Made by a program: the position numbers and the translations under genes | NCBI GenBank assembly: GCA_963675755.2 | Contig: CAXXMD010000002.1 | Location: forward strand, 1,824,001 to 1,888,000 | DNA: 64,000 nt | From: a bacterium | GTDB taxonomy: Bacteria; Zhuqueibacterota; Zhuqueibacteria; Residuimicrobiales; Krinioviventaceae | Reading direction: 5' to 3' | Notes under the pieces: generated by a model | Seen by the model: the letters and a program-made list of their open reading frames with translations, nothing else | Databases searched by the model: none | Told to the model about the DNA's origin: nothing | In this document: positions 1 through 64,000 of the stretch, in pieces | How positions within the stretch are numbered: position 1 is the stretch's first letter | Layout: every line of letters starts with the position of its first letter

Positions 1-2
1 CA

Positions 3-833
3 CAACTGGCCAGTTCAACCAGATGGATCATGGCTATCATCGTTTTCAGTATTACAGGGCTGTGTATTGTCACTACAATAGGGACGATACAAGAATACCT
101 AATGAATTCAATAGCAGCAGTAAATGAAAAAAACCAAAAGATCAACGAAACCAACAAGGTATTAATACAGCAACTTTGGGAACGCAAACAGCAGGAACGC
201 ATCATCAAACAAAATAAAGAAGAAAAAGTTTTTGTACTCAAAGAACTTCACCATCGCGTCAAAAACAATCTTCAATTCATACAGAGCCTGCTTGCATTAC
301 AATCAAAACAGGTCAAAGATCCTCAAACATTATCCATGTTTTCAGAGAGTTGTAATCGTATCCGCTCTATGGCCATGGTTCATGAAGAATTGTATCATAC
401 CAACAATTTTGCCCAGGTTGATCTCACTCAATATATGAACAGAATGATCTATCATCTCAAGCATCAATATCTGCCAAACAGCATACCCATTCAGGTCAAT
501 GTCAACATTCAACAAGTTACAATGGGCATAGATAAAGCCATTCCCTGTGGATTGATTGTCAATGAACTTGTAACCAACGCAATGCAGCATGCATTTAAAC
601 AAGAACATCATACACAACCTTCAATTGATATCATGTTGTATGAAACAGAGGAGCACATTGTACTAAGTGTGAGCGATAATGGGATAGGGTTACCGGTAGA
701 AACAGATGTTAAAAACACTACCTCGTTGGGATTACAGCTTGTACGTGTATTATCGGTTGATCAACTGGACGGTTCTTTAACCATTTCCCGAACTGGCGGT
801 ACGCAGTTTACAATTAAATTTCAAACCGCTTAA
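3..833 (+). CDS. Sensor histidine kinase, HisKA_2 type (5' partial)
   Basis: H-box ELHHRVKNNLQ, N-box ELVTNAMQHAF, G1 VSDNGIG and G2 SLGLQLV; preceded by a TM helix; frame is open back to the window start. Confidence 0.9.
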   Translation, partial: QLASSTRWIMAIIVFSITGLCIVTTIGTIQEYLMNSIAAVNEKNQKINETNKVLIQQLWERKQQERIIKQNKEEKVFVLKELHHRVKNNLQFIQSLLALQSKQVKDPQTLSMFSESCNRIRSMAMVHEELYHTNNFAQVDLTQYMNRMIYHLKHQYLPNSIPIQVNVNIQQVTMGIDKAIPCGLIVNELVTNAMQHAFKQEHHTQPSIDIMLYETEEHIVLSVSDNGIGLPVETDVKNTTSLGLQLVRVLSVDQLDGSLTISRTGGTQFTIKFQTA

Positions 834-841
834 AAGCTCGT

Positions 842-1501
842 CTAGTAACCCACTTGAGCCATAAAACGTTTTACCTGTTCTTCATCCAATTTACCATCCG
901 TACGCAATCCACTACATACATCCAGGCCAAAGGGTTTAACATATTCAACAGCCTTTGCAGCATTATCCGGATTCAGACCTCCGGCAAGATAAACCGGTTT
1001 TGTAACCGACTCTACAATTTCCCGACTGAGGTCCCAGTTGTGAACGCGTCCGGTCCCGCCCAATTCTTTGATAGCCTTATTGGGATTTCCGGAATCCAGT
1101 AAAATTGCGTCCACTAGGTCCGCTGCCTTTACTGCCTGCTCAACAGACTCTTTGTCGGTAACATGCACCACCTGCACAATAGAAATACCGGGCAAAGCTT
1201 CTTTTAACCGAAGATGACTGAATGGCGGCAGCATATCTACCAATTGGATGGTATTGCAGCGGCAATAACGCTGCTGACGAATAATGGCCAACACATCGAT
1301 CTTGCTGGTCAATAAAAATGAAGCAACACCGGGAGGAACCGTTCCGGCAATCTCGCGAATTTTCTCTTCCGAAATCACACCCGGCCCGCTGGGCATTTCA
1401 GAAACCAACCCCAAAGCAGATGCACCATACCGAACAGCTAGCTCTGCTTCCTGCACAGAATTGATACAGCAAATTTTAACTCGTATACTCATGTTTCCCA
1501 T
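842..1501 (-). CDS. trpF: Phosphoribosylanthranilate isomerase, stand-alone
   Basis: VKICCI, LLDS, GGTGRVHNW, LAGGLNPDN and GLDVCSGL motifs; alternative start 1492. Confidence 0.9.
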   Translation of the reverse strand: MGNMSIRVKICCINSVQEAELAVRYGASALGLVSEMPSGPGVISEEKIREIAGTVPPGVASFLLTSKIDVLAIIRQQRYCRCNTIQLVDMLPPFSHLRLKEALPGISIVQVVHVTDKESVEQAVKAADLVDAILLDSGNPNKAIKELGGTGRVHNWDLSREIVESVTKPVYLAGGLNPDNAAKAVEYVKPFGLDVCSGLRTDGKLDEEQVKRFMAQVGY

Positions 1502-1626
1502 TCTTAAATGGTATCAATTTCAAAAATTTTTTATATTGCAGTATTAAAAGGTGTTTTAATTTAATTTATTATTATATTAAGAACAACCCTAAACTACAAT
1601 AGCATCAGTATCCGGAGGTTCAGCAG

Positions 1627-2676
1627 ATGAATGCAAATCCAATTCTCGGAATTTTCTTTCATGCAGTTGGCGGATTTGCCGCCGGTAGTTTTTACATCCC
1701 CTTGAAAAAAGTCAAAGAATGGTCCTGGGAAAGTTATTGGCTGGTTAACGGCTTTTTCGCATGGATCATTATCCCATGGATCGTTGCAATGATAGCGGTA
1801 CCCGATCTCTGGTCACTGCTCAAACAAGCCCCTGTAAACAGTATCATCTGGAGTTATATTTTTGGTGTGCTCTGGGGAATTGGCGGTTTGACCTTTGGTC
1901 TTACCATGCGTTACCTGGGTATGTCATTGGGAATGGCAATGGCATTGGGATTAACAGCAACATTCGGGACGATCGTCCCCCCTGTTTATTTTGGTAATTT
2001 CGGATACCTGCTGGCCCACGCATCCGGGTTGGTCACATTGGGTGGCGTTGCGGTATGTATTGGAGGAATTGCGGTTTGCGGTTTGGCCGGCATAAAAAAA
2101 GACCGGGAGCTTCCGCAAGAGGTCAAACAAGCAAGCATTCAGGAATTCAGTTTCAAAAAAGGAGTTTGGGTTGCCATTCTCTCCGGTGTTATGAGCGCAT
2201 GTTTTGCTTTTGGTATTGCCGCCGGCAAACCTATTGCAGATCTTGCCGTTGCTCAAAATACCCCGGTACTTTTCCAGAACAGTCCTATATTTGTTGTTAT
2301 CCTGCTGGGCGGTTTTACAACCAATTTCACATGGTGCCTTATTTTAAACAACAAGAACAAATCCGGTGGCGATTATTTGAATAAACAAACTCCGCTGCTT
2401 ACGAATTATATTTTCTCGGCGCTGGCCGGTACAACCTGGTATTTCCAGTTCATGTTTTATGGTATGGGTACAACCCAAATGGGGAAATATGATTTTGCAA
2501 GTTGGAGCATCCATATGGCCTTTATCATAACATTCAGCAATATGTGGGGATTGATATTACATGAATGGCGCGGTTCCGGTAAAAACACCATCCGGACGAT
2601 CCTGTTAGGGCTGGCTATCCTGGTATTGTCTACAATTATTATTGGCGCCGGCAGTTATATTCAACAATTCGAATAA
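1627..2676 (+). CDS. rhaT: L-rhamnose/proton symporter
   Basis: N-terminus GIFFHAVGGFAAGSFYIPLKKVKEWSWE, GLTMRYLGMSLG, QFMFYGMG; about 10 TM helices; GGAGG RBS. Confidence 0.9.
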   Translation: MNANPILGIFFHAVGGFAAGSFYIPLKKVKEWSWESYWLVNGFFAWIIIPWIVAMIAVPDLWSLLKQAPVNSIIWSYIFGVLWGIGGLTFGLTMRYLGMSLGMAMALGLTATFGTIVPPVYFGNFGYLLAHASGLVTLGGVAVCIGGIAVCGLAGIKKDRELPQEVKQASIQEFSFKKGVWVAILSGVMSACFAFGIAAGKPIADLAVAQNTPVLFQNSPIFVVILLGGFTTNFTWCLILNNKNKSGGDYLNKQTPLLTNYIFSALAGTTWYFQFMFYGMGTTQMGKYDFASWSIHMAFIITFSNMWGLILHEWRGSGKNTIRTILLGLAILVLSTIIIGAGSYIQQFE

Positions 2677-2692
2677 TACGGGAGAATCAATT

Positions 2693-4120
2693 ATGAAACC
2701 GCAATTAAAATTGGGTTTATTTGCAATCGGGCTGGATGCGTATTGGCCGCAGTTTAAAGGCTTGCATGATAAACTTTTAAATAATATAAAACACGTTGAA
2801 AAACAAATGTTACGCGAAAATATAGAGATTGTAAATCTGGGAATGATCGACAATCCTGAAAAGGCGCTTGAAGCTGGCCATACTTTCAGACAAGCCGATG
2901 TAGATGCGATATTTTTATATGTTTCCACGTATGCTTTATCTTCCACAGTGCTGCCGGTTGTTCAAAGGGCAAAAGTACCGGTAATTATTCTCAACCTGCA
3001 AATGGATGCGGCAATAGATTATAACACATTCAACAAACTGGCTGATCGTACAAAAATGACCGGTGAATGGCTTGCCAACTGTTCTGCATGCCCGGTGCCC
3101 GAGATTGCCAATGTATTTAACCGTGCAGGCATCCGCTTTCATCAAATTACCGGAGCTCTGCATGATGATCCCGTTGTATGGCAAGAGGTCGACGAATGGA
3201 TAGATGCCGCACAAACCGCTCATACCATGTTTCACAACAGATTGGGCTGCATGGGGCATTATTATGGCGGTATGCTTGATGTTTATTCAGACATGACCCA
3301 GCATTGCGCCCAGTTTGGAGGACACTTTGAACTCGTAGAAGTTGAAGAACTGGCAGGATTACGTAAAGAGGTAACGGATACTGAAATCAATTCCAGACTC
3401 GACTTTTTCAGCAATGAATTTGATATTCAACACGACTGCTCACCCACAGATCTGAAAGAAGCAGCGATCACATCCCTTGCACTGGATAAATTGATACAAA
3501 AGCATGACCTGGGATCAATGGCTTATTACTACCAGGGAACAGGAAATCCTGATCATGAATTGGCAATCAGTTCTATCATTCTGGGGAACTCTATATTAAC
3601 CGCACGAGGCATTCCTGTTGCCGGAGAATATGAAATAAAGAATGTTCAGGCAATGAAAATCATGGATTGCTTTGGTACCGGTGGCTCGTTTACCGAATAT
3701 TATGCTATGGATTATAAAGACGATATTGTTCTGATGGGGCATGATGGTCCCGGACATATTGCCATTGCAGAAGGTAAAACACGGGTAAGACCATTAGAGG
3801 TTTATCATGGCAAAGTGGGCAAAGGTTTGTCCGTTGAAATGTCTGTAAAACACGGTCCGGTTACATTATTAGCTGTGGTGCAAAACACTGCCGGTAAACT
3901 CTTTTTGTTGACTGCGGAAGCAGAATCGGTACCCGGCCCCATTCTGGAAATTGGTAACACCAACAGTCGCTATCGGTTTTCTATTGGCGCAAGAGAATTT
4001 GTAAACAGGTGGAATGAGCAAGGGCCTGCACACCATTGCGCAGTAGGAATTGGTCATATTGCATCCAAAATCCATAAACTGGGACAACTGTTAGATATGG
4101 ATGTTGTGCAGATTTGTTAA
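2693..4120 (+). CDS. L-fucose/L-arabinose isomerase family protein
   Basis: GLDAYWPQF N-terminus, AGEYE, MGHDGPGH, GNTNSRY, GPAHHCA; GGAG RBS before ATG 2693; directly follows rhaT. Confidence 0.85.
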   Translation: MKPQLKLGLFAIGLDAYWPQFKGLHDKLLNNIKHVEKQMLRENIEIVNLGMIDNPEKALEAGHTFRQADVDAIFLYVSTYALSSTVLPVVQRAKVPVIILNLQMDAAIDYNTFNKLADRTKMTGEWLANCSACPVPEIANVFNRAGIRFHQITGALHDDPVVWQEVDEWIDAAQTAHTMFHNRLGCMGHYYGGMLDVYSDMTQHCAQFGGHFELVEVEELAGLRKEVTDTEINSRLDFFSNEFDIQHDCSPTDLKEAAITSLALDKLIQKHDLGSMAYYYQGTGNPDHELAISSIILGNSILTARGIPVAGEYEIKNVQAMKIMDCFGTGGSFTEYYAMDYKDDIVLMGHDGPGHIAIAEGKTRVRPLEVYHGKVGKGLSVEMSVKHGPVTLLAVVQNTAGKLFLLTAEAESVPGPILEIGNTNSRYRFSIGAREFVNRWNEQGPAHHCAVGIGHIASKIHKLGQLLDMDVVQIC

Positions 4121-4166
4121 AATGCAATATATTTCTTGAAATAAAAAATCATTAATCATACTATTG

Positions 4167-4370
4167 GATTGCGTACCTAACGGCACGCATAAAAATTCCA
4201 GCTTATTCATTACTACAATTATTGGGCCCCTAACGGGGCCTTTGCAAAACATTTCCATGCTATTAAAAGTGATATCAATCAGATAAAATCATATCAAAAT
4301 GTCCCGTTAGGGGACAGAATATTTGTAGAAATGTGCAAAACAAGTATGGCGTGCCGTCAGGTACGCGATC
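4167..4370. repeat. Nested inverted repeat of four CCTAACGG-core REP-like units (REPIN-like)
   Basis: 4167-4190 gattgcgtacctaacggcacgcat is a near-perfect inverse of 4346-4370; 4213-4240 is an imperfect inverse of 4301-4328. Confidence 0.8.
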
Positions 4371-4444
4371 AAAGAATCTTTTAGGATCTAATATGATGTT
4401 TAAGTTGATAGAATTATCTTTTATGGAAATTTTTTAAATCCTGA

Positions 4445-5674
4445 TCAAGTCACCCAGGCTTTGAGCTGCTCTTTGCCTTTTTCAGAGATTGAAAATCCGT
4501 CTGATGTATCGATCCACCCTTTTTCAAGCAGATTGTCAATACTGTTTTGCAACTGTTCCTGTACATTAATCTCTTTCATAAGACCCATTTCACGCAATAG
4601 AATGTTTCCGCTGAAATCCAGAGATTTATTGCAATGCTCCTCAAGCTTTTCCTGTGTATTCAATCGCTCAGCATCAATCAGATACAGCAACCATAAATGA
4701 TAATGCTTGTCCTGCCAGTCCCTGACTTTGTCTGAAAGAAACATGTTATATCTTTCAAAATCGGGACTGTATTCCTCGTCCTGCTGAAACAGTTCCCAGG
4801 TCATTTCAACAGCACTTTTTAAAATAATCCCCGCTACAACCAGTCCAATCACACTGTCAATATAATGAAAACCAAAATTCGATCCAATCAAACCAAAAAT
4901 CACACTGGTCGCAATAATGATATGATTACGAGAATCCACAGAAAGGGTAATGAGTGCAATATTGCCGCTTTTAACACCAATAAAACGCTGGTATAGTGCC
5001 AGCAATATAGATATGATTATTGATAGAATAACGGCGACATATGCAAAAACCGTATATTTCAAATCAGAGGGAAAAAAGAACTGCTGCATAGCCCTGTAAA
5101 AAGCGTAAAAACCCGCAATCAACATAGTGCCCACCATTACTGAATTGGACAGTCTTTGTGTGTTACGCTGAACACCGGTTGTTACCAAAATTCTGGAAAA
5201 AACATCCAGCAGTGTGTCTATAGCATCATTCAACAACCCCACACTTCCCGATAAAATGGCAGCAGGAAGTTTAATAAATCCCAATACAATATAACTGATC
5301 AATGATACAATGGATACGGTCTCGGGACGCGCGGCACGTTTAAGCACATTGCTAAACTTGTTAATCTCTTCAATAGCTTTTTCTGCTTCATATCGACCGG
5401 TTTGGGTCAACTCGTATCGCTCTTGAATATTTTCAATTAATCCACGTTTTATCAGAACCGGGAGTTGTTTATTCAGGTGTTCATCCATGTCTTCTTCATC
5501 TTTGAGCCAATGTGACAACTGGTGCTCAAAAACGCCAAAACGACGCAATACACCGGTAAACTGTTCATTCATTTCAGAGATTGTTAACGGACCATCCCAC
5601 AAGCAGGCCAGGATCATCTGCTCGCTATCATGATCATTATTCTTCTCTTTACGTTTTTTGCACTTTATTGACAA
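4445..5674 (-). CDS. Cation diffusion facilitator family membrane protein with N- and C-terminal winged-helix-like domains
   Basis: CDF signature SGSVGLLNDAIDTLLD, TM5 DSRNH, YIDSVIGLVVA; wHTH-like LIKRGLI..YELTQTG and LLEKGWI..FSISEKG. Confidence 0.75.
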   Translation of the reverse strand: MSIKCKKRKEKNNDHDSEQMILACLWDGPLTISEMNEQFTGVLRRFGVFEHQLSHWLKDEEDMDEHLNKQLPVLIKRGLIENIQERYELTQTGRYEAEKAIEEINKFSNVLKRAARPETVSIVSLISYIVLGFIKLPAAILSGSVGLLNDAIDTLLDVFSRILVTTGVQRNTQRLSNSVMVGTMLIAGFYAFYRAMQQFFFPSDLKYTVFAYVAVILSIIISILLALYQRFIGVKSGNIALITLSVDSRNHIIIATSVIFGLIGSNFGFHYIDSVIGLVVAGIILKSAVEMTWELFQQDEEYSPDFERYNMFLSDKVRDWQDKHYHLWLLYLIDAERLNTQEKLEEHCNKSLDFSGNILLREMGLMKEINVQEQLQNSIDNLLEKGWIDTSDGFSISEKGKEQLKAWVT

Positions 5675-5918
5675 AGCTTCACCTGAAATTATTTATATAA
5701 ATATAATCTATTGTACCCCGAAAAGCAACACAAGCTTGAAAATTTGAACATTATACGATTGAAAAAATGAACGGTTTCGAGAAAAAAATCCTGGTGTGGG
5801 AATGAATTTACAATACGAATGTCTAATTGTTAGTACTATCCAACCTGTCTGACTAAATCGATGAACAGGACAGGTTAAAACCTCTTACCGATTCCTTTTC
5901 AAATGTAACATCACACAA

Positions 5919-5952
5919 CTCTGGTCACGGGTGCAGGAGCCCGAGGCCAGAG
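5919..5952. repeat. REP-like palindrome, possibly a terminator
   Basis: ctctggtcacggg-tgcaggag-cccgaggccagag stem-loop just downstream of the 5964-6221 gene. Confidence 0.5.
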
Positions 5953-5963
5953 ATTTATTAAAA

Positions 5964-6221
5964 CTATTGATAACTTAGTACATACACACCTGTTACAATA
6001 ATCAATACAGCCAAAATTATAGTAACAACATTCACAACTCTTTTGGGGAATTTAAAAAGCGTGTGCTGCAGGAAATCAAACAGGAACAACAGTCCCAACA
6101 AAAACAGCCAAATTCCTTTTAACACATTGGATTGGACTATCAAGATCACACCTACAATCCCGAAAAACAATCCCATAAGAATATGAAAATAATACAAAGC
6201 CTTGTTTGATTTTCTAATCAT
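5964..6221 (-). CDS. Small membrane protein, hypothetical
   Basis: 85 aa with three hydrophobic segments; GAGG RBS; downstream of the TonB receptor gene. Confidence 0.7.
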   Translation of the reverse strand: MIRKSNKALYYFHILMGLFFGIVGVILIVQSNVLKGIWLFLLGLLFLFDFLQHTLFKFPKRVVNVVTIILAVLIIVTGVYVLSYQ

Positions 6222-6264
6222 TATTTCCTCAATACTGAATTTTATATTTTAACACCCATTCGGT

Positions 6265-9200
6265 TTAAATATTCACCTGAATATTCAACCCCCAGAATAT
6301 ATCACGTTTATTCAAAAAAGTCCAGGGTGTAAAACCCGGCATGTCGATATATTCTTTTTCGCCGTCATGGGGATAATCACCGGGGCGGTCACCGCCGTCA
6401 ATGTCAAACGAATTCATGTAATTCACAAACTCATCCTGCCAAAGCGGGTGGGCGTCCCACGTCCAGTTGGCGTCCACACCTGTGAGATAACCGTCATCAT
6501 CATAGACATAACCGTTCGGAGTATTCATGTTCTTGTTGTTGAACAGGTTAAAGACATCCATGTACATCACAGCTCGTGCATTACCGAATGAGAACAATGC
6601 CTTGCTGATTCGCAGATCGGTATTCTGGTACGGTCGCCATTGGATGTCCTTGCGCTGCCACTGAAAAGTCTCGCCCTCTCGCCAGGTGTATACCGCAGCC
6701 ATCTGCCAGCCGCCGAATGGATGTATTCCAGCCCAGCCCGGTCCCATGTGCTGTGGGGTATGCGCATGCACCTGCCAGCGCAGAGTGGAGCGGAACGGAG
6801 TTTCTATCTTTTTCGTATCAAATGGCTCATCCGGTATTGAAGGATCCTGATAGATAACCTGATAGCCGTAATACTGCTTACTTGACCGCTGACCATTATA
6901 ATAAAATATTGTATTAAACCAGTTGAATGGAGAGTAATCAAGGGTAAACTCGACTCCGGAAACTGAGCGGTTGATATTATTAACCGGTTTTTTATAGTTA
7001 AAGTTTCTTGACCAGAGCTCGTCTCGTACATAAAAGAAATATGTAAAATTGGTGGTTATTTTAGAATACTCATTTTTTATATCATGGGCATATATTGCAA
7101 TTTGCGTTTGTATTTTATTCCATACAGCGGAACTCATTCCAAACTCATAGTTGACAGACGAAGGGCTTTTCAAGTTTGGATTTGCGACCGGATCAATCCG
7201 GTATCCATCTGTGGTCTTGTAAGCAAACATGTATTTGTCCGCTGCATCCGGCCACTCGGTAAACCTTCCAAAATTAAAATATAAGCGGGTCTCTTTTCCA
7301 ATGTCATAATTGACATAGATTCTTGGACTCAATATAAAACAGCCAAGATTTTGTACAGGTTTTGTGGAATCACGGTGCCCCGGTGCCAAAATATTGCTAA
7401 AGGGTCCGTTTCGCAAATCATCTTCATCACCTTCAAAAGAGATAACCTCGCCCTGATCAATCCTATCATATCGTAATCCCGTGTATACAGAAAATTTGCG
7501 ATTGATCTGCCAGAAATCTGAAATATATAATGCACTTTGCCAGGGACTGGATTCCGCCCAGTCAATATAACCGCTTCCCAAACTTGAATAGATCTGGTGA
7601 AATTTGAACAAAATCCTGTTTCGCATTGTTTCAAAACCGAATTTAATTTTATGGTTATTTGCCGGATCATAATACAAATGGCCTTTTAATCCAACTCTTC
7701 GGTTTAGGGATTCATTGTCAAGTATTTCTGTTCCACCCATCATGTATAATTCAGATAAATCTTTCCACATAACAGGATCCATACCATATGGAGATTCATC
7801 ATACCAATAATCTCCTATTCTTATTTTTGCCCAATCCTGCCAATTTTCCCATTTATAATATTCCTTATCAATAAATTCCTGAATGGTTTCAAGATTTCCG
7901 ATTCGGCCATATTGTAAATGCGTTAAATTAAACTTATTCCCTTGTATTGGTGCTGTATTTCTCTGCTGCATTTCTACATCATATTCCGTCAAAGCGTAGG
8001 TAAATTCTAACTGATATAATAGTTTGGGTAAAATCTGGTGTTCAAACCGTACCAGCCCCTGCCGGGTATTATATTCCATCGGGGTTTTGAAATGCGGATA
8101 CCAAAGCCTATTTGCCGGATAAAACACATTAAATGGATTTGAGGCAATAGTACCATTGTTTTCGTGCCAGGCGCCGGGTATTATCCCATACTGCCGGTCG
8201 TTGCGGAACTGTACATCCATTCCGGCATAGCGACCAAACTGCATGTGCACATTGGCCTGGGTCGAGCGTTCACGATAGGTATCGTTCGGCATGGTGATGG
8301 CATATTCGGTTTCATCCTGGCTGTGATAAAACGTCCAGTTGATCCAGTTGAATTTGGGCACTACCCCACCGGCAAATATTTCGCCCTGCCAGTCCGGCAA
8401 GTCGCCATACTCTAAATAGGCATCCTCATCTGTAACACTGCTCAGATCCATATCCACAAGTCCTTTGCGGTCCAGATCACGCAGCAGATTGAGATTATCC
8501 ATAGAACGGTGCCGCCACAAATACAGAGCGTAATTCTCATAGGGTCTGGCGTAATGTGGATCACGACTATCAAGTCCGTCACTTCCTGTTAATCCGGAAT
8601 AGGCGTTCCAGCCTTGAAAATATTCGTTTCCGGTGAACGCGCCGTGTTCGATGCTGGCAAATGGCTGGTTGATAGGCGATTCCAGACTGTATGCCATGGG
8701 GCCGAAATGCTTCAGTCCCTCCCGGCTGTAGCGGGTGTTGGTCTCAAACACAAAGCTTTTTTCCACCTTGCGAGTGGTGATTTTGATGATCGCTGACCTT
8801 GCGTCTCCATACTCTACCCCGAACCAGCCAGGCAGTACCTCAATGCGTTCAATATTATGCAAATCCATGTAATAAAACGGTTGTGCCGTTGCCGCATCAG
8901 ACATGTCCATACCATCCACAAATATCCGTGACTCACCGGCAGTACCACCGCGGAACCGTGGCTGGTCCGCATTGCGGTCGAACGCGTCAAACCCCGGCAA
9001 AGTATTCAGCAGCGATGCCAAATCGCGATATGGCAGGGCTTGAATGTCATTACGAGTAAGCACATACCGCTGCGAGTCATATTCTTTTTCAACCAGTTCC
9101 GGCCAGGTTTTAGGGGGTTTTGGAGGTTTAGGGAATTGGGCAATATTATCAGGATCCCAACGCACATTGGGGATCACTGTTAACAGTCCAATCTCAAGAA

Positions 9201-9489
9201 TAGTTTTTTTGTCAGGAACAACAACAATACTATCCCTTACTACAGGTATATACCCTTGCTTGCTGATCCTGATGTTATAGGAGCCCGCCATAATTCTGTG
9301 TATAGTAAAATTACCGGACTTGTCGCACTGGGCTTTAAAATTTTCTCCGATAAATTCAAGGACAGCATCACTCAACGGCTCCCCGGTTTCACAATTATAA
9401 ACCCTGCCTTCCAGACTACCATAATCCATTGCAAAAAGGGAAGAAAATAATACAACTATAATAATACTATAAAGTATAGTCGGTTTCAT
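6265..9489 (-). CDS. TonB-dependent outer-membrane receptor with N-terminal carboxypeptidase-regulatory-like domain
   Basis: Signal peptide; GSLEGRVYN..TGEPL; plug motifs LPG..FRGG..IFVDGM and IERIEVLPG.FGVEYG; GLRYD, NPNLK, DVFNLFN; beta-strand C-terminus. Confidence 0.9.
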   Translation of the reverse strand: MKPTILYSIIIVVLFSSLFAMDYGSLEGRVYNCETGEPLSDAVLEFIGENFKAQCDKSGNFTIHRIMAGSYNIRISKQGYIPVVRDSIVVVPDKKTILEIGLLTVIPNVRWDPDNIAQFPKPPKPPKTWPELVEKEYDSQRYVLTRNDIQALPYRDLASLLNTLPGFDAFDRNADQPRFRGGTAGESRIFVDGMDMSDAATAQPFYYMDLHNIERIEVLPGWFGVEYGDARSAIIKITTRKVEKSFVFETNTRYSREGLKHFGPMAYSLESPINQPFASIEHGAFTGNEYFQGWNAYSGLTGSDGLDSRDPHYARPYENYALYLWRHRSMDNLNLLRDLDRKGLVDMDLSSVTDEDAYLEYGDLPDWQGEIFAGGVVPKFNWINWTFYHSQDETEYAITMPNDTYRERSTQANVHMQFGRYAGMDVQFRNDRQYGIIPGAWHENNGTIASNPFNVFYPANRLWYPHFKTPMEYNTRQGLVRFEHQILPKLLYQLEFTYALTEYDVEMQQRNTAPIQGNKFNLTHLQYGRIGNLETIQEFIDKEYYKWENWQDWAKIRIGDYWYDESPYGMDPVMWKDLSELYMMGGTEILDNESLNRRVGLKGHLYYDPANNHKIKFGFETMRNRILFKFHQIYSSLGSGYIDWAESSPWQSALYISDFWQINRKFSVYTGLRYDRIDQGEVISFEGDEDDLRNGPFSNILAPGHRDSTKPVQNLGCFILSPRIYVNYDIGKETRLYFNFGRFTEWPDAADKYMFAYKTTDGYRIDPVANPNLKSPSSVNYEFGMSSAVWNKIQTQIAIYAHDIKNEYSKITTNFTYFFYVRDELWSRNFNYKKPVNNINRSVSGVEFTLDYSPFNWFNTIFYYNGQRSSKQYYGYQVIYQDPSIPDEPFDTKKIETPFRSTLRWQVHAHTPQHMGPGWAGIHPFGGWQMAAVYTWREGETFQWQRKDIQWRPYQNTDLRISKALFSFGNARAVMYMDVFNLFNNKNMNTPNGYVYDDDGYLTGVDANWTWDAHPLWQDEFVNYMNSFDIDGGDRPGDYPHDGEKEYIDMPGFTPWTFLNKRDIFWGLNIQVNI

Positions 9490-9570
9490 ATCACACCCCT
9501 GAATTATAAATGTGAAACCTGAAAAGAATCAAATACAATCCATGTTTATTATCTGTAAATCCGGTTACAA

Positions 9571-10545
9571 TTATTCTGCTGGTACCACCCACAACTGCCC
9601 ATTTTTATCAAAAGCCATATCCCTGATTTGGGGAATTCGGGTATTGTTCTTATCCACAAATGCAAAATATCCGGTAATATTTAATTCATTATCAAATCGT
9701 ATACAGATTTTTTGCGCATTATCAAATACATACAATTGATTGTAAAATGCCATTGCCTGAAAACCTTCGGCTTCAGTCACATGGATTTCACCAGCCTGCA
9801 ATGGATTCTGTTCAAACTCTATAATCATAGTTCTGCTGCATCCCCAAAGGGTATTATTTTTTTCATCCAGGGTCAGCCCGACCAGATTTACACCATCAAT
9901 GTAATTTCGATCCAGAATAGAATTGCTTTCAATATCCACAACAACAACCGTATCCGGGAAATGGCACGCAAAGAGTATAGAATCATTTGCTGTAATTGTA
10001 CTTATGTATGTATCACCCAGGGGATTACCAGGAGTTTCCTGCAGCTCCCAGTTAATTGTATTACTTTTTAAAATTTTTAAGGGATTATCCCATATAATTG
10101 CCAGAGAATCATTAATAGCAAGCGGCAAATCGATATATTCGCTGGCCAAATCTTTGAATCGCTTGACGGAAAATTTTGTTGGCAAGCTGTAATTACGCGT
10201 GGTATCGCCATGTTCAATTTGCAGAGCTACACTGCTAATGGCAAGATCATATCTGTAAAGAGTAACCGTATACAATCCGGGATAAATGGGATCAACGGTA
10301 AAGGTACCGTTTTCATCAGTTAGAGTTTCCAACGGAGTGAATTCTACATCATACAACATGTTATTTGCAGAAACAACCACCTTGATCTCCGAAAGTAAAT
10401 TGCCGGAAAAGCTGTCTGTTACCGTACCTGTAAAAATATACTGCGGAGCCTCTGGTCTTACTACATTGTTATCCTGTTTTCCCCAGCAGGATAGCAGAAT
10501 CAGTGTTAGAAAAGCAATCACCCGGAACAATACTTTTAAAGACAT
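9571..10545 (-). CDS. Lipoprotein with carboxypeptidase-regulatory-like domain and probable beta-propeller
   Basis: Lipobox LLSC; FTGTVTD..TDENGTF..PGLYTV; C-terminal DMAFDKNGQLWV; GGGG RBS before Met at 10545. Confidence 0.7.
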   Translation of the reverse strand: MSLKVLFRVIAFLTLILLSCWGKQDNNVVRPEAPQYIFTGTVTDSFSGNLLSEIKVVVSANNMLYDVEFTPLETLTDENGTFTVDPIYPGLYTVTLYRYDLAISSVALQIEHGDTTRNYSLPTKFSVKRFKDLASEYIDLPLAINDSLAIIWDNPLKILKSNTINWELQETPGNPLGDTYISTITANDSILFACHFPDTVVVVDIESNSILDRNYIDGVNLVGLTLDEKNNTLWGCSRTMIIEFEQNPLQAGEIHVTEAEGFQAMAFYNQLYVFDNAQKICIRFDNELNITGYFAFVDKNNTRIPQIRDMAFDKNGQLWVVPAE

Positions 10546-10702
10546 AACCATCCCCTTTTTATCATGAATGAAACAGGAATTCCCCAAAATTTCATCAATT
10601 TGATCCCTGTATATTGATTTATTAAAAATAAATAATTGAAATATATGATAAAAAATAGTTATTATGTATACTGTATGTTAATCTATTTTTAGGAGAATTA
10701 CA

Positions 10703-11599
10703 ATGGAAAAAATACTGACATACCTTGAAGAATCCGGAGACTGGATACTGACAACGGGATTAAAAATAGTATTAATTATTATCGTTATGATAATCATGTT
10801 CAAGCTGACCAAAGTCTTGTCTGACAGATTTGCTCAGTTGCTGACAAAAAGCAAAAGACTTGATGCAGAATATAAAAAGAGAACAAACACACTTTCCTCT
10901 GTGGTTAAACACGTTGCAAATGTTTTCATTTTAACTTTTTCAATCATAACAATTTTGGCTCAATTGGGTCTGGAGATTGGCCCTATTCTGGCTGCTGCGG
11001 GTGTTGTTGGATTAGCTGTTGGTTTTGGCGCACAGAGCCTTGTCAAAGATGTTATAAACGGTTTTTTTATTTTACTCGAAGACCAGGTACGGGTGGGTGA
11101 TGTAGTGAATATAGGTGGTCACAGCGGTCTGGTAGAAAAAGTGAACCTGCGCATGGTCATTTTACGAGATCTTGCAGGAAATGTACATTATATTCCCAAT
11201 GGCACCATAGATATTGTTACCAATATGACCAAAGATTTTTCACGATATGTGTTTGATATTGGTGTGGCCTACCGTGAGAATGTGGATGAGGTTATCGATC
11301 TCGTTAAAAAAGTAGATGAAAACATGCGAGCAGACGAAGAATTTGCCGGTGACATATTAGAGCCCATAGAGATTCTGGGGCTTGATCAATTTGCAGATTC
11401 TGCAATTATCATCAAGGCCAGAATCAAAACCAAACCCATTCAACAATGGAAAGTGGGTCGTGAATTTAATCGCAGGTTAAAAATGACTTTTGATCAAAAC
11501 AATATCGAGATTCCTTTTCCACATGTTACATTGTATATGGGACAAGATAAAGATAATAGCGCTCCGCCATTGTTCATTAAACAAGATCAACAACAATGA
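10703..11599 (+). CDS. mscS: Small-conductance mechanosensitive channel family protein
   Basis: AGVVGLAVGFGAQSLVKDVINGFFILLEDQVRVGD, IPNG, IEIPFP. Confidence 0.95.
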   Translation: MEKILTYLEESGDWILTTGLKIVLIIIVMIIMFKLTKVLSDRFAQLLTKSKRLDAEYKKRTNTLSSVVKHVANVFILTFSIITILAQLGLEIGPILAAAGVVGLAVGFGAQSLVKDVINGFFILLEDQVRVGDVVNIGGHSGLVEKVNLRMVILRDLAGNVHYIPNGTIDIVTNMTKDFSRYVFDIGVAYRENVDEVIDLVKKVDENMRADEEFAGDILEPIEILGLDQFADSAIIIKARIKTKPIQQWKVGREFNRRLKMTFDQNNIEIPFPHVTLYMGQDKDNSAPPLFIKQDQQQ

Positions 11600-11625
11600 A
11601 GACAAAAAAGATCAGGAGAAAACCT

Positions 11626-12687
11626 ATGGCCCGTCTTTTAAAAAAGAGAACCCATGCAACGGGTTCGGTTCCGGGTACCCCCGTTTTTGTGGGGGAACAA
11701 AAAGAACAATCTGTAAATCTTCGATTGATTGATTATGATGAACCGAGTATAAAAGAAATAAGTTTAAAATCCATTGATGAGATCATTGAATACCTCAAAA
11801 CACCCTCTATATCCTGGGTTAATATTGATGGACTGCATGATACAGAATTGATTAAAAAGACAGGTGAATTGTTCAACCTGCATCCACTCATTATTGAAGA
11901 TATAACCAATACAGACCAGCGTTCAAAAATTGAAGAATATGACAACTGTATTCTGATCATCGCCAAAATGCTGTTCCATGATAAGGACAAAGGTATTATT
12001 TCTGAACAATTCAGCCTGGTCTTGGGCAGCAATTATGTTCTTACCTTTCAGGAACGCATTGGACATGTTTTTGATCCTGTACGTGAACGGATCCGTAAAT
12101 CCATGGGACGTGTTCGAAAAATGGGTGCGGATTATCTCGCTTATATATTGCTGGATACTATAATTGACAACTATTTTGTACTGCTGGAAAAGATGGGTGA
12201 ACAAATTGAAGATATGGAACTGGACCTCACATCTTCGGTCAAACCGGATTTCTTGCATGATCTCAATTATTTCAAACGTGAGATTAATTACATCCAAAAA
12301 ATGGTCCGCCCCATACGTGACAGCATTTCCAAAATGGCACGAATGGATTCCGATTTTCTAAGTGATTCCATATCCATCTATCTCAAAGACCTGGAAGACC
12401 TGATCATTCAGGTCTACGATGCTGTAGAGAGTTATCGTGAATTGTTGGTAGACCAGTGGGATATATACAATACCCATATCAGCAACAAATTGAATGATAT
12501 CATCAAAGTACTTACCATATTCTCTGTTATTTTCATTCCACTCACTTTTGTTGCCGGTATCTATGGGACGAACTTTGAATATCTACCCGAATTACATTTC
12601 AGATACAGCTATTTTATTTTCTGGCTCGCTTTAATAACCATTGCCGTATCCATGTTGTATTTTTTCAAGAGAAAGAATTGGCTTTAA
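11626..12687 (+). CDS. corA: Magnesium/cobalt transporter CorA
   Basis: WVNIDGLH, LHPLIIEDI, QRSKIE, PLTFVAGIYGTNF..LPEL; AGGAG RBS before 11626 (alternative start 11596). Confidence 0.95.
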   Translation: MARLLKKRTHATGSVPGTPVFVGEQKEQSVNLRLIDYDEPSIKEISLKSIDEIIEYLKTPSISWVNIDGLHDTELIKKTGELFNLHPLIIEDITNTDQRSKIEEYDNCILIIAKMLFHDKDKGIISEQFSLVLGSNYVLTFQERIGHVFDPVRERIRKSMGRVRKMGADYLAYILLDTIIDNYFVLLEKMGEQIEDMELDLTSSVKPDFLHDLNYFKREINYIQKMVRPIRDSISKMARMDSDFLSDSISIYLKDLEDLIIQVYDAVESYRELLVDQWDIYNTHISNKLNDIIKVLTIFSVIFIPLTFVAGIYGTNFEYLPELHFRYSYFIFWLALITIAVSMLYFFKRKNWL

Positions 12688-12713
12688 TCACCGGCTATGT
12701 CATTAAATTGTTC

Positions 12714-12745
12714 AAAAAAGGATTTCAGAATGGAATCCTTTTTTT
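12714..12745 (+). terminator. Intrinsic terminator after corA
   Basis: aaaaaaggatttc-agaat-ggaatcc followed by a T run. Confidence 0.7.
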
Positions 12746-12872
12746 ATTGACTATTATCTAATAATTATTAAATTTAGTAAGCCAAGTAAAGCCTACCTTT
12801 ATAATAATAACATTTCTCTGCAGTCTCAAATCTTTATAGATTATTATATACAAGTTATATTGGAGTTACTTG

Positions 12873-14333
12873 ATGTTTAAAAAGTTTTTATTAATAATAT
12901 GTTTTATATATTCAAGTGTCATATTCGGTGATAATGTATTACTGCTGGATGGTGATGGGGATTATATTTCATTTTCACAACCCATAATCAATACAAATAC
13001 ATTTACCATAGAAGGTCGTGCGCTATTACATGACAGTGGTCGTGGTTTCTATAATGAAAGTCCGCTTTTTTGTCAAAGTTCAGATGCAAACGATCTGCAA
13101 GGGTCATGGATTAACATGATTCTGGAAAATCCGGATGGTGTTATTGAATTTTCTCTCGCATCTCCAGACAGTCCCGGTGTATCATACGAGCTTCCCCGTG
13201 CACCGTATGGCCAATGGTACCACTATGCCTGTGTCGTTGATCCTGACAGCATTAAACTTTATGTGAATGGCGTTCTGGAATCCCGTACTGCAAACACTCA
13301 ATTGGGAGCTTTTAATCAAAACATTGATTACATTGAAATTGGTCGACATCGGGTAAACGAAACAGATTACGGCTATTTGAATGGTATGATCAATGAAGTT
13401 CGAATCTGGAAGACAGCTCTGAGCGATACATTGATCCGTCAACATATGCACGGCACAATTAACTTATCATCTATTGATCCCAATCTGACCGCTTATTGGC
13501 GTTTTGATGAAATCGTATATGATACAACAAATAACAACAGAAAAAAAATTGTGCAGGATCTGTCCGGAAACGGCAATGATGGTATTTTGCACGGAGATGC
13601 TGCAATTGTACAGTACAGATCTGACCAATACGATGGCATTGTAAGAATTGGGTCTGTAACGGCATCTAACAGACAGGGAATGTATGCACCCCTGCATATA
13701 GATATCCCTATTGAAATCAACAATATTACAGTCAGTATTCAATGTGATACAACACTTGCAAAATTAATCACTGTTGTACCTAATCCTGAAATGATCTTTT
13801 TAAATTCATCCTTTATTCCGTATGCACAATCCGGCAATAATTGGATCATTTCGGTAACCAGCCCTAATAATTTTGGTTCATTGGGAAACTTGTTATGGTT
13901 AAAATGGGAAGCAACCAACCCTACATCCGAAGTCATTCCCCTGACTTTATTAACCGCTGAATATAGCGGTCAAAGAGAATCGCTGGTACTGGTTTCTGGT
14001 GAAATCTATGTTGAGCCTAATGTTACCAATATTGCAACGGATGAAAAATCACCAACTCGATTTATATTATTGCAAAATTACCCAAATCCTTTCAATCCGT
14101 TTACAACTATAGAATATCAACTGCAAAATCAATCAGAAATTGATCTCTCTATTTTCAATATCAAGGGAGAACATGTTAAAACGCTGGTAAATGATTTCAG
14201 ATTAGCCGGTAATCATACAATCCAGTGGAACGCACTTGATAAGGCGGGTAACAAAGTTGCATCAGGCATTTATTTTGTCAGGTTACAAACAAAAGATTTT
14301 GTAAAAATCCATAAAATGATTTTACAGAAATAA
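12873..14333 (+). CDS. Secreted LamG + cohesin-like + CTD protein
   Basis: Signal peptide; LamG WYHYACV..LYVNG, GMINEVRIW, AYWRFDE, DLSGNGNDG; cohesin-like middle domain; NYPNPFNP CTD. Confidence 0.8.
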   Translation: MFKKFLLIICFIYSSVIFGDNVLLLDGDGDYISFSQPIINTNTFTIEGRALLHDSGRGFYNESPLFCQSSDANDLQGSWINMILENPDGVIEFSLASPDSPGVSYELPRAPYGQWYHYACVVDPDSIKLYVNGVLESRTANTQLGAFNQNIDYIEIGRHRVNETDYGYLNGMINEVRIWKTALSDTLIRQHMHGTINLSSIDPNLTAYWRFDEIVYDTTNNNRKKIVQDLSGNGNDGILHGDAAIVQYRSDQYDGIVRIGSVTASNRQGMYAPLHIDIPIEINNITVSIQCDTTLAKLITVVPNPEMIFLNSSFIPYAQSGNNWIISVTSPNNFGSLGNLLWLKWEATNPTSEVIPLTLLTAEYSGQRESLVLVSGEIYVEPNVTNIATDEKSPTRFILLQNYPNPFNPFTTIEYQLQNQSEIDLSIFNIKGEHVKTLVNDFRLAGNHTIQWNALDKAGNKVASGIYFVRLQTKDFVKIHKMILQK

Positions 14334-14394
14334 AATATTGACTTGAATCATTTTTATTTCTAAATTTAAAAAACTTAAAACAAGGGGTGAAAAA

Positions 14395-16182
14395 ATGTTA
14401 AAAAAGCTGGTAGTTGCAGTATTCATTCTCAGCACTATACTCATGGCAGAGCCGTATGCTGACAAAGTATTACTATTAAGTGGGGATGGTGACTTTGTAA
14501 AACTACCCAAACCTGTCATTCAATCAAACGTATTTACCATTGAAGCCTTTGCATATATGCACGCCAAAGGTGGCGGTTATTATAATCAAAATCCTTTATT
14601 TCAACAACGTGATATGGCTACAGAATATAACGATGGCAAATCTGCAATTGTTTTCTGTGCTGACATGCAATATAACGAAACGTATCTGGCAGTAAGAGAT
14701 GAAAATCAACTGGTTTATCGTCTAACCTGCCCTTCTCCTGATTTTGGTCAATGGAACCACTATGCGGTTGTCGTTCTCTATGATGTGATGTATCTTTATA
14801 TCAATGGACAGTTGAAGGATATACAGGAACGTGCTGACCAGGGATCTTTTCTGGAATCTCTTGACTATATTGACATTGGCAGAAGCAGAAGTAAAGAGAT
14901 TGATACCGGCTTTTTTAACGGAATGATCAATGAAATGCGAATTTGGGACCATGCAATGAGTGGTTCTCAAGTCCAGGAATTAAGTACTATAAACAATCTT
15001 GAAACCCAATTAGAACAAACAACCGGCATAGGCCTGGCTGCGTATTGGGATTTCAATAATATAAGATATGTCATGAATAGTGAAGACGTATTGGAACGTT
15101 ATGTTGTAGATAAATCCGGAAATGGAAATGATGGCTTGATGATTGATAAAGCAGCCCTTGTTCCCTATTCAGATCAACTTGCAGATAACAAAATCCAATT
15201 TCAAACAGTTCCATACTATAACGGACAAAACTCTGTTATTACACCTGTTTATATCGATCTTGATAACCAGAACGATATAAACACAATCAGAATCACATGT
15301 GATGGATTTGCAGGCAATGCAACAGCTACAGGTGCAAGCTTTAATCCCGAAATGGTTGATCCTTCCAATTCATCAATATACTGTTGGATGGAAGGTGATG
15401 AAATGATACTAAAGGTTATGAGTTCCAGTCCTATTGTGCCCAAAGGTGAAATTGCGTATATAGCATGGGAAATACAACCGCAAGCCAGTGGTCTTGTTCC
15501 CATAACAGCCAACAAATGCCAAATAAATGACCTTGATGTATCTGCAACTTTTGTAGAAGGTGGAATTTATATTCCAGAAAACGATGATACCAATCCCGTT
15601 ACTTTTGCAAATTTGAATGCTTCATACAATCCTGATCAAGGTGTTGTTGTGGAATGGCAAACCCATTCAGAGACCAACAACCTGGGATTCAACATTTACT
15701 CTAGCGCATATGCAAATGGTCCCTGGACTAAAGTTAATAGCGCTCTTATACCGGGTGCAGGCACATCAATGGAAAAACAACAGTATAACTTTATTGATGA
15801 AACCACCAGCAGCAACGGTACACTTTATTACAGAGTTGAACAAATGGATACTGATGGTACCACCTCTTATTACGGTCCTGTTCAATTGAGTGGCGTACTT
15901 CCGACCTATTACAGCCTGAGACGAAACTATCCCAATCCATTTAACCCGACGACCACGATCGAATATACCATCGCCAAAGAAGGCAATGTTGATATTTCCA
16001 TATACAACATACAGGGTCAGTTGATCAAAAATCTGGTAAATACCAGACAGGCATCCGGCTATTACAACCTCCAATGGGATGCAACCGATATGTATGGCAA
16101 TTCAGTTTCCACAGGTATTTATTTTGTGAAAATGAAATCGGGTGATTTTACCAAAATACACAAAATGACTTTTCAAAAATAA
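14395..16182 (+). CDS. Secreted LamG + cohesin-like + Ig + CTD protein, paralog of 12873-14333
   Basis: Same LamG motifs (WNHYAVV, GMINEMRIW, DKSGNGNDG); PVTFANL/WQTHSETNNLGF linker domain; NYPNPFNP CTD. Confidence 0.8.
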   Translation: MLKKLVVAVFILSTILMAEPYADKVLLLSGDGDFVKLPKPVIQSNVFTIEAFAYMHAKGGGYYNQNPLFQQRDMATEYNDGKSAIVFCADMQYNETYLAVRDENQLVYRLTCPSPDFGQWNHYAVVVLYDVMYLYINGQLKDIQERADQGSFLESLDYIDIGRSRSKEIDTGFFNGMINEMRIWDHAMSGSQVQELSTINNLETQLEQTTGIGLAAYWDFNNIRYVMNSEDVLERYVVDKSGNGNDGLMIDKAALVPYSDQLADNKIQFQTVPYYNGQNSVITPVYIDLDNQNDINTIRITCDGFAGNATATGASFNPEMVDPSNSSIYCWMEGDEMILKVMSSSPIVPKGEIAYIAWEIQPQASGLVPITANKCQINDLDVSATFVEGGIYIPENDDTNPVTFANLNASYNPDQGVVVEWQTHSETNNLGFNIYSSAYANGPWTKVNSALIPGAGTSMEKQQYNFIDETTSSNGTLYYRVEQMDTDGTTSYYGPVQLSGVLPTYYSLRRNYPNPFNPTTTIEYTIAKEGNVDISIYNIQGQLIKNLVNTRQASGYYNLQWDATDMYGNSVSTGIYFVKMKSGDFTKIHKMTFQK

Positions 16183-16191
16183 AAAATATTT

Positions 16192-16223
16192 ATCCCCGGT
16201 ATTATAATCATACCGGGGATTTT
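16192..16223 (+). terminator. Intrinsic terminator
   Basis: atccccggta..taccggggat followed by ttt. Confidence 0.65.
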
Positions 16224-16361
16224 CATTCTACCTCTATTTCAAACAATCCTGGCATTTGCCCTTGCATATTAATAATAATTACCTATCTTTTTTTATATAC
16301 TTGTAGCAAAACTAGAACAATGTACCATATGGCTCCTCATTAATCATGTATGGGAGAAATA

Positions 16362-19028
16362 ATGAAAAATCATTTTGTTCTTTCGGTCCTCATTCTAATT
16401 GTTTTTATTACGTTTTGCACTTCCAATCAACCTCAAACCAACAACAAAATTATACTCAAAAACAATTGGCTGCTTCAATCATCTGCAAAACTTTTACAGG
16501 ATGGCAAAACAATTTCATCGGACGACCTGAATCCGGATGAATGGATCCCCATACAGGTTCCGACAACAGTTCTTGCTGCACTTGTGAATGCAGGTGTCTA
16601 TCCCAATCCCTATTACGGCCTGAATCTTAAATCCATACCCGGCTATAAAGAAGGCAGATGGCTTGCAATGGATAAAGACAGCCCCTTTTATCCCTCCTGG
16701 TGGTACAGGACCGAATTTAAAGTCCCCTCTCATTTCAATGGAAAAAATTTATTTTTGCATTTTGATGGCATCAACTATAAAGCCAATATATGGCTCAATG
16801 GTAGTCTTGTTGCAGATACCAGTACTGTAATTGGAATGTTCAGACGGTTTGAATTCGATATATCTCAATATATAAAAAATGATAAAAAAAACATTCTTGC
16901 GGTTGAAATATTTGCCCCCGGCAAGATACCAGACATAAAGTATTCGACCAAACAACTTGAAGCAACAACTGGCTGGGATGATCATAACCCACAACCGCCA
17001 GATCTCAATATGGGTATTTGGAGAAATGTTTCCATTTCCTATACAGGTCCTGTAAAAATAAGCCATCCCTATGTTGTAACCGATTTGGATCTGCCCTCTC
17101 TTGACCAGGCCCATTTGACCATATCTGCTGAACTAACCAATGTTACTGATCAGGAGATTAGTGGAATGTTTTCAGGCAGCATTGAGAAAATACAATTTGC
17201 TCAAAACATTACACTCGCCCCAGGAGAAACCCAAACAATTACGTTTACTCCTGAAAAGTTTGAACAATTAAACATAAAAAATCCCCGTATATGGTGGCCG
17301 CATCCGGTGGGGCCGCAAGAATTGTATAATGCTGAACTGGCTTTTCATGTAGACAATCAAATTTCGGACAATCATAAAGTCCAATTCGGGATACGGGAGG
17401 TATCCACATACATCAATGATGACGGTTGGAGAGGATACAAGGTAAACGGTAAAAACATCCTGATTCGCGGTGGTGCCTGGATGACAAGTGATATGTTGCT
17501 GCGTTTGACTCCCAGACGCTATGAAGCGCTTGTCCGCTACGCCCGGGAAGCCAATTTAAACATGCTACGTTCGGAAGGATTTTCCATCAGAGAAACAGAC
17601 GAATTTTACAACATGTGTGATAAATACGGCATTATGGTTACCCAGCAGATTTTTGGTAGAAATATTCCGGATGAAGATCTGGCTGTTGATATTGTTAAAG
17701 ATATGATTTTACGTGTACGAAATCACCCGAGTCTGGTTCACTTTTTGGGACATGATGAGACATTTCCTACAGAGCATCTCGATGCAAGTTATAGGGAATT
17801 GATAAAAAAATATACACCTCAAAGAAGTTATCAGCCCCATTCTGGTGCATTTGAACTGGAGAACCGTTTTAAAACCGGAGGAACCCGCACCGGAACATTG
17901 GAATTATGGACCTACGCTACACCCTCACATTACTATACGCATAAAAATGATGGTGCCTGGGGATTTGCCCAGTCTGGCGGTATTGGGGGAATTGTAATGC
18001 CCTATTCAAGTATCAATAAAATGATGCCTAAAAGCGCACAATGGCCCATTAATAATGAGACATTTTCTTTCCATACTGTATTACAAGGTATCGAATATTT
18101 TGATCTTGTGATCAAATCTTTAAATGAACGCTATGGTACTCCTAACGGTATACAGGAATTTTGCACAAAAGCGCAGGCATTAAATTATGAAAGCGCACGT
18201 GGAATGTACGAAGCGTATGGGCGCAATAAATACGACGCACTTGGTATCACTACCTGGAAATATGATATGGCATGGCCTGCAGCAATAAGCTGGCAATATG
18301 TAGACTGGTACCTGAATGTTGGCGGAGCCTATTACGGAGCGAAAAAAGCCTGTAATCCACTTCATGTACAGTATGCTTATGATGATCAATCGATTTATGT
18401 TATAAATAATTATTATGAATCATTTGATGATTTGACAGTTTCAGCCCAATTGTATAATTTTGACATGACTGAAAAATTTTCAAAATCAGTGCAGATCAAC
18501 ATAAATCCTGATGATAAAATCAAGGCTCTTTCTATTGATTGGCCACAGGATTTAAGCACAACCCACTTTTTGGATATGACCCTAACAGACAGTCAGGGAA
18601 ATGAAATCTCAGATAACTTTTACTGGCTATCAACAGTCCCAGATATTCAAGGTGAAAAAGGCTATAAAAGGACAGATCAAGGTTGGGGTATTCTTGATGC
18701 AAAGCCCAAATCTTTTGCTGATTTTACAGCATTGAATGATCTACCCAATGTTAAACTGGAATCAGAAATAGAACTCAATTCAGCTGAAAAAGAAAACAAG
18801 GCTATAGTACACATTAAAAATCCGGAAAAAAATCTAGCTTTTATGGTCCATTTGTCAATAATTCGGGCTGATGACGGTACAGAGGTTACACCTGTGTATT
18901 GGGATGATAATTACTTTAGTTTATTACCCGGTGAAGAAAAAACAATTACATCCCGTTATTCTATCAATGATTTAAAAGGACAAAAAGCTCAGGTTAAAAT
19001 TGACGGATGGAATATTATTACAGAGTAA
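16362..19028 (+). CDS. Glycoside hydrolase family 2, exo-beta-D-glucosaminidase/beta-mannosidase-like
   Basis: VPTTVLAALV, WWYRTEF, FDGINYKANIWLNG, GWDD..PPDLNMGIW, FGIRE, RNHPSL, WDDNYFSLLPGE; lipoprotein-like signal. Confidence 0.85.
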   Translation: MKNHFVLSVLILIVFITFCTSNQPQTNNKIILKNNWLLQSSAKLLQDGKTISSDDLNPDEWIPIQVPTTVLAALVNAGVYPNPYYGLNLKSIPGYKEGRWLAMDKDSPFYPSWWYRTEFKVPSHFNGKNLFLHFDGINYKANIWLNGSLVADTSTVIGMFRRFEFDISQYIKNDKKNILAVEIFAPGKIPDIKYSTKQLEATTGWDDHNPQPPDLNMGIWRNVSISYTGPVKISHPYVVTDLDLPSLDQAHLTISAELTNVTDQEISGMFSGSIEKIQFAQNITLAPGETQTITFTPEKFEQLNIKNPRIWWPHPVGPQELYNAELAFHVDNQISDNHKVQFGIREVSTYINDDGWRGYKVNGKNILIRGGAWMTSDMLLRLTPRRYEALVRYAREANLNMLRSEGFSIRETDEFYNMCDKYGIMVTQQIFGRNIPDEDLAVDIVKDMILRVRNHPSLVHFLGHDETFPTEHLDASYRELIKKYTPQRSYQPHSGAFELENRFKTGGTRTGTLELWTYATPSHYYTHKNDGAWGFAQSGGIGGIVMPYSSINKMMPKSAQWPINNETFSFHTVLQGIEYFDLVIKSLNERYGTPNGIQEFCTKAQALNYESARGMYEAYGRNKYDALGITTWKYDMAWPAAISWQYVDWYLNVGGAYYGAKKACNPLHVQYAYDDQSIYVINNYYESFDDLTVSAQLYNFDMTEKFSKSVQININPDDKIKALSIDWPQDLSTTHFLDMTLTDSQGNEISDNFYWLSTVPDIQGEKGYKRTDQGWGILDAKPKSFADFTALNDLPNVKLESEIELNSAEKENKAIVHIKNPEKNLAFMVHLSIIRADDGTEVTPVYWDDNYFSLLPGEEKTITSRYSINDLKGQKAQVKIDGWNIITE

Positions 19029-19034
19029 TCCAAA

Positions 19035-19073
19035 AATAAAGCACTTTTCAAGTTGATCGAAAAGTGCTTTATT
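19035..19073. terminator. Bidirectional terminator between convergent genes
   Basis: aataaagcactttt / aaaagtgctttatt perfect 14-bp inverted repeat. Confidence 0.75.
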
Positions 19074-19103
19074 GATTTTATTTGCTAACGATTATGGCGT
19101 TGT

Positions 19104-19889
19104 TTATTCCAAATACGTTTCAAGAGTCGGAATTACATTGAATTCTTTTTGAATAGCCTCATACTCTTTTTCAATTTCCTGAATATTTCGGGGATTACTT
19201 TTTTGTGCCCGCAGCATAATATTCTTGTCCGTATACCGGGATGAAACAAATTCCAGGATATCTGTTCGGTATCCATGCATTTCAAGCAGCAATGCACGAA
19301 GAGAATCACCAACCATGTATACCAGTCTTTCTTTAAATATACGATGTTTGGTAATACCCGTATAATGATGCCTGCGCAAGTGTTTCTTGATAGAATGCTG
19401 ACAACAGGAAACCGATAAAATACAGGTTGCCTTGTGCCTTAATCCCAGATGCAGGGTCTTGTCTGTAGCCAAATCGCAGGCATGCAGAGAATAGACCAGA
19501 TCCACATTTCCGCCAATCTGAAAATCAGCAATATCGCTGGCATGAAAATTCATATTTTTAAATCCAAATTCATTTGCCTGCTGATAACATTTTTCCATCA
19601 GGCGGGCATTGGTATCTATACAATGAATTGTGAGTTTACGTGGATTTATATGGGTATAATAATAATTCAATAAATAACTCAGATAACAGTTACCCGCACC
19701 GCAATCAATAAATACCAGATTCCGCTTTGGGGAATAGTTTTTTACACGGGCATGTACCATTTCCAGATAAGCCAGTATCTGTTCAATCTTGGCTGCCTTG
19801 TCCATGCTGGACTCGTTTTCAACATTCTTGAGTTTAAGTTTTTGGAAAAATGCGTTTAGCTTTTCCTTTTCATCACGTTCATAAAACAT
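19104..19889 (-). CDS. SAM-dependent methyltransferase (Methyltransf_32-like)
   Basis: IDCGAGNCYL, SLHACDLATD, VSCCQH, EFVSSRYTDKNIMLRA; GGAG RBS before ATG 19889. Confidence 0.85.
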   Translation of the reverse strand: MFYERDEKEKLNAFFQKLKLKNVENESSMDKAAKIEQILAYLEMVHARVKNYSPKRNLVFIDCGAGNCYLSYLLNYYYTHINPRKLTIHCIDTNARLMEKCYQQANEFGFKNMNFHASDIADFQIGGNVDLVYSLHACDLATDKTLHLGLRHKATCILSVSCCQHSIKKHLRRHHYTGITKHRIFKERLVYMVGDSLRALLLEMHGYRTDILEFVSSRYTDKNIMLRAQKSNPRNIQEIEKEYEAIQKEFNVIPTLETYLE

Positions 19890-19953
19890 AACAGTCTCCA
19901 ATAAATGACAGAGGTGCGTTATGTATTATGTGATGGGAAAAAAATTAAGAAAT

Positions 19954-20091
19954 GTAGAAATACCATCCTGTAGATAGACCAATTACACAACTCACCCCTG
20001 GTGAGTAAATAAAGATTAAAAATTGTGTAAGGTTTTTTTCTACAGATCCAATTTTGCCAACAGGTTCAGGCAAAAATGGAAAGGCATCTCC
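19954..20091 (-). ncRNA. Candidate structured 5' leader RNA (multi-stem junction), family unassigned
   Basis: Nested pairings on the minus strand: GAGATGCC/GGTATTTC, TCCATTTTTGCC/GGCAAAATTGGA, CTGTAGA/TCTACAG, TTACACAA/TTGTGTAA, ACTCAC/GTGAGT. Confidence 0.4.
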
Positions 20092-20193
20092 GTTTAGATT
20101 AATGTTGAATAAAAGATATGAAAATTTTTAAAAAAATCACAAAAGAATTTTGCATTTTTTTCAGAATATGGTTTGGTTTTCCAGGCCCAATTC

Positions 20194-20252
20194 CCGGACA
20201 GTCGATACTCAAATCCGTCTTAAAACCGGACGGTTTTGAACTCAGGGACCGG
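20194..20252. repeat. Degenerate copy of the GIY-YIG-associated palindrome
   Basis: ccgg..tcgatac-[inner hairpin tcaaatccgtc/gacggttttga]-actcagggaccgg; same ends as 40233-40277. Confidence 0.6.
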
Positions 20253-20299
20253 AGCCACCAAGTTAGCAGCTTGGTCACATTAAAGGGCTAATAAAACGT

Positions 20300-21331
20300 C
20301 TATTCTCCAATTTTCCGATGATAGAGCTTTATATATTTTACAACGCGATCCAAAACCTCCCTGGGTTGTTCTAAAACAGCCCGGGGTTCCTGTGGAGTAA
20401 CAATTTCATAAAACCAAAATTCATCAAAGTATCCATCATCCACTATTTGTTTGACCGGTTGCATATCCTGCTCCATCATCAACTGCGAAACAATTGCTTC
20501 CGCTTCTTCTTCACGGATAAACATTAAATTATTGTCAACCGTGTTCAATACAGATTCCGCGTATCCCGGTTCAAACTTCCACAATGCTTTAGTCAAAGCG
20601 TATGCCATCCATTCATCATTAAAAAATACTTTGACCTGCTTGTCCTCTTTATAAACCTTGTATTGTGGATTAAATACCCAGTCATCCCAGCCCAGGTCAG
20701 CCTGTTTATAATAATAAATCATCATTTTCTTTAGCACCTGATGATTGCGGTTTAAAAGATGAGCTCTCGTAATATAATCGATTGTTTTTTCACTATCGCC
20801 TTTATTCCAAAATGTATCTGCCAGAAACCAATGCGCAATATAATCGATAGGATTCATTTCAATAGCTTTTTTAAAATAATATTCCGCACTGTCATATATG
20901 GCCTGCATAAAAAAAACATCCGCAATCATTGTGAGCGCATAAGAATAGGATGGATTATCTTCAAATACCTGTCTGAACAAAGCCTTTGAGAGAATATAAT
21001 TTTTATCCTGAAACAAGGTTTCAGCCTGGTTCAACTTTTCAATACTGCTGTCATCTAACGAGTATTCAGACCAAACCAGATCACCGTCTCGATTTTCAAC
21101 ATATAATTGATTAGAGAGTACAAATGATGAATCAATTGTGTACGGGATCTCTTTATCCAAATCACCCAATACATAGGTTATTTTGGAATCTTCCATAATC
21201 TTGTACATTTCAGCAGGACTGTGAAAAGTTGTTTCCTTTTTAAAAGATGTGGATTGAGTATTTCCGGAAAAGACAATAGCAGTATACAGCAATAATGACA
21301 AGACAATACCAAAACCCGATTTTGTTTTCAT
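20300..21331 (-). CDS. Secreted tetratricopeptide-repeat protein
   Basis: Signal peptide; TPR-like helices AEYYFKKAIEMNP, AHWFLADTF. Confidence 0.75.
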   Translation of the reverse strand: MKTKSGFGIVLSLLLYTAIVFSGNTQSTSFKKETTFHSPAEMYKIMEDSKITYVLGDLDKEIPYTIDSSFVLSNQLYVENRDGDLVWSEYSLDDSSIEKLNQAETLFQDKNYILSKALFRQVFEDNPSYSYALTMIADVFFMQAIYDSAEYYFKKAIEMNPIDYIAHWFLADTFWNKGDSEKTIDYITRAHLLNRNHQVLKKMMIYYYKQADLGWDDWVFNPQYKVYKEDKQVKVFFNDEWMAYALTKALWKFEPGYAESVLNTVDNNLMFIREEEAEAIVSQLMMEQDMQPVKQIVDDGYFDEFWFYEIVTPQEPRAVLEQPREVLDRVVKYIKLYHRKIGE

Positions 21332-21471
21332 CTCCAACTCCTTTTATTTTATCAATAAAATCAAGTGGATGAATTTTCAATTAGAGGATTCCCCAATTTT
21401 CCACCCGATTTTATAGTAAGAGATTAAGAAATCAAAATCAATATTTTTTTGAGCGCAGGTTATGGATAATA

Positions 21472-21638
21472 CTTTCGTTTGGGACAGAACTGACACGGAT
21501 AAACTCTGTTTATCCAACACATTAAAGTGCATATCGAAAATATTAATCAATTCATTACTAAAATCATCTTTACTATCGGTTCCAGGGCAGAGCCCCGGAA
21601 CCAGGACTGTAAGGGCGGACCTGCGTGTCCGCCCTTAT
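21472..21638. repeat. Cluster of three REP-like units from different families
   Basis: cgtttggga..ataaactctgttta (as at 30260-30307); ggttccagggcagagccccggaacc (21578-21602); GTAG-like gtaagggcggacctgcgtgtccgcccttat (21609-21638). Confidence 0.65.
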
Positions 21639-21686
21639 CCTTTCGCAAGACTCCAGGCAAACCAGTGTAACAAAAAAAATCACAAT

Positions 21687-21746
21687 TATGTAAATTATAC
21701 TTGACATATGTAAATTATTTTTGTATATATGTAAAGAATAATTAAC
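21687..21746 (+). promoter_or_regulatory. Sigma70 promoter overlapped by three operator-like repeats
   Basis: TTGACA 21701-21706, N17, TATATA; TATGTAAA at 21687, 21707 and 21728. Confidence 0.65.
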
Positions 21747-21764
21747 AAAAAGAAGGAAATCCTG

Positions 21765-21995
21765 ATGAAATTGGGAAACAATATCCGTCGTTTACGCTTT
21801 GACAATAACGAAATGTCTCAGCAGGATCTGGCAGATGCAGTTGGGGTAACACGCCAAACTATCTTTGCGGTTGAAAAAGGCAAGTTTGTTCCTTCTGCCC
21901 TGTTGGCTCTAAAAATAGCCCGCCATTTTAATAAAGATTTTAACGAGGTCTTTTTTATAATAGATGATAAAGATCTTGATGGGAGGATGAAATGA
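21765..21995 (+). CDS. XRE-family HTH transcriptional regulator
   Basis: NNIRRLR..MSQQDLADAVGVTRQTIFAVEKGKFVPSALLALKIA. Confidence 0.9.
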   Translation: MKLGNNIRRLRFDNNEMSQQDLADAVGVTRQTIFAVEKGKFVPSALLALKIARHFNKDFNEVFFIIDDKDLDGRMK

Positions 21996-22912
21996 AACAA
22001 ACACCACTCAATCCAAAAGGATTAAAAATACTGGTCAATTTATCACTGGTATTTGTTGTAATTTCAACGCTGCTTATGCTGTATAACGCTGTTGCTTATC
22101 TTGATTTTACAGAGCTGTTACAAAAGCCTGAAATTTACGGAATTATAGTAGCTGTCAACACCTTGATTATTTTTGTTACACAACTTTTATTCATCATTAC
22201 AATTATATATGCCATCAGTACTATAAAGATCATGAGATGGACGAGTATGGGGATTTTGCTAGTTGGAATCATTTCATTATTTTCCCTTTTTGGGCATTAT
22301 GGCTGCCTGACCGATATCGCCAAAGAGCTCCCCAGGGGACTGGAAGTGAACCGTGAGATACAAGCAATCTGGATTGCCATGTTCTGGCATTTCCTGTTTT
22401 TCATCTCTTTCTTTATCTATCTGATAAGGATCCGTCACTATTCAAACACTCACACCCTGGAACACTCTATGCTCATGTCTGAAAATCTGTATCTGATTAT
22501 GCATATTACCGGAGTAATTTGCGCGGGTCTGGGACTTTTTGAGATCGTATCAGAATTTTATATGGGCTTGTCGCCGCAAACCCGTCAATGGTTTGTTTTA
22601 CCTATTTTGTTAATCACCGTTGCTCCCTATTTGCTGGTTGCAGCAGGATGGTATTTTAACACCATTCGAGAGCACAAGGCAGGTAATATTGATGAGAAAC
22701 AAAAAATGGATATGATCCTTGCGGGCTATACTGCCTGGCTGGTATCCATACCCATTATGTTATTTTTATATATTTATCAGTATAATAATATACAGGGGTT
22801 GATCAGTATATTCTGGCTGCCCATTTATATTTTTACTACACTTTTTATCTTTTCCGCATGCAGCCTGCTTTACTATAAAAAAGGTTCATTTTCTCTAAAC
22901 GCAATGGAATAA
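21992..22912 (+). CDS. Integral membrane protein, translationally coupled to the XRE regulator
   Basis: About 8 hydrophobic segments; ATGA overlap with the XRE stop; IDEKQ motif before the last TM pair. Confidence 0.75.
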   Translation: MKQTPLNPKGLKILVNLSLVFVVISTLLMLYNAVAYLDFTELLQKPEIYGIIVAVNTLIIFVTQLLFIITIIYAISTIKIMRWTSMGILLVGIISLFSLFGHYGCLTDIAKELPRGLEVNREIQAIWIAMFWHFLFFISFFIYLIRIRHYSNTHTLEHSMLMSENLYLIMHITGVICAGLGLFEIVSEFYMGLSPQTRQWFVLPILLITVAPYLLVAAGWYFNTIREHKAGNIDEKQKMDMILAGYTAWLVSIPIMLFLYIYQYNNIQGLISIFWLPIYIFTTLFIFSACSLLYYKKGSFSLNAME

Positions 22913-22919
22913 ACTCCTC

Positions 22920-22967
22920 TCCCGGACTGTATATATTGATAGTTTTTAGATACAGTCCGGGAATTTT
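22920..22967 (+). terminator. Intrinsic terminator
   Basis: tcccggactgtat / atacagtccggga followed by a T run. Confidence 0.65.
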
Positions 22968-23251
22968 TGTACATTTTTTTCTCTTTCTTTCTAAAATACT
23001 ACACTTTAATTTAACACACTTTTCATAAATTTTACTTGAATATAAAATAAATCATTTATATTTTCCAAAAGCAGTATAATCAGTATATTAATTTACAAAG
23101 GGGATCCAATCGGCAAGATTAAATACTATTAATTCAAATTAAATAATATTTAAACAGGCTATTAACTGGTACCTTTTGGTATTATATATATTTTCACTCC
23201 ATATTGTAATATCAAAGATACATAAAACCTTACCTGATGTTGGAGGTCTAG

Positions 23252-26200
23252 ATGATAAAAAAGCTACTGTATTTTTTAATTGCACTATCCGCATTTCTTC
23301 TTTTTTCAGGTTTTACAAACGATAATTCAATCACATTACTCACCCAGGAACAATTGGGACGAATTGACGGCAGGCTGCACACTTTGTTTAAAAACCAGTC
23401 AAGTTCCAGCCTTAGAACTCAGGCAATGACCAAAGATCCCTATCTCGCAACGCAAACATCAGTTATTGAAAGAAAAGATGGTTCTGTGGCGTATGGTGTT
23501 GTTATACGCACAGATGATCCCGATGCATTGATCAATGCGGGTGTACCGGTTAACGCTGTTATTACTGGTTATGTTACAGCATATCTTTCACCTGAGCAAA
23601 TGATTTCAGCACTCGAGATATCCCAGGTTACGCATATAAGTCTGGGTTCAATGTCTTATCCTAAAAACGATCTGGCAGTTGGCAGTATTGGGGCAGATTT
23701 ACTGCACAACAGCTATTTGAACAATACCGAATACAAAGGTAGTGGTGTATTGGTTTGTATTATAGATACCGGTATAGACTGGGAGCATTTGGATTTTCGT
23801 GATCCTGTAGACAATACAAAAAGCCGCATTCTCTATATCTGGGACCAAACACTGACAGCAACCGGTGGAGAAGGTACCCCGGCAGACAGAGACCCTACTA
23901 ATTTTGGTACATTAGACACCGGGGTTGAATATACTCAGGCAGATATTGAAGATGAAATTGACGGTTCGCCCGCAGGTTTTGTAAGAGAAGCGGATATTAA
24001 CGGACATGGGACCCACGTAGCAGGCTCCGCAGCAGGTAATGGTGCTGCGTATTCCAGTAAAAGTTATGCCGGAGTAGCACCGGAAGCAGATATTATTGTA
24101 GTCAAAGCCGGTAATGGCAGTTTTTCAGACACTGATGTTATAAACGCATTGGCATATGCGCAAAAGATGTCAGAAACCCTGGGCAAACCCATTGTTGTGA
24201 ATATGAGTCTGGGAGGACACAAAAATGCTCATGATGGTACAAGTTCTGAAGAAGTTGCTGTTGATGATTTTACCGGCGCAGGACGCGTAGCTGTAATTGC
24301 CGCGGGTAATGAAGGCAGCGATCTCATCCACTTTTCCGGTACAGTTCCAGGAAGCAGTACTACAGATGTGACCATTAGCATTCCATCCTATTCAGATAAT
24401 TCAGGAAATGTTAATGATTATTTGGGATTACAGATGTGGTATGATGATGCTTCAGATGTTTCCATGACTATTGATCCTCCCAATATTGCTCCTTTTACAG
24501 CAAATGCCGGTGATAAAGGTGTCTGGCCGATTACTACAGACGGCACCGTCTATGTTGAAAACGAAATTGACTCTGATTACACCAATGGTGATCGAAAACA
24601 CACCATTGAAGTTTATGATGCAACTGAAGCAGAACCTCCCGCTGATGGCACCTGGACAGTAACGTTAACGAATAATACCGGTTCTGCTGTAGATTTTCAC
24701 GGTTGGCTATATATGCAAACCATGACAGTTAATATCACCGGTGCTAATACAAATTATACAGTAGGCAAGCCCGGTACCGCATCCAACGCAATAACTGTGG
24801 GTGCATATACCAGTCGATGGCGTTTTTCTAATACGTCAGGAAGCGGATTGAGCTACACGGGTACGGAAACATCTGATGATAAAGCTGGTTTTAGCAGCAT
24901 TGGTCCCAGACGTGACGATGTTCAAAAACCCGATATTGTAGCTCCGGGTATGGGCATTTTCTCTTCGATGTCACAAAGTGCTTCAGTAAGTTCATCAAAT
25001 ATTGCTCCCGGAGACCAACATTTCTTAACTCAGGGTACCAGCATGGCATGCCCGGTAACCACTGGGGCAGTTGCCTTGTTATTGGAAGCCAACCCAAACC
25101 TGACTGCTGCTGAAGTAAAATCTTTGATCACCAGTACAGCCATGACAGACACATATACTGGCGGTTCATTACCGGATTATGAATGGGGATACGGCAAGCT
25201 GGATATTTTCAAAGCCGCCGCTAAATTACAGGATTCCGGGACTACATTAGACCGGGAAATATTGGCATATGATACCTGGAGTGGTGATGCATCACAAGCT
25301 GTTTTAGTAAATGAAAAAATTGCTACACGTTTTACACCTTCATTAAGTGGTAAAGTTACCGGCTTTTTTTATCACCCATCAACAACAGTTACAATAACCG
25401 GCCCCATGTATGCAGAAATTTGGTCAGATAATGGCGGACTTCCAAATGCTAAACTGGGAAGTACCGTTACAATTAATCAAAATGATATTCTCCCTTATTC
25501 ATGGAACTTTGTTGATCTTTCATCAACAGGTGTTAGTGTTGCAAACGGCACAGACTATCATGTTGTTTTATATTTTTCATCCGGAACTCAAATATATATC
25601 CGATATGATGGTGGTTCCGTTGATAACCGCTCGTCAATGGATACCGGAGGTGGTTGGGCAGCTTATGGATCTGGCGATTTCCGCATGCGCCCGGTCATTA
25701 CTACAGATGAAAACACCTTGCTGGCCGCCAAAGTATTTCTACAAGGCCCATACGATACAGTGAATGATGAAATGACTACCAACCTTAATGCGTCAGACAT
25801 TCCTACAACTTCACCCTATAGTGAAGATGCAAGAACTGTTTCTTCTATCCCAACTGATATTACCGATTGGGTTCTGGTACAGCTCCGCAGTACCATTGAT
25901 GGCAGTGCGGTTGTCTCTCACAGTGCATTTTTGCACAAAGACGGACGAATTGTTGCAGATAATGGCACTTCTGGTGATATTCCACTGGCTGTTGATGCAG
26001 GAAGTTATTATATTGTTGTAAAACATCGCAATCATATTGCGGTGATGAGCGACGAAACCCACGGTCTTGCAACCAGCAGTTCAACCCTGTATGATTTTAC
26101 AACAGGAACAGATAAATACAGGGACGCGGCAGGTAAAGAACTGGAAACAGGAGTTTACGGCATGTATTACGGAGATACGGATGCTTCGGGAACTGTTGAT

Positions 26201-26341
26201 GCCAGTGACAGAGCTGCAACCTGGAATGACAGAAACAATACAGGTTACCAGGACAGTGATTGCGACCTTTCCGGCACTGTAGACGCCAGCGACAGAGCAG
26301 CAACCTGGAATAATCGCAATGTTACCACTCACATTCAGTAA
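23252..26341 (+). CDS. Secreted S8 (subtilisin-like) peptidase with C-terminal Ig + dockerin-like module
   Basis: Catalytic IIDTGID, GHGTHVAG, AAGNEG, GTSMACP; C-terminal KVFLQGPYD..HRNH..GDTDASGTVDASD / SDCDLSGTVDASD; no CTD. Confidence 0.9.
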   Translation: MIKKLLYFLIALSAFLLFSGFTNDNSITLLTQEQLGRIDGRLHTLFKNQSSSSLRTQAMTKDPYLATQTSVIERKDGSVAYGVVIRTDDPDALINAGVPVNAVITGYVTAYLSPEQMISALEISQVTHISLGSMSYPKNDLAVGSIGADLLHNSYLNNTEYKGSGVLVCIIDTGIDWEHLDFRDPVDNTKSRILYIWDQTLTATGGEGTPADRDPTNFGTLDTGVEYTQADIEDEIDGSPAGFVREADINGHGTHVAGSAAGNGAAYSSKSYAGVAPEADIIVVKAGNGSFSDTDVINALAYAQKMSETLGKPIVVNMSLGGHKNAHDGTSSEEVAVDDFTGAGRVAVIAAGNEGSDLIHFSGTVPGSSTTDVTISIPSYSDNSGNVNDYLGLQMWYDDASDVSMTIDPPNIAPFTANAGDKGVWPITTDGTVYVENEIDSDYTNGDRKHTIEVYDATEAEPPADGTWTVTLTNNTGSAVDFHGWLYMQTMTVNITGANTNYTVGKPGTASNAITVGAYTSRWRFSNTSGSGLSYTGTETSDDKAGFSSIGPRRDDVQKPDIVAPGMGIFSSMSQSASVSSSNIAPGDQHFLTQGTSMACPVTTGAVALLLEANPNLTAAEVKSLITSTAMTDTYTGGSLPDYEWGYGKLDIFKAAAKLQDSGTTLDREILAYDTWSGDASQAVLVNEKIATRFTPSLSGKVTGFFYHPSTTVTITGPMYAEIWSDNGGLPNAKLGSTVTINQNDILPYSWNFVDLSSTGVSVANGTDYHVVLYFSSGTQIYIRYDGGSVDNRSSMDTGGGWAAYGSGDFRMRPVITTDENTLLAAKVFLQGPYDTVNDEMTTNLNASDIPTTSPYSEDARTVSSIPTDITDWVLVQLRSTIDGSAVVSHSAFLHKDGRIVADNGTSGDIPLAVDAGSYYIVVKHRNHIAVMSDETHGLATSSSTLYDFTTGTDKYRDAAGKELETGVYGMYYGDTDASGTVDASDRAATWNDRNNTGYQDSDCDLSGTVDASDRAATWNNRNVTTHIQ

Positions 26342-26365
26342 CGATTTACCGGAGGATAGATAAAA

Positions 26366-27523
26366 ATGAAAAAATTATTAATACTATTATTATTATTAGC
26401 AAGCATTACTGCCGCGCAAACCTATGATTTCACCCTGACAGTTCAAAATCAACAGGTCAGCGGTACTGATTTCATTTTTGATATTTATATGTTAAGAACC
26501 GGTTCAGCAGATATTTATTTGGGTGAATGTGATTTCGTTCTTACGTTTAACAATGGTAATTTTACCAGTCCGGTTGCTTCTGTTGTAACTGCGGAATCAA
26601 GAATTGCCACTTGGTATACATTATCCCCAACTATTGAAGCTACGAACAGGATAATATTAAATGTCCAAAAAGCACCATTTAGCAACCAAACCGATTTTGA
26701 TAATCGTGTACAGGTTATTGGTACATCCGGGAATGGTACGCTGATTGCGCAAATAAAGATCACCAACATTAGCAACACCGGTGGTACTGCGGGATTACAG
26801 TGGAGAACATCTGATCCCAATAAAACAAACATTCAGAGACTTGATAATACGGATCCCTGGGCGCTGGTTGATATTACATCAAGCGGTACCTATACAAATC
26901 CATCGGATGCAAGTCTGCCGGTTAGTTTGGCTTCCTTTAACGCGACCAGCACCCCGCAGGGTGTTTTGCTGACATGGTCTACCGAGAGCGAAATGAACAA
27001 CCTGGGTTATATTCTTGAGAAACAATTGATCGGTGATACTCAATGGACACAGGTAGCCAACTATAAAACCCATGACGAGTTGAAAGGCCAGGACAATTCA
27101 ACAACCCGACACGATTATTCTTTTACCGATAAAAATGTACAGGCCAACAGTGACTATACCTACCGTCTCTCGGATGTAGACAAGGATGGTAATAGAACAG
27201 TTAAAAAAAGTATTGACGTAACAGTTACTGCTGTCGTTCCCAAAACCACAGCATTACTGCATCCGTATCCAAATCCATTCAATCCCAAAACAAAAATCAG
27301 ATACGACCTTGCTAAAGACGCCAATGTAGATCTGTTTATTGTAGATATTTTGGGTCGCTCGGTGGTTACACTGATCGACAATCAGCAAACTCAAGCAGGC
27401 TCTTATGATATCACCTGGAACGGTCAGTCTGCTGCCGGCAATTATGCAGCCAGCGGCACCTACTTTGTGGTATTCAATGCAGATAATGTAAGACACATAC
27501 AAAAAGTTGTATTTTTGAAATAA
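26366..27523 (+). CDS. Secreted cohesin-like + Ig + CTD protein
   Basis: Signal peptide; beta-sandwich FDIYM..YLGECDFVLTFN..GTLIAQIKI; SLPVSLASF linker; YPNPFNP CTD; GGAGG RBS, 24 bp after the protease stop. Confidence 0.75.
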   Translation: MKKLLILLLLLASITAAQTYDFTLTVQNQQVSGTDFIFDIYMLRTGSADIYLGECDFVLTFNNGNFTSPVASVVTAESRIATWYTLSPTIEATNRIILNVQKAPFSNQTDFDNRVQVIGTSGNGTLIAQIKITNISNTGGTAGLQWRTSDPNKTNIQRLDNTDPWALVDITSSGTYTNPSDASLPVSLASFNATSTPQGVLLTWSTESEMNNLGYILEKQLIGDTQWTQVANYKTHDELKGQDNSTTRHDYSFTDKNVQANSDYTYRLSDVDKDGNRTVKKSIDVTVTAVVPKTTALLHPYPNPFNPKTKIRYDLAKDANVDLFIVDILGRSVVTLIDNQQTQAGSYDITWNGQSAAGNYAASGTYFVVFNADNVRHIQKVVFLK

Positions 27524-27531
27524 TAAAATCC

Positions 27532-27562
27532 GGCTGGCAGTCCTCCAAACTGCCAGCCTTTT
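27532..27562 (+). terminator. Intrinsic terminator closing the protease/partner operon
   Basis: ggctggcagt..actgccagcc followed by tttt. Confidence 0.75.
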
Positions 27563-27598
27563 CTTACCTCCCCCATCTCTCTTGATCTCAATTTCTTC

Positions 27599-27627
27599 TT
27601 GACATTCAAACAATAAAATCCTATAAT
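27599..27627 (+). promoter_or_regulatory. Consensus sigma70 promoter
   Basis: TTGACA-N17-TATAAT exact match upstream of 27720. Confidence 0.75.
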
Positions 27628-27719
27628 TACTAGGGAAAAGAAAAAGAACAATATCTATAGTATGTAAACCGGCGCAAACCTAATTCATTAAATTTGTAGT
27701 TATCAAAAACAGGCACACC

Positions 27720-30029
27720 ATGCATTTCAAATCTTTTATTCTTGTCTTTTTTCTCCTGGTCCTGTTCGCTGCCGGTTGTAATGTTGCCACCCGTGGGGAT
27801 TACAGCATAACCAAAGCTGATGTTTATTATCGCTCAGGTCAATTGGATGAAGCCCTTAAACACCTCAAAAAACTCGTTTCATTTGAATACGACAATATTG
27901 AAGCCCATCTGCGTATTGCAGAAATTTATGATGAAATGGAAAACTGGGAATATGCCAGGCTTTGGGCCGAACGCACAATGAAACTGGATTATAACAATCC
28001 GGGCGCTCGCCTCATCTATGCAAAATCATGTCGTGAACGCGGATATATACGTCCCCAACCCTTGCGTTTTTTTGACTGGAAAGATGCAAAAAAGAAATTC
28101 CTACAGGTCATGGAGGTTGATTCATCATTCAATAAAGTATTGTACGAGTATGCGGTTTTCCAGGGATACAAAAAAGAGTTTATGGACGGAATCAAAACCC
28201 TGGAAGCGCACCGGAAATATTATCCCGAAGACATCAAAGCCTTTGAAAAACAAAATTATTACTATGATGCCATCTGCTTTCTGGGAGAGGATGAGGATAT
28301 TCGTGAATTAAAGCAAATGGATACCGACCTTGCCCGCTTTTATTATGGAGAATATTGCAGACAACATGATATGCTTGAACAGGCCGATTCTGTTTTCCAA
28401 AGCCTGGATGGCTCCCGCTCTATATCTCCTACTTTGTACGACTTTGCACTGGCAAAACTGGCAGTTCAGCAGGAGCGATATACAGATGCTGAACGTTTAT
28501 ATATGGCCGCCATTGATACCATGGCTACCCGTATGGATGTTAATTTTGTCTATAATGACATGAAATATGTCTTTTCGGATGCGGAATTTGAATATTATGA
28601 TAAGATTGCAGACAAGACAGACGTAAGAACATTTTTCAAAAAAAGCTGGTTACGCAGAAATCCGCTGCCCGCCTCTCCTTCCAATCCCCGTTTGATTGAA
28701 CATTTAAAAAGAATGGTCTATGCGGAAAAAAACTATCGCATTGTTCGCGTAGGCAAATATCGCTGGTCACCACAGCAATGGGAGATCAACCAGGTACCGC
28801 ATGTCTATACACTGGCAAACCGTTTTGAAGATCGGGGGGTTGTATATATTCGTCATGGTGAACCGGCGGACAAGGCTATTGCCTTTGGTGGTGATCTGTT
28901 TGATGAGTGGATGCAAACCAGCGGCAAAGAGCGCTGGAACGAATCATTACGCAATGGGGAATCCTGGTTATACCCTGCTTCTGGTACTACCCCAAAGATG
29001 ATCTTTCATTTTGCAATGGGAAATGAAGCAGAACCCCGCCTGGTGCCCATACTTCCGCGTATAATGGTACAGGATTGCTACAACTGGGATAAAAAATACG
29101 CCAGTTATCTTAATTCCCATGACTATGTTGAAGTGATGCAATTTGAAGGAGATATAGTCCGGGAAAACCGGAAAAATATAGAGATTGGTCTTGAAACTGA
29201 CAGGCACCAATGGGACCGTGAGGCACATCCCATTGATATGCCCTTTTACATTGCTGCTTTTGCCGCACCGTTGGGACAAACCCGTTACGAGCTGTATTAC
29301 AGCATTCCTCCACAAACCATAAATAACGATTCCGTCAGCTATTACGATCTGGATTTGGGATTGGGCATTTATGATCTACAGTGGGACGAAATAGAAACCA
29401 CACACAAAGCAATCCCGGTTGAGGATATAATCCAGCAGGATGATTCGTTATACGCATGGACAGATCAGTTCACCTTTACCCTCGATACCATAGACCATGC
29501 CATCAGCTTTTACGCAAAAACCAAAGATCTGATGCATGTTGGAGGACACAAATTCAAACTCGTCCCGCGAACATTCAATGATACAGAACTCTGCATGAGC
29601 GACCTTGAACTGGCCCGCCAACTGGAAAGTTCTGAAAATTCGGATGGGAAATTTATTAAAAACCAATTACGAGTGGTTCCTCAACCCAGCCTGAAATTTA
29701 ATCCTAAAAATCCGGTTTATGTTTATTTTGAGATCTACAACCTTCCGGTGACACAAAGCCGGTTGGAATACCAGATCCAGTACAAGGTCAATCAAAAAAA
29801 AGCCGCTAAAAAAGGATTTCTCTCAAATCTACCGGGATTTAAAGGCAATCTTTTAAAAGAACAATCCGCAACGCTAGAACGGTACAGCGCCAGTCGTTTT
29901 TCGCCGGAATCCATTGGTCTGGATATGAGTGCCATGGAGCCGGGAGAATATGAAATTGAAGTCAGGATTGTACTTGCAGATGGTGAACAGGTATCGCAAA
30001 AGCAAAAATTTGAGTTGTTAAAAAATTAA
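27720..30029 (+). CDS. TPR + GWxTD-like domain lipoprotein
   Basis: Lipobox AAGC; TPR helices; WLRRNPLP..NPRLIEHLKRMVYAEKNY..FEDRGVVYIRHGEP..ESWLY; C-terminal SDLELA..VYVYFEIYNL. Confidence 0.75.
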   Translation: MHFKSFILVFFLLVLFAAGCNVATRGDYSITKADVYYRSGQLDEALKHLKKLVSFEYDNIEAHLRIAEIYDEMENWEYARLWAERTMKLDYNNPGARLIYAKSCRERGYIRPQPLRFFDWKDAKKKFLQVMEVDSSFNKVLYEYAVFQGYKKEFMDGIKTLEAHRKYYPEDIKAFEKQNYYYDAICFLGEDEDIRELKQMDTDLARFYYGEYCRQHDMLEQADSVFQSLDGSRSISPTLYDFALAKLAVQQERYTDAERLYMAAIDTMATRMDVNFVYNDMKYVFSDAEFEYYDKIADKTDVRTFFKKSWLRRNPLPASPSNPRLIEHLKRMVYAEKNYRIVRVGKYRWSPQQWEINQVPHVYTLANRFEDRGVVYIRHGEPADKAIAFGGDLFDEWMQTSGKERWNESLRNGESWLYPASGTTPKMIFHFAMGNEAEPRLVPILPRIMVQDCYNWDKKYASYLNSHDYVEVMQFEGDIVRENRKNIEIGLETDRHQWDREAHPIDMPFYIAAFAAPLGQTRYELYYSIPPQTINNDSVSYYDLDLGLGIYDLQWDEIETTHKAIPVEDIIQQDDSLYAWTDQFTFTLDTIDHAISFYAKTKDLMHVGGHKFKLVPRTFNDTELCMSDLELARQLESSENSDGKFIKNQLRVVPQPSLKFNPKNPVYVYFEIYNLPVTQSRLEYQIQYKVNQKKAAKKGFLSNLPGFKGNLLKEQSATLERYSASRFSPESIGLDMSAMEPGEYEIEVRIVLADGEQVSQKQKFELLKN

Positions 30030-30056
30030 GATCGTCTGCCAAGGGGGCAACTTTTT

Positions 30057-30860
30057 CTGGTTCCAGGGACCTGACTTGGGACCTTAACAACTGGACAAAT
30101 GTCACCAATAAAGAATATTTACTTCTGGTTCCAAGGCTCTGCCTTGGAAGCCTATCAACGGGACAAAAGTCCCAAACAATATTCCGGGACACATAAATAT
30201 GTGTCGCGATCAATGTGAAAAATGGCCACGGGCCCTGAGTGTTCGCCGCATTACTTGTTCCCAAACTCCCGTTTGGAAACGCAATGACAGGAATAAACTC
30301 TGTTTATTCAAAATAATACTAGATAAATTTCAAATCCGGTTTTAAGGCTCTGCCTTGGAAGCCTATCAACGGGACAAATGTCCCCAAGCTAATATTCCAC
30401 GACACATAAATATGTATCGCGATCAGGTGTATCCTCGGTCCCTTCGATACATTCGCCTGCGGCGAACACTCAGGGCCCGGAGGCGAGTTCCGACTCCAAG
30501 GCTTACTCGTTCCCAAACTCCCGTTTGGGAACGCAATGACAGTAATAAACTCTGTTTATATAAAATAATACTAGATAAATTTCAAATCCGGTTTTAAGGC
30601 TCTGCATTGGGACCCTAACAACGGGACAAATGTCCCAAATCAATATTCCGCGACACATAAATATGTGTCGCGATCAGTGAACGGGGATTTCGGACAACCT
30701 GAAATATGTATCGCGATCAAAATTTCAAATCTGGTTCTAAGGCTCTGCCTTGGAAGTCTATCAACGGGACAAAGGTCCCTCCAACAATATTCCACGACAC
30801 ATAAATATGTGTCGCGATCAGTGGAGTTAACTGCGTTAATTCGCGTTAATCTGTGGTTAA
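30057..30860. repeat. Mosaic array of palindromic repeat cassettes
   Basis: Three-hairpin cassette at 30125-30212, 30336-30425, 30588-30676, 30731-30820 (partial at 30057); ~175 bp direct duplication 30251-30425/30503-30676; GIY-type palindromes 30229-30250 and 30436-30480. Confidence 0.9.
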
Positions 30861-30921
30861 ATATATTTCATCCGCTTCAAAGCTCACCCCCCTCCCTAAA
30901 ACCCAGATCCAACATTTTCTC

Positions 30922-30950
30922 TTGACATTCAATTTCAAATACAGTATAAT
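30922..30950 (+). promoter_or_regulatory. Consensus sigma70 promoter
   Basis: TTGACA-N17-TATAAT exact match; shares TTGACATTCAA with the 27599 promoter. Confidence 0.75.
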
Positions 30951-31029
30951 AAAAACGGGAAGAGCAAACAGCATTGTTTGTGGTGTTAAATAAATCCAAA
31001 TACATTCACAGAATACACGAGGGGTAACT

Positions 31030-33333
31030 ATGTATTGCAAGCCATTACAATGCTTAATTGCGATTATCGTATTATTTGTTTCGGGCTCAACGCTCTTATC
31101 CGCTGAATTTACACTCTCAACAGCAGATTCACTCTACAACGCAGGGGAAACCGAAGAAGCGCTGAAACAGCTAAAACGAATATATCAGCAGGATGAAAAC
31201 AACTTGCAGGCATGTCTACGCATCACCGAAATATATGACCAGCAGGACAATTATGAATATGCCATATTTTGGGGAGATCGTGCCCGCAAGCTAGACGAGA
31301 ACAACCTGTCAATTCACTATATTTTGGCAAAATCTTTTGCAATGCGCTCCTATATCCGCAGTCAACCCTTTCGATATTTTGACAATAAAGATGCAGAAAA
31401 AAACTTTGAATATGTTTTCAAAACAGACTCGTCATACAATCGGATATTGTTTGAATATGCCAAATACAAAGGCTATCACGAAAAATATTTTGAGGCTATT
31501 CAGGCACTTGACGCGCAATTAACATTTTATCCTGACGATGTTGAGGCCATGGCCAAACGCATACTGTTTTACGATACCATCAGCTATTTTGGTGATGATA
31601 AAGACAGCCAAAAATCAAAAAACATGTCAACAGGAATTGTCGATTTTTATTTTGCCGAGTATTGCCGCTATCACGATAATCTGCAAGAAGCGGATTCTAT
31701 ATACTCAACATTATTGAACGCAAACCGATTTTCCGCAACAGCGCTTCACCTTGCAAAAGCCAAACTGGCTGTACAGCAGGAACAGTTTGCTGATGCGGAA
31801 CAGCAATATACAGACGCCGTCGCATCCATAAACACACTTGAAGACGCAATATATATTTATAGCGACATGAAATTTATTTTTTCCGATTCGGAATATGAAT
31901 ATTATCAAAATCTGGCTACAGTTGATAAACAAAAAGACTTTTTTACCAAAACCTGGCTTCGCCGGAATCCCCTGCCCTCTTCTGCAGAAAATCCGCGACT
32001 CTTGGAACATATCAAAAGAATGGTGTTTGCCGAAAAAAACTTTCGCACGTCTCGCACAGGGCCCATTCGTACCAAGGCATTACAAATAGAGGTTAATAAC
32101 ACACCGCTGATCTATTCTGCTTCAGACCGGTTTGAAGATCGCGGTATGGTCTATTTACGACATGGTGCACCAAGAGACAAGGCCATTGGCAGTGGTGGCG
32201 CCATTATGTCATTCAAGGAACAGACTGGACAAGCATCAAAGGATATTGAAAATTATTTCAACAGTGGTGAATCCTGGTTTTATCCGGCTTCCGGGGGATC
32301 TCCCAAAATGATCTTTCATTTTGCAAAGGGTGAGTTCGACAAGGAACCTATGCTGACTCCCTGCCTGCCGCAGCAAATGATTGGAGATTGTTATACGTGG
32401 GACAAAAAGTACGCCTGGTATTACAACTCTCGTGATGAAAAAGAAATGCAGCAATTCCAGAACGAAATTATTTTAGAGAATCGCGAAACCATTAAAACCG
32501 GACTGGATTCTGACCGCCACCAATGGACACGGCAAACCCGTCCTATTGATATGCCGTTTTACATAGCCGCTTTTGCAGCACCCAAAGGGATGACCCGGTT
32601 CGAAATCTATTATGGAATTTCAAATGCATCCAAAGATACGCTAACCGGGATTCTGGAACTGGGATATGGCGTATTTGACACAAACTGGAACGAACTTGAA
32701 TCCTCGCATAAAACCATTACAGCAGATCAAATCACAGTCCCATCCGGTCCCGGAGAAATCTGGACGGATGCGTTCTCGTTTGAGGTATACGATCAGGATT
32801 ACCTGGTTAGTTTTTACGCCAAATCTCCGGATATGCAGCATATTGGAGGACACAAATTCAGGCTCAGACCGCGAATGTTTAGCGAAACCGAGCTCTGTAT
32901 GAGCGACCTGGAGCTTGCCCGTGAACTCGGTGCGGCAGAATCCCAAGAGGGACCTTTTGTAAAAAACGATTTATATGTTGTGCCTCAACCCAATTTAAAA
33001 TTCCATATTCATAATCCGGTTAATGTGTATTTTGAGATCTATAACCTGCCGGTTATTACCAACCGACTGGATTACCAGATACAATACCGGGTTACTCTCA
33101 AAGAACCAGCGAACAAAAATCTGATGGCCAGCCTGACGGGCTTTAACACCATGCGCGAAACCGAACAGTCCGCCACACTGGAACGGTTCAGCGGCTCACG
33201 TTTTTCCGCGGAATCCGTAGGATTGGATCTGAACGAGATGGAACCGGGGCAATATGAAATTGAGGTAGTTGTCGTACTGGCTGACGGTGAAAAAGTATCG
33301 AAAATGCAGAAATTTGAGTTGTTAGGGAATTGA
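31030..33333 (+). CDS. TPR + GWxTD-like domain secreted protein, tandem paralog of 27720-30029
   Basis: WLRRNPLP..NPRLLEHIKRMVFAEKNF..FEDRGMVYLRHGAP; colinear with the upstream paralog. Confidence 0.75.
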   Translation: MYCKPLQCLIAIIVLFVSGSTLLSAEFTLSTADSLYNAGETEEALKQLKRIYQQDENNLQACLRITEIYDQQDNYEYAIFWGDRARKLDENNLSIHYILAKSFAMRSYIRSQPFRYFDNKDAEKNFEYVFKTDSSYNRILFEYAKYKGYHEKYFEAIQALDAQLTFYPDDVEAMAKRILFYDTISYFGDDKDSQKSKNMSTGIVDFYFAEYCRYHDNLQEADSIYSTLLNANRFSATALHLAKAKLAVQQEQFADAEQQYTDAVASINTLEDAIYIYSDMKFIFSDSEYEYYQNLATVDKQKDFFTKTWLRRNPLPSSAENPRLLEHIKRMVFAEKNFRTSRTGPIRTKALQIEVNNTPLIYSASDRFEDRGMVYLRHGAPRDKAIGSGGAIMSFKEQTGQASKDIENYFNSGESWFYPASGGSPKMIFHFAKGEFDKEPMLTPCLPQQMIGDCYTWDKKYAWYYNSRDEKEMQQFQNEIILENRETIKTGLDSDRHQWTRQTRPIDMPFYIAAFAAPKGMTRFEIYYGISNASKDTLTGILELGYGVFDTNWNELESSHKTITADQITVPSGPGEIWTDAFSFEVYDQDYLVSFYAKSPDMQHIGGHKFRLRPRMFSETELCMSDLELARELGAAESQEGPFVKNDLYVVPQPNLKFHIHNPVNVYFEIYNLPVITNRLDYQIQYRVTLKEPANKNLMASLTGFNTMRETEQSATLERFSGSRFSAESVGLDLNEMEPGQYEIEVVVVLADGEKVSKMQKFELLGN

Positions 33334-33428
33334 TAAACTCTTGAAGATAGCTTTTTTATTAAATTTATAATAAGACAAAACGCAAGTGCACAGAGGTATC
33401 GCTTAGGACTTGGGGTGAAATTAGTTCA

Positions 33429-33542
33429 AACGGGACAAATGTCCCCAAACCAATATTCCGCGATACATAAATATGTATCGCGATCAGGTGTATCCTCGGT
33501 CCCTTTTATACATTCGCCTGCGGCGAACACTCAGGGCCCGGA
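33429..33542. repeat. Repeat cassette nearly identical to 30368-30481
   Basis: gggacaaatgtccc + gcgatacataaatatgtatcgcgatca + cggtccctt..actcagggcccgg; about six differences by eye. Confidence 0.9.
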
Positions 33543-33589
33543 ACTCTCAACATTCGCGATCAGTACAACCAGCTTTAGAGACTAGTACA

Positions 33590-35086
33590 TTAATTTTTTA
33601 TCTCTGAGCGGGTCATGTTTCGGTCGAGATTTGTTTGCGGCAGATAAGCACCAGCATCTCGAAGCGTTGTGACCAGCATTTGGGTATCGAGCTCACACGC
33701 CGGCTGCCCGGTGGAAATAGATTGTACAGCAGCCGTGCCAGCAGCTTGTCCCATCATAGAACAAGCGGGTTGAACCCGGATTGAGCCATGTGCACGGACA
33801 TCACTAGAGTTGCTACGACCTGCAACCCAGAGGTTCTTCCATCCTTTGGGAACGAGAATCCCGTAGGGGATACCAAAACTTTCTCCTGCTTTCAGTCGAC
33901 CTGTTTTACTAAACTGTTCATGATACCGCTGGTATTCTTTATCCGAATCATCATAGACATGGATGTCTACCGGTGCGTTGTACACCCCGATCTGGTCAGC
34001 AAACTGTCGTTGTGTTATATAATCTTCATAAGTTAGTTCATACTCTCCAACAATACGCCGGGATTCACGAACGCCCATCAGACTTCCCGTTGTGACAAGC
34101 TCAGCATTTTCACAACCCGGTACGTATTTGCGATAGAAAGAGAGGAATTCCTGAACCAGCTTGCGGCCCATTACTATACCATCACTCAAACTGCGGCAAT
34201 TCACTGCGTTCATGTGGAAAACGTGTCCCGCATTCAACATGCCCGTGGTCTCGCCAACCCTGAATAGTCCCGGTACATGGCGGTCATTATAAGTAAAGTG
34301 TCCATCATCGAGAGCCTTTAGAACGTATTTTTGCTGGTTGACGGGTTCCGTTATCTTCCAGTCGATGCCACCTATTTGTGCACATAGTGTGGGAGGCATG
34401 ATATTGGGTGTATCGCGACCGGCTTCCCGATAAGGAACATTACAAAGGTCAGACAATACCGCATCTCCAGTGGCGTCTATGAATGTTTTTGCACGTACAA
34501 AACAGAATCCCTCTACATTCTGGAGAATAACACCATTAACCGTATGACCGTTTGTATCAGCATCCACCACTCGTGTAAAATAACGCACCTCTACATTATT
34601 GTCGGTTACCAGTTCATCAAGCACTACCTTGTAACCCTCAACACGGAAAGGGGTCCAGGTTGAATGTCGTTTACTATAGAAATCTTTTGTGACTTGTGGA
34701 GCTAGAAAACCCCGTTTGTGCATGGTGGTGACGATCTCACGCATCAATCCACCTACCAGCATGCGTTCTCCATTGGCCATAGGATCAAAAGCTGTCACAA
34801 GCCCGGATGTGCCCATACCGCCGAGGCAGCCGGTGGCCTCTACCAGCAGCACGTTCGCCCCGAGACGTGAGGCACAAACTGCAGCAGCGGTACCAGCGGG
34901 TCCGCCTCCGACAATGACAAGATCGTATTCCTTGTCAACGGGTATTTCGCGTGAAAAGTGATAGGTAGCATTGGTGTTTGTGGTTGCAGAGGATACAGTG
35001 CTGCTGACGGCTGGTTTATTAAATGCTGCCGCACCCATACCTGCGGCAGATGTCATTACAAACGATCTACGGGTTATTTTTTTCAT
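33590..35086 (-). CDS. Tat-exported FAD-dependent oxidoreductase
   Basis: TRRSFV twin-arginine signal; GGGPAG, LGGMGTSG, FIDATGDA, RESRRIVG, LWVAGRS, GQAAG. Confidence 0.9.
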   Translation of the reverse strand: MKKITRRSFVMTSAAGMGAAAFNKPAVSSTVSSATTNTNATYHFSREIPVDKEYDLVIVGGGPAGTAAAVCASRLGANVLLVEATGCLGGMGTSGLVTAFDPMANGERMLVGGLMREIVTTMHKRGFLAPQVTKDFYSKRHSTWTPFRVEGYKVVLDELVTDNNVEVRYFTRVVDADTNGHTVNGVILQNVEGFCFVRAKTFIDATGDAVLSDLCNVPYREAGRDTPNIMPPTLCAQIGGIDWKITEPVNQQKYVLKALDDGHFTYNDRHVPGLFRVGETTGMLNAGHVFHMNAVNCRSLSDGIVMGRKLVQEFLSFYRKYVPGCENAELVTTGSLMGVRESRRIVGEYELTYEDYITQRQFADQIGVYNAPVDIHVYDDSDKEYQRYHEQFSKTGRLKAGESFGIPYGILVPKGWKNLWVAGRSNSSDVRAHGSIRVQPACSMMGQAAGTAAVQSISTGQPACELDTQMLVTTLRDAGAYLPQTNLDRNMTRSEIKN

Positions 35087-35311
35087 GAGTTCTCCAGTTG
35101 CGCCACAAAGAACGCCAGGTAAATAGTTGGAAATTGATTTTCACTATTGAAAAAAGAAAAAACGGTAGTAGATATAAACGGTTTTAGTTCAGACCAAACC
35201 GTATAATATCTTTTATGGTGTGCTCTTTAAACACTGTTATAATTTAAAAATAGCGCAGTATACTGCAAGCGTTATTTTCTAATGTCCGTTTTAATCTGGT
35301 TCCAAGGCTCT

Positions 35312-35590
35312 CAGACTGTGTGAAAATGAATTAAATTTTAAACAAATAAAATTATATTTATGAGCAAAATTTAAAAAAGACGTGGAGTGCATTACCTTTA
35401 TGTAATGCGGGCCGTCGGAGACGGCCTCTACTCAACTATATTTGCATAAGAATATTGAACTGACATCACAATAATAAATCTATAATATTTGAAAAGCAGA
35501 CGAATTTAAATCGGACCTTCGGCCCGACGCATCGCATAAAGGCGATGCACTCCAAAAACATAACAATTTTTCTTGTTTTTACACAACCTG
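35312..35590. mobile_element. 279-bp MITE-like element with IS1182/IS5-like terminal inverted repeats, inserted in a REP palindrome
   Basis: TIRs cagactgtgtgaaaa / tttttacacaacctg; TCT duplicated at 35309-35311 and 35591-35593; removing the insert restores ctggttccaaggctctgccttggaa. Confidence 0.75.
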
Positions 35591-35639
35591 TCTGCCTTGG
35601 AACTCTATCTCCCCTAACACTCCCCTTTTGCATGAAACA

Positions 35640-35900
35640 GGACAAATGTCCCAAACTTATATTCCACGACACATGGATATGTGTCGCGATAATGGGTGCA
35701 AAGGTATTGCAGGAAACGCAAATGGGAGTTTAATAAGGAACAGACTTTTTTTAATCTGCGTGTATCTGTGGTTAATTATTTTTTTTCTGGCTCCAAGGCT
35801 CGGCCTTGGAGCCTTAATTTTCTCAACTCTCGTTGAGAGTTTACTACGGGACACTGGTCCCTAGATACTATTCCGTAATACATAAATATGTTTCATCATC
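35640..35900. repeat. Two further copies of the three-hairpin cassette
   Basis: ggacaaatgtccc..cgacacatggatatgtgtcgcga (35640-35690); ctggctccaaggctcggccttggagcc and gggacactggtccc (35788-35900). Confidence 0.75.
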
Positions 35901-35954
35901 AAAAATCCATACAATTCCATTAGCGGCTTTTACGAATTTGTTGTATATTCTTGT

Positions 35955-37772
35955 ATGGATAAAAAACGAATAGAACTACTTGCCCCGGCAAAAAACCTTG
36001 CTCAAGGTAAAACTGCTATCGATTATGGTGCCGATGCGGTATACATTGGTGCACCGCAATACAGTGCTCGTTCCCGAGCAGGCAATTCCATTGCCGATAT
36101 TGAACAACTTGCCGCATATGCGCATACCTGGTATGCCAATGTCTATGTTGCGCTCAACACCCTGCTGACAGACAAAGAACTTGACGATGCCGTTAAACAT
36201 GTTCATCAATTATATAATGCCGGCATTGATGGATTGATCATCCAGGATGTGGGACTACTGGAGCGAAACCTGCCCCCCATCCCCATCATAGCAAGCACGC
36301 AAATGCACAACAATACAGCGGCAAAAGCCGCCTTTTTGGAACAAATCGGATTTAAACGCATTATTCTGGCGCGAGAATTGGGATTAAAAGATATAAAGGC
36401 GATCCGGCAGAAAAGTGAAATTGAGTTAGAGTATTTTGTGCATGGCGCATTGTGTGTAAGTTACAGCGGACAATGTTACCTGAGTTATACTGCCGGCGGA
36501 CGCAGTGGTAATCGTGGCGAATGCGCACAACCCTGTCGAAAACGTTACAGCCTGCAAGATGAAGACGGCAATACCATTGTGAATGATCGCTACCTGCTTT
36601 CCATCAAAGATCTGAACCACTCGCAGCATCTGGGAGATTTACTGGACGCGGGTATCACCTCTTTTAAAATCGAGGGGCGTTTAAAAGATGAAACCTATGT
36701 AAAAAACGTGGTTACCTCGTATCGACGCGCGTTAGACATAGAACTTGAGAAACGCGATTTAGCCCGTTCATCATCAGGCGCATCATTTACAGACCTGCAG
36801 CCAAATCTCAATTACAGCTTTAATCGCGGATACACCTCGTATTTTATTGACGGACGTCCCCAAAACCTGGGTACCAATGAAACACCCAAGATGGTTGGCA
36901 ATTTCATCGGGAAAATTAAAAATACAGACAAACAGTCATTTACACTTGAAACCAAACATGATCTGACCAATGGTGATGGAATTTCGTTTTTCAAAGACAA
37001 TGAATTGCATGGAACAATCATTAACCGCGTAGAGGCTGAACGTGTTATTCCTGAGAAAATGGAAGGTCTGGTTAAAGGAATAGAAATTTATCGCAATCAT
37101 CATCATGCGTTTATCAAACAGGTTACATCAAGTAAAAGCGAACGCAAAATTCCGATATACATCACTCTATTCAAAACTGAAAATGGATTGGGTGCAACCT
37201 TTCAAGACACAGACAACAATGTTATAACTGTAGAGATGGATGCAGAAAAAGTCCCTGCACAAAAACCGGAAGCAATGCGCACAACGTTGCATAAACAAAT
37301 GGCAAAACTGGGCGAAACTGAATTTATTGCAAATCTCATTGAAACAGATAATCTTGAACAGTTTTTCTTTCCTATGGGTGTATTGAATGCTTTGCGTCGT
37401 GAAGCGGTTGAACGTTTACAGGCAGAACGACAACTCAATCGTCCTGTTGAGCTGAGAAGTATTGATAAAAACGATATCCCTTACCCTGAAACGTCACTCT
37501 CTTTTACCGGAAATGTACTGAATAAAAGTGCCAGACATTTTTACCATCGACATGGTGTTACGGATATTGAATCTGCCGCGGAAAGTGGATTGGATTTGAG
37601 CGATAAAAAAGTAATGACTACAAAGTACTGTATACGTGAACAAATCGGAATCTGTATACGTACAAAACCGGAGAACAAATATAAAGAACCGTTCTATCTC
37701 ATTGATGAGCAAGGGCACCGATATCGTCTTGCGTTCAATTGCAAAGACTGCGAAATGGAAGTATATTACTAA
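35955..37772 (+). CDS. rlhA: Peptidase U32 family protein, RlhA-like 23S rRNA hydroxylation protein
   Basis: ELLAPA, GADAVYIG, HGALCVSYSGQCY, SGNRGECAQPCR, FKIEGRLK; long C-terminal extension ending FNCKDCEM. Confidence 0.85.
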   Translation: MDKKRIELLAPAKNLAQGKTAIDYGADAVYIGAPQYSARSRAGNSIADIEQLAAYAHTWYANVYVALNTLLTDKELDDAVKHVHQLYNAGIDGLIIQDVGLLERNLPPIPIIASTQMHNNTAAKAAFLEQIGFKRIILARELGLKDIKAIRQKSEIELEYFVHGALCVSYSGQCYLSYTAGGRSGNRGECAQPCRKRYSLQDEDGNTIVNDRYLLSIKDLNHSQHLGDLLDAGITSFKIEGRLKDETYVKNVVTSYRRALDIELEKRDLARSSSGASFTDLQPNLNYSFNRGYTSYFIDGRPQNLGTNETPKMVGNFIGKIKNTDKQSFTLETKHDLTNGDGISFFKDNELHGTIINRVEAERVIPEKMEGLVKGIEIYRNHHHAFIKQVTSSKSERKIPIYITLFKTENGLGATFQDTDNNVITVEMDAEKVPAQKPEAMRTTLHKQMAKLGETEFIANLIETDNLEQFFFPMGVLNALRREAVERLQAERQLNRPVELRSIDKNDIPYPETSLSFTGNVLNKSARHFYHRHGVTDIESAAESGLDLSDKKVMTTKYCIREQIGICIRTKPENKYKEPFYLIDEQGHRYRLAFNCKDCEMEVYY

Positions 37773-37777
37773 TTAAA

Positions 37778-37845
37778 AGTTGTCAGTTGTCAGTTGTCAG
37801 TTGTCAGTTGTCAGTTGTCAGTTGTCAGTTGTCAGTTGTCAGTTG
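37778..37845. repeat. Heptanucleotide tandem repeat (AGTTGTC)9.7
   Basis: Nine perfect copies plus agttg, between convergent genes. Confidence 0.95.
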
Positions 37846-37882
37846 CAAGAAAAAACAGGGCCGTTAACTCACAACTAGATTT

Positions 37883-39502
37883 CTATCGCATCAGCAGCAC
37901 CTTGCGAACCAGGATATTTTTATCAGTTTTGAGAACAATCAAATACATACCGGATGCGGATAAATTTCCCAAGTTGTCACAACCGTTCCACCCGGTTTTA
38001 TAGATTCCATCTGACTGGTTCTGCCGGACCAGTGTTGCAACCTGCCTGCCTGATATGGTAAATACCAACAGTTCAACCGGACCGTTGTATTCTGATAAAA
38101 TATAAGTAATCTCTGTTGATGGATTGAATGGATTGGGATACGGAGCCGTGAGTTCTATTTTATCCGGCACCTTGATATTGGCAAGAGTAACAGAATCCAG
38201 AATACAGACCTGACCATCCGTGCTCACATCAGAAATCCGGTAACATTGCCGGTCAGCAATACCAGTCCGTATATCCGTATATGAATAACGGGTTGGATGG
38301 AATATCGTCCCCTGCCCAAGCAATTCCGGATGAGTGACATACGATGCGATTCTGGACCAATTTCCGTTACAGTCTCTACTTTCTAAAATGAACCCCAGAT
38401 TATTGAGTTCTGTTTCTGTGGTCCAGTTGATCATTGCCCTGCCATCTTTATAAACTGCACTCAATGCAGACAATTCAACTGGCAAACCTACCGCGGTTGT
38501 CCCCGGTACTGCACCAGATTTATAACTTACAATTGTATTATGAGGATTATTATCATGACTGTTGGTTTGGGTTTCTACAACAAAATAATAGGTAGTGGAA
38601 TGTGTTAATCCGCTTACAACCATAGATGTTATGGATTTGTTTTCGGTCATTCCGTAAAAGCTAAAAGGTCCCCCGGTTGAGGTGGCATAGCTTATCCGAT
38701 ATCCACCAGTATCTCCGGTATAATCAATTGCATTCCAATTTATAGTTATTGTGGTTTCGGTAGGATTTGATGCATAAATTCCGGAAGGTGTAACGGTTTG
38801 GGTGAGTTTCCAATCCCCAACGAATTGTTTTTCGCTCAAAAACGATTCAATTGTTGGATTATTTGTGTAAAGCGCATTCCAACGTAAATCATGTATATAT
38901 GTCGGTTTGTCCAGTTTTATCAAATCCTGAGGAACAGATCCGGTTAAACAATTGGAATTCATCCCAAGATAAATCAAGGATGATAAATTGCCCAAATTGG
39001 AAGGAATAGCTCCGGCCAACTTGTTTCTGGCAAGATTGAGTGTTGATAGATTACTCAAATTCCCAAGTTGAGCAGGAATTCCACCGGTCAACAGGTTATT
39101 CGCAAGCGAGAGGGTTAGTAAATTCCCAATATTACCCAGTAGCGGGGGGATGGCTCCCGTTAGATTGTTTGCCCCAAGATCGAGTTTATTTAAACCTGAC
39201 AGTGCTCCCAATTCTGCAGGAATAGAGCCAGAGAGGTTGTTACTGCTCAGATTAATCTGTGTAACATGGTCCGATCCTATTGTTATACCTTTCCATGCGG
39301 ATTCACTGCCAGGCATTGCAAAGCCATCTGCGTCCAGGGGTGGACTTTTCCAGCCGTAATTATCGGTCCAGGAATCACCATGGGTACTGTTGTATAGCAC
39401 AATCAAAACATTCCGCTCAGCAGAGGGTATTGCAGCCAACAGTTGCAAATTTATCATAAAAAATAAATGGATTACCAGTAACCCAAAATTCTTGAATGTC
39501 AC
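37883..39502 (-). CDS. Secreted leucine-rich-repeat + FN3 + CTD protein
   Basis: ERNVLIVLYNSTHG..W cap; LxLxxNxLxGxIP repeats; FN3 SGLTHSTTYYFVV; LPVELS linker; YPNPFNP CTD; GTG start after AAAGGA. Confidence 0.85.
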   Translation of the reverse strand: MTFKNFGLLVIHLFFMINLQLLAAIPSAERNVLIVLYNSTHGDSWTDNYGWKSPPLDADGFAMPGSESAWKGITIGSDHVTQINLSSNNLSGSIPAELGALSGLNKLDLGANNLTGAIPPLLGNIGNLLTLSLANNLLTGGIPAQLGNLSNLSTLNLARNKLAGAIPSNLGNLSSLIYLGMNSNCLTGSVPQDLIKLDKPTYIHDLRWNALYTNNPTIESFLSEKQFVGDWKLTQTVTPSGIYASNPTETTITINWNAIDYTGDTGGYRISYATSTGGPFSFYGMTENKSITSMVVSGLTHSTTYYFVVETQTNSHDNNPHNTIVSYKSGAVPGTTAVGLPVELSALSAVYKDGRAMINWTTETELNNLGFILESRDCNGNWSRIASYVTHPELLGQGTIFHPTRYSYTDIRTGIADRQCYRISDVSTDGQVCILDSVTLANIKVPDKIELTAPYPNPFNPSTEITYILSEYNGPVELLVFTISGRQVATLVRQNQSDGIYKTGWNGCDNLGNLSASGMYLIVLKTDKNILVRKVLLMR

Positions 39503-39728
39503 GGCAATATCCTTTCCCAATCCCAAAGACAATATTCCAGGAACAATCAAATACTATTTTACTGCTAATACGTGTATGGCGGGATTCATTGAGATTCAAT
39601 GAAATCAAAATCCAAGTAGTATATAATACAAATTCTTTTATAATAATAAAACAGATTTTCAAAAAATATTAATAAAACAAGAAACACTTTTGTATAGATA
39701 GATTACTTTGCTCGCTTTTAGATTTTAA

Positions 39729-39844
39729 TGGGACAAATGTCCCTCAATACTATTCCACGACACATGAATATGTGTCACGATCAAGTTGACCGGTCCCTGA
39801 GTAGTCCATTTGCCTTTGGGCGGATGGACATATCGAAGGGCCGG
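39729..39844. repeat. Cassette copy plus GIY-YIG-associated palindrome A
   Basis: gggacaaatgtccc..cgacacatgaatatgtgtc (39729-39783); ccggtccctgagta-[hairpin]-tatcgaagggccgg (39790-39844). Confidence 0.85.
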
Positions 39845-39882
39845 GGTCGACAACAGTTTACCAAAAAAGGAAATAATACATT

Positions 39883-40164
39883 CTAACGAAAACACTTTTT
39901 TGCCAATTGAGGTAATGACTCATATTTATCAAAAATTAAAGCCTGCTTTTTGGCTCTGGTCCAGCCTTTAATTTGATGCTCCCTACTGAATGCATCTTTT
40001 ATTCTTTCATATTCTTCCCAATAGACCAGTTTAACGGGCAAACGATTTTTGGTATATTTTGCTCCCTGCCCGTTTTCATGATCACATAAACGTTGCTCAA
40101 GATTCCATGTACTTCCAGTATAATAACTCTTGTCTGCGCATTCGAGGATGTATGTATATGGCAT
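39883..40164 (-). CDS. Small GIY-YIG nuclease family protein (YhbQ-like)
   Basis: YTYILECADKSYYTGST..RL..H..G.GAKYT..RLPVKLVYWE..AFSREHQIKGWTRAKK; AGGGGG RBS before ATG 40164. Confidence 0.9.
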   Translation of the reverse strand: MPYTYILECADKSYYTGSTWNLEQRLCDHENGQGAKYTKNRLPVKLVYWEEYERIKDAFSREHQIKGWTRAKKQALIFDKYESLPQLAKKCFR

Positions 40165-40232
40165 ATGTGTATCCCCCCTATTTTTTAATTTAACCGATCT
40201 TTCAAAAACTTGTTTGCCTGCATTTCGCTTAG

Positions 40233-40373
40233 CCGGCCCTTCGATACGTTCGCCTTTGGCGAACACTCAGGGTCCGGCGTTGTTCCTTTTAAAACAAACA
40301 CCTCTAAAAATCCAAGGCCCGGTCCCTGAGTAGGACATCCGCCAGTAGGTGGATGGACGTATCGAAGGGCCGG
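40233..40373. repeat. GIY-YIG-associated palindromes B and C (inverted doublet)
   Basis: B 40233-40277 ccggcccttcgatac..actcagggtccgg; C 40319-40373 ccggtccctgagta..tatcgaagggccgg. Confidence 0.85.
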
Positions 40374-40401
40374 AACAGTAAACTATTGATAACAATGAGT
40401 C

Positions 40402-41927
40402 CTAGTTCTCCCCTCTAACCTCAATCTCATTAATCCCTTTTCGCTCGATGATCAATATATTATCCACTCCCCTGAAACTGCCAAACCGCCAAAAGGATTT
40501 ATCGAGTGGTTTTCCATTTGCATAGACCACAGGTGTAAAGGTGAGTTTGAATCGCTCAATGCCATCTTGATCTGCAGTGGCATAGCTGATATTTTTATCA
40601 TCATACTTGATATCCAACACAGTAGAAGAAGAGTAAAACAAATGATCTTTATCCTGTGGTAGCATTTCCGGCAATTCAGCTATTCCATCCAGTATATGGG
40701 GCAGGTAATCCCAATAAGAATCGGAAAACCAGGGTTCAGCATACTCTATTCCGGTATAGTTGATAGATATATTATCTTTAGAATATTTGTTATAAGCAGA
40801 ATAAGTTGCCAGTGCAAAAGAAGCCCTTGCCTCTTCCCTGACTTGAGGGTCCTGGCATACACCATACCATTTTGCCACAACCGATGCATAGCGAGCGGTA
40901 TGACTGCTCATTTCTTTGAAACAGCCATCCTGTTCTTTGATGCTGGTAGCGCCATAGCGTGTTACCTGGCCAAACCGGTTTTTCACCCATTGGATCAGTT
41001 CCGGAACATGCGTTTTATAATCCGGATCTGTTTCGGGTCTATTTAACAGGTAGCGCGCGGTTTCCATGGGATTTTGCTGATTCAGGTTATCAAAATTGGA
41101 TTGCACATCTTCATAATAGCCGGACCAGAAATGGTTCCGCATGGGATATTTTAAAATCCATTGGATCAGCAGCTCTCTTTTTTCAGCAAGCAGTTTTTTG
41201 TCCAGACTGCAAGCCGATTGTTTTAGCAACTCATCAAACAACTGTACTGCCAGAATCATATTGGAACAATAGGGATCCACAACCTCACCGGTTTTGAGAT
41301 TCACCCTGAAGGGCAGGGGTGAATGTTCTGCGTCACCGGGAATGATATGTTGTATGATTGTATTTGCAATACGCTCTGCTTTATGTACATAGATATCATC
41401 CTGACAATATTTTGAATATTGGATATAACCAATTGCTACCATACAGAGCTTGTCAACTCCGCCCCATTCATCCGTATATTCACCATCCGGGGTATCATCC
41501 TGAGTGCGGGGGGAACATCCGGCCAGGCCCAGTCCAAAGGAGTATGATACTTGGCCACACGTTCAATCAGTTTTTGCACAGGTGCCAGGGCGTCGCGGTC
41601 CCCGGTATAAGCATAGTATTTTTTAAATGTCTCCATACCCCAGTAAACATTGCTACCCGGATTGTTTTGTTTATCGCGGTACGTTCCGTCCATGTTTAAT
41701 TTTGAAGTTACCAGATACAATGGATCTTTACCGTGGCTGGTTTCAACCTCGGGACAAAATTTAAGAAAATTCATGCTCCATGAAAGGATATTGTCATAAC
41801 TCGTCCAGGCTTGTAATTGACCGGATTGGGGATCAAGCACTACATCATGATCAAGGATCTTTTCAGCAAAGACGTTCCAGGTTGTCAGGCAAAGCAGGAT
41901 GATAAAAAAATGAACTGGATGTTTCAT
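40402..41927 (-). pseudogene. Secreted protein (possible alpha/alpha-barrel glycosidase-like) split by a frameshift at G6 41508-41513
   Basis: Signal MKHPVHFFII..; WAWPDVP joins RTQDDTPDGEYTDEWGGVDKLCMVAIGY in the next frame if the C run is 4 or 7 instead of 6. Confidence 0.65.
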
Positions 41928-42026
41928 AGCAGACTCTTTGTATTGTTTAGTAAAATGGATTTGAACCAAATATAGTTCAATTATTTCGAAAATCAAACCA
42001 TATTAACGGAAAGCATAAATGTATAA

Positions 42027-42054
42027 AAGGGGTCTGATGGTTACAGAACCCCTT
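42027..42054 (-). terminator. Probable terminator
   Basis: aaggggtctg / cagaacccctt stem with a short U tail on the minus strand. Confidence 0.5.
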
Positions 42055-42060
42055 GTCATA

Positions 42061-42652
42061 TCATATTTCTATCACATATCTATGATTGCAGTAAGCATCC
42101 CCTTGCATGAGTGTTTTATCCCGTTCCATGTGCATCTTTTCGTTAAATCCTTTTGCCCAGGTATAATCTCCACAGCAAATATGCGCGTAACCAATTTCAC
42201 CCGCATCCGCGTCCAGGAAAGTTTTGGCCCAAATGCATTCGGTTACCTGCATTTGAAATGTGGTCTCTGTATCCTCAACAATCGAATGGGTCAATGACTT
42301 TTCATAATGAGGTGGACGGAATTGTTCAACATAGGCAGCCAGACTGTTATTGCCCAGTTTTTTGGCCTGGTCCTGACCTCGCTTAAAAGTTCGTTCCTGT
42401 GTCTTTTTTGTCAGAAACTCTAACAATTTATCCTTACCCCACTCTTGCTCAAAAGCTTGCGCAAGTTTGATAAATTCGCGATACTGGACCGCGTAATATT
42501 CTGCATAAGAAAGATCAGGATCATGTTTTTTGCTCAAACTTATTCGTGTCAGCAAGTGCAGTACCACAAACACCCGCCAAACAGGCAGCTGCACAGGGCG
42601 GAATTATTGCAGCCATAAAGTCCCTGCGGTGAAGAGAATGTTGTTTTTCCAT
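42061..42652 (-). pseudogene. Tat-signal ATC-hydrolase (L-2-amino-thiazoline-4-carboxylate hydrolase) family protein with frameshift at T6 42526-42531
   Basis: GGAG RBS then MEKQHSLHRRDFM.. stops after EQKT; one fewer A gives EQKHDPDLSY.. continuing to VTECIWA..CCGD..RDKTLMQGDAYCNHRY. Confidence 0.7.
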
Positions 42653-42767
42653 TGTATCTCCATTTGTAATTTTTAACGTTTTGAAAAATTAACCAAGGAA
42701 TTGTTGCTTGTGAAAAATTAAATTATTTCCCCGGCAAAAGCATCAAGTTCATTTAAAAAGTGATCGA

Positions 42768-44084
42768 TTATTCTTTAACCATAACAGCAAGTAATACCAT
42801 AGAAATGAAAGCAATCACAGCTCCTGTACCAAAAGCCACCATGGCCCCAAAGGATTTGTATAAAAATCCAAATATAACGCTTGCCGGCAATGCTGATAGC
42901 CCGATTGCAAAGTTGAACAATCCAAACGCACTGCCCCGTGTTTCCGGTGTTACAATATCCGCAACAAATGCTTTTTCCGCCCCCTCGGTAAATGCATAAT
43001 ATAACGCATAAATAAAAAATAAAACAAATACAAGAGGCAGATGTAACGAGTTGTCAAACCTGTCCAAAAACGCAAATCCCAGATACACAAATGTGTAAAT
43101 GGCCCACCCAATATTGATCACTTTTTTTCTGCCGGTCCGGTCAGACAATGTACCCAGATATGTTGAAAACAAAACCTTGATCACATGGAAAAAGGCCCAC
43201 ACCAACGGTACAAATAAAATATTGATCAGTTGTTTTTGAATCTCAGTATCCCCGAATCCGGTAAGCATTTCACGGAACAGGGGCAGTCTATATAATAATG
43301 AATGGAGTGAATTGTTATCATTAAGAGCTTCCTGAACCCGAAACAATAAAAATGCATCCGATGAATTGCCCAAGGTAAATAGCGTAACGATTGCTATATA
43401 CTTTAGAAAATTATTATCAAATTGTTTGAGTGAGAATAATGTGGATTGTTTTCCGGGAACAGTATCTGTTTTTTCATGAACAAATAACACCAATGCTAGT
43501 ACCGCAAAAATGCCCGGAATGATGGCCAGAATAAAGGTCCAGCGAAGAATAAGCAGCGTATCCTGCATATGAAAACCTAGAATCAGCAGCATCAGAACCG
43601 AGATAGCCAATAGTGGACCCAGCACCGCACCGGCATGGTCCATAGCACGGTGAAATCCATAGGCCCTGCCGCGGGATTTTGCATCAACCGACGATGCGAT
43701 CAACGCATCACGTGGGGCGGTACGGATACCTTTGCCAACCCGGTCAAGCATGCGCACAAACACAATCTGCCAGGCGGATGCAACAATCCCCGTAAAAGGT
43801 CGGACCAGTGAGGATATTCCATAACCGATAACAACCAGCAGTTTTCGTTTACCAATGCGGTCTGATATTACACCGCTGACCAGCTTTAACATGGCTGCAG
43901 TGGTTTCTGCTATGCCTTCTATAACACCAAGCACTAGCACACTGGAACCCAACAAGGTAATAAAAACAGGCACCAGCGGATAGATCATTTCACTGGCAGC
44001 ATCAGTAAACAGGCTGACAACACCCAGTATAACAACATTACGGGTAATACCACCTGACTTGGATTTTAGGGGCTTTAGTACCAT
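42768..44084 (-). CDS. MFS transporter
   Basis: VSLFTDAASEMIYP, GVISDRIGKRK, DRVGKGIRTAPRDALIA, GFHRAMD. Confidence 0.9.
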   Translation of the reverse strand: MVLKPLKSKSGGITRNVVILGVVSLFTDAASEMIYPLVPVFITLLGSSVLVLGVIEGIAETTAAMLKLVSGVISDRIGKRKLLVVIGYGISSLVRPFTGIVASAWQIVFVRMLDRVGKGIRTAPRDALIASSVDAKSRGRAYGFHRAMDHAGAVLGPLLAISVLMLLILGFHMQDTLLILRWTFILAIIPGIFAVLALVLFVHEKTDTVPGKQSTLFSLKQFDNNFLKYIAIVTLFTLGNSSDAFLLFRVQEALNDNNSLHSLLYRLPLFREMLTGFGDTEIQKQLINILFVPLVWAFFHVIKVLFSTYLGTLSDRTGRKKVINIGWAIYTFVYLGFAFLDRFDNSLHLPLVFVLFFIYALYYAFTEGAEKAFVADIVTPETRGSAFGLFNFAIGLSALPASVIFGFLYKSFGAMVAFGTGAVIAFISMVLLAVMVKE

Positions 44085-44223
44085 AATACAATTAGATTAA
44101 TATGACAATTATTTGGGAAAATTTAATGAATATTGATAGTTATAAAAAAAGTATGAAAAACACAACAATTATTCATAAAAATGATGAACAATAATCAGAT
44201 TATAATGGCTAATCCCCTAGCTA

Positions 44224-44261
44224 TAAAAACGTCCGTCTGTCCCCCTTAAATACAGACGGAC
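44224..44261 (-). terminator. Intrinsic terminator
   Basis: gtccgtctgt / acagacggac stem; U run on the minus strand. Confidence 0.7.
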
Positions 44262-44269
44262 ATTTATTC

Positions 44270-45370
44270 TTATCGCATCAATACAACTTTGTGGGTTTTT
44301 ACCCCTGCATAACTCTTGAATACAATCAAATACATGCCGGATGCTGCCTGACTACCGGCATCGTCCCGTCCATTCCATAAAACGTTATAACTACCGGCTG
44401 GTTGTTCGCCATCCACCAAAGTTGCGACCTTGCTGCCCAATACATTAAATACTGAAACCTCAACCGGACTCGTCTCTGCCAAATGATAGCGAATTCTGGT
44501 TTCCGGATTAAAAGGGTTTGGGTATGGGGCATCCAATGCTGTGGTTTCGGGAATAGATTCAAGGGTAATACTCAGACTTTGCAGTACAGTGGATTCACCA
44601 TTGGAATTTACATCGGAAAGACGATAATTATAGGTAGAACCATATACAATCGTTTCATCTGTAAACGTATAACGGGATGTATGAGATACGGTACCCTGAC
44701 CTTGCAGTGCATCAACAGTGCGATAAGATGCAATTGTTTGCCATTGATCATTCTCTTTGCTTCGTTCCAGTATGAATCCCAGATTAGTGATTTCAGATTC
44801 TGTGGACCACTTTAATTCAACACCGTTTTCCGCTTCACTCGCCTGAAAAGAAGATAGTTCTACCGGTAAGGGGGTATCCTGATTGGCAAAAGTTACCGTA
44901 TGCGCTTGTGCAGAGTAATCTGCAATTGCATCGCTGCCATTAAGTTCAATAAACACATTTCCAGTGCCAACAACAGAAAAATTGTAAACAATTGCATTAA
45001 TGCCGCCGGTAGGCCAATAGTCGTCCTGGGTGAAAATATCGGCATTATTATAAAAAACGCGTTTGGTAAAAGTATGACCGGCTCTTTCCCATGACCCGGT
45101 TTGAATTTCTTTATTAGCCAAACCAGATCCCCAACCCCAGGTGGTTTCAATTTGTGAGGCATCTACATTATCTGCAGAGGCAATAGTCGTTACCCCATCA
45201 TCGCAGTAGTATAAATACACACTAATACTCGCGGCTTCTTCGGGTTGGCTGTCACCTTTAACATTCAGATATAATGGATTCACACCATTCAATGTAATGG
45301 TAACATCTCCTGCAAATGCTGCCATGTTAACCGCAACCAAAACAAACAACACGATAGCAATCTTTTTCAT
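44270..45370 (-). CDS. Secreted small beta-sandwich (cohesin-like) + Ig + CTD protein
   Basis: Signal peptide; ~145 aa N-terminal beta domain; PLPVELSSF, WSTESEITNLGF; YPNPFNP CTD; same layout and similar size as 26366-27523. Confidence 0.75.
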   Translation of the reverse strand: MKKIAIVLFVLVAVNMAAFAGDVTITLNGVNPLYLNVKGDSQPEEAASISVYLYYCDDGVTTIASADNVDASQIETTWGWGSGLANKEIQTGSWERAGHTFTKRVFYNNADIFTQDDYWPTGGINAIVYNFSVVGTGNVFIELNGSDAIADYSAQAHTVTFANQDTPLPVELSSFQASEAENGVELKWSTESEITNLGFILERSKENDQWQTIASYRTVDALQGQGTVSHTSRYTFTDETIVYGSTYNYRLSDVNSNGESTVLQSLSITLESIPETTALDAPYPNPFNPETRIRYHLAETSPVEVSVFNVLGSKVATLVDGEQPAGSYNVLWNGRDDAGSQAASGMYLIVFKSYAGVKTHKVVLMR

Positions 45371-45581
45371 TTAATTTTCTCCCTAGCTAATTAAATTCTA
45401 TTAAACTAATTCTTATTTACAAACCTGGCTATTCTACGCATTCAAAAAAAAATAACTAAAATTCAAAGTCCGTATATTGCATGTAAAAACCAGACAAAAC
45501 TTATATAATCCCGATCAGGCATCTTAATTTAGGATGGGGTAGATTTCTTAATGCCTAACCGGGATTTTTTCTATTCTAAAA

Positions 45582-48500
45582 TCAAGGCAGATTACAACAT
45601 TTTCCGGCATTAGGTTTAATTACCAAATAGTCCGTTGAATTAACACTGCCACTCAAATTAGCATCGCTTGTAGAATAACCGTTTGTACCGGCTTTGGTTC
45701 GAACAGTAAGATAGTCCGATGCATTGATAACACCCGATCCATTACAGTCGCCTTTATACATACCGAAAACACCTTCTTCAAGCAATGCGGCCTCACCGCC
45801 ATAATACTGATCCAGGCCGGTAGAAAAATCATATGTGGACAAGGAGAAACCCAATGAACGTGCCGCCGCACTCATTACCGCCAGATGATTGCGATGACGG
45901 ATAACAATATAGTACGCCCCCTCTGCCGTATCGCCAAGGCTCAGACTGGTATCAGTGCCGTCTGCTTCTGCGAGCCAGCCGTCGCTGCGTAACAAATATG
46001 AACGGCTGTAAACCGTTTCGCCATCAGCCGTGCTGCGCAGCTCAAGCGAAACCCAGTCAGTAATATCTGCCGCAATACTTCCCGCGTCCCGACAGTCGCT
46101 ATATGGACAAACGGCAGGAATGTTTGCATTCAGGTCTGTATTCATTTCAGGATTATCTGCGGAGATATTATAAGCTCCCTCAAGAAATACACGTACGGAA
46201 AGCTGCACCGCCTGGTCCGTAGTAAAGGTCTTTACGGGGCCGTAAAAAGATCCCAGTTTGCTCTGGCAAAACGCACGATAATAATAGGTGCTGCCGGGCT
46301 CAAGACCGGTCACTGTACCGGAAAAACTCCCTACACCACTCTGCATATAGAATTTGGAATCAGCCAGTGTGGGTGTATTGTTGGATGTGCTGTAACAAAC
46401 GCCGCGTCTAAGAATCGGTACAAAATTATCATACGTCACTTCACCACCCAATATAGCAGTGGTTTTATCAACCGATGACGCTGACGCAGTAGTAACACAT
46501 TCTCTGTCGATAACAACATTACGCGTTTCCCAACGACTTGCATTACCGTCTTGTTCCGAAGTTATAAGATCAAGTTTTCCGTCACCATCAATATCTGTAA
46601 AAGCACAAGTAGAAAAATAACTGAGATCTATATTCTGAAATGTTTCATTAACGAGATAAAAGTCATAAGCGTTTGGCGCTGACTGCGCAAAGTGCTCAAT
46701 GTTACCCTGATAAGTTCCTGAGAAAACATCCAGCATTCCGTCACCATTAATATCAGCACAAGCGGGCAGGCTAATACCATCCGGCATGTGGTCTATTACG
46801 TTAAAGTCATAACTGTATTTTGCGGATTGTTCATAAATTACATTATCTCCATGATACTCCCCGATTATCAAATCTAACAAACCGTCCCGATCAATATCGG
46901 TTAATTGGAGATTGCTATAATCATACTTTTCCATTTGAATACCACTAAATTGTTCGTTAACCAGTACAAAAGTGGTCGAGTTTAGCTCACTTTGCTCAAA
47001 GTGGCGAATATTTTCATCACTACAGCCGGCAAGCAGGTCCAATAAACCATCACCATCCAGGTCTGCGAAAGCAACAATCTGCAGACCAGAGTAATATTCT
47101 CCAAGGAGATCGCCCTTCACTAGCGTAAAAGATCCCGAGTTGACCTCGGTTTGCTCATAATATAAAAGACGACTATCTTTTTCCATCAGCAAATCAAGTA
47201 AACCATCGCCATCCATATCTGTAAAATTAGGTTGTGTCCACGTCCACGTTCCATAATTAATTCCTGCAAAGCTTGAAGTTACTTTTTCAAAAAGAGATGT
47301 AGAACTCGTTGTAAAGGATTTTACAGGCCCGTAAAACAGACCCAGCGAACTCTGTGCAAAGGTGCGGAAATAATACGTATTTGCTTCAATCATCGGCAGC
47401 GAATTCATAGAGAATTCATCAGCACGGTTATTACAATTTGATTTTACAACATCTCTATTGCTCAATTCAGGTAACGTGCTTACAGTGCTGTAACAGACGC
47501 CCCGTTCATAAATAAAATGGCCGTTATCATCGGTTACCGAACCACCCAGGGTCCATCTCATATCCGTTTCAGAGACCGGATCGTCAGTAGTCATACACGA
47601 AGGGTTTACGATAACATCACCAGACTCCCAAAAAATGATTTTACCATCAACCTGCCCTATTAACATATCAAACCGATTGTTACCGTTTATATCACAAACA
47701 GCAGGGACCGCATAGCCTCCCGTGTCAATGCCCCCAAAACTATCTATAACATGGGAAAAAGACAACGAATTCTGCGAATCCTGTCTGTAATGTACAACCT
47801 CGCCATTCCTCTTGCCAACCAAAAGGTCAAGCCGGCCGTCGGCATCCAGATCTGTGAAAAAGGGGGCCGCGTTATAGCCCACATCGATACCGCTAAACTC
47901 GCTATTGACGAGATTAAATATTTCCGGATCAGATGCATCCTGTTCAAAATGACGGAGCCTGCCGTAAAGTTGTCCAACAAGAATATCGATGAGACCATCT
48001 CCGTCAATATCCGCTATCGCAGGTTTGGCGTAACCATTTACATCATAGTTTAGAAAATTATTTTTTACTAAATTGAATACTAATGAACCAAACTCGTATT
48101 GTTCAAACCTGTCAACAGTGCCGTTCTGGTTACCGACCAGCAAATCCAGCAGACCGTCATTATCAATATCCAGACATACAGGAGAAGATTGGCCACCAAC
48201 ATCAATATTATTAAAATTATCTGTTACCAGATTTAAGGTCATGGAATTTGTTTCGGCCTGTTCATAGTGAGCAAGGGTACCATCCTCATTACCGATGATC
48301 AGATCCAGCTTTGAATCATAGTCAAGATCGACAAAAGCCGGGGCTGCATATTCACCTGCATCAATATTACTAACAGAAGTGGTTAATGTTTTCACATCAC
48401 CAAACCAGGTCCCCAGGGCATTGGTAGCAAAGGTCCTTATAAAATACTTTTTCCCTTCATAAAGGTCTGTCAAGGTAGTGGAAAATTCACCTGAACCGGT

Positions 48501-49529
48501 CCCTATTGTTACGCAGCCATCTCCCGACCCCGGCAGCGAATTGGTAAGGCTGTAATACACTCCCCGTCTGTAAACAAATGATCCGTTGTCATTCAACACC
48601 TCGCCCCCCACAACTGCGGATGTAGACGATAGGATTGTCGGTTCAGTGGTCGATACACATTGGGTTTCCAGCGTTGCTGTAGTGGCCCTGTAATGCGCAA
48701 TTTGTCCGTTTCCGCTGCCAACCAGTAAATCAAGGTATCCATCCTGTTCCAGATCTGTAAAGCAAGGAGCAGGCTCATCGCCAAAAGTAAAACCACCCAA
48801 TTGGTTTGTTACCCGGGAAAAAACAGGCTGGTTAAGCTGGTCCTGTTCATAATGATAAAGCGCATTATTACTCGCACTCCCGATGATCAAATCCAGCAAA
48901 CCATCATTGTCCAGATCAACTAATGTGGGAGCAGCATAGCTTCCAATATCAATACCGCTAAATGTTCCATTAATTCTTGAAAACGTATTTTCTCCCGGGT
49001 CCTGTTCATAATGAGGCATTTGTCCGTTATAAAGACCTGCAAGCAAATCCAACTGCCCGTCAAGATCAAAATCGGTAAAAACGGGCATCGGGTACCACTC
49101 GAGTAAATGATCTATCATGATAAAATTTGTTGCATTAAATGTTGTTGAATTCAGGGATTGCTGCCTAAATACGTGAAAGCCACCAAAGCCATCAGCTTCA
49201 ACTAATTCCAGCAATCCGTCAGCATCAAGATCTACAATTGAAAAACCAAATCTTGCGGTTTCAGAAATACCGGCGAAATTAACTGATTGCCTGGTAAACT
49301 TTGTTGGAGTATCGGGGTTCTGTGTATAGTACCAAAGCTTTGACGGATCTGAATCAACATTTACCAATAAATCCAGCCTGCCATCAGAATCAAGGTCAGT
49401 TACTAGAGGTCTTAATTTATAACCATTGCCGGAAATAGTACTAAAATTGTCGGTTACCAAAGTAAAATCCAAAGCATGGATCGTAGTATTAATTAGGCAA
49501 ACCAGGAAAAAAATCTTGAGCAGTTTCAT
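45582..49529 (-). CDS. Large secreted FG-GAP/VCBS repeat protein with C-terminal Ig + dockerin-like module
   Basis: Three blocks of DxDxDGxLDLLxG repeats, each followed by a GGxVxxDN..RGVxYS domain; C-terminal RVFLEGAY..HRNHL..GDCNGSGVINASD / SDANLSGSVNSTD; no CTD. Confidence 0.85.
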   Translation of the reverse strand: MKLLKIFFLVCLINTTIHALDFTLVTDNFSTISGNGYKLRPLVTDLDSDGRLDLLVNVDSDPSKLWYYTQNPDTPTKFTRQSVNFAGISETARFGFSIVDLDADGLLELVEADGFGGFHVFRQQSLNSTTFNATNFIMIDHLLEWYPMPVFTDFDLDGQLDLLAGLYNGQMPHYEQDPGENTFSRINGTFSGIDIGSYAAPTLVDLDNDGLLDLIIGSASNNALYHYEQDQLNQPVFSRVTNQLGGFTFGDEPAPCFTDLEQDGYLDLLVGSGNGQIAHYRATTATLETQCVSTTEPTILSSTSAVVGGEVLNDNGSFVYRRGVYYSLTNSLPGSGDGCVTIGTGSGEFSTTLTDLYEGKKYFIRTFATNALGTWFGDVKTLTTSVSNIDAGEYAAPAFVDLDYDSKLDLIIGNEDGTLAHYEQAETNSMTLNLVTDNFNNIDVGGQSSPVCLDIDNDGLLDLLVGNQNGTVDRFEQYEFGSLVFNLVKNNFLNYDVNGYAKPAIADIDGDGLIDILVGQLYGRLRHFEQDASDPEIFNLVNSEFSGIDVGYNAAPFFTDLDADGRLDLLVGKRNGEVVHYRQDSQNSLSFSHVIDSFGGIDTGGYAVPAVCDINGNNRFDMLIGQVDGKIIFWESGDVIVNPSCMTTDDPVSETDMRWTLGGSVTDDNGHFIYERGVCYSTVSTLPELSNRDVVKSNCNNRADEFSMNSLPMIEANTYYFRTFAQSSLGLFYGPVKSFTTSSTSLFEKVTSSFAGINYGTWTWTQPNFTDMDGDGLLDLLMEKDSRLLYYEQTEVNSGSFTLVKGDLLGEYYSGLQIVAFADLDGDGLLDLLAGCSDENIRHFEQSELNSTTFVLVNEQFSGIQMEKYDYSNLQLTDIDRDGLLDLIIGEYHGDNVIYEQSAKYSYDFNVIDHMPDGISLPACADINGDGMLDVFSGTYQGNIEHFAQSAPNAYDFYLVNETFQNIDLSYFSTCAFTDIDGDGKLDLITSEQDGNASRWETRNVVIDRECVTTASASSVDKTTAILGGEVTYDNFVPILRRGVCYSTSNNTPTLADSKFYMQSGVGSFSGTVTGLEPGSTYYYRAFCQSKLGSFYGPVKTFTTDQAVQLSVRVFLEGAYNISADNPEMNTDLNANIPAVCPYSDCRDAGSIAADITDWVSLELRSTADGETVYSRSYLLRSDGWLAEADGTDTSLSLGDTAEGAYYIVIRHRNHLAVMSAAARSLGFSLSTYDFSTGLDQYYGGEAALLEEGVFGMYKGDCNGSGVINASDYLTVRTKAGTNGYSTSDANLSGSVNSTDYLVIKPNAGKCCNLP

Positions 49530-49600
49530 TGCATTGTATCCTTTGGATTTTTAAGATATAAAATAAAAAAGGTAACACTTAAAAAGGATTAGTACCAAGC

Positions 49601-49633
49601 ACATATGTCGCAAAAACCAGTACATATGTCGCA
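49601..49633. promoter_or_regulatory. Direct-repeat candidate regulator binding site
   Basis: acatatgtcgca at 49601-49612 and 49622-49633 (21-bp period), ~70-100 bp upstream of the FG-GAP gene. Confidence 0.55.
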
Positions 49634-50097
49634 TTTTGGAAAAAAAATCAGGGATGCGGAGAGTAATTAAGAGTCACACCAAATTCTTGATCAACATTTT
49701 CACAAAAAGATTCGGTGTTGATTTGAGTGGGGAATTATAATAAACAAACCTTGCAAAAAAACGTATAAGACTTGATCAGTAATTTTAAAAAAGTAAATAT
49801 AATATGAGGTTAGATGTTTGATTATAACTGGATGAATACTGAGGAAAAAGAAAAGCCGAGAACTTGAAAAAGCCAAAAACACTCCGACCCAACCATCAGC
49901 TGACGGATGGGTCGGAACTAATGCGCAAAGCTTTGCTTCGCAAATATTGGCAAATTAACAATCTGTTAATTGTGAAATTTTCTCCAAGCACAGCCTGGAG
50001 CCAACTCTCCTTACCAAATAAAATTTGGTAAGGAGAGTGTTTAGTTTTTTCAAAGGTCACCCGGAGGTATAATTCCGGGAGGTATTTGTAAAACATA

Positions 50098-53000
50098 CTA
50101 TCGAATCAAGATCATTTTTTTAGTATCTGTAAAATGACCTGCAGTTATTTTGCAAAAATAAACTCCACTCCCCACCTGTTGACCATATTGGTCGGTTCCA
50201 TTCCACTGCAATTCATAGACACCTGCGTTTTGTCTACTGTTTTGCAAAGTATTAACCCGCTGGCCATTCATATTATAAACGGACAACTCTACATTCGACG
50301 CTTGAGACAAGCTGTAGCTGATAGTAGTTACAGGATTAAACGGATTGGGATAATTCTGGTTCAGCACAAACGCATCAGGGGTGCTGCTGTTATCGCCTTC
50401 TATCAATACAGGAATTCCGGAGGATAATCGTACATCCCCAACCATATCACCGTGATTGCCGTTAATAGACAAGTCACGCACATCATTGGCTCCCGGTTCA
50501 CCAACGCCCAGATCTTCCAGTTCGTCAAAACGCCAGTAACCGATCAGACCATAACTATCATCCTTGTAAAATTCTTCAGGTAACGGATCGTACATATATT
50601 CGGTAACAAACCATGGAGAGCGGTCATGATTCCAAATACGCACCTCGTCAATCAGGCCTTGAAAATACTGACTAGGAATACCTTGACGGCTTCCAACCCA
50701 AAATTCCTGATAAAGAGTATTAACATCACCAATCGCTCCATCCGCCCAATACCCCTGGTACCGGCTGCCGTTCTTGTTTGCAAAATAAAAAGCCATTTCG
50801 TCGGATATAGATTTATAAACAAATGTGATATGCGTCCACATCGAGTCCGGAGCAATAAAGCCGGTATTTTGCCAGCCCCATCCCGGTTCTGTATTTGCAA
50901 TTGAAAAATGTATAGAACCATCCGGGAACCGTGCAACTTCCAGCACACCTTCCAAATTGAAAACAATACCGCCCATAGTGGGATACCCTCCCGGTCCGGT
51001 AGGATAGATCCAGCTTTCAATTGTAAAAGCATCGGATGGCAGTTCCACGTTGGCACCCATGTTCACATAGCCCATCTCGTCATTATCACTCAACACTACC
51101 GCATTGCCCGGCAATTCATTTTCATAGCTAAAACTGAACGAACGGTTCGCTGTATATAATGCAAAACCACCGCCAAAACCGATGCTTCTGTCGGTATCGG
51201 GACGGGAGTTGTTCTTGACCGCCATAACATTTACTTTTTTCCAATCCGGATCTACTGTCACAATCCCCTGGGCACCGGGACTGGTAAGCGCAAAATTCGT
51301 CCCCCAACTGACCTGATAAGGTGTTCCGGTCAGGTCAACATTGGCATATGCTGTATCTAAATGACTGTAGGTCAGGTTTACACTCCCGTAAAGGGGCCTT
51401 CCCGAATAAGGTTCAAAATAGCTGTGAATGGTTTCGGTTTGGGTAAATGTGGTATCCCCTTCTTTAATTGCCAGGTCTGCGGCTTCAATTTCAATCTTGG
51501 TATAGTGGGTGCGCCAATAATCGGTATCTTCCAGCCAGTCCGCATAATTCACTTCCGGGCCTGTCTCTGGCAGAGATAAAAATGTTTTTGCAGTCTCCAG
51601 GCTGTCGCCGGTTTCAGTATCGTAAAACAGACAATATAGCAAGACCGGGGCATTCTGAAAATAATCTCCGGAATTGATCCAAAAATTTCCACCGGGATTG
51701 GGTAAAAACCGACTGTACATTCTTACATCCTCGGCACTGTTATAAATAGCCGGAAAGGTAATGGATTTTGTAACCTGATCGCCGCGAGCATTTCTTACAA
51801 CAACTTTTCCCGCACCTTCCGGAACCGTTGTAAAAGGCTCGGCATTGACATAGAACCCATATTCATTTTTAACGAGGTCAACCTCATGCTCATACCCATA
51901 CATAGGAACGGTTGCCGTTACCCGGGATATGGGGAATTCACCCGGAATGATACTCACCAAGGCACGACTGTATGACGAGGTATCTCCCGGCAAGCTGGAA
52001 AAAGAAGCCATATTTACCTCGGGTGCATTGTTATCTCCGGGACTTGTAAGCACCATCCTTGTATTGGGGTATGTGCGCAAATTCAGCATATCATTGGGTC
52101 TGCCCGCGTTCTCCCATTCATCAATGACATTTTGCGAAGATGAAGACACGTACCATTCATCAGGATAAGCACGTCCTTCAATACGGGTGCCGTTCGGGCC
52201 GTCTTCCACATCCAGAATACGTTTTAAAACCGTTTTCAAACTGTAAGCGGGGTCCCAGCGGTTCCAGCCGGTAAACACCTGGTGGCGTTTGGGTTCCTGA
52301 CTTCCGATAATTGTAATCACATCCATAGAGACCAGCTCAATCTCACTGATGTAATTGTTCCATGATTTGGTGATCTCGTTGTTCTCGTTCCCAATGGTTA
52401 CCACTTCGGCAGATACCTGGGTTACATCAAGACTTAGCGGGGTACCCAGTTGAATGGCCCGAAGCTCTTCCATGGTCACATAAATATCATGACCATTTGC
52501 CTGTCCTACATTGATGGTACCGGTAACAGGGTAACGGCTGGTAGAAGTCCCAGCCGGAGTAAGGCTCTCTGCCTGCGGCAAGGTAAAGGTCTCTATTACC
52601 TTGTCACCCAGCTTTAAATTAACTGTGGGGACCACATCCAGAGCACTTACCGCACCGGTATTTTCTATAAAGACTTGCAGTTCAAGACGCGCCGCTTTAT
52701 CCGGTTGTGTGGTACGGGCACTGTTCCAGTTCATCTCGCTGCTGGAAGTTGTACTATTGCTATAAGACCAGGTTTCGGAAACGGATTCAGAATACTGCGC
52801 GTTACTATTCAAACCACCGGTACCGATTTCGACTCCGGTCGATACTTCCTGGGTAAAGGTACTGGAATTGGATGTTTCATTGGTATAAGCGGTACCCTGT
52901 GCCCCGCCGTGTGAATCCGTAATGGTATCGGTTGGGTACACATCATACTCGGCCATTTTCACCACAATACGCGGACGGGCTGCTACCAGAGGATCATCCT

Positions 53001-53370
53001 CAGGTGGATACACACCTGCCGGTAAATTGGCGCCGGTGGCTTCGGTATAATCGTCATACGGATCGCCGTCGGTGCTGGCACGCCGCCAGTCTGTAATATA
53101 AAAAGTCTTGCTGCTGTCACCATCCCAGGGGACGATGTTGCCGCTTTCTACCATAAACCCGTTTTCTTCAAGAGCTGTGGTAATTCCATCAAAATCAGGA
53201 TCATCATCCGCTTTGACCAAAATGATGGAACCATCCGCATCTGTAACAGGGATCATTCCATTCTCATCCGGGACTTTGGCAGAAAAAACCGGTACTGAAA
53301 GAACTAATAAAGTGAGAATCCATTGACGTGGATGAACATATATCTTGTACAGTAATTTTATGTACTTCAT
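50098..53370 (-). CDS. Binary-toxin-B / anthrax protective antigen-like protein with GON-like, LamG and CTD domains
   Basis: DPDFDGITTALEENGF..STDGDPYDDYTE..PLVAARP; Ser/Thr-rich hairpin; AARLELQVFIENTG..DVVPTVNLKLG..RYP; LamG FTIESWI..GLIDEVRIW; NYPNPFNP; GGAG RBS before Met 53370. Confidence 0.8.
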   Translation of the reverse strand: MKYIKLLYKIYVHPRQWILTLLVLSVPVFSAKVPDENGMIPVTDADGSIILVKADDDPDFDGITTALEENGFMVESGNIVPWDGDSSKTFYITDWRRASTDGDPYDDYTEATGANLPAGVYPPEDDPLVAARPRIVVKMAEYDVYPTDTITDSHGGAQGTAYTNETSNSSTFTQEVSTGVEIGTGGLNSNAQYSESVSETWSYSNSTTSSSEMNWNSARTTQPDKAARLELQVFIENTGAVSALDVVPTVNLKLGDKVIETFTLPQAESLTPAGTSTSRYPVTGTINVGQANGHDIYVTMEELRAIQLGTPLSLDVTQVSAEVVTIGNENNEITKSWNNYISEIELVSMDVITIIGSQEPKRHQVFTGWNRWDPAYSLKTVLKRILDVEDGPNGTRIEGRAYPDEWYVSSSSQNVIDEWENAGRPNDMLNLRTYPNTRMVLTSPGDNNAPEVNMASFSSLPGDTSSYSRALVSIIPGEFPISRVTATVPMYGYEHEVDLVKNEYGFYVNAEPFTTVPEGAGKVVVRNARGDQVTKSITFPAIYNSAEDVRMYSRFLPNPGGNFWINSGDYFQNAPVLLYCLFYDTETGDSLETAKTFLSLPETGPEVNYADWLEDTDYWRTHYTKIEIEAADLAIKEGDTTFTQTETIHSYFEPYSGRPLYGSVNLTYSHLDTAYANVDLTGTPYQVSWGTNFALTSPGAQGIVTVDPDWKKVNVMAVKNNSRPDTDRSIGFGGGFALYTANRSFSFSYENELPGNAVVLSDNDEMGYVNMGANVELPSDAFTIESWIYPTGPGGYPTMGGIVFNLEGVLEVARFPDGSIHFSIANTEPGWGWQNTGFIAPDSMWTHITFVYKSISDEMAFYFANKNGSRYQGYWADGAIGDVNTLYQEFWVGSRQGIPSQYFQGLIDEVRIWNHDRSPWFVTEYMYDPLPEEFYKDDSYGLIGYWRFDELEDLGVGEPGANDVRDLSINGNHGDMVGDVRLSSGIPVLIEGDNSSTPDAFVLNQNYPNPFNPVTTISYSLSQASNVELSVYNMNGQRVNTLQNSRQNAGVYELQWNGTDQYGQQVGSGVYFCKITAGHFTDTKKMILIR

Positions 53371-53843
53371 AATAATACTCCGTTTGGGTGACAATTAAAT
53401 GAATTGGGTTCAAGAATCATTAAACAGAGTAAAGCGGGGGTTTATTCAACGCCAGAGTGAGATAAATCACATTTGCGTAAAATACAACAGAGTGAAAAAA
53501 TTCAATAATTTATTCTAAACAAACCTAGATAGTACAATTTTTTAGCTTTATTTGAATTTAATTCAATTTAACATTGACTTTGCTAAAAAATTTTGTTTTA
53601 TTCAAACATATCTTTTTTAAAATCTAGTGGGAAACAAGAGTTAATGTTTGATATATGAAATATCAATTCAATAAAAGAATTTTCTTTTGCTGTTCTTAAT
53701 CTGGGTGGAATGAAAAATAATGCAATAGAGAAAAACATTATACCATTAACTGGCTACTATTCAAATAGGCTTTACGCCATAAAGAATTTAGAATAAAAAG
53801 ATTTATTATAACAATTGATATACTACTTTTGAAAGGGAAAAGC

Positions 53844-56303
53844 ATGAGAAACCTTTTACAAACATTCACAGTTGGGCTATTATTCATCGCACTTTTCTTG
53901 TTCTCAGTTCAAGGAATTACACAATCTGTCATTGACGAATTTACAGTTGAAAATGTTGCACATCTGGGTGGAGAACCCAACTGCGTTGTTAGCAATGGTA
54001 CCTATCTGTATTTTAGTCAGGCTTTGGACCTGAATGTATTATCATTCAATGACGGCTCCTTTCAAAAGCATAACGCGATAACTTTGGTTGATGGCCCGGA
54101 AAAAATGTTGCTTCAAGGAGACAAAATTTATGCTTTTAGTGAATGGAGCGACACCGGGATACAGATTATTGATATTTCTAATCCGCTATCCCCTGTACTG
54201 GATGCACAGGTGCCCATTGAAATCAATAGTTTTCAAGATGTTTGTGTTGATAGTGGAATTGTTTTTCTGGCCAGTGGTGACAGCTTGCAGATTTTATCCA
54301 TAGAGGATCCACAGAATCCAGCGTTATTATCTAACACAATGATTTCTGCCAATGGAGTTGCATTGATAGATTCATTTCTTTTTGTAGGTGGCAACGACAA
54401 TACAGTCATATATAACATTTCCAATCCATCTACGCCCGCCAGAGTCAACGCTATCAACTCGGGACGTGTCAGATCGATTCAAATTTATAACAACTATGCC
54501 TATATTGCAACGGACCAATATCCCAATTATGGGATACTGATCTATGATATATCTGATCCACTCAATCCACAATATGTAAATATTATGGAAACTAAAATTG
54601 TTGAAGGAAACTCTACAACCTTTCTCAATCCTTTTATTTTTGCGATACAAGATGATTATATTTATGTTCCCTGTTCTGGTATGGATACCTATATTATTAT
54701 TGGGAACATATCTGATCCACAAAATCCCGTTATTGAAAGTCAGTATTTATATAGTGAAAATTCATACATGTACTTTTCATCCATTGCAGCAATTCCCAAC
54801 TATATTTCTGCAACTATTCCCTGGGGCAGCAATGCCGGCTTGACATTGATCAATGTATCTGATTCACAAAATCCTGCACATGCATCCAACTATCAGGAAC
54901 CGGTTAATTTAACTTCCATGGTAGCAAGTGGTGATACACTGTTTGTTTCTTCTTTTGAAGGTTTATGGATTTATAAATTTACAAATTTTGAAGAACCGGA
55001 CCCTGAATTGATTGCACATACGGAAGCGTTTAACGGATATATACGTATGGTAAAAAATGGCCAAAACATATATGCCATTAAGGACAGCTCAATATCAATT
55101 CTGGATGTAAATGATTTGAACAATATCACACTGGTCCATAAAACAAAACTTGATCAATCAACCCGTGCTTTACAGGTTGTTGATAATGATGTATATGTGA
55201 TCACAGGAATTGAGCAACCTGGGTTTTTATATCATTCTAATGTAAATCTGGAGGCCCCTGAAAGTATAGAATTTAAATCGATTCACGATCTACCCGGTGA
55301 TGGTCAGGATTTTGTTGTAAACGCAGATAGCATGGTTGCATATATCGCTTATTTTACGGACAATGATAACCACGGTATTGAAGTATTGGATATCAGCAAT
55401 CCGGATACTACAGAACTCTTGCAAACCGTTCCAACACAGGGCAAAGTCACCAGTATGTGTATGAATGATTCTTTGGTGGTAGCAGCCAGCCTCGATCCTG
55501 AATTAATAGGATTTGGCGTCCAAAATCAACCAAATCCGAATTTTCGAAATAAATCCAAAAATCTTCCAACGGTTAACAGTGAAGGTAATTACAAATATTA
55601 TCTGGATATATTTAAAATAGGATTTGATATTCATTTCAGATCCAGTCAATCAGATAATATTATAGAGGAAAATCAACGTGCTTATAATGCAGCGCTTGCA
55701 ATAAAAAGTACAGATGAAGGTGCGGGACTGATAACCGATATTATGTTCTGGAACGGACTGTTGGTTTACAGTATGGGGTATGTTGATCCCGGATTATATT
55801 TTGTATCATATGATTATTATGTGTTAACAACACTGGCAATTTGTTCTTCTTATATGCCTGCAATGCTAACACCCATGGCGAATATGTACAGCATGTTTGC
55901 CTATTTATGGTTTTCCATAGATGGATCATATTATCATGTTTATGGAGATATTTACGGTTATATGGGACTGTACATGCAATACGCCTGGTTGACTTTTGTT
56001 ACATCTGTGGAATCGGATAATGTTGACATACATCTGCCAACCATGTACAACCTCTCACAAAATTATCCCAATCCTTTCAACCCTTCCACCTCTATCGAGT
56101 TTAGTGTAAATAAACAGGATTGGGTAACCCTGCAAATATATGATATTCAGGGCCGTCTGGTACAGACTTTGGCCAATCAAGAATTTTCACCCGGCACATA
56201 TACCCGGACATTTGATGCAAAAGGGCTGGCTTCGGGTGTATATTTTTATCGTATCAAAGCCGGTAATTTTACCGCAGAGAAAAAAATGCTGCTGGTACGG
56301 TAA
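53844..56303 (+). CDS. Secreted LVIVD-repeat protein with CTD
   Basis: Repeats GIQIIDISNPLSP, YAYIA..GILIYDISDPLNP, GIEVLDISNP; NYPNPFNP CTD. Confidence 0.85.
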   Translation: MRNLLQTFTVGLLFIALFLFSVQGITQSVIDEFTVENVAHLGGEPNCVVSNGTYLYFSQALDLNVLSFNDGSFQKHNAITLVDGPEKMLLQGDKIYAFSEWSDTGIQIIDISNPLSPVLDAQVPIEINSFQDVCVDSGIVFLASGDSLQILSIEDPQNPALLSNTMISANGVALIDSFLFVGGNDNTVIYNISNPSTPARVNAINSGRVRSIQIYNNYAYIATDQYPNYGILIYDISDPLNPQYVNIMETKIVEGNSTTFLNPFIFAIQDDYIYVPCSGMDTYIIIGNISDPQNPVIESQYLYSENSYMYFSSIAAIPNYISATIPWGSNAGLTLINVSDSQNPAHASNYQEPVNLTSMVASGDTLFVSSFEGLWIYKFTNFEEPDPELIAHTEAFNGYIRMVKNGQNIYAIKDSSISILDVNDLNNITLVHKTKLDQSTRALQVVDNDVYVITGIEQPGFLYHSNVNLEAPESIEFKSIHDLPGDGQDFVVNADSMVAYIAYFTDNDNHGIEVLDISNPDTTELLQTVPTQGKVTSMCMNDSLVVAASLDPELIGFGVQNQPNPNFRNKSKNLPTVNSEGNYKYYLDIFKIGFDIHFRSSQSDNIIEENQRAYNAALAIKSTDEGAGLITDIMFWNGLLVYSMGYVDPGLYFVSYDYYVLTTLAICSSYMPAMLTPMANMYSMFAYLWFSIDGSYYHVYGDIYGYMGLYMQYAWLTFVTSVESDNVDIHLPTMYNLSQNYPNPFNPSTSIEFSVNKQDWVTLQIYDIQGRLVQTLANQEFSPGTYTRTFDAKGLASGVYFYRIKAGNFTAEKKMLLVR

Positions 56304-56324
56304 AAATTGATAACAATTCAATTT

Positions 56325-56360
56325 AAGGGCGTGTTTTATATTTGACACGCCCTTTTTTTT
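56325..56360 (+). terminator. Intrinsic terminator
   Basis: aagggcgtgt..acacgccctt followed by a T run. Confidence 0.8.
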
Positions 56361-56427
56361 GTTCTAAAAGTAAATAAAAATATCGGTTCAATGCTATTTC
56401 GGATGTTTAAATATTATCAAAACAACA

Positions 56428-56847
56428 CTAAACATCTTTTCCCAACCGCATGCGCTGAGCCAGCACCTCAGCCCGTTTGCCCACCTGCCGGTGCCATACA
56501 CTGTTCAGCATTTCATCTGCAGCGATGTCAAAATCCTTTTTATACATAGCAGCAAGCATACGTTTAAAGCCTGAAAATCGTGTTTTGCCCAAGTTGAATA
56601 CCATTTCAACCAACACTTCCCTGCGGGTATCATCCAAATCGTCAAATGCGGGGACAATGGAGCGTACATCCCGTAACGCGGTCTCGATATCCTCCGCAAG
56701 TATGTGCTCAATCACAGCATCGGACAAGGGCCGGGCTTCCAGATTATGCCCGTACCCGATGGTCCAGATGCCCAACGGGTCCTGATATGCGGTATTGCGC
56801 TTGCCTTCATGATTTTTAATGGATTGTATCAAATTTTGCATATTCAT
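56428..56847 (-). CDS. Phage lysozyme/endolysin (GH24, T4-like)
   Basis: HEG..AYQDPLGIWTIGYGH with E-x8-D-x5-T triad; MVFNLG; SVWHRQVGKRA. Confidence 0.9.
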   Translation of the reverse strand: MNMQNLIQSIKNHEGKRNTAYQDPLGIWTIGYGHNLEARPLSDAVIEHILAEDIETALRDVRSIVPAFDDLDDTRREVLVEMVFNLGKTRFSGFKRMLAAMYKKDFDIAADEMLNSVWHRQVGKRAEVLAQRMRLGKDV

Positions 56848-57030
56848 ACTGTTCTCCTCAATTTAACCACAGATAAACGCAGATTAACATTAAAGTATTT
56901 AATTTATGTATTTTTCTGCAAATGTCTGATTTTGAGTCAATCTTTAGTTTAGTATTTGTAAAACCGGGAACCTAGAGCATTCCCTAACGTTCAATATTAT
57001 GAGGTTTCATGTTGCCCTCCTCTCCAAATA

Positions 57031-57065
57031 TCGCCCACCTGAGTGACGGCTATTCAGGTGGGTGA
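57031..57065. terminator. Stem-loop between the small HTH gene and the lysozyme gene
   Basis: tcgcccacctgag / ttcaggtgggtga inverted repeat. Confidence 0.5.
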
Positions 57066-57071
57066 TTTGGT

Positions 57072-57260
57072 TTAGTGCCTGCCGTAATAAATATCTTCCA
57101 GTGTTGATGGTGCGTAACCGGTTTCATCCGACAGATCCATACAAGCTTGCTTGACATAACTTCGAACTCCGGCGTTCCATAATCTGACTGCATGATCATA
57201 CACCCTGCGGCGGATTGCATTATGCCGCTTTACCGTACTCTTTCTCTTTGGCATCGTCAT
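57072..57260 (-). CDS. Small basic phage protein, possible HTH
   Basis: ATGA-coupled to the terminase stop; LSDETGYAPSTLEDIYY HTH-like end. Confidence 0.6.
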   Translation of the reverse strand: MTMPKRKSTVKRHNAIRRRVYDHAVRLWNAGVRSYVKQACMDLSDETGYAPSTLEDIYYGRH

Positions 57261-58732
57261 CTCCCTTTGCTGATCCAGAACATACCTGTCCAATTGTCGT
57301 TTGTGTGTGGGTAAAATGTATTCAATACAGCATCCAGCCGGTCCGGCGAACGTCCCAGCCGGGTGATGATCTTTTCCTTGCTTTCGATCTGGATTTTCCC
57401 ATTCGATTGTACCACATATTGCGGAGCAGTAATTTCCTGCAGTAATGCGTCATCCGGGGGTAACGCCAGTTTTATCTCTCCGGCAGGGTCCAAAGCATCC
57501 CGCAATGCCCAGTGCAGCCAAGCGCGCATATTCACAAACTGACGCTCTCCTGTTACATCGCCAAGATCCTGCGCGGATTCCGATCCTTTCACACTGACAG
57601 CATTTACATTCTGCTCCTTTAATCGCGCGTAGACACCGGCCCCCTCACCGATCGTATCAACAAACGCAGTATCTTCATCCACCCGCAACTCATTACAAAT
57701 CCGCCCCGATACCGCCATCGCATCGAGCTTGGAATATACCGAAATGCTTTCAATCACCTGTTCATATCGTCTTGCAAAACAGGTCGAGTCCCTTCCCATA
57801 CCAGCCACATCAACACCCAAACGCATAAAGCCCTGCTTGCGCTCGGTTTCATTCATCTGCCGCCAACGCTGCTGCGCGGCCTCTACCCAGGCAACAGGTA
57901 TGAGCTGTCCCTCTGCTTCTTTGGGAAACTCACCCAGCACCTTGACCCTGAATAAATCGTTGGGACGATACCACTGCCCCTTGAAAGGAAAATCCATCAT
58001 TCCCGCATCGATTTCATCAGCAGAGATTTTACGGCACCAGGATTCAACCCGCTCTTTTACCCAGGTATAATCCACCTGACCGGGTACCAGTGTTTTACGG
58101 GCACGCACATTTACCGCATTCAAACTGCTCAGCTTGAATTTGCTGTACAAGGGACTGGTTACGCTTTTATACGCCTCCCCCGAGGTCCGCACCGGATTAA
58201 AGATAAGCAGCAGTCGCGAGTCGCCGGTCAGCAATCCCTCAATAGCTTCAAATGTCTCCTCCGCCAGACCGCTGGCTTCGGTTACCACCACCAAAATATT
58301 GGGCGAGTGGTACCCGGTCCACGATTCCACTGCCTTGTCCCCGGCTTTAAATCCCTCCAGAAACCAATTGGGCTCACCGTCAAACTTTATTCGGGTTGCG
58401 GTTACGCGTCCCCCCAGCGGTACCAGTGCATTTTTGTGCAGCCTGCCAATCTCAGTCATCATAATGGATGTTACCTGACGCTGTGTAGGCGCGGTATTGA
58501 TAACCTTGGATGGATAATGCAAATATAGAAAACATAGCGAAGCCACTGCCGCGGTAAAATCTTTGCCGCGGGCATGTCCCGAACGTACAGAAACACGGCG
58601 CCCATGCTGCAAGGCGCTGATAATCCTTCGCTGCTGCCGGTCCAATCGCACCCCCAGAATCTCTCGCACAAAGGCGTTCCAGTCCTGCTGATAGTGATGA
58701 AATAGTGCCCGGTCCTTATCCTCTATCCGCAT
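57257..58732 (-). CDS. terL: Phage terminase large subunit
   Basis: Walker A SGHARGKD, TAPTQRQ, Walker-B-like VVVTEASG, FNP, VLGEFP; nuclease LGVDVAGMGRD, DTIGEGAGV, SPDRLDA. Confidence 0.9.
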   Translation of the reverse strand: MRIEDKDRALFHHYQQDWNAFVREILGVRLDRQQRRIISALQHGRRVSVRSGHARGKDFTAAVASLCFLYLHYPSKVINTAPTQRQVTSIMMTEIGRLHKNALVPLGGRVTATRIKFDGEPNWFLEGFKAGDKAVESWTGYHSPNILVVVTEASGLAEETFEAIEGLLTGDSRLLLIFNPVRTSGEAYKSVTSPLYSKFKLSSLNAVNVRARKTLVPGQVDYTWVKERVESWCRKISADEIDAGMMDFPFKGQWYRPNDLFRVKVLGEFPKEAEGQLIPVAWVEAAQQRWRQMNETERKQGFMRLGVDVAGMGRDSTCFARRYEQVIESISVYSKLDAMAVSGRICNELRVDEDTAFVDTIGEGAGVYARLKEQNVNAVSVKGSESAQDLGDVTGERQFVNMRAWLHWALRDALDPAGEIKLALPPDDALLQEITAPQYVVQSNGKIQIESKEKIITRLGRSPDRLDAVLNTFYPHTNDNWTGMFWISKGR

Positions 58733-59156
58733 GTATCCCCTTGACCAGATCTGAAAAGGTTACCTGCACCTCGCTGCTTACCTGTTTGGGGGAATCAATG
58801 CCCAGCAGTTCGCAACGCTTGTTAATGCACCACTGTACCCCCTGCAAATAACGGGGATTCCCCCCTTTTATTACTGCAATCTCATTGTTTTCGTTATTCA
58901 TATTCCCCTCTCCGGTAGAATGTTTCCAAGCGGACCAGTATTCCTGCTGCAACTGGTCTATACGCGCCAACTCGCAGCTCTTTGCCAGATGAAAATCCAT
59001 CAAAGCCGAACCGCGCCATTGTTCATTGAGTTCTTTTAAATACCGGCTTACCGTTGCCTGCGATATACCCAGTTCTTGTGCAATTTCAGACTGGTTATAA
59101 TGCTTGTACAGGTACAACTCGGCCATTCGCTTTATATTGTGCGTTTTACGCCCCAT
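58716..59156 (-). CDS. terS: Probable terminase small subunit
   Basis: N-terminal HTH NQSEIAQELGISQATVSRYL; C-terminal KRCELLGIDSP; overlaps the terL start. Confidence 0.7.
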   Translation of the reverse strand: MGRKTHNIKRMAELYLYKHYNQSEIAQELGISQATVSRYLKELNEQWRGSALMDFHLAKSCELARIDQLQQEYWSAWKHSTGEGNMNNENNEIAVIKGGNPRYLQGVQWCINKRCELLGIDSPKQVSSEVQVTFSDLVKGIHADRG

Positions 59157-59437
59157 TACTGCACCTGCAAATCCAGATTACGAATGATACGGTCGCTTTC
59201 CAGATAATCATCAATATATCGCTGTTTTGCCCACTCGAACGTAGGTACCTGTGCCGGCGGTACCCAGCACCAACGGTTTTCGATCTCTCCGGGACGGTCA
59301 TCCATTTCAGCAGGACGATAAACACACTCGCCCGATTGACGCATAACATTCACAAATGTGGGATACGCAGACGCCCGCCTGTCATTTTTTTCAGAACGAA
59401 AATAGAGTCCGCCATTGGATTGTCTTAAAATATTCAT
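59156..59437 (-). CDS. Hypothetical protein
   Basis: AAGGGG RBS; stop overlaps the terS start; no recognised motif. Confidence 0.6.
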   Translation of the reverse strand: MNILRQSNGGLYFRSEKNDRRASAYPTFVNVMRQSGECVYRPAEMDDRPGEIENRWCWVPPAQVPTFEWAKQRYIDDYLESDRIIRNLDLQVQ

Positions 59438-59582
59438 ACACATCCCCTTTCGGTTACACCATACACTTTTCAAGAGACAACAGGTTGCCGCCCGAAAATC
59501 CAATGTTGAAATTTTAGTGGTTACTGCTAAACTGCAAGACTAACTGCAAAAGAAAGGAATTACAACCCCACGGAATGTTCCG

Positions 59583-60524
59583 TTATCCTCTTTTTAAAAC
59601 AAAACGCCGACTGCCGGGGCGGCTTTCGGTATAGGCATTGTACAATGACGGGAAATCCTGTTTAAAACGTTGATTATCAAATCGCACACTGTCTTTACTT
59701 TGACGCCAGGTTACTAGCGCATCATCCCCATCTTTGAGCACCGACGCGTCTTTCATCAACAATTTAATTTGCTGCTCAAGATCAGATTTTTGGGAGCCAA
59801 GTTCAGCCAATTGACGGGTTACATCTGTCAGCCTCTCCAATGTTTCAAAAGTGGTATCATCTACCTGTACACACTTTTCAGGATTTACCCTGGGCCAGAG
59901 CGTACGGATATCACTCTCATTGCTGGGTTCGGGAGGCACTCTTTTTTCAACATGATTGTGCCAGAAATCCAGCAATTGCTCCCTCATTAACGCAATGTAT
60001 TCCGCATCATACACAACCGGAATATCCTTGAGATCATACCCATCCACCAGCACGGCCACTCGTCCCCACTTGTGACCGGTCACATGCAGATAGTGCATGA
60101 TCTGACAATAGGTATCCGGCGGCAGGCCATTATCCTCCCAGCGTTTGAAATTGAACCCGGAAGTGGTCTTGACTTCCAAAACTCCGGCCCCCCGGTCATC
60201 ATTCGTTGCCGAGATCAACCGGTCGATATTTGCCAATAACACCGGATATTGTGAATGAAAACGCACCTTGTTATCCCGCCTGACTTTGCATCCATTCTCC
60301 AATGCCCACCACTGCGCTACCACATCCTCTAACAAACGCCCGGCTTTCATGCGAGCGTTTTCCTGAACGGGTTTGGATTGACCGATTTTCTCCAAATACA
60401 CATCCACCGCAGTTTTGTAAGGAGACAATCCCAAAATAGCGGCGACATCCGTTCCGCCAATGCCTGTGCGACGTACTTTTAGCCAGGATTCTTTGTTCAT
60501 TGATACTGTTGAAAGATAAGCCAT
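59583..60524 (-). CDS. YqaJ-like viral recombinase (lambda-exonuclease family)
   Basis: WLKVRRTGIGGTDVAAILGLSPYKT, GRLLE, ANIDR, LEVKT, YCQIMHYL, FW..V..RVPP, SRRF. Confidence 0.9.
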   Translation of the reverse strand: MAYLSTVSMNKESWLKVRRTGIGGTDVAAILGLSPYKTAVDVYLEKIGQSKPVQENARMKAGRLLEDVVAQWWALENGCKVRRDNKVRFHSQYPVLLANIDRLISATNDDRGAGVLEVKTTSGFNFKRWEDNGLPPDTYCQIMHYLHVTGHKWGRVAVLVDGYDLKDIPVVYDAEYIALMREQLLDFWHNHVEKRVPPEPSNESDIRTLWPRVNPEKCVQVDDTTFETLERLTDVTRQLAELGSQKSDLEQQIKLLMKDASVLKDGDDALVTWRQSKDSVRFDNQRFKQDFPSLYNAYTESRPGSRRFVLKRG

Positions 60525-60576
60525 ATACACCCCTTTTCCGGGCAGTGCCTGTAAACCTCCCCAAACACTCCCAATA

Positions 60577-60660
60577 GTTAATAAAAGTTTATATTAGTTT
60601 CTAAATTAACTTAAACAAAGTTAAACTTTTATTAACAAAAGTCAAGTTAAATTTTTATTA
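60577..60660. promoter_or_regulatory. Divergent control region with operator-like repeats
   Basis: 15-bp perfect inverted repeat 60577-60591/60622-60636; direct repeat aagttaaa(c/t)ttttatta at 60618 and 60644; minus-strand TTGACT-N16-TAACTT (60645-60618). Confidence 0.6.
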
Positions 60661-60711
60661 GTTTATGTTTTTTTTGCTTTGTTTTAGGATGGAAATACTG
60701 TATATTTAGAT

Positions 60712-61398
60712 ATGAAAAACATTGCAAAGGAAATACAGGCTATTCTGGATCAGGATCTGATCAGCGTTGAAGAACTGGCAGAGCGCACGGGCCTGACTGT
60801 ACCGGGATTAAAAAAAATTCTGAATGGCCAAACCTCCAGCGTACAGCGTTCCACCATTCGCAAGATTGCTGACGGGACCGGACGCGTGGCCAGAATAGAA
60901 GGTGACACGGTTACCTTTACCCCGGACCTGCCCTCTACGGACAATGTCCCTCCTTTGGAAAGTAATGATAACGCCCTGCCCATTGTTCAGCACGAACGGG
61001 AAGTACCGCATTTCAACGTAGAAGCCGGCGCCGGCATTGGCCAGGCGGTTGCGTCTGAACATATTTCCAGCTATACCAAAATCTTTCCCGGCGTGCACCC
61101 ATCTGTCCAGTTTACGGTTCGCGCCAAAGGCGACAGTATGCAGCTTGCCGGCATAAATGATGGCGATCTGCTATTTGTCACACCCGTAACCGACGCGCGT
61201 ACGGTAAAAAACGGCGCCATTGTGATTGTGGCGGATGAAGATGGCGATCTGCTGGTCAAAATTTTTCAGCGCGAAGGCGATACCATTATGCTGTTTTCCG
61301 CGTCACCGCAATACCGTCCCATTATCAAATCCGCCGACCAGGTACGAATCATTGGCCGCGTCATCCACAGCAGTCATTTAAATACATTCGAGTTGTAA
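60712..61398 (+). CDS. CI/LexA-like repressor (XRE HTH + S24 autopeptidase)
   Basis: HTH SVEELAERTGLTVPGLKKILNG; cleavage-site VEAG; catalytic GDSM and LVK. Confidence 0.9.
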   Translation: MKNIAKEIQAILDQDLISVEELAERTGLTVPGLKKILNGQTSSVQRSTIRKIADGTGRVARIEGDTVTFTPDLPSTDNVPPLESNDNALPIVQHEREVPHFNVEAGAGIGQAVASEHISSYTKIFPGVHPSVQFTVRAKGDSMQLAGINDGDLLFVTPVTDARTVKNGAIVIVADEDGDLLVKIFQREGDTIMLFSASPQYRPIIKSADQVRIIGRVIHSSHLNTFEL

Positions 61399-61414
61399 TC
61401 ACTCTCCATAAAAA

Positions 61415-61826
61415 TTAACCACAGATTAATGCAGATAAAAAGTTCGATGTTTATAAAAAGTGTTATATAAAATTTGCCCACGAAACACTCGAAATAACAT
61501 GAAAACCATACCAAAAATAAATATGCTCTCCCCTATCTATGTAGTTCTGTGTGAATCCGTGGTTCAATAATTTTTGATTTAGCCACGGATCTACACGGAT
61601 TCTCACGGATGAAAAAATAATACTAACCAGATTTTATTGCGTATTTACAGTAAACGGTTCATCTTCTAAACCAAAGATGAACACAGATGCTACAACCGTA
61701 GGAAATCATTTTTGCGCTTTTTTCGCGTGCTTTGCGTTTTGTATTTTTTTCGTGATTTTATTATCTATCTATGTAGTTCTGTGTGAATCCATGGCTTAAT
61801 AATTTTTTTGATTTAGCCACGGATCT
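61415..61826. repeat. Intergenic cluster of 9-10-bp periodic repeats with a ~60-bp direct duplication
   Basis: ccacggatc-tacacggat-tctcacggat; 61533-61592 duplicated at 61765-61826; ttaaccacagat..gcagat at 61415. Confidence 0.75.
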
Positions 61827-61937
61827 GAAACACTGGCAAATCAAAGAACTCTTGCTACATATTATCTGTTTTTATTTTTTTATCACAAATATATTTTATA
61901 TATTGCGACAGAATTAAGTAACTATCAGGGGGCAGCC

Positions 61938-62363
61938 ATGACATGCACAAACCATCCGGACCAATCAGCAGAATACACTTGCGCGTATTGCAAGACCCAG
62001 ATCTGTGCAAACTGTTACGATGCATTCCGATTTATCAAACACCGCAAATCCATACCGTTTTGCTCAGATGCATGTAAATCCCAATATCGGGAAAGACTGA
62101 TCGCAATAAAATGCAAAAACCGTAAAAGATCCTATCAATTCATTTTGTTGGGTGCTGGACTGATCGCCATGTCGCTATTGCTATTTATCATACGGATCTA
62201 CATCGAGTTTGAGCTGGGCATTACATTCGAATCCGGTTGGAGTCGACTGGCTGACCGGCTGTTTCGGGCATTGCTTGTACCGGCAGTATTTTTCACCGGT
62301 GTAGGCTATCTGTTCAATTTTATACGCGCGTTTTTCAGCGGAGAAAATCCGGATTTACTCTAG
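61938..62363 (+). CDS. B-box-type zinc finger membrane protein
   Basis: CTNHP..CAYC..ICANC..FCSDAC followed by two TM helices. Confidence 0.7.
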   Translation: MTCTNHPDQSAEYTCAYCKTQICANCYDAFRFIKHRKSIPFCSDACKSQYRERLIAIKCKNRKRSYQFILLGAGLIAMSLLLFIIRIYIEFELGITFESGWSRLADRLFRALLVPAVFFTGVGYLFNFIRAFFSGENPDLL

Positions 62364-62405
62364 CCACTCCCTTCTTTTATCCAATAAAAAAACACAGAAT
62401 TCATG

Positions 62406-62434
62406 TTGACAAATGCTAAAAATTTCTTTATAAT
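62406..62434 (+). promoter_or_regulatory. Consensus sigma70 promoter
   Basis: TTGACA-N17-TATAAT exact match. Confidence 0.7.
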
Positions 62435-62519
62435 TAAATTATTGATGTTATTGGGTATGGGTAAAAAATATTTATAACAAGGGATCTCTCTGACAAATCA
62501 GGTCCCATGGGGAAAGTTC

Positions 62520-62762
62520 ATGGACGAACATAATTTTGAGAAAAAACAAAATCAGGAACTGGTGCGCAATATACCGGATCATGAATCTGGTATTCTTTTG
62601 CCTCACGATCTTGTAGAAGACATTCTGGAACTACTGACCAATCCGAAAAAATTCCACTACAACACTAACGAGATCGTCTGCGATTGGGATGACGTAACAC
62701 GTGTTAGCGCAAACCTGCTGGCAATTTTAAGGGAGCAGGCACATTCAAAGAATAAGGTATAG
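62520..62762 (+). CDS. Hypothetical protein
   Basis: 80 aa ORF with GGGGA RBS downstream of a consensus promoter. Confidence 0.6.
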   Translation: MDEHNFEKKQNQELVRNIPDHESGILLPHDLVEDILELLTNPKKFHYNTNEIVCDWDDVTRVSANLLAILREQAHSKNKV

Positions 62763-62865
62763 CATTTACACCACTCACATTAAATAGAAACTTTATTTAT
62801 ACTCACAAGTTCAATCCTGTACAATACTCCAAATAAAAAAATATTCAAATTTAAGAGGCTCGCAC

Positions 62866-63681
62866 ATGTCAAATCTTGACAAGCTAAACAAAATACTTTT
62901 TACAATAATGTCAATATTGATTATTGTAACAGCTATACTCGTGATAGCTATGATTATACCAGAGATAACAAACAATCATTCTATAGATACGCCTCCCATG
63001 TTATCTAATGAGCGTATGCAGGAACTAAAAGAACAAAATCTGTATCAGGAAAAAATTGATTTTGATTATATCTCCTCACTCGATACAACCGGTCAATTTT
63101 ATCTGCTTCCTGTGAAACAGGTACTGCTAGACAAACCATCCATGCTCCCGGATTATGACGAGTTGATAGACCAGGAAATTATTCTGGACGAGGGAATTAC
63201 TAAGGGCATAATTTCTTATGGTTATCAGAACACGCATAACAATCTTGTAATATTGGACATAAAAAAAAATACACAGGATATAATTTTCAAAACCCGAATT
63301 TGCATTGTAGAATATAGATCCTTTTCCTGGAAAAACAGTCCATATCTCCTGATCAGTGCGTGCACCCATGACGATAACAAAGACGGACAAATGGACAATA
63401 AAGATTTAAAATATCTGTATTTATATGATGTTAAAAACAAAGAATTGACAACTATTATTGACTCCCCCTTTCTTGGATCAGAGTTTCGTTATAGCGGAAT
63501 AAAGGATGACAATATATTCATTACGATATCAAACGATATAGATGGAAATTACAAATATGATGCTTCAACAGACCAAAAACAAATCTATAAATTTAACATT
63601 CAAACCCGCAAACTAGAATCTATTGTGGGTACCAAGCTGCTAAATGATTTACAAAGCATTTTAAATGGTTCTACGCTGTAA
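62866..63681 (+). CDS. Membrane-anchored hypothetical protein with EF-hand-like Ca loops
   Basis: N-terminal TM; DDNKDGQMDNKD and DIDGNYKYDASTD motifs; GAGG RBS. Confidence 0.7.
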   Translation: MSNLDKLNKILFTIMSILIIVTAILVIAMIIPEITNNHSIDTPPMLSNERMQELKEQNLYQEKIDFDYISSLDTTGQFYLLPVKQVLLDKPSMLPDYDELIDQEIILDEGITKGIISYGYQNTHNNLVILDIKKNTQDIIFKTRICIVEYRSFSWKNSPYLLISACTHDDNKDGQMDNKDLKYLYLYDVKNKELTTIIDSPFLGSEFRYSGIKDDNIFITISNDIDGNYKYDASTDQKQIYKFNIQTRKLESIVGTKLLNDLQSILNGSTL

Positions 63682-63701
63682 AAAAAAGAAAAGTGCAGTA
63701 G

Positions 63702-63737
63702 AAAAAATTTCCGGGGCGCAATGCCCCGGATAAAAAA
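63702..63737. terminator. Terminator between convergent genes
   Basis: tccggggc-gcaat-gccccgga with flanking A runs. Confidence 0.65.
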
Positions 63738-63743
63738 TCAAAC

Positions 63744-64000
63744 CTAGTTTAATCCTTCTACCAGAACCGTACCATCACCCTGTTTAAACAATGTAAAGCT
63801 ATCCATTACTTTTCCATCCAGACTCTTGGATACATATGTCAACTTTTTCGGACACAGGCTGATTACCTGGTACAACTGGGTTTCGCCAATATCCGTACGC
63901 ATCAGGTGAGCAAAAGTCTTGTTGTCTTTGTACATTTTGGGGCCGCTGACAGATACCGCGTAAATAGGCGCAGATACATCGGAACCAACAGTTTTATCCT
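63744..64000 (-). CDS. C-terminus of a probable purple-acid-phosphatase-like metallophosphoesterase (5' partial)
   Basis: Frame open to the window end; AVSVSGPKMY..ETQLYQVI..DSFTL resembles the C-terminus of that family. Confidence 0.55.
   Translation of the reverse strand, partial: DKTVGSDVSAPIYAVSVSGPKMYKDNKTFAHLMRTDIGETQLYQVISLCPKKLTYVSKSLDGKVMDSFTLFKQGDGTVLVEGLN

Follow-up and report, generated by a model that had tools for sequence, protein, structure and literature searches.

A phage-derived cassette of seven genes in the chromosome of an uncultured bacterium of candidate division KSB1 is predicted, with the evidence leaning modestly that way, to provide regulation, packaging and lysis for a domesticated phage divided over several loci, in the manner of a GTA or of PBSX. 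Together with a separate portal–capsid–tail cluster, the cassette would probably give rise to GTA-like particles in these bacteria. The window (the whole stretch of DNA analysed, 64 000 nucleotides) was taken from a source genome of 6.48 Mb (G000), and comparisons were made with a sister species (G001), a different genus (G014) and the genomes of the family, 19 in all, which are kin and not independent samples.

All seven genes were found intact at positions 56428–61398 by ORF check, as the preliminary description had stated (table 1). The S24 cI-like repressor gene faces the yqaJ operon, in which terL overlaps terS by 17 nt and terS the 93-aa gene by 1 nt, and the 60-aa gene starts 2 nt from the TerL stop, in agreement with the translational coupling proposed earlier. 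The catalytic motifs reported before were located in the S24 repressor, YqaJ, TerL and the lysozyme. Scans with Pfam, PHROGs and TM windows gave no integrase, Cro, annealase, holin or TM protein in the cassette locus, so that the earlier statement on the first four was upheld, and the locus held no portal, capsid or replication gene. On both sides the cassette is bordered by host-type genes, for T9SS-sorted proteins and for a B-box zinc protein, also as described. The cassette is single-copy in the G000 genome, and the GC of its genes is 0.47–0.52 versus 0.39 for the genome.

Table 1. Features of the cassette, in window positions.
Feature	Position	Strand	Remarks
GH24 (T4-type) lysozyme (lys)	56428..56847	-	139 aa; last cassette gene
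Conserved non-coding element, 60-aa gene to lysozyme gap	56989..57071	-	three-genome alignment, inverted repeat
60-aa basic three-helix protein (sm)	57072..57254	-	gene callers; AF2
Large terminase TerL	57257..58732	-	491 aa; phrog_2 and motifs
Small terminase TerS	58716..59156	-	146 aa; HTH, phrog_645
93-aa protein, no known function (hyp)	59156..59437	-	invariant RPAEMD..RPGE..NRWCWVPP
YqaJ / lambda-Exo-type exonuclease	59583..60530	-	315 aa; PF09588; first operon gene
Divergent control region	60531..60711	.	15-nt inverted pair and promoter elements
cI/LexA-like repressor	60712..61398	+	228 aa; HTH_3 and S24 self-cleaving domain

The absence of capsid and portal genes noted in the preliminary description holds for the cassette locus but not for the genome, in which an 11 kb portal-to-capsid-to-tail operon was found at G000:C2:2017981-2029144. 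The search for an unlinked cluster that had been proposed thus yielded one. It carries on one strand a portal gene (phrog_30703, 1.6e-66), an MCP (capsid) gene (phrog_3922, 1.8e-53) and ten further ORFs, with host genes on both sides and no terminase. A single match in the G000 genome was obtained with the PF05065 profile, inside the cluster, and no other portal was found in G000 with phrog_64, PF04860 or PF05133. Because 10 of the 12 ORFs received no family assignment in the family scans, the roles of these ten were assigned by synteny alone. Neither locus contained integration, excision or replication genes (Pfam, PHROGs, NCBIfam), a holin or a TM protein. Compared with the related full prophage, the head–tail locus has no counterpart of the 1559-aa tape measure, of the 753-aa distal protein or of the ORFs in the chaperone position, and tail assembly is therefore uncertain.

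The two loci are separated by ~133 kb in G000 and ~98 kb in G001 and occupy at least three contigs in G014, where the portal forms a single-gene island. This distance appears too great for one head, so that the element would be unable to transmit itself. The preliminary description had expected the same operator at both loci; none was found, nor any common motif, and both the cI 15-mer and the palindrome of the portal locus are unique. GC3 in G000 was 0.53 for the cassette, 0.45 for the head–tail locus and 0.39 for the host; the values in G014 were 0.67 (cassette), 0.72 (portal) and 0.44 (host), and that of the active prophage was 0.36. The two loci thus resemble each other in departing from host composition.

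The origin of both loci was traced through an intact prophage of ~50 kb in G001 (C1, about 2842400–2892700), the insertion site of which is empty in G000. Its gene order is TerL (58% identical to that of the cassette), then portal (43% to the lone portal), then MCP (59%). Judged by these homologies, the head–tail cluster and the cassette are of the same phage lineage, broken exactly at the TerL–portal junction. In the TerL tree the cassette copies of G000, G001 and G014 form one clade (99/98), which is sister to the G001 prophage TerL. No second TerL was found in the G000 genome with phrog_2, PF03237 and PF03354; two other phrog_2 matches were rejected as a helicase and PhoH, and no TerL of the G004 prophage type was detected. 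An intact temperate prophage was ruled out for the system itself, its genes lying in two loci with no integrase, replication genes, tape measure or holin.

Across the family, the cassette was present in 3 of 19 genomes (G000, G001, G014) and portal orthologues (>=70%) in four (the same three and G017); the 15 genomes that lack the portal all lack the cassette too. All three cassette-bearing genomes hold matching portal and capsid genes, in one case spread over two or more loci. The head–tail cluster of G017 was found in an assembly that is 95% complete and comprises 180 contigs, in which profiles for TerL, cI, YqaJ and hyp did not detect the cassette.

The synteny and dN/dS comparison suggested earlier was performed with G001, in which the cassette lies at the syntenic site with ~91% nucleotide identity (flanks 88–90%) and all seven ORFs intact. 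NG86 dN/dS values were 0.009 (cI), 0.057 (yqaJ), 0.025 (hyp), 0.041 (terS), 0.068 (terL), 0.057 (sm) and 0.243 (lys); these estimates come from one species pair (G000/G001), with only two to four non-synonymous substitutions in each of cI, hyp, terS and sm. Five flanking host genes gave dN/dS of 0.085–0.204 and dS of 0.29–0.49, the latter similar to that of the cassette (0.28–0.51). Given its syntenic site and its flank-like dS, the cassette has been immobile since the species split. In G014 the same seven genes occur in the same order with 52–73% amino acid identity (lysozyme 60%, repressor 73%), at a different chromosomal site with non-syntenic flanks; likely host orthologues of G000 and G014 are 45–76% identical, and the cross-genus identity of the system is similar. 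The cassette is thus conserved and under purifying selection, and domestication in place of random decay, as put forward in the preliminary description, is borne out by the intact genes, the selection and the gene order repeated in a second genus. For the head–tail locus, dN/dS was 0.017 (MCP), 0.028 (portal), 0.05–0.37 in 10 of the other ORFs and 0.456 in a short 87-aa ORF; 11 of 12 ORFs were intact in both species, and dS in both loci was 0.1–0.7. The head–tail cluster is thus also under purifying selection and as well conserved as the cassette.

The repressor (99% identical in G001) matched PF00717 (7.7e-22), HTH_26 (7.6e-06) and phrog_4 (4.2e-28), with PF01381/PF13443 covering its N-terminal HTH. 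An Ala-Gly pair in EAGAG (from residue 104; AG at 105–108) sits where such repressors are typically self-cleaved, and the GDSM (from 140) and LVKIF (from 181) motifs supply the Ser and the Lys. The protein thus has the HTH, S24 domain, Ser-Lys dyad and Ala-Gly of LexA and lambda CI and is an S24-type repressor with predicted self-cleavage; it is from these S24 motifs that DNA-damage inducibility of the cassette is suggested. A perfect 15-nt inverted pair (GTTAATAAAAGTTTA, 60577–60591 and 60622–60636), with exact copies restricted to the control region in the 6.48 Mb genome, is the candidate operator. The consensus of Bacteroidota promoters is TTTG / TAnnTTTG, and the 15-mers bracket what we take from it to be a Bacteroidota-type promoter of the yqaJ operon, with minus-strand elements TTG..TTTG at −33 and TAACTTTG at −7.

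TerL gave no Pfam match and was assigned by phrog_2 (1.3e-30), a Walker A motif (SGHARGKD, residue 51), VVVTEA at 148 and the nuclease residues D308, D359, D464 and D467; the ATPase and nuclease motifs were invariant in all seven aligned TerLs. TerS has an N-terminal HTH at residues about 10–46 (HTH_28, 4.4e-07), retained in G014, and also matched Terminase_5 (1e-4) and phrog_645 (6.9e-11). A phrog_645 family gene lies directly upstream of TerL in the sole viral contig found (L005), and TerS homologues adjoin TerL in other prophage loci (tblastn). YqaJ matched PF09588 (2.3e-33), phrog_434 (1.1e-89) and TIGR03033 (1.3e-30), with the D..EVK motif at residues 103–120. The lysozyme matched PF00959 (2.8e-17) and phrog_7 endolysin (2.9e-25), has E14, D23 and T29 spaced as in T4 lysozyme, and showed no signal, SAR or TM segment in a TM window scan.

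From these parts the following working model was assembled. The S24 repressor, on the inverted 15-mers, would keep the yqaJ-hyp-terS-terL-sm60(-lys) operon off, and DNA damage (RecA*) would lead to its self-cleavage. The unlinked head–tail operon, which has its own conserved palindrome and promoter, would also be turned on, and the 60-aa protein may act there. TerS/TerL would cut chromosomal DNA and fill procapsids via the unlinked portal, YqaJ may process the DNA ends, and the lysozyme would aid particle release.

For comparison with known systems, the GTAs considered were RcGTA of Rhodobacter, CcGTA, BaGTA, VSH-1 of Brachyspira, Dd1, VTA and FpGTA of Faecalibacterium. In the available parts of PMC11841831 and PMC12946183, GTAs are described as phage-derived packaging, head, tail and lysis genes without replication or integration genes, as located at several chromosomal loci that can be >100 kb apart, and as inherited with the host under purifying selection. 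The KSB1 system, known from its genes, agrees with this account as far as those sources give it: packaging and structural genes of phage origin lie on the chromosome at more than one locus without replication or integration genes, the cassette site is syntenic in the sister species, dN/dS is 0.009–0.37 over the two loci, and the system is apparently host-inherited, although patchily distributed (3–4 of the 19 family genomes). According to the available part of PMC11841831, the putative small terminases of known GTAs have no DNA-binding domain, whereas the KSB1 TerS keeps its HTH. The system also differs from GTAs in that its terminase is apart from the portal and grouped with an S24 repressor, YqaJ and a lysozyme, in that no tape measure was found, and in its host, candidate division KSB1. 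Membership of the RcGTA-like or BaGTA families by homology was rejected, as none of 19 proteins reached the cut-off of the NCBIfam GTA families (lysozyme 49.4 bits versus 315 for BgtA).

In PBSX of Bacillus subtilis the terminase, head and contractile tail genes share one contiguous locus with those for holins and amidase; a phage-type repressor keeps the element silent until SOS induction, and its own lysis genes release the particles. The KSB1 system, from its genes, would likewise be a defective, non-transmissible phage element, but it is distributed over at least two loci, has a reduced tail and shows no holin. PBSX is described in the available part of PMC12946183 as defective and non-transmissible and as packaging chromosomal fragments of 13.4 kb. 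The temperate siphophage lineage of KSB1, represented by the intact G001 prophage with relatives in G004 and Bacteroidota, shares further proteins with the cassette (TerS 40%, the 60-aa protein 38%) and several with the head–tail locus, their relative order being preserved. Unlike the split system, the prophage is contiguous with host-like GC; one end carries a candidate integrase-sized ORF (383 aa), and ~40 early genes, the tape measure and distal tail genes are present.

Some observations count against the GTA- or PBSX-like reading: TerS keeps the HTH, no tape measure, holin or operator common to the loci was found, and G017 has the head–tail cluster with no cassette found. With a GC well above that of the host, the transfer could be more recent than assumed. 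Among the four functions offered in the preliminary description, the dispersed GTA cluster gained direct support from the unlinked cluster of the same lineage, and satellite and defence lack their defining parts. A self-contained, SOS-induced cut-and-lyse unit independent of the head–tail locus, in which derepression would lead to DNA degradation by YqaJ and the terminase nuclease and to cell lysis by the lysozyme, as an abortive-infection-like defence or for eDNA release, is considered unlikely. Such a unit would fit the compact cassette with its own repressor and the lack of a motif common to both loci, and G017 suggests that the two loci can exist apart. However, DNA degradation alone needs neither the TerL ATPase motor motifs nor TerS, both under strong purifying selection; a lysozyme cannot get to the wall by itself when holin and SAR segment are both missing; and matching portal and capsid genes accompany the cassette in 3/3 genomes. 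No cassette protein specifically matched a known defence family (PADLOC, no match for nine of ten proteins and generic HTH matches only for TerS). Since an unlinked head–tail cluster of the same lineage was found, the self-contained picture is probably incomplete.

Quite unlikely is a phage satellite or packaging hijacker, whose own TerS/TerL would redirect capsids of a related helper, with DNA packaged from a cassette pac site. The ~50 kb prophage type of G001 and G004 would be the candidate helper, and related intact prophages with compatible portals do circulate in the family. Like satellites (PICI, cfPICI, PLE, P4-like, PICMI), the cassette combines small size with packaging specificity genes of its own and a repressor facing an operon; the retained TerS HTH could make packaging site-specific, and the foreign GC and the different sites in two genera would also fit. 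Unlike them, it has no integrase, excisionase, replication module or convincing att repeats, a flanking 28-nt repeat being an intergenic motif spread through the host genome, with 6 copies in the window and 21 in the genome. It has not moved since the species split, judging by its flank-like dS, and G000 is without a helper prophage of the ~50 kb type. No reliable joint was found, the two contigs that skip the cassette having sides of only 24–25 nt. The missing integrase, att repeats and replication/derepression module speak against a PICI-like satellite, and the window contains no tRNA. Decaying, functionless leftovers of one dead prophage would account for the incomplete gene set (no integrase, replication genes, tape measure or holin) and the foreign GC. 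This explanation is very improbable and largely refuted by the ORFs intact in both species (7/7 and 11/12) with dN/dS of 0.009–0.37, by the invariant catalytic residues, and by reduced gene sets and orders that recur for both loci in a second genus at 31–83% identity.

The remaining components were examined separately. The 93-aa gene lies in an ORF at 59156–59503 with the true start probably at 59437. Its homologues numbered five proteins in 5.8 billion clusters and four in 1.84 billion representatives (E<=0.001), remote ones were present in G004 and within the early region of the G001 prophage, and its AF2 model (pLDDT 71) gave no fold match. The small gene after TerL, described earlier as HTH, is indeed present; within the ORF 57072–57293 its real form is probably the 60-aa one returned by the gene callers. 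The AF2 model has three helices (pLDDT 87), and its fold matches were all weak (E>1), led by the Mu transposase DNA-binding subdomain. The homologue in the full G001 prophage lies upstream of TerS, and the protein is a candidate DNA-binding protein or late regulator. The adjoining non-coding element, with a motif unique in the genome, contains a hairpin (arms 57030–57042 and 57054–57066) followed in the three-genome alignment by GGAG(A)GGAGGGCA..ATG.AAC..ATTGAAC, and is a candidate leaky terminator, antitermination site or packaging site. The stem differs between genera and still pairs, as CCCACCTGA/TCAGGTGGG in G000 versus CCGCCTGAA/TTCGGGCGG in G014.

Seven intact open reading frames (ORFs), six on the minus strand and the repressor gene on the plus strand, were found at window positions 56428-61398, as the preliminary description had it, and their proteins were assigned to families using Pfam, PHROGs and NCBIfam (see table). 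Every catalytic motif named in that description was present, and the TerL Walker A, Walker B and nuclease aspartates were invariant in an alignment of seven TerLs. The TerS and TerL genes overlap by 17 nt, and that of the 93-aa protein (hyp) overlaps TerS by 1 nt. Pfam, PHROGs and a TM scan bore out the reported absence of integrase, Cro, annealase and holin and gave no membrane protein either, and the flanks were of host type as described, encoding T9SS-sorted surface proteins and a B-box zinc protein. No tRNA was found in the 64-kb window. The window spans C2:1824001-1888000 of the host genome (G000; 6.48 Mb in 3 contigs, GC 0.39), in which the cassette is single-copy, with gene GC of 0.47-0.52.

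Features of the cassette (window coordinates) and of the unlinked head-tail locus (ORF order)
Feature	Position	Strand	Assignment or remark
GH24 lysozyme	56428-56847	minus	after 224-nt spacer
Small basic protein, probably 60-aa form	57072-57254	minus	
TerL	57257-58732	minus	phrog_2, 1.3e-30; no Pfam match
TerS	58716-59156	minus	N-terminal HTH retained
hyp, probable extent 93 aa	59156-59437	minus	function unassigned
YqaJ exonuclease	59583-60530	minus	Pfam, PHROGs, NCBIfam
HTH + S24 repressor (cI)	60712-61398	plus	faces the six minus-strand genes
Portal, 453 aa	head-tail ORF 1		phrog_30703, 1.6e-66
87 aa, 390 aa, 149 aa	head-tail ORFs 2-4		
Major capsid protein (MCP), 366 aa	head-tail ORF 5		phrog_3922, 1.8e-53; TIGR01554
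134 aa, 167 aa, 190 aa, 269 aa, 127 aa	head-tail ORFs 6-10		
1002 aa	head-tail ORF 11		LVIVD repeat
127 aa, 91 aa	head-tail ORFs 12-13		

The 93-aa protein had no match in Pfam, PHROG, NCBIfam or PADLOC, nothing below E 0.68 in a PDB sequence search, nothing at E<=0.001 with Foldseek and nothing usable in the Atlas. A PAS-domain protein matched it by profile (E 7.5e-5) but was rejected as a relative, the hhalign probability being only 30%. For the 60-aa protein, fold matches were all at E>1 and PDB sequence matches all at E>=0.89; its model (pLDDT 87) has three helices, and the full prophage of the sister species (G001) encodes a homologue upstream of TerS. Between the 60-aa gene and the lysozyme gene lies a conserved non-coding element of ~80 nt (56989-57071), unique in the host genome, containing a hairpin whose stem differs between genera with pairing kept. 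A GC-rich hairpin (GGGCGTGT..ACACGCCC) followed by T8 was seen at 56327-56360, between the lysozyme gene and a convergent T9SS gene; it probably terminates the plus-strand gene and would act only weakly on the cassette strand. A 1098-aa protein encoded at 50098-53394 (minus strand) carries a T9SS sorting domain and Laminin_G_3, matches the Ca-binding domain and domain 2 of clostridial binary toxin B/anthrax PA (2e-12 and 9e-4), and has a dN/dS of 0.089 against the sister species.

The earlier view that the module is not the product of random decay was upheld by comparison with related genomes. At the syntenic site of the sister species all seven ORFs are intact, at 91% nucleotide identity versus 88-90% in the flanks. 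Pairwise dN/dS (NG86), estimated from this one species pair with only 2-4 non-synonymous changes in the small genes, was 0.009 for cI, 0.025 for hyp, 0.041 for terS, 0.057 for yqaJ, 0.057 for the 60-aa gene, 0.068 for terL and 0.243 for the lysozyme gene at dS 0.28-0.51, and 0.085-0.204 at dS 0.29-0.49 for five flanking host genes. The same seven genes stand in the same order in a genome of a second genus (G014), with amino acid identities to the G000 cassette proteins of 73% (cI), 58% (YqaJ), 64% (hyp), 52% (TerS), 72% (TerL), 63% (60-aa protein) and 60% (lysozyme); the sequences flanking it correspond to other parts of G000 or to none, and local GC is 0.53-0.60 versus 0.34-0.41 adjacent. The cassette is real, conserved and under selection.

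It is also rare. Contigs representing one genome per species gave 134 confirmed TerL relatives, of which 80 loci were kept; at least three cassette genes occurred together only at the G001 and G014 loci, the others having TerL alone or TerS with TerL. A metagenome scan gave two loci, one identical to the G014 copy and one with a TerL (56%) and no other cassette gene, and a viral scan gave a single ordinary phage contig. A 3740-nt contig carrying homologues of both the 93-aa and the 60-aa protein points to a further cassette, and there may be others where two more 93-aa homologues were met, on contigs 5906 nt and 12014 nt long. The peptidase U32 gene was patchy, and uninformative as a marker of genome relatedness.

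An unlinked portal, capsid and tail cluster, the search for which had been suggested in the preliminary description, was located at G000:C2:2017981-2029144 (L095:2982-14145) by the only PF05065 match in the genome; phrog_64 portal, phrog_29 capsid, PF04860 and PF05133 profiles gave no match in G000. This head-tail locus is an operon on one strand with host genes on both sides. Family scans detected no terminase in it, and a PHROGs search at E<=0.1 was uninformative for 9 of 11 ORFs. Ten of its proteins have no assignment, among them the 269-aa protein in the tail-tube position. The locus is syntenic between the host and the sister species, with dN/dS of 0.017 (MCP), 0.028 (portal) and 0.05-0.37 (ten other ORFs), the 87-aa ORF being poorly conserved (0.456). 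In G017, of the same genus as G014, the whole locus is present in the same order at 31-82% identity, with no room for a tape measure. In G014 it is divided: the portal forms a single-gene island of high GC beside a block syntenic to a portal-less G000 region, the 390-aa to 269-aa genes end 290 nt from a contig end, and the last four genes begin 750 nt from another, so that the two non-portal pieces may adjoin. An AbiEi/AbiEii type IV toxin-antitoxin pair adjoins the portal locus in G000 and G001 (L095:14739-16596; G000:C2 about 2029738-2031595). In G000 a tandem array of about six REP-like units, each of ~50 nt (GGGGCAGAG..GGCGGACACACAGGTCCGCCCTTACGA), immediately precedes the portal promoter (L095:14146-14400; G000:C2 about 2029145-2029400), and two copies occupy the same place in G001.

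In two phage relatives (L003 and L005) the genes after TerS and TerL encode a phrog_64 portal, a protein of head morphogenesis and a phrog_29 major head protein; the TerS belongs to phrog_51 in L003 and to phrog_645 in L005. The sister species carries an apparently intact ~50-kb prophage of the parent lineage (G001:C1 about 2842400-2892700; L113, L013, L114), which has host-like GC and a 383-aa integrase-sized ORF at one end; its site is empty in G000, between C2:732193 and 732353. The prophage TerL is 58% identical to the cassette TerL and is directly followed by the prophage's own portal gene, the counterpart of the gene that opens the head-tail locus. Maximum-likelihood analysis of 29 TerLs grouped the three copies from cassettes in one clade (99/98), sister to the prophage TerL (99/95). 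Seven head-tail proteins match the prophage in order (portal 43%, MCP 59%, others 29-54%), rising to eleven with a wider tblastn (lowest 23%). The prophage genes lacking counterparts at the head-tail locus were those for a 413-aa protein in the head-morphogenesis position, two small ORFs in chaperone positions, a 1559-aa tape measure and a 753-aa distal protein. Judged by these relationships, both loci derive from one phage lineage. Another family member (G004; contigs C3, C9, C10 and C26) has three or more related prophages (portal 45-48%, MCP 38-49%, YqaJ 46%), which use a different TerL type, and three truncated 243-aa portal fragments (50-51%).

The cassette and the head-tail locus are complementary, the parts missing from one being present in the other. 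The cassette TerL is the only one found in G000 with phrog_2, PF03237, PF03354 and the G004-prophage TerL type, and the lone portal and lone MCP are likewise the only ones found. A spurious phrog_2 match in G000 was due to a low-GC island (L096, G000:C3:590000-606000; GC 0.25-0.34) encoding a 1086-aa phrog_22462 protein, a helicase and a DNA methyltransferase, which looks like a restriction or defence island. Among 19 family genomes the cassette occurs in three and a portal orthologue in four, with a portal in 3/3 cassette genomes and the cassette in 0/15 portal-less genomes, a co-occurrence that is not a statistical test because the genomes are kin. Both loci are atypical in composition and shift together between genera: in G000 the cassette has a GC3 of 0.53 and the head-tail locus one of 0.45, against 0.39 in the host, and in G014 the values are 0.67 (cassette), 0.72 (portal) and 0.44 (host), while the active prophage is host-like (0.36). 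Between-genus identities of 52-83% for the better conserved genes, against 45-76% for likely host orthologues, fit co-divergence of both loci with the host. A GC-island scan was not specific, giving 91 islands in G000.

An operator shared by the two loci, as the preliminary description had envisaged, was not found. The 181-nt cI-yqaJ intergenic region contains a perfect 15-nt inverted pair (GTTAATAAAAGTTTA) bracketing a promoter with TTG..TTTG and TAACTTTG, which we take to be -33 and -7 elements of a Bacteroidota-type consensus, and the layout is kept in G001 and G014. Exact copies of the 15-mer occur in G000 only at the cassette, and none of five one-mismatch copies lies near the head-tail locus. 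Upstream of the portal in 4/4 genomes is TGTGTAAnTTACCCAA, containing the palindrome GTAAnTTAC, followed by TTGCTTTGA and, ~20 nt further, TATCTTTG; G000 has no second copy of TGTGTAAnTTACCCAA, and neither the cassettes nor the full prophage contain it. As a guess, the three-helix 60-aa protein might act at this palindrome.

On balance, the cassette probably provides regulation, packaging and lysis for a domesticated phage that is split between loci and would make GTA- or PBSX-like particles. The main doubts are the failure to find the cassette in G017, the HTH of TerS, the reduced tail and the failure to find a holin. Plain decay is very improbable, since synteny, dN/dS, a reduced gene set repeated in two genera, the pairing of the one terminase with the one portal and capsid, and a shared odd composition all argue for a maintained system, which is told from decay here by comparative evidence alone. 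A self-contained unit, cutting and lysing under SOS control or serving in defence, is unlikely, and a satellite-like hijacker of packaging slightly more so; the remaining probability falls to functions outside these readings.

As an unlikely alternative to a randomly packaging GTA, the system could be a domesticated site-specific platform in which TerS reads a pac site and particles carry successive chromosome headfuls. The pac site would lie in or beside the cassette and be recognised by the HTH-bearing TerS, the hairpin element at 56989-57071 and terS itself being candidates; particles induced by SOS and made with the unlinked head genes would then be filled, one headful after another, with chromosomal DNA from downstream of the cassette, a region that in G000 encodes large T9SS-secreted surface proteins. 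If true, this would be lateral transduction fixed in a host genome and detached from any phage.

The split domesticated phage, if real, would represent an independent domestication in an uncultured phylum (KSB1). In the available text of PMC11841831, GTAs are said to resemble remnant phages with packaging and structural genes only and to have TerS proteins without a DNA-binding domain, and there and in excerpts of PMC12946183 they are described as not yet separable from dead prophages by sequence. The same excerpts of PMC12946183 count FpGTA among very few GTA-like elements outside Alphaproteobacteria and give 13.4 kb for the chromosomal fragments packaged by PBSX. An excerpt of PMC2897892 mentions, for Brachyspira hyodysenteriae, a gene for the large terminase subunit that stands alone outside the VSH-1 cluster. 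Like GTAs, the proposed KSB1 system is multi-locus, replication-less and host-inherited. Unlike known GTAs, it has a TerS that keeps its HTH, no protein in a curated GTA family (NCBIfam), a terminase grouped with an S24 repressor, YqaJ and lysozyme, and no tape measure. This layout is unusual in that one cassette unites repressor, exonuclease, terminase and lysozyme genes, with a tape-measure-less head-tail operon elsewhere, and it gives a search recipe for other genomes: a lone terminase cassette plus a terminase-less portal operon. Literature searches judged by title and abstract yielded no published account of prophage-derived particles in KSB1.

A 28-nt direct repeat (86% identity) at 56860 and 61412 flanks the TerL-cI block. 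It was rejected as an att site: it leaves the lysozyme gene outside and belongs to a host-wide intergenic motif, CCACRGATnwAYRCRGAT, present at window positions 56867, 61419, 61583, 61671, 30839 and 35754 (six copies versus zero expected; 21 in the genome), including both borders of the block. Direct repeats of 43 nt and 22 nt were seen near the 61419-61671 copies, at 61533/61765 and 61571/61805. When contigs of four sequencing runs were compared with the region, a G001-like copy was found in one run of another study. Two joints skipped the cassette (56081 to 61411 and 56081 to 62831), with sides of only 24-25 nt and <95% likeness, and were not counted as excision because such short-sided joints are flagged unreliable. 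In G001 a 2.3 kb insertion with a PemK/MazF toxin gene (L001:17558-17929) lies between two T9SS genes beside the cassette. The lysozyme gene of G014 is immediately next to an IS200/Y1-transposase-like gene that has 73-nt direct repeats on either side.
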